Part shown: positions 1 to 5,216 of the stretch, one piece after another
Layout: each line of letters starts with the position of its first letter
Position numbering within the stretch: the stretch's first letter is position 1
Origin: a virus
Lineage: Duplodnaviria > Heunggongvirae > Uroviricota > Caudoviricetes
Direction: 5' to 3' (one strand)
DNA: 5,216 nt
IMG/VR virus record: IMGVR_UViG_2695420427_000008
Coordinates: 1 to 5,216 of that record
Made by a program: the position numbers and the translations under genes
The notes under the pieces: generated by a model
Seen by the model: the letters and a program-made list of their open reading frames with translations, nothing else
Told to the model about the DNA's origin: nothing
The model's database searches: none

Positions 1-258
1 ACTGTCGCCAGACAAATTAACCCGTACATCAAAGTCGATATACCGGAAACAACGCGCGGCGCTCTTTACTCGTTCGTTTACAACGTGGGCGCTGGCAATT
101 TCAGAACATCGACGCTTCTTCGCAAAATAAACCAGGGCTATATCAAAGGCGCATGTGACCAGCTACGTCGCTGGACATATGCTGGCGGTAAGCAATGGAA
201 AGGGCTGATGACCCGTCGTGAGATTGAGCGTGAAGTCTGTTTGTGGGGGCAGCAATGA
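1..258 (+). CDS. R: Endolysin, GH24 (T4/P22-type) phage lysozyme family, C-terminal fragment (5' end outside window)
   Basis: Frame 1 is open from position 1 to TGA at 256-258. The translation ends ...[65 protein letters not shown], which I recognise as the conserved C-terminus of lambdoid GH24 lysozymes (RrrD-like). It lies immediately upstream of Rz with an ATGA stop/start overlap. Confidence 0.85.
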
Positions 259-722
259 GCAGAGTCACCGCGATTATCTCCGCTCTGGTTATCTGCATCA
301 TCGTCCGCCTGTCATGGGCTGTTAATCATTACCGTGATAACGCCATTACCTACAAAGAGCAGCGCGACAAAAACGCAAGAGAACTGAAGCTGGCGAACGC
401 AACCATTACTGACATGCAGCAGCGCCAGCGTGATGCTGATGCACTCGATGCTAAATACACGAAGGAGTTAGCTGATGCGAAAGCTGAAAATGATGCTCTT
501 CGGCGCAAGCTTGATAATGGTGGCAGGGTGCTCGTCAAAGGAAAATGCCCTGTGCCATCCTCAGCCGAAACCTCCAGCGCCTCCGGCATGGGCAATGATG
601 CCACCGTCGAACTCTCTCCAGTTGCTGGACGAAACGTTCTCAGTATCAGATCTGGAATCATCAGCGACCAAACATCACTGAGAACGCTTCAGGAATACAT
701 CAGGACGCAATGCCTTCGATGA
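255..722 (+). CDS. Rz: Rz i-spanin (inner-membrane spanin subunit)
   Basis: 155-aa ORF starting [17 protein letters not shown], an N-terminal transmembrane segment followed by a charged coiled-coil region and a C-terminal Cys; the first ~85 residues closely resemble lambda Rz. The ORF track starts at GTG 243, but ATG 255 overlaps the endolysin stop and matches the lambda Rz N-terminus. Rz1 is nested inside in the +1 frame. Confidence 0.9.
475..681 (+). CDS. Rz1: Rz1 o-spanin (outer-membrane lipoprotein), embedded in +1 frame within Rz
   Basis: 68-aa ORF fully inside Rz. Shine-Dalgarno GAAGGAG at 461-467 lies 7 nt upstream of ATG 475. Signal peptide [19 protein letters not shown] carries a lipobox (VAGC), followed by the proline-rich stretch [11 protein letters not shown] typical of Rz1. 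Confidence 0.85.
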
Positions 723-895
723 TAGCGATAATTTTACTCATCATCCTTCACATCTGGCTCTGTAGACAGGGTGGTGCTCACTTCTGGAGTGAATCATGGT
801 TAAACATCTCATTGCTGATGCTTGATATTGAGCATCTGGCGCGCGGTAAGGGGCTGCGTTGAGATAACAGCCAGTCATTAAAAATACCTGGATTT

Positions 896-923
896 AGCCT
901 CGCATTCGCGGGGCTTTTTTATT
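896..923 (+). terminator. Probable rho-independent terminator downstream of the lysis cassette
   Basis: Stem AGCCTCGC (896-903) pairs with GCGGGGCT (908-915): 8 bp with one G-U wobble, loop ATTC, immediately followed by TTTTTTATT (915-923). It sits ~175 nt after the Rz stop. Confidence 0.5.
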
Positions 924-1232
924 GCCATTACAAAAGCCACTCCCTACAGAGTGGCTTTGATAATGGCTTATACCCTACACGGGATAACTTAACTGATATC
1001 CCTTTTAACGGATAAAGGTATTCAAGCCTGACACATCATGCGCTGTATCGTCGCCGTATTCCCGTATTAACAGAGACCGTAGCCCGACGGGGAACTCCTT
1101 CTGCGAGAGTGTGCGGGAATAATCAAAAACGATGCACACCGGGTTTTTACCGCGTTTATGGTTCGCGGGTTTGTCCCTCATGCTCGCCAGTCCTGTGCGA
1201 GGGTGGAAGAAACAGGACGTGTATTCAGGTCT

Positions 1233-1266
1233 GTGCGACCGTGGTCGCACGCATTTCTTTTATTGC
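1233..1266. promoter_or_regulatory. Perfect palindrome GTGCGACC-GT-GGTCGCAC followed by a T-rich tract; candidate operator or attenuator/terminator hairpin
   Basis: Positions 1233-1240 are the exact reverse complement of 1243-1250, followed by GCATTTCTTTTATTGC (1251-1266). It lies 13-30 nt upstream of the RBS/ATG of the small ORF at 1279. Confidence 0.4.
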
Positions 1267-1278
1267 TTTGAGGTAGAT

Positions 1279-1488
1279 ATGTCAGTTGCTGTTTTCGAGG
1301 CACTCAATGCACGTATTAACCAACTTGAAAGTAAGGTGAAGGAATACGAGCAGCGACAGGCTGAGGCAGATGAGAAGACTCAGAACGAACTTTTCCTGGA
1401 GTTTCTTGCCATCGTTCACGAACTGATGCCGTTAGTTAATCAGGCGCTGATGACAGGACTGAAGGATGGAGATTTACACAGTAGGTAA
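1279..1488 (+). CDS. Hypothetical small protein (69 aa), predicted largely helical/coiled-coil; accessory (moron-like) gene between lysis cassette and cos
   Basis: ATG 1279 is preceded by GAGG at 1270-1273 (5-nt spacing); stop TAA at 1486-1488. Product MSVAVFEALNARINQLESKVKEYEQRQAEADEKTQNELFLEFLAIVHELMPLVNQALMTGLKDGDLHSR. The ORF track's longer version from ATG 1132 has no RBS and reads across the palindrome, so the shorter start is preferred. No homolog recognised with confidence. Confidence 0.55.
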   Translation: MSVAVFEALNARINQLESKVKEYEQRQAEADEKTQNELFLEFLAIVHELMPLVNQALMTGLKDGDLHSR

Positions 1489-1537
1489 ACCTGATCTTCT
1501 GTCTTACGGGTCCTTTCCGGTGATCCGGAGCGTTACG

Positions 1538-1549
1538 GGGCGGAAGGCG
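1538..1549. other. cosN: cosN core (position of the 12-nt cohesive end); sequence here is GGGCGGAAGGCG
   Basis: Located by alignment to the lambda junction ...GTTACG | GGGCGGCGACCT | CGCGGGTTTTCGC. The window reads ...GTTACG GGGCGGAAGGCG CGCGGGTTTTCGC: same length, first 6 nt identical, last 6 nt differ (AAGGCG vs CGACCT as I recall lambda). Confidence 0.6.
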
Positions 1550-1589
1550 CGCGGGTTTTCGCTATTTATGAAAATTTTCCGGTTTAAGG

Positions 1590-1607
1590 CGTTTCCGTTC
1601 TTCTTCG
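1590..1607 (+). repeat. cosB R-element-like terminase small-subunit binding repeat (R3-like)
   Basis: CGTTTCCGTTCTTCTTCG matches the R-element motif family (CGTTTCC...) of lambda cosB and is related to the repeat at 1690-1701. Confidence 0.55.
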
Positions 1608-1646
1608 CCGTAACTTAATGTTTTTATTTAAAACACCCCCTGAAAA

Positions 1647-1701
1647 GAAAGGAAACGACAGATGCTGAAAACGGGCTTTTTGGCCTCTGTCGTTTCCTTT
1701 C
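1647..1701. repeat. 15-bp perfect inverted repeat (GAAAGGAAACGACAG / CTGTCGTTTCCTTTC) separated by 25 bp: cosB R-elements in opposite orientation
   Basis: 1647-1661 is the exact reverse complement of 1687-1701. The spacer contains GGGCTTTTTGGCC. The same architecture is present in lambda cosB, where gpNu1 binds. Confidence 0.7.
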
Positions 1702-1726
1702 TCTGTTTTTGTCCGTGGAATGAACA

Positions 1727-2246
1727 ATGGAAGTCAACAAAAAGCAGCTGGCTGATATTTTCGGTGCGAGTATCCGTACCATTCAGAACTGGCAGGAGCA
1801 GGGAATGCCCGTTCTGCGAGGCGGTGGAAAGGGTAATGAGGTGCTTTATGACTCTGCCGCCGTCATAAAATGGTATGCCGAAAGGGATGCTGAAATTGAG
1901 AACGAAAAGCTGCGCCGGGAAGTTGAAGAACTGCGGCAGGCCAGCGAGACAGATCTCCAGCCAGGGACTATTGAGTACGAACGCCATCGACTTACGCGTG
2001 CGCAGGCCGACGCACAGGAGCTGAAAAATGCCAGAGACTCCGCTGAAGTGGTGGAAACCGCATTCTGTACTTTCGTGCTGTCGCGGATCGCAGGTGAAAT
2101 TGCCAGTATTCTCGACGGGATCCCCCTGTCGGTGCAGCGGCGTTTTCCGGAACTGGAAAACCGACATGTTGATTTCCTGAAACGGGATATCATCAAAGCC
2201 ATGAACAAAGCAGCCGCGCTGGATGAACTGATACCGGGGTTGCTGA

Positions 2247-2272
<26 letters not shown>
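1727..2272 (+). CDS. nu1: Terminase small subunit gpNu1
   Basis: 181-aa ORF MEVNKKQLADIFGASIRTIQNWQEQGMPVLRGGGKGNEVLYDSAAVIKWYAER..., near-identical to lambda gpNu1 as I recall it (N-terminal winged HTH that binds cosB). Same length as lambda Nu1 (546 nt). Confidence 0.97.

Positions 2273-5216
<2,944 letters not shown>

Follow-up and report, generated by a model that had tools for sequence, protein, structure and literature searches.

A candidate structured RNA motif in the mosaic segment between the lysis genes and cos of a lambdoid phage

The window analysed here is the whole stretch of 5,216 nucleotides that makes up positions 1 to 5,216 of IMG/VR virus record IMGVR_UViG_2695420427_000008 (Caudoviricetes). 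The segment 723-1505, which lies between the lysis cassette and cos, is by sequence comparison a compact form of the variable moron stretch that lambdoid phages have at this place. Its modules are arranged as ORF50 with the hairpin T1, the hairpin T2, a non-coding element of ∼180 nt (1040-1218), the hairpin T3, and orf69 set against cosQ. The features of the region are as follows.

255-722, + strand: Rz spanin gene, the left border of the segment, from the list of open reading frames
475-681, + strand: Rz1, embedded in Rz
710-862, + strand: ORF50, a predicted membrane ORF of 50 aa with an N-terminal hydrophobic helix, its start overlapping the end of Rz
896-915, + strand: T1, an intrinsic-terminator-like hairpin (AGCCTCGC-ATTC-GCGGGGCT then TTTTTATT), from a terminator scan
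936-955, both strands: T2, a terminator-like hairpin (GCCACTC-CCTACA-GAGTGGC) read from the sequence, with an A-run and a T-run at its flanks
1040-1218, + strand: candidate conserved structured RNA motif of ∼180 nt, from a consensus fold, pair counts, a strand test and a covariance model
1232-1251, + strand: T3, a terminator-like hairpin (TGTGCGAC-CGTG-GTCGCACG then CATTTCTTTTATT), from a terminator scan
1279-1488, + strand: orf69, a predicted two-helix hairpin protein of 69 aa, with a GAGG Shine-Dalgarno sequence at 1270-1273
1504, + strand: start of lambda homology, from alignment to lambda; the stretch 1504-1549 comprises cosQ and cosN
1508-1514, + strand: cosQ (GGGTCCT), from alignment to lambda, which we take to be the counterpart of lambda bp 48473-48479
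1538-1549, + strand: cosN cohesive-end sequence, variant GGGCGGAAGGCG, from alignment to lambda

When the window was compared by BLASTN with the right and left ends of lambda joined, a single match of 3,714 bp with 98.2% identity was obtained over 1504-5216, and in the base-by-base alignment identity with lambda runs from TTACGGGTCC on, with unrelated sequence directly upstream. Position 1504 corresponds to lambda 48469, four bases ahead of cosQ. The breakpoint at 1503/1504 given by BLASTN and alignment is 2 bases from the position, about 1506, at which the first-pass annotation had lambda-like sequence begin. On the other side of the segment, identity with lambda Rz (93%, BLASTN) extends over 255-502 only, so that just the 5′ half of Rz is lambda-like. 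The stretch between the end of Rz and the cosN nick (1537/1538) measures 815 bp, as against 2,075 bp in lambda (46427-48502), and bor, lambdap78 and lambdap79 are missing (BLASTN, tblastn; neither bor nor DUF1398 was found within the window by tblastn), in agreement with the earlier view that the segment is shorter than its lambda counterpart and different in content. The description of the segment as non-lambda is only partly true and fails for 1040-1218, because lambda has a diverged copy of this element. Window positions 1039-1146 are 82% identical to lambda 46868-46974 (BLAST), and in the comparison with lambda 46428-48468 kinship is limited to the motif region (BLAST match at 1039-1146; covariance-model match at lambda 46863-47044). 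Unbroken lambda homology across 723-1505 was not seen, the related part lying only within 1040-1218.

Inside the lambda-like part, cosQ and cosB show few or no differences from their lambda counterparts, and cosN differs at 5 positions of 12 nt (GGGCGGAAGGCG vs GGGCGGCGACCT in lambda). This variant occurs in 9 of 61 unique cos sequences and is relevant to the question of which lambdoid phages are able to share their cohesive ends. A tie between this variant and orf69 was considered and rejected: Citrobacter phages with orf69 have GGGCGG(C/G)GACCT, and AR_0089 has the variant without orf69.

The first-pass annotation had credited the segment with a single small ORF. That count is too low, since the segment shows a coding signature in two ORFs (710-862 and 1279-1488) and also contains three terminator-like hairpins and a conserved structured element. 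T1 carries a terminator annotation in phage Ayreon. The stem of T2 is retained via compensatory changes in 2B8 and Stx2-1717 (GCCCATC...GGTGGGC). T3, for which compensatory variants occur in 2B8 and in Citrobacter and which is repeated elsewhere in L001, is the left border of a variable slot ahead of cosQ.

ORF50 gives a full-length match to phrog_11822 (E 4.5e-35, positions 1-50 of 50) and is intact in 26 copies, in which differences show a third-position excess (15/10/31 by codon position); it is annotated as mEp460_058 and is annotated in Ayreon too. The stop of orf69 is 15 nt ahead of the lambda-homology junction. There are 12 intact copies of this ORF, the Citrobacter versions being likewise 69 aa long and 87-90% identical. 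It appears to be one allele of a small family, the phrog_2571 relatives, that fills the slot between T3 and cosQ: orf69 itself gives a weak match to phrog_2571 (E 1.3e-6, over positions 12-57 of the 291 in the profile), has 31-45% identity with members of that family and shares with them the core motif QNELxxEFxxIVxELMPxVNxxLMT, and the ORF in the same slot of AR_0089 matches this family with an E of 1.8e-60. In the AlphaFold model of orf69 (pLDDT 77), helices are predicted at 3-27 and 32-68. Sub-threshold coiled-coil noise was all that Pfam returned for orf69, and an exhaustive HMM search of 1.8 billion representatives gave one true cluster. The PHROG families that hold the relatives of ORF50 and orf69, phrog_11822 and phrog_2571, are both without assigned function.

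These ORFs raise the question of whether the accessory function is borne by protein, with ORF50 working with the lysis system, orf69 working at cos, in packaging or in lysogenic conversion, and the RNA motif standing idle in this phage. Both ORFs are intact in all copies with coding-type substitution patterns, and orf69 and its relatives always come last before cosQ, directly upstream of cos and Nu1. However, both families are small, unannotated and patchy, orf69 occurs in 10 of 5,426 E. coli genomes and has relatives of uneven length that seem to be partly degraded, and its fold search yields generic or designed helical hairpins, none with E <= 0.001. The RNA motif is also far commoner than either ORF. 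We regard a protein-borne function as rather unlikely, and ORF50 and orf69 would then be ordinary late-operon passengers.

The earlier suggestion that function might reside in RNA or regulatory elements has gained substance from the conserved non-coding element of ∼180 nt and the hairpins around it. Comparative evidence argues strongly for a structured RNA motif at 1040-1218, encoded on the + strand in the orientation of the late (pR′) operon. The predicted fold consists of a long-range domain 1, a hairpin domain 2 and, at the 3′ end, an H-type pseudoknot, with the following parts.

1045-1051/1129-1135, + strand: P1 of domain 1
1057-1067/1111-1121, plus 1070-71/1109-10, + strand: P2 of domain 1
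1078-1082/1101-1105, + strand: P3 of domain 1
1083-1085/1090-1092, + strand: P3a of domain 1
1141-1143/1175-1177, + strand: GGG/CCC helix of domain 2, enclosing P4
1150-1154/1164-1168, + strand: P4 of domain 2
1183-1187/1197-1201, + strand: S1 of the H-type pseudoknot, proposed by hand
1190-1196/1212-1218, + strand: S2 (P5) of the H-type pseudoknot
1202-1211, + strand: loop 3 of the pseudoknot, with the invariant run GGAAGAA

Over 43 variants, 97.5% of 2,061 base-pair cells are kept, pseudoknot included, the nested structure having been derived from the same alignment that was used for the pair counts. Changes on both sides of a pair number 11 (11-15 over the counts) vs 4.2±1.0 in shuffles, none of 500 shuffles matched any of five measures, and slid controls are 33-64% paired. 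In 933W-type copies of 75-78% identity, P3a and P4 are swapped for different sequences that still pair, and in some 933W-type copies P3a is deleted and P3 closes. The order S1a-S2a-S1b-S2b of the pseudoknot fits the H-type, with loops 1, 2 and 3 of 2, 0 and 10 nt. S1, which lies outside the covariance model, is 96.7-98.1% paired and three of its five pairs change on both sides (GU/CG/AU/UG; UA/UG/CG or CG/UA; CG/AU); S2 is 96.0-96.7% paired and has two covarying pairs. A loop–loop pairing of GGAAG (1205-1209) with CUUCU (1099-1103), spotted by eye, was discarded as the second sequence class loses it.

The strand of the fold is indicated by several measures. RNAalifold gives -40 kcal on the + strand vs -16 on the - strand, and pairing is kept at 97.5% on the + strand vs 87.7% on the - strand. 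G·U cells outnumber A·C cells by 216 to 13, an excess that assigns the fold to the sense strand of the late operon, and 26 pairs are polymorphic to G·U vs 8 to A·C (p=0.003). The unpaired stretches are as conserved as the stems, and conservation ends sharply at the 5′ and 3′ edges whatever the flanks. Single-sequence folding energy, which leaves the pseudoknot outside, is ordinary: for the + strand z is -0.45, with an equally good fold in 65 of 200 shuffles, and for the - strand z is 0.03. Diversity is low, with an effective sequence number of 1.43 in the covariance model, and this, together with the confinement of the motif to lambdoid phages of Escherichia and Citrobacter, means that many of the cells reflect common ancestry.

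The motif behaves as non-coding sequence. Its variable sites are spread 29/36/33 by position mod 3, and it has indels that break the frame, one of 1 nt at 1144 and larger ones in P3a and P4. On these grounds we rejected the protein-coding annotations that lie over the motif in other records (a PGAP ORF of 102 aa, mEp460_059 and vb_24B_26). A minus-strand ORF of 81 aa (1005-1250) and a plus-strand ORF from 1132 likewise have no periodicity and have their frames broken by indels, and a 10-codon ORF from 1038 has no periodicity and is without a start codon in the Citrobacter copies.

In all of the 438 phage records that carry the motif, it has the lysis genes on one side and the packaging genes on the other. 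Its sequence pattern occurs in >120 IMG/VR viral contigs, and Shiga-toxin phages are among the carriers of the motif. True matches are limited to lambdoid phages of Escherichia and Citrobacter. A species-wide pattern scan of genome contigs gave real matches in Escherichia only, the rest being chance matches or contamination with lambda control DNA, and thus brought no added diversity. It is the sole part of the segment common to lambda-type, HK97-type and 933W-type phages, and its orientation is that of Rz, Nu1 and gpA in all 127 loci. In 933W-type phages terS follows the motif after 114 nt, and in many lambda-type phages only ∼30 nt separate the motif from cosQ. Its next neighbour downstream varies and may be antisense ylcI or DUF1398, orf69, an HNH gene, cos or terS. 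The copies of lambda (46863-47044) and DLP12 sit between bor and the DUF1398 gene; their covariance-model scores are 118-124 bits, that of the lambda copy being 118 (E about 1e-38). The lambda copy is diverged in domain 2, with a degenerate pseudoknot and P4 (35 of 49 pairs), and the motif may therefore be dispensable, at least in lambda.

By the sequence criteria used here, the motif appears to match no described RNA family. When the whole window was scanned against Rfam 15 with cmscan (E up to 1), nothing matched over 1040-1218, the weak matches elsewhere (MIR6024, STnc560 and AbsR28) scoring 21-24 bits vs gathering scores of 50-72. ARAGORN reported neither tRNA nor tmRNA, and a literature search by sequence, gene names and topic found no description of the motif.

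The segment as a whole is mosaic. None of 50,697 phage records covers at least 80% of 723-1505, and none of 5,426 complete E. coli genomes covers at least 80% of 600-1800. The reading of the segment as a short mosaic accessory stretch with a junction at the left edge of cosQ was well founded. The same junction recurs in other phages: at least three unrelated upstream sequence classes meet the conserved cos sequence at one place, immediately before CGGGTCC. In this lineage the 1504 junction is not recent, the block 1040-1571 being uninterrupted in Citrobacter freundii prophages at 87-88% identity and in ten E. coli genomes at 96-98% identity. A later crossover lies at about 1218-1260, to the left of which the sequence matches mEp460/Ayreon/AR_0089 and to the right of which it matches RL465/09A19CPO009. 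A recurrent homology boundary is also found at 923/924, and recurrent breakpoints lie exactly at the motif edges, 1039/1040 and 1217/1218. The RNA motif and cosQ both have sharp edges, and these may double as repeated crossover points, which would give rise to the mosaic pattern noted in the first-pass annotation. The mosaic junction by itself is ordinary lambdoid-phage biology.

The coincidence of breakpoints with the motif edges, and the standing of the motif among the most conserved sequences of an otherwise mosaic region, could also mean that conservation acts on DNA, through a single-strand initiation or primosome site, another single-stranded DNA structure or a linker kept by recombination, with the RNA-like signals being incidental. 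Wobble G·T pairs are possible in single-stranded DNA as well. A recombination linker, however, predicts neither compensatory double changes, nor whole-helix replacement, nor the 216-to-13 strand asymmetry; H-type pseudoknots whose loop 3 is rich in purines are characteristically RNA structures; and the sense strand of the motif is always that of late transcription. Conservation at the DNA level is highly improbable in the light of these properties.

If the motif is RNA, a further question is whether it works in trans. It could be a stable non-coding RNA, cut from the late transcript or made from an unrecognised promoter, that serves as a base-pairing sRNA, as a sponge or decoy for proteins (such as a host nuclease or defence protein) or as a mimic. 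The element is discrete, its conservation edges being sharp independently of the flanks, and its conserved unpaired runs of mostly purines (GGAAGAA, AAUCAAAAAC) might offer binding sites to targets or to Hfq-like proteins. A terminator-like hairpin follows the motif in the class to which the window belongs, and the motif lies in a moron region, a known home of prophage sRNAs (PMC4104026; 10.64898/2026.05.13.724894). In a consensus scan, which weak promoters can escape, a sigma-70-like site placed to start at the motif was nevertheless found in 0 of 76 upstream contexts, and a + strand terminator lies 3′ of the motif in just 15 of 127 loci. None of the known prophage sRNA families of Rfam matched, and the one mapped Hfq CRAC peak, EcOnc04, is elsewhere, between Q and the holin gene. 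A trans-acting RNA is unlikely on this evidence.

The lambdoid prophage sRNAs AgvB, AsxR, Esr41, STnc100/PasD, IsrK, DicF and StxS are non-coding RNAs encoded in the variable parts of late or early operons (PMC4104026; 10.64898/2026.05.13.724894; PMC7547250). The motif is like the lambdoid prophage sRNAs in being non-coding and housed in a variable operon region. The known prophage sRNAs are 50-100 nt long, have their own promoter and terminator and lie mostly between Q/pR′ and the lysis genes, whereas the motif is ∼180 nt long, pseudoknotted, without a promoter and downstream of Rz, and none of them was matched in Rfam 15. The Pas sRNAs and the EcOnc/AgvB/AsxR sRNAs were rejected as the identity of the motif from their positions near Q and the holin gene, as was EcOnc04, a Hfq-bound RNA of ∼222 nt with prophage homologues that maps upstream of ECs_2189, between Q and holin.

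The pseudoknotted fold with its invariant unpaired nucleotides, and the placement of the motif exactly at the lysis/packaging junction in three terminase lineages, would also suit a self-cleaving ribozyme or a dedicated RNase processing site that parts lysis from morphogenesis in the 25-kb late transcript. Small ribozymes are common near phage genes. Yet no Rfam ribozyme family matched at E up to 1, the motif exceeds most small ribozymes in size, and simple hairpins are enough for RNase III or RNase E sites, all of which makes this role very unlikely.

In the window's class, the motif and T3 together could be riboswitch-like, the pseudoknot choosing between T3 and an anti-terminator helix (1194-1200 with 1245-1251) and thereby controlling orf69 and read-through to cos/Nu1. 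The order of elements is suggestive, with an aptamer-like fold followed by a hairpin with a U-tract, a Shine-Dalgarno sequence and orf69; the 8-nt sequence CUGUGCGA occurs at the pseudoknot junction and again in the 5′ arm of T3; and the alternative helix is nearly isoenergetic (-21.4 vs -23.0 kcal/mol). Of the properties expected of a riboswitch, the aptamer-like fold and conserved unpaired bases are present, but T3 is present 3′ of the motif at just 15 of 127 loci, and what lies next downstream is not constant. T3 is moreover a movable repeated hairpin found elsewhere in L001, the Citrobacter versions pair the alternative helix less well in the sequence comparison, and gene association points to no ligand. 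T3 should also be ignored by Q-modified polymerase. Control of this kind is very unlikely.

Other known systems resemble the locus in part. The arm of lambda between Rz and cos (bor, lambdap78/DUF1398 and lambdap79), DLP12 and Qin of E. coli K-12 have, like the window, a late-operon moron stretch bounded by Rz and cosQ. Unlike the lambda arm, the window is without bor, DUF1398, ylcI and lambdap79, has ORF50 and orf69 in their place, and spans 815 rather than 2,075 bp. Pseudoknotted leaders and aptamers, such as those of T4 gene 32 mRNA, ribosomal-protein leaders and riboswitches, share with the motif an H-type geometry, conserved unpaired nucleotides and a position upstream of an operon segment. 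The motif differs from them in having no sequence or model match and no conserved downstream gene, and the likeness concerns a possible way of working, not membership. The put RNAs of HK022 take the place of N and are made up of two stem-loops that lie shortly after the early promoters. They and other processive-antitermination RNAs are, like the motif, phage-encoded structured RNAs made in cis within a lambdoid operon, but the motif belongs to the late operon, far from pR′, in phages with Q. Since Q-modified polymerase disregards terminators in any case, a further antitermination device would have no evident use.

The interpretation that we favour, to which we give roughly an even chance, joins the mosaic module account with a structured RNA that acts in cis on the late transcript. 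From the lack of a promoter-like 5′ site in 76 contexts and the conservation of unpaired stretches to the level of stems, we infer that the motif would be made only within the Q-antiterminated late transcript. There it may serve as a cis-acting recognition domain that binds a protein or small ligand or directs RNA processing, and its likely target would be the expression or stability of the downstream message for packaging and head genes. The motif would then be a putative domain of the late transcript, placed ahead of the packaging genes, for factor binding or for processing. The varying downstream neighbour excludes a classical single-gene leader, and the tie to the packaging genes comes from position.

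A bolder form of this proposal, which we find possible though doubtful, is that the motif is an unrecognised functional RNA of the lambda family, either a riboregulator that senses a ligand or protein or a self-processing element, and that it controls the timing or amount of the terminase and head-gene message. If this were true, it would constitute a new regulatory layer in lambdoid late gene expression, one that was overlooked for decades because the lambda copy is partly degenerate and lies among dispensable morons. Recognition of the motif would correct mis-annotated ORFs, as several records call it a hypothetical protein, and would account for the clustering of recombination junctions at its edges. 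If functional, the motif would mean that late expression in the most thoroughly studied phage family includes a further step of control or processing at the level of RNA, and would be relevant to the production of Shiga-toxin phages because the stx genes are on the same transcript.

The window opens at the end of an endolysin gene and continues through Rz/Rz1, the segment 723–1505, cos, Nu1, A and W into B. BLASTN against the lambda right end joined to the left end returns a single 3,714-bp lambda match of 98.2% identity over window positions 1504–5216, with lambda 48469 corresponding to window 1504. In residue-level alignment, identity to lambda begins at TTACGGGTCC and the sequence directly upstream is unrelated. 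The first-pass annotation had proposed that lambda homology begins near 1505, and the breakpoint is real, at 1503/1504. Taking lambda cosQ to be GGGTCCT at bp 48473–48479, we place cosQ at window 1508–1514, four bases to the right of the junction. The Rz stop lies 815 bp from the cosN nick in the window, whereas lambda has 2,075 bp between these points. Not one phage record spans 80% or more of 723–1505, nor does any complete E. coli genome span that share of 600–1800. The mosaic junction is in itself ordinary, and 723–1505 represents a compact version of the familiar moron region between Rz and cos. The annotation's mosaic accessory stretch stands, but not the single small ORF it described, as two ORFs and a structured motif are present. 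The segment has a modular anatomy, as follows.

Features of the window, in window coordinates
255–722: Rz/Rz1
710–862: ORF50, 50 aa, start overlapping the Rz stop, N-terminal hydrophobic helix
896–915: T1, canonical terminator-like hairpin with a U-tract; the phage Ayreon annotation marks it as a terminator
936–955: T2, terminator-like hairpin with an A-run and a T-run at its flanks
1040–1218, + strand: strongly conserved structured motif of ∼180 nt
1183–1187/1197–1201: pseudoknot stem S1 of the motif
1190–1196/1212–1218: pseudoknot stem S2 of the motif
1232–1251: T3, terminator-like hairpin followed by CATTTCTTTTATT
1279–1488: orf69, GAGG five bases before the ATG, stop 15 nt before the junction
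1727–2272: Nu1
2247–4172: A
4169–4375: W

Different relatives match different parts of this region. Phage mEp460 matches 256–1218 at 94.5%, both mEp460 and Ayreon match 700–1218 at 97%, and E. coli AR_0089 matches 700–1251 at 96%. Three E. coli prophages match from 1011/1040 to 5216 at 97–98%, and Citrobacter freundii prophages match 1040–1571 at 87–88% in an unbroken block across orf69, cosQ and cosN. Because relatives match without interruption across 1504, the junction there exists only when the window is compared with lambda and most other lambdoid phages, and it is old within the window's lineage; the crossover at about 1218–1260 is the more recent of the two. Recurrent breakpoints fall at 923/924, 1039/1040, 1217/1218 and 1251 and on the left side of cosQ, where at least three unrelated upstream classes are joined to the conserved CGGGTCC at one and the same base. 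Rz is also mosaic: 255–502 is 93% identical to lambda Rz, and the 3′ half, which takes in most of Rz1, lacks a lambda match and resembles mEp460 and 2B8 instead.

Most phages read ...ATGATAAYCATTATCA-TTTTG at cosQ, where the window's class instead has the end of orf69. A conserved palindrome, TGATAAYCATTATCA, lies ∼5 nt upstream of cosQ in most lambdoid phages (lambda ∼48445–48465). It is absent from the window's class and, because the orf69 3′ end takes its place there, it seems to be dispensable for cos function in that class. The cohesive-end sequence at cosN (window 1528–1549 region) is GGGCGGAAGGCG rather than lambda's GGGCGGCGACCT, with 5 of 12 bases different, and the left flank is GGAGC versus GACAG in lambda. 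The terminase is otherwise 98% lambda-like. This cosN variant is shared by 9 of 61 unique cos sequences and is not strictly linked to orf69.

ORF50 matches phrog_11822 (E 4.5e-35). Twenty-six copies keep its frame intact, their differences falling 15/10/31 by codon position. The rare orf69 (10 of 5,426 E. coli genomes) is intact in all 12 copies, the Citrobacter alleles likewise encoding 69 aa; its between-genus changes, 6 synonymous and 7–9 non-synonymous codons, give a weak coding signal. It forms seven clusters at 90% identity and, by exhaustive profile search, one true cluster at 50%. In every case it immediately precedes cos/Nu1, even though the lysis cassettes ahead of it differ greatly. 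In AR_0089 the slot between T3 and cosQ holds a 104-aa ORF matching phrog_2571 (E 1.8e-60), a family to which orf69 is 31–45% identical, with the common motif QNELxxEFxxIVxELMPxVNxxLMT. AlphaFold predicts a two-helix hairpin for orf69 (pLDDT 77), and a fold search returned only generic hairpins, none at E ≤ 0.001. A rival account makes the accessory function of the segment purely protein-based. One record 100% identical to window 1236–1510 is NZ_LT906558.1 (E. coli RL465 'plasmid III', 61.5 kb, linear); labelled a plasmid, it holds a complete lambdoid late region with lysis genes, orf69, cos, terminase and portal, and is probably a phage genome or phage-plasmid.

Between the ORFs, conservation among 91 unique copies begins abruptly at 1039/1040 and ends at 1217/1218 regardless of the flanks. 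This motif is not protein-coding, because its variable sites lack codon periodicity (29/36/33 by position modulo 3) and it carries one- and two-base indels at 1144–1145. For the same reasons, the ORFs annotated across it (window 1132–1488 and 1180–1488, L007 3409–3657 and L207 2492–2737; they include a PGAP 102-aa hypothetical protein, mEp460_059 and, from phage 24B, vb_24B_26) are suggested to be mis-calls, and the true start of the window's ORF is likely the ATG at 1279.

Using 43 variants, no two more than 95.5% identical, RNAalifold gave a nested + strand structure of −40 kcal/mol (−32 for the + strand versus −16 for the − strand in a local run), to which we added by eye a GGG/CCC helix around P4, a longer P4 and an H-type pseudoknot. 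Loops 1, 2 and 3 of the pseudoknot measure 2, 0 and 10 nt. Standard pairs fill 97.5% of 2,061 cells (one pair in one sequence), the nested structure being tested on the alignment from which it was derived, and slid controls pair at only 33–64%. Eleven pairs change on both sides compared with 4.2±1.0 in shuffles, at a low sequence diversity (covariance model effective sequence number 1.43), and 0 of 500 shuffles reached any of five pairing measures. S1 is 98.1% paired, with three of five pairs covarying (GU24/CG15/AU1/UG1; UA25/UG10/CG7; CG38/AU2/UG1). When the more divergent class of 933W-type Stx phages (75–78% identical) was included, aligned by a covariance model lacking the pseudoknot, 15 pairs covaried versus 5.6±1.5 in shuffles and S1 was still 96.7% paired. 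P4 occurs in four sequence versions that all pair, and P3a is either replaced (CCC/GGG to CCAG/CUGG) or deleted, P3 closing all the same. Folded as a single sequence, the motif has an ordinary energy (z = −0.45). On this comparative evidence the motif is very probably a real structured RNA.

One rival treats the motif as a DNA-level element or recombination linker. Its edges coincide with recurrent breakpoints; G·U cells outnumber A·C cells by 216 to 13, pairs polymorphic to G·U outnumber those to A·C by 26 to 8 (p=0.003), and pairing is 97.5% on the + strand versus 87.7% on the − strand. These alignments place the RNA-type conservation on the sense strand of the late operon.

Copies of the motif are present in 438 of 50,697 phage records (nearly full length in 390), nearly all of them Stx phages or phages of Escherichia or Shigella and a few from Salmonella, and its exact pattern in at least 120 IMG/VR contigs. 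In a pattern scan at species level, Escherichia alone carried it, lambda-contaminated assemblies aside; it is also present in Citrobacter prophages. The lambda copy (46863–47044, between bor and lambdap78, 118 bits) is full-length but diverged, with domain 1 (P1–P3a) intact and P4 and the pseudoknot degenerate (35 of 49 pairs). In K-12, DLP12 retains a complete copy of the lambda type, located between borD and ybcV (124 bits), and Qin has a remnant, mainly the P5 (S2) hairpin, between ydfO and gnsB in late-operon orientation (16.9 bits; L019 5456–5619, minus strand). An identical 75-nt match to lambda's copy appears in numerous short contigs, frequently ∼3.5 kb long and in some cases labelled as plasmids, from assemblies of unrelated bacteria (Cohnella, Flavobacterium, Pedobacter, Polaromonas, Arcanobacterium, Brevibacillus; L147, L150, L154, L159, L173, L176, L177, L180, L181, L186, L189, L199 and others), which looks like lambda control-DNA contamination.

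In all of 127 loci, the motif points the same way as Rz upstream and Nu1/A downstream. Its neighbours vary both upstream (Rz, ORF50, Rha, a KilA-N/HK620p39-like gene, antisense bor) and downstream (antisense ylcI or DUF1398, orf69, packaging genes). Its 3′ end lies ∼30 nt before cosQ in many lambda-type phages and 114 nt before terS in 933W-type phages, and in Stx2-1717 it is followed by an HNH gene and an HK97-type terS. Its place between lysis and packaging genes is fixed across three terminase lineages.

A processed trans-acting RNA is a further rival. A sigma-70-like site positioned for a start at the motif's 5′ edge is absent from all 76 upstream contexts, and a + strand terminator follows the motif in just 15 of 127 loci. 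The motif is not among the described lambdoid prophage sRNAs, which are short, promoter-driven and terminator-ended and are located close to Q/pR′ (PMC4104026; 10.64898/2026.05.13.724894). A ribozyme or processing site is another candidate; no Rfam 15 family matched the motif. We found no published description of it, sequence-string searches included, in a literature coverage that is incomplete, so an earlier one may exist. In the window's class only, the motif and T3 could instead form a riboswitch-like unit: the T3 5′ arm and the pseudoknot junction (1193–1200) share the 8-nt CUGUGCGA, so 1194–1200 could pair with 1245–1251 in an alternative helix that is nearly isoenergetic (−21.4 versus −23.0 kcal/mol). 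T3 is also a repeated, nearly palindromic unit at several module borders of the RL465 phage-like replicon (L001 4777–4797, 1744–1763), and the T2 stem is preserved through compensatory changes in other phages.

We tentatively favor a motif that acts in cis, as a domain of the late transcript serving recognition or processing. Lacking a promoter of its own, the motif would be transcribed within the Q-antiterminated pR′ transcript. Because its unpaired stretches AAUCAAAAAC, CACACCGGG and GGAAGAA (in loop 3) are invariant, it may be specifically recognized, through a protein, ligand or tertiary contact, rather than acting as a simple stability hairpin, and its position suggests that the target would be the downstream packaging and head-gene message. 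The feature worth pursuing in this segment is the conserved pseudoknotted RNA motif.

Follow-up and report, generated by a model that had tools for sequence, protein, structure and literature searches.

The 18-bp inverted repeat at positions 1233-1250 of the stretch of DNA analysed here (the window, 5,216 nucleotides) is very probably a copy of the partition centromere site (IR) of N15, and as such a putative SopB-binding site. By its sequence and position the palindrome would belong to a class that is already known, the N15 IR class, a close cousin of the F sopC repeats. The novelty may be modest and twofold. The cos-proximal copy is unannotated in the records examined, where it falls into a gap or under an over-extended 102-aa PGAP ORF, and N15-type sites appear to be widespread yet visibly decaying in integrating lambdoid prophages.

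Structure of the palindrome and its match to the N15 sites

Read directly from the window, the repeat consists of the arm GTGCGACC (1233-1240), the centre GT (1241-1242) and the arm GGTCGCAC (1243-1250). The arms are fully complementary. Since the GT at the centre is not its own reverse complement, the repeat is a dyad of the form 8+2+8; as a feature it has no strand. Right next to it, on the 3′ side, lies a T-rich stretch on the plus strand, GCATTTCTTTTATT (1251-1264), and downstream of the palindrome come GAGGT at 1270-1274 and an ATG at 1279. An earlier sequence-only reading of this DNA had pointed out both the dyad with its T-rich tail and a ribosome-binding site at 1270 just after it; both were present as described, the former spanning 1233-1264 with exactly complementary arms.

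The shape of the palindrome alone is not beyond chance. Perfect repeats with 8-bp arms and loops of at most 10 nt are expected about once per composition-matched random sequence of the size of the window; the window has five, of which three are parts of one hairpin at 933-967. An exact match to a known site with 16 specified bases is expected 1.2e-6 times per window, and it is because of this exact identity, rather than its shape, that we regard the palindrome as non-random. In the whole 5.2-kb window we found no further copies of the palindrome and no excess of half-sites beyond chance. The Rfam scan of the whole window (E<=1) recovered nothing at or near the palindrome, and its three sub-threshold matches, located elsewhere in the window, were driven by terminator hairpins.

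Read on the opposite strand, the 18-mer is exactly the core of N15 IR4, GTGCGACCACGGTCGCAC. The match to the published IR1-IR4 cores at 1233-1250 is complete, as the core of the palindrome is identical to IR4 and IR1 and all 16 specified bases (GTGCGACC NN GGTCGCAC) agree. The N15 centromere sites IR1-IR4 were reportedly described as SopB-binding inverted repeats by Ravin and Lane in 1999 and by Grigoriev and Lobocka in 2001. The genome of N15 (NC_001901) has exactly four such sites: at 33479 inside repA, at 35930 directly after Q, at 41124, where the site ends at 41141 and thus 21 bp ahead of the late -35 box annotated from 41162, and, some 800 bp away from the right end, at 45561 between genes 58 and 59. 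The central dinucleotides of IR1-IR4 are AC, TC, AT and AC. IR1-IR4 are SopB-binding centromere sites, and their oligonucleotide sequences including flanks are available (PMC7205306, Table 4). We noticed that IR1 (33479-33496) reads GAGCGACC in the genome and GTGCGACC in the oligonucleotide of PMC7205306. The N15 reference record (L124), for its part, labels IR4 (45560-45584) as 'putative rho-indep. transcription terminator'.

The position of the window site is syntenic with a known N15 site, as it lies between the lysis region and cos like IR4. Its syntenic counterparts are N15 IR4, downstream of g58, and the sites IR4a and IR4b of N15-like loci. The site was also found to be conserved in loci with N15 marker genes and altered in most loci without them, in lineages that are not independent of each other (see below). 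Like IR4, the window site is a dispersed single copy and not part of an array, situated between lysis-region genes and cos. Its flanks, however, are unrelated to those of IR4, the left one being a module common to integrating lambdoid prophages. The N15-like relatives differ from the window in having two or three sites in this region instead of one, as well as a g57 gene and a second flanking site, both of which are missing here. The single copy in the 5.2-kb window compares with 3-5 copies over 10-30 kb in the relatives. No sop genes were found in the window.

The sopC repeats of F resemble the window site in having 7/8-bp arms around a 2-bp centre and in being bound by a homologous SopB (the F and N15 proteins are 49% identical); N15 SopB is reported to act on sopC too. 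The F repeat contains the 16-bp site TGGGACCACGGTCCCA (PMC3597684), and the SopB sites of N15 and F differ in one nucleotide per half-site (PMC2910045), which fits TGGGACC in F as compared with TGCGACC in the window. F SopB is not functional on N15 sites (PMC7205306). The arrangement is different, as sopC comprises 12 tandem 43-bp repeats beside sopB and the window has a lone dispersed site. The suggestion of the sequence-only reading that the dyad is the site of a dimeric regulator is thus borne out in part: it appears to be a dimer-binding site within a family of repeats, but the protein would be SopB and not a regulator dedicated to the neighbouring ORF.

Genomic context and the closest phage-plasmid relative

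The window represents a lambda-like late/packaging region. It starts in the region of an endolysin gene end, followed by Rz (243/255-722), a 50-aa ORF that is very common in lambdoid prophages (710-862), a conserved lambdoid module recognised by homology (923-1232), which forms the constant left flank of the repeat, then the repeat and a small ORF of 69 aa. The cos region starts at 1504-1560 on the plus strand and is homologous to the genome ends of lambda, 2B8 and N15-like genomes. Further downstream lie Nu1 (1727-2272), A (2247-4172), W and the start of B. Using the positions of cosQ and cosN in lambda, we take GGGTCCT at 1508-1514 to be a cosQ-like element and assume that cosN is nicked after CGTTACG, at 1537/1538; this would place the palindrome within the virion DNA, about 288 bp from its right end. 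The inverted repeat with 26-nt arms at 1646-1702, upstream of Nu1, is the counterpart of the R elements of cosB, which are inverted and bind terminase, as is known for lambda.

Positions 1180-1540 of the window (361 bp) are 100% identical to plasmid III of E. coli RL465 (NZ_LT906558.1). This is an N15-like linear element encoding protelomerase (telN), RepA, CB/Cro/Q, lambda-like structural genes and sopAB. It carries five sites, and the fifth one (29155-29172) is cos-proximal with both flanks identical to those in the window. The SopB of this plasmid closely resembles that of N15 from one end of the alignment to the other, with few substitutions in the recognition segment 179-200, the segment that sets the DNA specificity of SopB (PMC2910045). 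The 61.5-kb record (L125/L126) contains protelomerase, the repA region and sopAB each twice and in inverted order, and several of the duplicated gene copies are frameshifted. The arrangement suggests that a linear element of about 47 kb was assembled as if folded back on itself at its hairpin telomeres.

Copies of the site in other genomes

The search for additional copies of the dyad proposed in the sequence-only reading proved fruitful, as it revealed a family of sites comprising at least 119 loci in IMG/VR and including those of N15. The scan detected the pattern GTGCGACCNNGGTCGCAC in at least 119 enterobacterial-type viral contigs with 44-57% G+C. Among the matches listed, there were up to 4 copies per 10 kb and about 10 unrelated flanking contexts; the 8-bp arms were invariant and the centre was free (AC/GT 146, AT 5, GC 3). 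Most of the listed copies lack the T tail. N15 proteins were used in tblastn to label the IMG/VR loci, and most listed copies turned out to be syntenic with N15 sites, being located after Q, after g51 before the late promoter, or after g57/g58 before cos.

The other listed contexts are head or tail gene clusters of different contigs. In one of them, type F (L005, L022, L026, L039, L123 and about 30 others), the site is located roughly 1.5-2 kb downstream of a homologue of the S49 prohead protease, and the palindrome extends to 13-bp arms (ACGCT...AGCGT). In type G (L008, L009, L050 and others) the 18-mer lies inside the tail-gene region. L039 has both a type F site and, downstream of g58, a copy resembling IR4. 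Types F and G therefore probably represent centromere sites in further lineages of telomere phages, whose structural modules differ. A perfect copy is also found on the chromosome of E. coli M18 (L128, 4054-4071), in a defective prophage. There, the Lom gene follows about 270 bp after the site and is itself followed by tail genes, with no terminase or head genes annotated between.

One variant of the site, GTGCAACC GT GGTTGCAC, carries a symmetric double change (G5>A and C14>T). It occurs in phage 2B8 (L127, 48654-48671), L152 and L162, and L143 represents a single-change intermediate having only the first of the two changes. Either the dyad is selected in phages without sop genes, or the second change arose via hairpin-templated correction. 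We also considered this variant as a specificity family of its own and rejected it, since it had seven matches in IMG/VR, two of which are the same lambdoid locus type.

State of the site with and without N15 markers

For this comparison the loci were chosen by their left flank, the constant sequence GGAAGAAACAGGNCNTGTATTCAGG, which avoids any selection for a particular state of the site. All 18 loci with N15 marker genes (18/18) have a perfect site, with immediate flanks that vary between subtypes. The loci without N15 markers comprise 22 with a perfect site, 20 with one or two mismatches and 39 in which the site is decayed or precisely deleted (59 altered); the decayed form reads GTGTGACTGTGGTCGCAA. 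Perfect sites next to the markers and decaying sites elsewhere would be the pattern predicted by SopB-dependent constraint. We take it as supportive only, as the loci are not independent lineages and the 18/18 contrast overstates the statistics. The left-flank scan of a genome collection with one genome per species returned a single locus.

Chromosomal lambdoid prophages encoding an identical 69-aa ORF show an altered site in ten cases out of ten: they carry GGCCGCAC / GTGCGACCGTGGCCGCAC, with the one-sided mutation T13>C that breaks the dyad. These prophages have CI/Cro/CII/O/P/nin/Q genes and lie on contigs of up to 5 Mb. In the metagenome scan, the only other perfect copy with the right flank of the window was present on an N15-like contig with the order g52-lys-Rz-g57-site-ORF. 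L184 and L046, which are true lambdoid genomes having P, nin and Q genes of the lambda type, also contain perfect copies, and a perfect site is therefore no proof of a Sop+ genome.

In ten IMG/VR loci (L133, L139-L141, L153, L158-L160, L167 and L185) the repeat is missing together with the first bases of the right flank, and the surrounding flanks are intact. Comparison of the flanks would fit a deletion that ran from one short GGTCT direct repeat to another.

Proposed function of the site

In N15 and F, a dimer of SopB binds the inverted repeat via its HTH motifs, and the bound SopB nucleates a larger complex by spreading, which together with SopA partitions the replicon (PMC2910045, PMC3597684, PMC7205306). 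N15 SopB on an IR array at att-lambda formed foci and silenced a promoter about 50 bp away (PMC7205306). By analogy, we infer that SopB binds the window copy as well. One dimer of an N15-type SopB, a helix-turn-helix protein of the ParB family, would sit on the palindrome with one HTH on each 8-bp arm and would leave the centre free. N15-like linear phage-plasmids have three to five such sites scattered over their right arm; SopB at these sites nucleates the partition complex, SopA uses the complex to segregate the plasmid prophage, and the spreading SopB can silence promoters tens of base pairs away. According to the title of a 2008 paper by Ravin, Rech and Lane (J Bacteriol 190:3538), the N15 Sop system facilitates late gene expression. 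The window copy would be the cos-proximal site, syntenic with N15 IR4 and placed at the joint of the lambdoid module and a variable right flank, here the probably truncated small ORF. It would act like the N15 IRs whenever an N15-type SopB is present. If it resides in an integrated prophage, it would be an orphan and have no function, except in cells that also contain an N15-like plasmid.

Whether by one route or another, it seems rather improbable that the intact near-cos sites of integrating lambdoid prophages act in trans with co-resident N15-like phage-plasmids. Conceivable routes are that the sites serve as decoy centromeres which disturb the partition of the plasmid, a form of exclusion by partition incompatibility, that plasmid-encoded SopB silences or tethers the late/cos region of the prophage, or that the site is a preferred crossover point for swapping packaging and lysis modules between integrating phages and phage-plasmids.

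The putative assignment as a SopB centromere site replaces a generic guess, 'hairpin or operator', by a precise and testable identity. It matters for annotation, as such sites are routinely mislabelled as terminators, the GenBank record of N15 itself being an example, or left unmarked in relatives, and the 18-mer could serve as an inexpensive indicator that a sequence has N15-type ancestry or has recently been exchanged with N15-type elements. The packaging-proximal region is common to integrating lambdoid prophages and N15-like linear phage-plasmids, with the centromere site at the joint. The difference between sites intact in Sop-bearing genomes and sites decaying elsewhere offers a small natural experiment on selection at a protein-binding site.

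Mosaic structure of the window and the origin of its site

The site coincides with a break in homology. Of 115 BLAST alignments, 76 end at 1249-1251 and ten more at 1234, and one and the same left flank is combined with three or more classes of right flank that are unrelated to one another. Positions 1-1218 of the window are found contiguously, at about 95% identity, in ordinary integrated lambdoid prophages without the site, some of which have a different terminase type. Lambdoid prophages and N15-like elements have terminase A proteins of identical sequence, and segments like that of the window but with a mutated site are present in integrated lambdoid prophages. We found no record of the same mosaic by BLAST against phages, plasmids and E. 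coli genomes, exact-protein look-ups with terminase A and with the 69-aa and 50-aa ORFs, or junction scans. Because the general lambdoid part (1-1218) is combined with a segment identical to a phage-plasmid, the window is best described, on the basis of these alignments, as a recombinant that draws on two gene pools, lambdoid and N15-like, and has the site where they meet.

This leaves two putative origins. The window may come from a phage-plasmid bearing sopAB, in which the site would be a working centromere, and we give this origin slightly less than an even chance. We lean slightly towards the other one, an orphan site brought by recombination into an integrating lambdoid prophage.

In the strongest competing interpretation the site is a functionless relic in this DNA, and the 18-mer or a cruciform formed by it marks or even promotes crossover. 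We consider it quite possible, and only a little short of evenly balanced. It would account for the pile-up of alignment ends on both sides of the repeat, the unrelated right flanks on a single left flank, the mosaic of a lambdoid part and a phage-plasmid-identical segment, the terminase proteins shared by N15-like elements and lambdoid prophages, and the several independent mutations and deletions of the site among loci without N15 markers. However, the window site is perfect and the nearest chromosomal relatives with the same ORF are all mutated. Moreover, break points beside a conserved island are expected whether or not the island promotes recombination. The relic is also not a different identity of the palindrome, but a special case of the centromere-site assignment, with the same identity in an inactive state.

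Similarity to an intrinsic terminator

The sequence-only reading interpreted the palindrome as a terminator or attenuator, and some of the features of the hairpin indeed point in this direction. Folded as RNA, the palindrome reaches -13.2 kcal/mol (z -2.3) and consists of a 4-nt loop on a stem of 7 bp, or of 8 bp if a G-U pair is counted; 5/200 shuffles fold equally well. As single-stranded DNA, the palindrome reaches -7.6 kcal/mol. A simple scan for terminator patterns flags it. The folding upheld the GC-rich hairpin of 7-8 bp in the earlier description; the U-tract is interrupted. The palindrome has a stable GC-rich stem and a loop within the range of 3-8 nt, and lacks an uninterrupted U-tract directly 3′ of the stem. 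It resembles the intrinsic terminators of lambdoid late regions in combining a GC-rich hairpin with a T-rich stretch in the direction of late transcription, and it differs from them in the interrupted tail, in a stem that is invariant across loci and in that no gene ends upstream.

We consider it unlikely that the palindrome is an intrinsic terminator or attenuator placed before the small ORF and cos, which Q-modified transcription would read through. The GC-rich stem, its folding energy and the hit in the pattern scan speak for it, as does the terminator label on IR4 in the GenBank record of N15. The symmetric change GTGCAACC..GGTTGCAC in 2B8, L152 and L162, with L143 as intermediate, retains the pairing, but it fits a dyad bound by a protein equally well, and among the homologues it is the one double change that keeps pairing, most variants breaking the stem. 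Three non-T bases open the tail (G-C-A, or C-A if the G-U pair forms), and the tail score of the d'Aubenton-Carafa type is 0.88-1.47, compared with 4.36 and 3.57 for two other hairpins of the window (896-915 and 967-924). Elsewhere the same 18-mer has A-rich or neutral tails with scores of 0-0.8. The strong hairpin at 896-915 already closes the upstream unit, and immediately ahead of the palindrome there is no end of a plus-strand gene. A hairpin would require only pairing, yet the sequence of the arms is invariant across unrelated flanks. Finally, lambdoid relatives tolerate one to three stem-breaking changes or the full deletion of the repeat with flanks intact. The likeness of the palindrome to an intrinsic terminator is thus superficial. 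The stretch GCATTTCTTTTATT belongs to the flank of this version only and not to the conserved site, and is at best a weak terminator tail. With its interrupted U-tract, the T-less copies elsewhere and the invariant arms, the terminator/attenuator proposal of the sequence-only reading is a weak one.

The small ORF downstream of the palindrome

The 69-aa ORF on the plus strand (1279-1488) is preceded by the Shine-Dalgarno sequence GAGGT at 1270-1274. It is 39% identical to the N-terminal approximately 55 residues of a 197-aa ORF, which follows the same repeat in N15-like loci (L006, from 5291). Since only this N-terminal part is matched, the 69-aa ORF is probably a truncated remnant, as far as can be judged from the alignment. 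It has a weak match to phrog_2571 and no family in Pfam or NCBIfam, and exactly this protein is recorded in 429 protein-collection blocks. We also considered it as a relative of N15 gp59, and BLASTP showed no similarity. The 102-aa version predicted by PGAP, which is extended upstream across the palindrome, very likely has a wrong start.

The palindrome had been thought to control this ORF. The claim found no support. Phage 2B8 and loci of the L011 type have the site, at a distance of 85 bp from cosN, but lack the ORF, and the 10/10 chromosomal prophages with the identical ORF have the one-sided mutation of the dyad. The wider possibility of an operator for a different dimeric transcription factor, serving either the ORF at 1279-1488 or a divergent minus-strand unit, draws on the dyad symmetry 28 bp upstream of the ORF start and on the location in a 97-bp gap between annotated divergent ORFs, but it is highly improbable, given that the promoter scan of 700-1800 found no sigma-70-like promoter on either strand, that the minus-strand ORF is probably no gene, that the site and the 69-aa ORF occur independently of each other, and that a known binding protein already accounts fully for the sequence.

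The conserved upstream module, its hairpins and the cohesive end

The module at 923-1232, on the left of the putative centromere site, is conserved among lambdoid phages and shares homology with the region upstream of bor, both in lambda (46868-46974) and in prophages of the DLP12 type. It is probably non-coding. The minus-strand ORF 1181..1005, a 58-60-aa 'hypothetical protein' in RefSeq and gene callers, is probably not a gene, as it fails coding tests. Its substitutions show no bias for the third codon position, and several of the 16 distinct full-length sequences of its homologues (31 loci) have premature stops or frameshifts; Pfam and NCBIfam contain no family for it. The minus strand of the module folds with z -3.4 and ends in a hairpin of -30 kcal/mol with a U tract. 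Rfam gave no match for the module, which could be a conserved non-coding RNA or a promoter/leader.

Two strong terminator-like hairpins sit back to back and facing each other between the 50-aa ORF that follows Rz and the conserved module. The one on the plus strand (896-915, followed by TTTTTTATT) resembles an intrinsic terminator with -14.1 kcal/mol, z -4.2 and a tail score of 4.36, and the long one on the minus strand (924-967) has a U tract, -30.1 kcal/mol and a tail score of 3.57. The latter would terminate minus-strand transcripts of the module. We regard these two hairpins as the real insulators of the region. Phage Ayreon has a terminator annotated somewhere under its match to positions 882-1218 of the window.

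The 12-base cohesive end of the window (1538-1549) reads GGGCGGAAGGCG. It differs from the cohesive end of lambda, GGGCGGCGACCT.

Follow-up and report, generated by a model that had tools for sequence, protein, structure and literature searches.

What is the small open reading frame that stands last before the cos site of this prophage: a gene of the lysogen, a late gene of the phage, or no working gene at all? The window, by which we mean the whole stretch of 5,216 nucleotides that was analysed, is the late region of a lambda-like prophage and contains the end of the R lysozyme gene with Rz/Rz1 (243-722), Nu1 (1727-2272; PF07471, E=4e-101), gpA (2247-4172) and, 3' of gpA, W and the start of B. 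The reading frame, hereafter ORF69, occupies the accessory slot that separates the lysis genes from cos, where the sequence-only reading had put it. That reading took ORF69 for the only convincing coding potential of the accessory segment, and in this it went too far: a 50-aa plus-strand ORF at 710-862 is conserved as well (phrog_11822, E=4.5e-35, annotated as of unknown function). This ORF overlaps the end of Rz, has a hydrophobic N-terminus, is annotated in PhiR70_1 and called in locus L062, and is followed by the strong terminator at 896-915. The common linker also holds a minus-strand ORF (1005-1250, 81 aa, or 58 aa from ATG 1181), which is annotated as a 57-aa protein in PhiR46_1, is a frameshifted pseudogene in strain Rb-50 and matched no family.

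ORF69 runs on the plus strand from 1279 to 1488 and consists of 69 codons and a stop, with the ATG at 1279-1281 and the TAA at 1486-1488, in agreement with the coordinates given earlier. The well-spaced GAGG Shine-Dalgarno sequence that had been pointed out is present at 1270-1273, with a 5-nt spacer to the ATG. Both GAGG and ATG are unchanged in every aligned locus of ORF69 and of the related 286-aa genes described below, while the adjacent bases vary, and the TAA is likewise invariant among the aligned ORF69 variants. Folding of 1215-1300 gave no support for a structure that would sequester the Shine-Dalgarno sequence (z=-0.9). The product, MSVAVFEALNARINQLESKVKEYEQRQAEADEKTQNELFLEFLAIVHELMPLVNQALMTGLKDGDLHSR, is a 7.9-kDa acidic protein (pI 4.8), and the expectation that it would be strongly helical is borne out by an AlphaFold2 model, which predicts a helix-loop-helix (helices 2-26 and 32-63) at a mean pLDDT of 85.5. 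Neither a transmembrane segment (maximum 19-residue hydropathy 1.27) nor a signal peptide was predicted for it. The length of ORF69 by itself is within chance, because the window holds many spurious ORFs of more than 69 aa. The case for a gene therefore rests on comparative data, namely the conservation of the ORF, its pattern of selection and the homology of its protein, and these indicate that ORF69 is very probably a genuine, translated small ORF that starts at ATG 1279.

The surroundings show where this ORF begins and ends as a genetic unit. PhiR70_1 lacks the segment 1221-1503 or has other DNA in its place, as does the linker copy of PhiR46_1 that lies nearer to cos, and homology to lambda near cos restarts only at 1504; ORF69 thus lies in a discrete mosaic module with homology breakpoints at about 1217/1220 and 1504. 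On its 5' side stands a conserved plus-strand flank (1040-1251), part of the lambdoid linker of about 923-1220, which matches PhiR46_1 (locus L004, 2753-2963) at 92% immediately 5' of the 286-aa gene of that phage and is common to such genes. The linker (923-1220) is very widespread. PhiR46_1 has two direct-repeat copies of it (2753-2963 and 4421-4713), which bracket the 286-aa gene and a 149-aa gene, and recombination between the two could delete or exchange this cargo.

On the 3' side the module adjoins a plus-strand block conserved with lambda (1504-1537) that contains cosQ. Positions 1504-1527 are identical to lambda 48469-48492 (100%), the equivalent 55 nt are annotated as cosQ/R4 in the phi80 record, and the 7-bp GGGTCCT at 1508-1514 is what we take, from the lambda literature, to be the cosQ core. 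The 12-nt cohesive end of cosN, GGGCGGAAGGCG, was located on the plus strand at 1538-1549 by alignment to the ends of the lambda and phi80 records and differs from their GGGCGGCGACCT at 5 of 12 positions. The gap between the stop codon and cosN measures 49 nt, close to the 50 bp estimated before. The same cohesive end GGGCGGAAGGCG occurs in PhiR46_1 and in loci L001, L002, L015, L016 and L063; the Citrobacter-type ORF69 loci have either the lambda-type end or GGGCGGGGACCT. Directly 5' of cosQ, lambda (L014), phi80 (L041), PhiR46_1 (L004), PhiR70_1 (L003) and loci L062 and L063 carry a Fur-box-like palindrome, GATAAT(N)ATTATCA, which is absent from the window (1489-1503), where the 3' end of the ORF69 module takes its place.

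The relatives of the product gave the clearest lead to its nature. The profile phrog_2571 (length 291, annotated as function unknown) matches residues 11-60 of ORF69 (E=1.3e-6), and in a tblastn search residues 12-59 were 39% identical to the N-terminal part of the 286-aa protein of Escherichia phage PhiR46_1 (XSB42772.1). The start of the 286-aa gene aligns within one residue of Met1, and an alignment of ORF69 with three long-family N-termini contains 18 invariant columns, with the motif QNEL[FY]xEFxxIVxELMPxxNxxLM. Judged by these alignments, residues 1-60 of ORF69 are homologous to the N-terminal hairpin of the 276-286-aa proteins of PHROG 2571, among them XSB42772.1, P0009 and P0017, in which this part would likewise form a helix-loop-helix. 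The long proteins are carried by lambda-like phages and phage-plasmids. Their genes have the same arrangement of 5' flank, hairpin, Shine-Dalgarno sequence and ATG as ORF69 and are, as it is, the last plus-strand gene before cos; from the end of the gene to Nu1 the distance is 285 nt for P0017 and 239 nt for ORF69. There are also differences. The shared domain is only 37-46% identical, and ORF69 is without about 220 residues of the long form, for which a disordered linker, a beta-rich middle and an alpha/beta C-terminal region are predicted. The AlphaFold2 model of the 286-aa protein has the same hairpin followed by these three parts, at a low confidence (pLDDT 60). The rest of the long protein is not encoded 3' of ORF69, where only 15 nt separate the stop codon from the cosQ block. 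What the sequence-only reading missed is that ORF69 most likely represents, on this comparison, a truncated, domain-only version of the 276-286-aa family.

In PhiR46_1 the 286-aa gene is followed by the 149-aa gene, which has no family match (L004, 2986-4419). The 286-aa gene was found on records labelled as plasmid in 14 of 35 places, and the ten records listed are mostly of about 46-48 kb, which suggests that they are phage-plasmids or circularised induced phage. A literature search on the PhiR phages found nothing useful.

The homology and profile searches that had been proposed for ORF69 did produce relatives, namely PHROG 2571 and the ORF69 clades described below, but no characterised match. 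Pfam, NCBIfam and PADLOC had no matches for either ORF69 or the 286-aa protein, with at most sub-threshold coiled-coil noise for ORF69 (e.g. ABC_tran_CTD, XhlA). Identity with XhlA (PF10779) was considered and rejected: the match scored 15.0 bits against a cut-off of 34.7, covered the coiled-coil part only and came without a predicted transmembrane segment, and since the product is acidic and soluble with no predicted membrane segment, the match is regarded as coiled-coil noise. A HMMER search of 1.84 billion representative proteins returned only the cluster of ORF69 itself and a 36-aa fragment, fold searches returned generic helical hairpins only, and a sequence profile run against the PDB returned only CoilSer-type coiled coils, none of them significant.

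How could such a short form have come about? The profile search revealed a second one, represented by P0027 and P0028, two proteins of 67 aa that prophages of Citrobacter freundii and E. coli encode. They share about 91% identity with the N-terminal part of P0017 (276 aa) and are encoded immediately 5' of terminase genes, in two types of packaging module. A comparison of loci L062 and L063 revealed a clean deletion of 675 nt, which starts at codon 65 of the long gene, ends 37 nt beyond its stop and joins the hairpin-coding part to the conserved element adjoining cosQ; the gene of P0028 equals that of P0017 minus these 675 nt. At the sequence level, the 67-aa form thus demonstrably arose from the 276-aa gene by deletion. 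Like ORF69, it consists of the hairpin only, is the last ORF before cos and ends a few codons past the conserved LMT motif. It belongs, however, to an independent lineage with about 42% identity to ORF69 and a different C-terminal tail, and its stop codon falls within the Fur-box-like element. Searches of 5.8 billion protein clusters and of the 1.84 billion representatives turned up no full-length protein with an ORF69-type N-terminus that could be the parent, and the origin of ORF69 therefore has to be deduced by analogy with the 67-aa form: most probably it also is a deletion derivative of a long allele, in which the C-terminal three-quarters would have been removed up to the left edge of cosQ.

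ORF69 is rare. Of 5,426 complete E. coli genomes, 10 contain the window segment 1250-1500, whereas most of a longer query (600-1700, linker included) has matches in about 4,900 of them. None of the records of complete E. coli genomes in this collection covers at least 80% of 600-1700, and the source prophage is therefore a mosaic that is absent from the collection. ORF69 occurs in 2 of 2.9 million IMG/VR contigs; single-sequence and profile searches of the GTDB species-representative genomes yielded no relatives, and scans of metagenomes and IMG/VR yielded the two known types only, with no intermediates. Strain RL465 carries a 100% identical copy on its linear 'plasmid III' (61.5 kb). The second clade, with 87-90% protein identity, is found in prophages of Citrobacter freundii and of other E. 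coli. These prophages have a wholly different lysis cassette (holin_8, holin_3_7 and a GH108 endolysin) and most of them a different Nu1. The block conserved between the clades corresponds to window 1040-1571 (about 87.6% nucleotide identity).

The synteny comparison across lambdoid prophages showed that ORF69 is kept intact, always with 69 codons and always as the last gene before cos, despite the varying lysis cassette and Nu1 type. The variants compared, 17 distinct DNA sequences found in E. coli, in Citrobacter freundii and in metagenomes, span at least four upstream contexts and two Nu1 types, and all encode 69 aa, with no indels, frameshifts or internal stop codons; the lack of conservation that had been named as fatal to the ORF was not encountered. 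The changes are distributed in the manner of a coding sequence. Among these variants, which hold only 28 changes, 14 synonymous and 14 non-synonymous changes were counted in the ORF69 frame (omega about 0.27, binomial P=8e-4, or about 0.01-0.02 after transition bias by a rough estimate that was not computed), as compared with an omega of 0.73-0.88, stop-involving changes included, in the two other forward frames. Between the two clades the pairwise dN/dS is 0.21, with a dS of about 0.21-0.24 that was judged, by alignment, to be similar to how far the upstream non-coding DNA has diverged. ORF69 is also the least variable segment of the block (0.13 changes per site versus 0.20-0.29 in the flanks), a between-segment comparison that lambdoid mosaicism can distort, and it has no indels as against several in the upstream non-coding DNA. 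This pattern of substitutions shows purifying selection on the ORF69 frame. Because both clades share the C-terminal tail and the junction with cosQ, the constraint has acted on the 69-codon form itself, and the pattern suggests that the product is still used.

These data have to be weighed against the sizeable, if somewhat less than even, possibility that ORF69 is a non-functional 5' stump of a PHROG-2571-type gene that is slowly decaying, left by a deletion bounded by cosQ; a stump of this kind may still be transcribed and even translated without serving any function. The 67-aa form provides the precedent, being a clean deletion derivative that evolves as neutral DNA would (2 synonymous and 7 non-synonymous changes, a ratio of about 0.9, with no sign of purifying selection), and further pieces of the long family, truncated, partial or frameshifted, have been recorded (P0025, P0026, P0029-P0032). 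Hairpin-only ORFs can thus persist as neutral remnants. The rarity of ORF69 in E. coli and the many phages with a near-identical gpA that do without it fit a remnant too, and a 210-nt ORF has, by our estimate, a fair chance of remaining open over about 15 substitutions. What a stump would not lead one to expect is the low omega of about 0.27 combined with fewer substitutions than in both flanks, in two clades that diverged after the truncation, or the invariance of the Shine-Dalgarno sequence, the start and the stop in an ORF free of indels beside non-coding DNA that has several. In addition, truncation has occurred twice independently, each time at a point no more than about 10 codons from where the hairpin domain ends. 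We therefore lean towards a product that is still used, and turn to the time of its expression.

In lambda, late transcription starts at pR' and depends on antitermination by Q. ORF69 has the same orientation as the lysis and head genes of the late operon, and it is preceded by two terminator-like hairpins on the plus strand, both detected in a terminator scan. The first of the accessory segment, at 896-915, is the stronger one. The second (1232-1265) has a stem in which 1232-1239 pairs with 1244-1251 (8 pairs and a 4-nt loop), followed by CATTTCTTTTATT; its U-rich tail ends at 1265 and the Shine-Dalgarno sequence starts at 1270. The pairing of this hairpin is retained in 96.9% of cells (9 distinct sequences), with one variant that breaks a pair. 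One pair changes from G-C to A-U and several single changes lead to G-U, which preserves the pairing only in the plus-strand RNA, so that the hairpin is supported by covariation. The palindrome that the sequence-only reading had assigned to ORF69 as its own is thus present at 1232-1251, but it resembles a terminator rather than an expression signal of the ORF. A consensus scan for sigma-70-like promoters found no site in 700-1760, a scan that a weak or non-sigma-70 promoter could escape, and a looser scan of 861-1300 found no promoter-like site either (8 of 12 matches at most). Given the two upstream terminators, the lack of a promoter-like site in these scans and the late-operon orientation, ORF69 would be read only by a Q-antiterminated late transcript, and judged by these signals its expression is more likely late and Q-dependent than in the lysogen.

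Taken together, our preferred reading, which we would call an even call, is that ORF69 is a translated, late, hairpin-only derivative of the PHROG 2571 family that possibly still binds protein. On circular or concatemeric DNA the late transcript would extend from the lysis genes over cos and on into Nu1, would pass the terminators at 896-915 and 1232-1251 before it reaches ORF69, and would be the only one to include it; translation would then start from the GAGG of the ORF itself. The product would be a soluble, acidic helix-loop-helix that most likely acts, as we may speculate, through protein-protein binding, either by self-association into a helical bundle or by pairing with the hairpin of a partner. 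Its role would be a non-essential late accessory function rather than a conversion function expressed in the lysogen.

Phage phi80 offers a parallel in the same slot. Its taiEcA gene, located there as well, is transcribed divergently in the lysogen from a promoter of its own, whereas AtiEcA (orf64) is an anti-Tai counter-defence protein that binds its cognate protein and whose gene was shown experimentally to be read in the Q-dependent late operon (PMC11364771). AtiEcA has 76 aa and is encoded on the plus strand, and its likeness to ORF69 is one of position and expression logic only. ORF69 has no BLASTP match to phi80 gp49-gp53, which include Tai and Ati, and no Tai-like divergent ORF was found to adjoin it. 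By analogy with the action of Ati on Tai, ORF69 might be an antagonist that mimics a domain: a stand-alone oligomerisation hairpin, made late, that would poison the 276-286-aa proteins of rival phages, be these lambda-like prophages or phage-plasmids, by pairing with their hairpin. We consider this unlikely, yet if it were true, the repeated truncation to exactly the hairpin domain would have been selected and not be accidental.

The suggestion that had been attached to ORF69 from the start, a gene for lysogenic conversion or superinfection exclusion expressed from the prophage like bor of lambda, fares worse and appears to us quite improbable. It is true that the slot carries such genes, as bor occupies it in lambda and DLP12 and taiEcA in phi80. 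However, bor and taiEcA are divergent and have promoters of their own, and bor is expressed in the lysogen, whereas ORF69 is co-oriented with the late operon, has no promoter-like site in either scanned region and has a terminator-like hairpin directly upstream rather than downstream. In addition, its product lacks a recognisable signal peptide or transmembrane segment. The reading of ORF69 as a late gene is thus itself evidence against the comparison with bor. The second suggestion, kinship with the small terminase-adjacent ORFs of the K-12 cryptic prophages, found no support in BLASTP or in the DUF3950 family. YbcW (identical to lambda p79) and YlcI/YnfO, encoded near nohD/Nu1 in these prophages and in lambda, resemble ORF69 in size (64-68 aa) and in belonging to the same lysis-terminase region, but ybcW and ylcI are located farther away from cos, and ylcI is encoded on the other strand. 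As candidate relatives they were rejected, together with YbcV and BorD: YbcW aligned at E=24, YlcI did not match at E<=100, a Pfam search gave no DUF3950 match at E<=1, and neither YbcV nor BorD had significant BLASTP similarity.

The start codon also has to be considered, because the RefSeq protein WP_229986656.1 is a 102-aa product that starts at ATG 1180. This start was annotated by PGAP in at least two genomes, the reading frame is open from 1132, and residues 1-27 of the extension match phrog_17397 (E=1.1e-6). We nevertheless hold it to be very improbable that the longer protein is the true product. The extension would span the terminator hairpin and its U-run, it is rich in Cys and Arg, and it lies within the linker of thousands of prophages that have no ORF69. 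A 1-nt insertion found in the Citrobacter-type clade and a second one in L016 disrupt or shift its frame and leave the 69-codon part intact; gene callers report 69 aa in the Citrobacter-type loci, and the homologous long genes begin at the position of Met 1279. On these comparisons the RefSeq model is probably over-extended by 33 codons, and a correction of its annotated start would follow from this analysis.

Least credible of all is that the segment is non-coding and kept as a cis-acting DNA or RNA element for the termination of packaging beside cosQ: its constant physical linkage to cosQ/cosN across lysis cassettes and Nu1 types could be read in that way, but the synonymous-site skew is confined to one frame, the protein remains 39% identical where no similarity can be detected in the DNA, packaging in lambda and most relatives takes place without the segment, and an Rfam scan of 600-1800 gave no score near any gathering score and hence no family match.

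ORF69 is, then, an accessory gene of phage, or the remnant of one, that is rare and of a fairly ordinary kind, and it is not a lysogenic-conversion gene. In this prophage the lysis-to-cos slot is more convincingly taken for a part of the late operon than for a lysogenic-conversion locus. If ORF69 is only a remnant, the finding is an ordinary one, of deletions in this slot that are bounded by cosQ. If the hairpin-only protein is functional, the phage would have kept nothing of a larger accessory protein but its interaction module, and ORF69 would offer a way into the function of PHROG 2571, a family that is always found in the last coding slot before cos.

Follow-up and report, generated by a model that had tools for sequence, protein, structure and literature searches.

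In phage lambda, dimers of the small terminase subunit (TerS) bind cosB at its R boxes, across a bend induced by IHF, and so anchor the large subunit (TerL), with R3 as the TerS binding site that positions TerL (PMC9026076, PMC4669245). TerL introduces two nicks 12 bp apart in cosN, and cosQ together with cosN serves termination at the next cos (PMC9026076, PMC4669245), cosQ being the packaging-termination element (PMC4669245). Mutations at cosN bp 7-12 have a minimal phenotype: G2C lowers the yield about 10-fold, whereas the symmetric C11G costs nothing, and this left/right asymmetry depends on proximity to cosB (PMC4669245). The tolerance of positions 7-12 goes back to Xu & Feiss 1991 and Hang et al. 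2001, both as they are cited in PMC4669245, and to Feiss et al. 2015 (PMC4669245). Terminase is described as measuring its point of attack from the R site (Higgins & Becker 1994, as cited in PMC4669245).

Natural cosN sequences also vary. Relative to lambda, bp 9 and 12 are changed in N15 and phiD326, and bp 8, 9 and 11 in Gifsy-1; lambda TerL gives equal yields and burst with the lambda and N15 alleles, and a 2-bp mismatch between lambda and N15 ends causes about a 4-fold loss in viable yield (PMC4669245). For mEp213/LLS the cosN GGGCGGCGCGCT, with the right half CGCGCT, was inferred as a variant in E. coli lambdoid phages (PMC12315714). The canonical 12-mer is thus not defining for the wider lambda-like family, since the right halves of N15, phiD326, Gifsy-1 and mEp213 all differ from it. 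Specificity pairs of cosB and TerS exist among lambda, 21 and N15 (PMC4669245), and the cos of PICI satellites (cos-rpp) keeps the cosQ and cosN of the helper, with its own cosB-like site adjoining a TerS homologue (PMC9026076).

The cos region and terminase genes of the window

The window analysed here, a stretch of 5,216 nt, covers the lysis-to-head junction of a lambda-like prophage. To place its cos site, we aligned it with lambda(DE3), in whose record the cos 12-mer is annotated, and with five other lambda-like phages; the alignment was free of gaps across cos, and window and lambda were compared base by base from -45 to +192 relative to cosN. The cohesive-end 12-mer of the window is GGGCGGAAGGCG (1538-1549), and its ungapped lambda counterpart is GGGCGGCGACCT, from which it differs at five of twelve positions. 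The segment 1532-1555 reads GTTACG, GGGCGGAAGGCG, CGCGGG. The 12-mer occurs once within the window, and shuffled sequence gave no match in 200 shuffles. A misaligned register or a wrong lambda sequence in the sequence-only reading was ruled out by the unambiguous, ungapped alignment to the lambda(DE3) cos.

The 16-bp cosN, consisting of CG, GGGCGGAAGGCG and CG, lies at 1536-1551 (no strand assigned, placed base for base on the annotated lambda 12-mer). Its left half GGGCGG is the same as in lambda, as are the CG dinucleotides at 1536-1537 and 1550-1551 that bracket the 12-mer, so that positions -2 to 6 and 13 to 14 are identical. All changes fall in the right half (1544-1549, also without strand), which reads AAGGCG in place of the CGACCT of lambda. 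The same block is found in genomes of E. coli, in contigs of IMG/VR and in two phages of GenBank. Positions 7, 8, 9, 10 and 12 are changed, that is five of the six right-half bases, and C11, the symmetry partner of G2, is retained. The number of symmetric base pairs in the 16-bp site falls from 10 in lambda to 8, and the change at position 7 breaks the central symmetric pair G6:C7. The GC content is 10/12 in both 12-mers and the nearest-neighbour dG37 values of the two alleles are -17.8 against -18.2 kcal/mol; the annealing energy of the cohesive ends is preserved.

The surrounding elements follow lambda closely. The cosQ sequence GGGTCCT, whose 7-bp extent we take to be 1508-1514 (plus strand), is identical to that of lambda, has the same offset of -30 to -24 from cosN, and was invariant across 74 distinct haplotypes. 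In cosB, the 12-bp cores of R3 (CGTTTCCGTTCT, 1590-1601, plus strand), of the inverted box R2 (AGAAAGGAAACG, 1646-1657, minus strand) and of R1 (CGTTTCCTTTCT, 1691-1702, plus strand) all match lambda exactly, at cos positions 53, 109 and 154, and the remainder of cosB carries 7 substitutions. The I1 region, a predicted IHF site in the interval between R3 and R2, was located approximately by its position relative to lambda (presumably 1610-1636, no strand assigned); it is conserved except for 2 substitutions, at cos positions 73 and 97. The whole interval from cosQ up to the first codon of Nu1 is free of indels relative to lambda, with all spacings unchanged. Upstream of about -34, the sequence is unrelated to lambda.

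On the far side of cosB follow, all on the plus strand, the genes for Nu1, the terminase small subunit (181 aa, 1727-2272; Pfam Phage_Nu1, PF07471, E=3.9e-101), for A, the large subunit (641 aa, 2247-4172; GpA_ATPase and GpA_nuclease, PF05876 and PF20454), and for W, the head-tail joining protein (4169-4375; Pfam gpW, E=5.8e-38). The 5' part of the portal gene B begins with the ATG at 4372 and stays open until the window ends at 5216, and its overlap with W is arranged as in PhiR46_1 and lambda. On the lysis side, likewise on the plus strand, are the 3' part of an endolysin gene (1-258, with frame 1 open from base 1; Pfam Phage_lysozyme E=3.5e-15, PHROG endolysin) and an Rz-like spanin (243-722; Pfam Phage_lysis E=1.2e-30, phrog_13 Rz-like spanin). 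Embedded in Rz is an Rz1-like lipoprotein ORF (475-681, plus strand), whose signal ...IMVAGCSS may be read as a lipobox. Two small ORFs without assigned function lie between Rz/Rz1 and cos; the 118-aa ORF in this interval (1132-1488, plus strand), with no Pfam family and weak, function-less PHROG matches, is context and stands outside cos proper. Among 5,426 complete E. coli genomes, the closest to the window matched it with 97.2% identity over 94% of its length.

Nu1 and both gpA domains gave Pfam matches over their full length, and an intact terminase thus adjoins the variant site. Compared with lambda(DE3), Nu1 is 98.9% identical (A75T, L132I), gpA 99.5% (T263S, I459V, D620E) and gpW 100%, and because of these identities the enzyme is essentially the terminase of lambda. 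The sequence-only reading of this locus had recognised correctly both the cohesive end of lambda, which is the one annotated in lambda(DE3), and the departure from it at this position, within flanks and beside terminase genes that are lambda-like. Its statement that the last six nucleotides all differ holds for positions 7, 8, 9, 10 and 12 and fails for C11.

We also looked for terminase residues that follow the cosN type, in 110 Nu1 and 64 gpA sequences, all of full length, whose loci had a known cosN type. No residue of either protein separated the loci with the variant 12-mer (hereafter allele B) from canonical loci in these 110 Nu1 and 64 gpA sequences, the largest frequency difference being 0.34. 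Two phages with canonical cos, Stx1_9793 and phiSTEC1575-Stx2k, have a Nu1 that is 100% identical to that of the window, and the gpA of the window is 99.7% identical to the gpA of locus L075, which adjoins a canonical cosN. One and the same gpA was found with both alleles (L138 with allele B, L075 with the canonical one), and four Nu1 sequences were common to the two groups. Among the allele-B loci that reach far enough, gpA was full length in 24 of 27. By this comparison, allele B needs no special terminase, and enzyme and site are not co-adapted.

Recurrence, diversity and carriers of the cosN alleles

The 12-mer GGGCGGAAGGCG, which we named allele B, is not a private mutation. Of 5,426 complete E. 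coli genomes, 155 contained it when searched with short queries designed so that every seed spans the variable block; these genomes have 166 places with the allele, 16 of them on plasmid records. The canonical allele was located at 7,416 places in 4,100 of the same genomes, with 19 places on plasmid records. Allele B was further found in 77 stretches of IMG/VR, two of which are an exact inverted duplicate on one contig, in the GenBank phages PhiR46_1 and YDC107_1, and in one Escherichia sp. species-representative reference genome. When positions 7-12 were left free in the IMG/VR scan, at least 120 loci comprised 116 canonical sites, 3 of allele B and 1 single-base variant. The sequence-only reading asked whether the 12-mer recurs as a conserved variant; conserved and recurrent in a functional phage family it is, but as a minority of about 2% of the lambda-type cos sites in complete E. 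coli genomes, not as the common form. Because the 12-mer is present in hundreds of independent assemblies, a sequencing or assembly artefact was ruled out. Matches to the cosQ..cosN pattern outside enteric bacteria were either the exact lambda sequence, probably contamination, or GC-rich with flanks that are not phage-like, and they were not counted as cos sites. The exact string GGGCGGAAGGCG was absent from the phage literature searched, the sole match being an unrelated plant paper; outside this search lay Vahanian et al. 2017 (Virology 509:140, cited in PMC9026076), reportedly a survey of natural cosN variation.

Counted over 245 bp, the flanks of allele B fall into at least 34 different haplotypes, and the types of cosQ-cosN spacer are likewise many. 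Three classes of cosB accompany it: that of lambda, one of satellite type, and a third, which canonical cosN sites have as well. The linkage of allele B to flanking SNPs is weak (r2 at most 0.38), and its single-step derivatives are rare singletons. The many haplotypes, the three cosB classes and the weak linkage carry the signature of an old allele, which would have been maintained while its surroundings recombined, rather than of recent damage.

A third allele, C, was also found. Its sequence is GGGCGTCAGGCG; it has AGGCG in common with allele B and is changed also at position 6, within the supposedly conserved left half. We found it at 63 places in 61 E. coli genomes and at 15 IMG/VR loci, in contexts of both the lambda type and the satellite type.

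Two contigs of one metagenome, L012 with the canonical allele and L171 with allele B, are 99.7% identical over 7 kb. Their five cosN differences stand isolated in the alignment, the next ones being about 180 bp upstream and at +734, and for this reason the cosN allele must have been exchanged as a tight block. It is plausible that a chromosome cut at two different cos alleles would contain a heteroduplex of exactly 12 bp, which would segregate at replication; the route through such chromosomes was demonstrated by Feiss et al. for lambda and N15 (PMC4669245). Ordinary short-patch conversion is a possible alternative route. Besides L012, L171 and L168 we found no clean swap pairs, the remaining near neighbours being mosaic.

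In the unbiased sample, taken with positions 7-12 free but still limited by the search pattern, nucleotide diversity (pi) at these positions was 0.08-0.10, nearly all of it from allele B, and in the cosQ-cosN spacer it was 0.25-0.39. The lower value hints, with the same restriction on the samples, that the right half of cosN is not neutral in nature, despite healthy laboratory mutants.

The carriers of allele B include an isolated phage. PhiR46_1 (PV340565) is a complete phage genome record with E. coli ECOR13 as host, and its accession series, as far as the citing text of PMC13190303 describes it (with reference to Brenes & Laub 2025), is that of the PhiR panel of temperate lambda relatives from the Laub laboratory, for which plaque assays were used. 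Its plaque-forming status thus rests indirectly on the GenBank host field and on this citing paper. Since its annotation comprises telL/telR sites and ParA/ParB, besides a primase-type replication protein, a repressor and lysis genes, and since its head and tail module is lambda-like and complete, PhiR46_1 is a linear phage-plasmid of the N15 kind whose packaging is of the lambda type. The linear plasmid pCAVP367-48, also a carrier of allele B, encodes a protelomerase and has the same layout. Carriers of this kind account for the excess of allele B among plasmid records, which is 42-fold (Fisher p=4e-18).

Other carriers resemble satellites. Loci with AlpA, cos and a Nu1-like gene, and without TerL, have allele B in L068, L130 and L158, and allele C in L220 and others. 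The gene content of such loci consists of a primase, SSB, E-like and D-like capsid genes, AlpA, cos, the Nu1-like gene and an Abi gene. The satellite-type cosB, taken from L068, had no megablast match among GenBank phages. If helper terminases package these elements, this would lend further indirect support to the cutting of alleles B and C.

Probable function of allele B and alternative readings

Taken together, these observations make it very probable that the cos of the window is a working lambda-type site that carries a natural cosN allele. The anatomy of the site, its recurrence, the intact terminase genes, the lack of allele-specific residues and the isolated phage and phage-plasmid carriers are established by the comparisons above; the actual nick positions and the packaging efficiency at allele B we infer by analogy with lambda. 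Nu1 dimers on R3, R2 and R1, with IHF bending I1, would anchor gpA as they do in lambda. By homology, the top-strand nick made by gpA would fall 5' of G1 (window 1537/1538), and its bottom-strand nick would separate cosN positions 12 and 13 (window 1549/1550). The products would be 12-nt 5' overhangs, 5'-GGGCGGAAGGCG at the left end and 5'-CGCCTTCCGCCC at the right end, which would anneal to each other following injection. Since the two ends of a chromosome come from copies of a single cosN, every cosN sequence is compatible with itself.

The five changes would be tolerated because all of them lie in the right half, proximal to cosB, where the bottom-strand nick is probably set mainly by the distance measured from R3 and not by the local sequence. 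Tolerance is also to be expected because the elements read by the enzyme (the CG dinucleotides, GGGCGG, C11, cosQ and the R boxes) are unchanged. The published tests cover neither five simultaneous right-half changes nor position 7, and for allele B the tolerance is argued from them. That a nearly unchanged lambda terminase is found beside a right half altered at five positions is in keeping with the published model of an R3-measured bottom-strand nick. Beyond the 5.2-kb window, the remainder of the prophage could be defective for other reasons.

A more far-reaching reading, to which we assign a low probability, holds that allele B is functional but not neutral, with the right half setting the compatibility of cohesive ends. 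A chromosome with mixed alleles would have five mismatches in 12 and would be poorly viable, and this would limit cos-to-cos packaging and hybrids between co-resident elements. The occurrence of discrete alleles with almost no intermediates among the at least 120 IMG/VR loci, their exchange as tight blocks, a spacer more polymorphic than the right half, and the cost in viable yield that already attends the 2-bp lambda/N15 mismatch (PMC4669245) are all in line with it. However, low diversity can be explained as well by recent common ancestry or by homogenisation through recombination, the sampling patterns fixed the flanks, and in laboratory infections with a single genotype right-half changes had no fitness effect. 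In its widest form, which we regard as equally doubtful, the E. coli right half would exist as three discrete, near-invariant alleles, A (GGGCGGCGACCT), B and C, which move as cassettes of ~12 bp and act as compatibility groups. These cassettes would travel between lambda-like prophages, N15-like phage-plasmids and PICI-like satellites, and their movement may run through chromosomes cut at two different cos alleles. If true, compatibility groups would shape which co-resident elements exchange or co-package DNA. The population pattern itself, in which alleles are discrete, are swapped as tight blocks and are shared with satellites, is the sole part of this work that goes beyond what has been published, and any biological meaning of it is speculative.

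We consider it highly improbable that cos is dead, the five changes being damage that blocks the element's own terminase and leaves it cryptic and unpackageable. The change is indeed large (five of six bases, with two symmetric base pairs lost) and many lambda-like prophages of E. coli are defective, but decay predicts scattered and differing mutations, while the same 12-mer was found at all the E. coli places and IMG/VR stretches counted above, in many haplotypes and with three cosB classes, and its single-step derivatives are rare singletons. No virion ends of an allele-B phage were found, both GenBank phage records and all IMG/VR contigs holding the site internally and none starting or ending there, which could also be expected of a dead site. 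Against this, an isolated temperate phage and intact phage-plasmids carry allele B, intact terminase genes adjoin it in the window and in 24 of the 27 other loci, and right-half changes are tolerated in published genetics (PMC4669245). The window shows neither of the marks of a prophage with inactivated cos, which would be a mutation peculiar to it and decayed packaging genes.

The least credible reading is that allele B requires a TerL with altered nicking and so marks a new terminase/cosN pair, which the cosB/TerS pairs of lambda, 21 and N15 (PMC4669245) make conceivable, but which can hardly be upheld against the small residue frequency differences and the identical gpA and Nu1 proteins found with both alleles, the three gpA substitutions between window and lambda being conservative and at least I459V being common in both groups.

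A working site with a natural allele is therefore the reading we retain. Of the two outcomes foreseen by the sequence-only reading, packaging with a non-canonical overhang is indirectly but strongly supported by the recurrence, the intact terminases, PhiR46_1 and the N15-like phage-plasmids; a mutated cosN that the element's own terminase could not cut finds no support, the recurrence and the intact terminase genes speaking against it. The expectation of new insight into nicking specificity from either outcome was overstated, because both the tolerance of positions 7-12 and natural variation there had already been published. For annotation, it follows that a 12-mer deviating from GGGCGGCGACCT is no ground for calling a lambda-type cos defective. 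Tools that match the canonical 12-mer miss about 3% of E. coli lambda-type cos sites (alleles B and C together), and the missed sites include a whole group of N15-like phage-plasmids.

Comparison with known cos sites

In comparison with the cos of lambda, the window has the same architecture, the same cosQ-to-Nu1 spacing, and the same cosQ, flanking CG dinucleotides, cosN left half and R3, R2 and R1; it differs at cosN positions 7, 8, 9, 10 and 12, with 8 rather than 10 symmetric base pairs. The PICI satellites of E. coli are a different case: the window has instead a phage-type cos with a full lambda cosB and both terminase genes, and it is not a satellite.

The closest parallels are the natural variants N15, phiD326 and Gifsy-1, which, like allele B, are changed only in the right half and conserve the left half and the flanking CG dinucleotides. 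They alter two or three positions, whereas allele B alters five, including position 7. The variant of mEp213/LLS differs from lambda at two positions only (9 and 10), and its head genes and TerL are distant from those of lambda. In our searches, the N15-type right half CGTCCG was found in Kluyvera, Buttiauxella and Dryocola, CAGCGT (the Gifsy-1 pattern) in Citrobacter, and CAGACT in Kosakonia. Among the right halves found (CGACCT, CGTCCG, CAGCGT, CAGACT, CGCGCT and AAGGCG), that of allele B is the most divergent.

With its changes confined to bp 7-12, its left half, CG dinucleotides and cosQ unchanged, and PhiR46_1 and phage-plasmids among its carriers, allele B has the features of a natural right-half variant. 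It is a further instance of natural right-half cosN variation, the underlying principle of which is published; rather than being fixed in a diverged phage, it coexists in E. coli with the canonical allele, beside the same terminase genes.

Variation and exchange of the cosN right half

We compared cos positions -45 to +72 of IMG/VR loci L007-L126, a sample bounded by the search pattern. Among the matches listed, the loci with the canonical lambda allele (right half CGACCT) were almost invariant at cosN positions 7-12, with one variant in 117 loci, and the cosQ-cosN spacer was highly polymorphic in the same loci. On these sequences, the right half of cosN looks constrained or homogenised in nature, although it is tolerant in the laboratory.

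Two contigs from a single IMG/VR metagenome (3300045988), which carry loci L012 and L171, were 99.7% identical over cosN +/- 2.5 kb. At cosN itself an entire block of five bases differed between them, and the next-closest differences were found about 180 bp upstream of cosN and at +734. Judging from this alignment, the cohesive-end allele was swapped in the manner of a cassette within a single background, a phage-plasmid of the PhiR46_1 type.

In complete E. coli genomes, the allele of the window (right half AAGGCG, hereafter allele B) was 42-fold enriched on plasmid records, where 16 of its 166 places were located, as compared to 19 of the 7,416 canonical places. The carriers of allele B that we examined, PhiR46_1 (PV340565, L219) and NZ_CP145143.1 (L240), were N15-like linear phage-plasmids. 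In addition to tel sites or a protelomerase, they have ParAB and a lambda-like module that is complete for head and tail. We also noticed that loci L142 and L145, located on the same 56-kb contig (IMGVR_UViG_3300045988_113976), were exact reverse complements across 9,149 bp, so that cos lies within an inverted duplication on this contig. The duplication could have arisen from an N15-like phage-plasmid whose hairpin telomere was read through, or it could be an artefact of assembly.

The lambda cos (cosQ, cosN and the start of cosB) also turned up in assemblies of unrelated non-enteric organisms. The match to lambda was exact in Raphidiopsis brookii D9 (L200), Aeromicrobium sp. (L202) and 'plasmid unnamed3' of Alicyclobacillus fastidiosus (L206), and in Archangium violaceum (L203) the cosQ-cosN spacer differed from that of lambda. 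Contamination with lambda or a cosmid vector is the most likely source of these occurrences.

Surroundings and possible descent of allele B

In the window, homology to lambda begins only at about -34 from cosN. The interval between Rz and cos contains two uncharacterised plus-strand ORFs, one of 50 aa (710-862) matching phrog_11822 over its full length and one of 118 aa (1132-1488) with no Pfam family.

In 27 IMG/VR loci (L241-L267) allele B was accompanied by a different left arm, terminating in CACG instead of TACG. The arm ...GGGTCCTTCCGGTGGGGTGGCCTGCCACG was common to 17 of the 27, and the cosB of these 17 belonged to a third class (GGGGAAAATCATGTCGG...). Of the 64 IMG/VR loci in that class, 18 had allele B, and none combined this arm with the canonical cosN.

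Rare derivatives, one or two steps from the main alleles, were each seen only once or twice in IMG/VR: AAGCGT, AAGGCT, AGACCT, TGACCT, CGACCG, GGGCGACGACCT and GGGCGTCAGACG (loci L174, L178, L161, L150/L159, L076, L221/L230 and L233). Since AAGCGT is one substitution apart from the Gifsy-1-like CAGCGT, there is a hint that allele B may descend from the latter lineage and not from the 12-mer of lambda.

A third cosN allele and satellite-like elements

A third allele, GGGCGTCAGGCG (allele C), has AGGCG in common with allele B and is also altered at position 6, within the left half described as conserved. It was located at L220:4006-4017, on the chromosome of E. coli WP8-S17-ESBL-12, and in IMG/VR loci L222-L229, L231, L232 and L234-L238. 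Complete E. coli genomes had 63 places with allele C in 61 genomes, none of them on a plasmid, and none was found in GenBank phages. Both lambda-type cosB and satellite-type cos accompany this allele.

A lambda-type cosQ-cosN bearing allele B or C was also present in a satellite-like element (L068:2060-6254 and L220:1-6144; also L130 and L158). The element encodes a primase, SSB, an E-like major capsid protein, a D-like decoration protein, an AlpA-like regulator and an Abi-family gene, and has cos with a Nu1-like TerS homologue without the large terminase; in L220 it adjoins a lambda-like major capsid gene lacking its N-terminus. Its layout is like that of the cos-rpp PICI, from which it differs in having capsid genes of its own.
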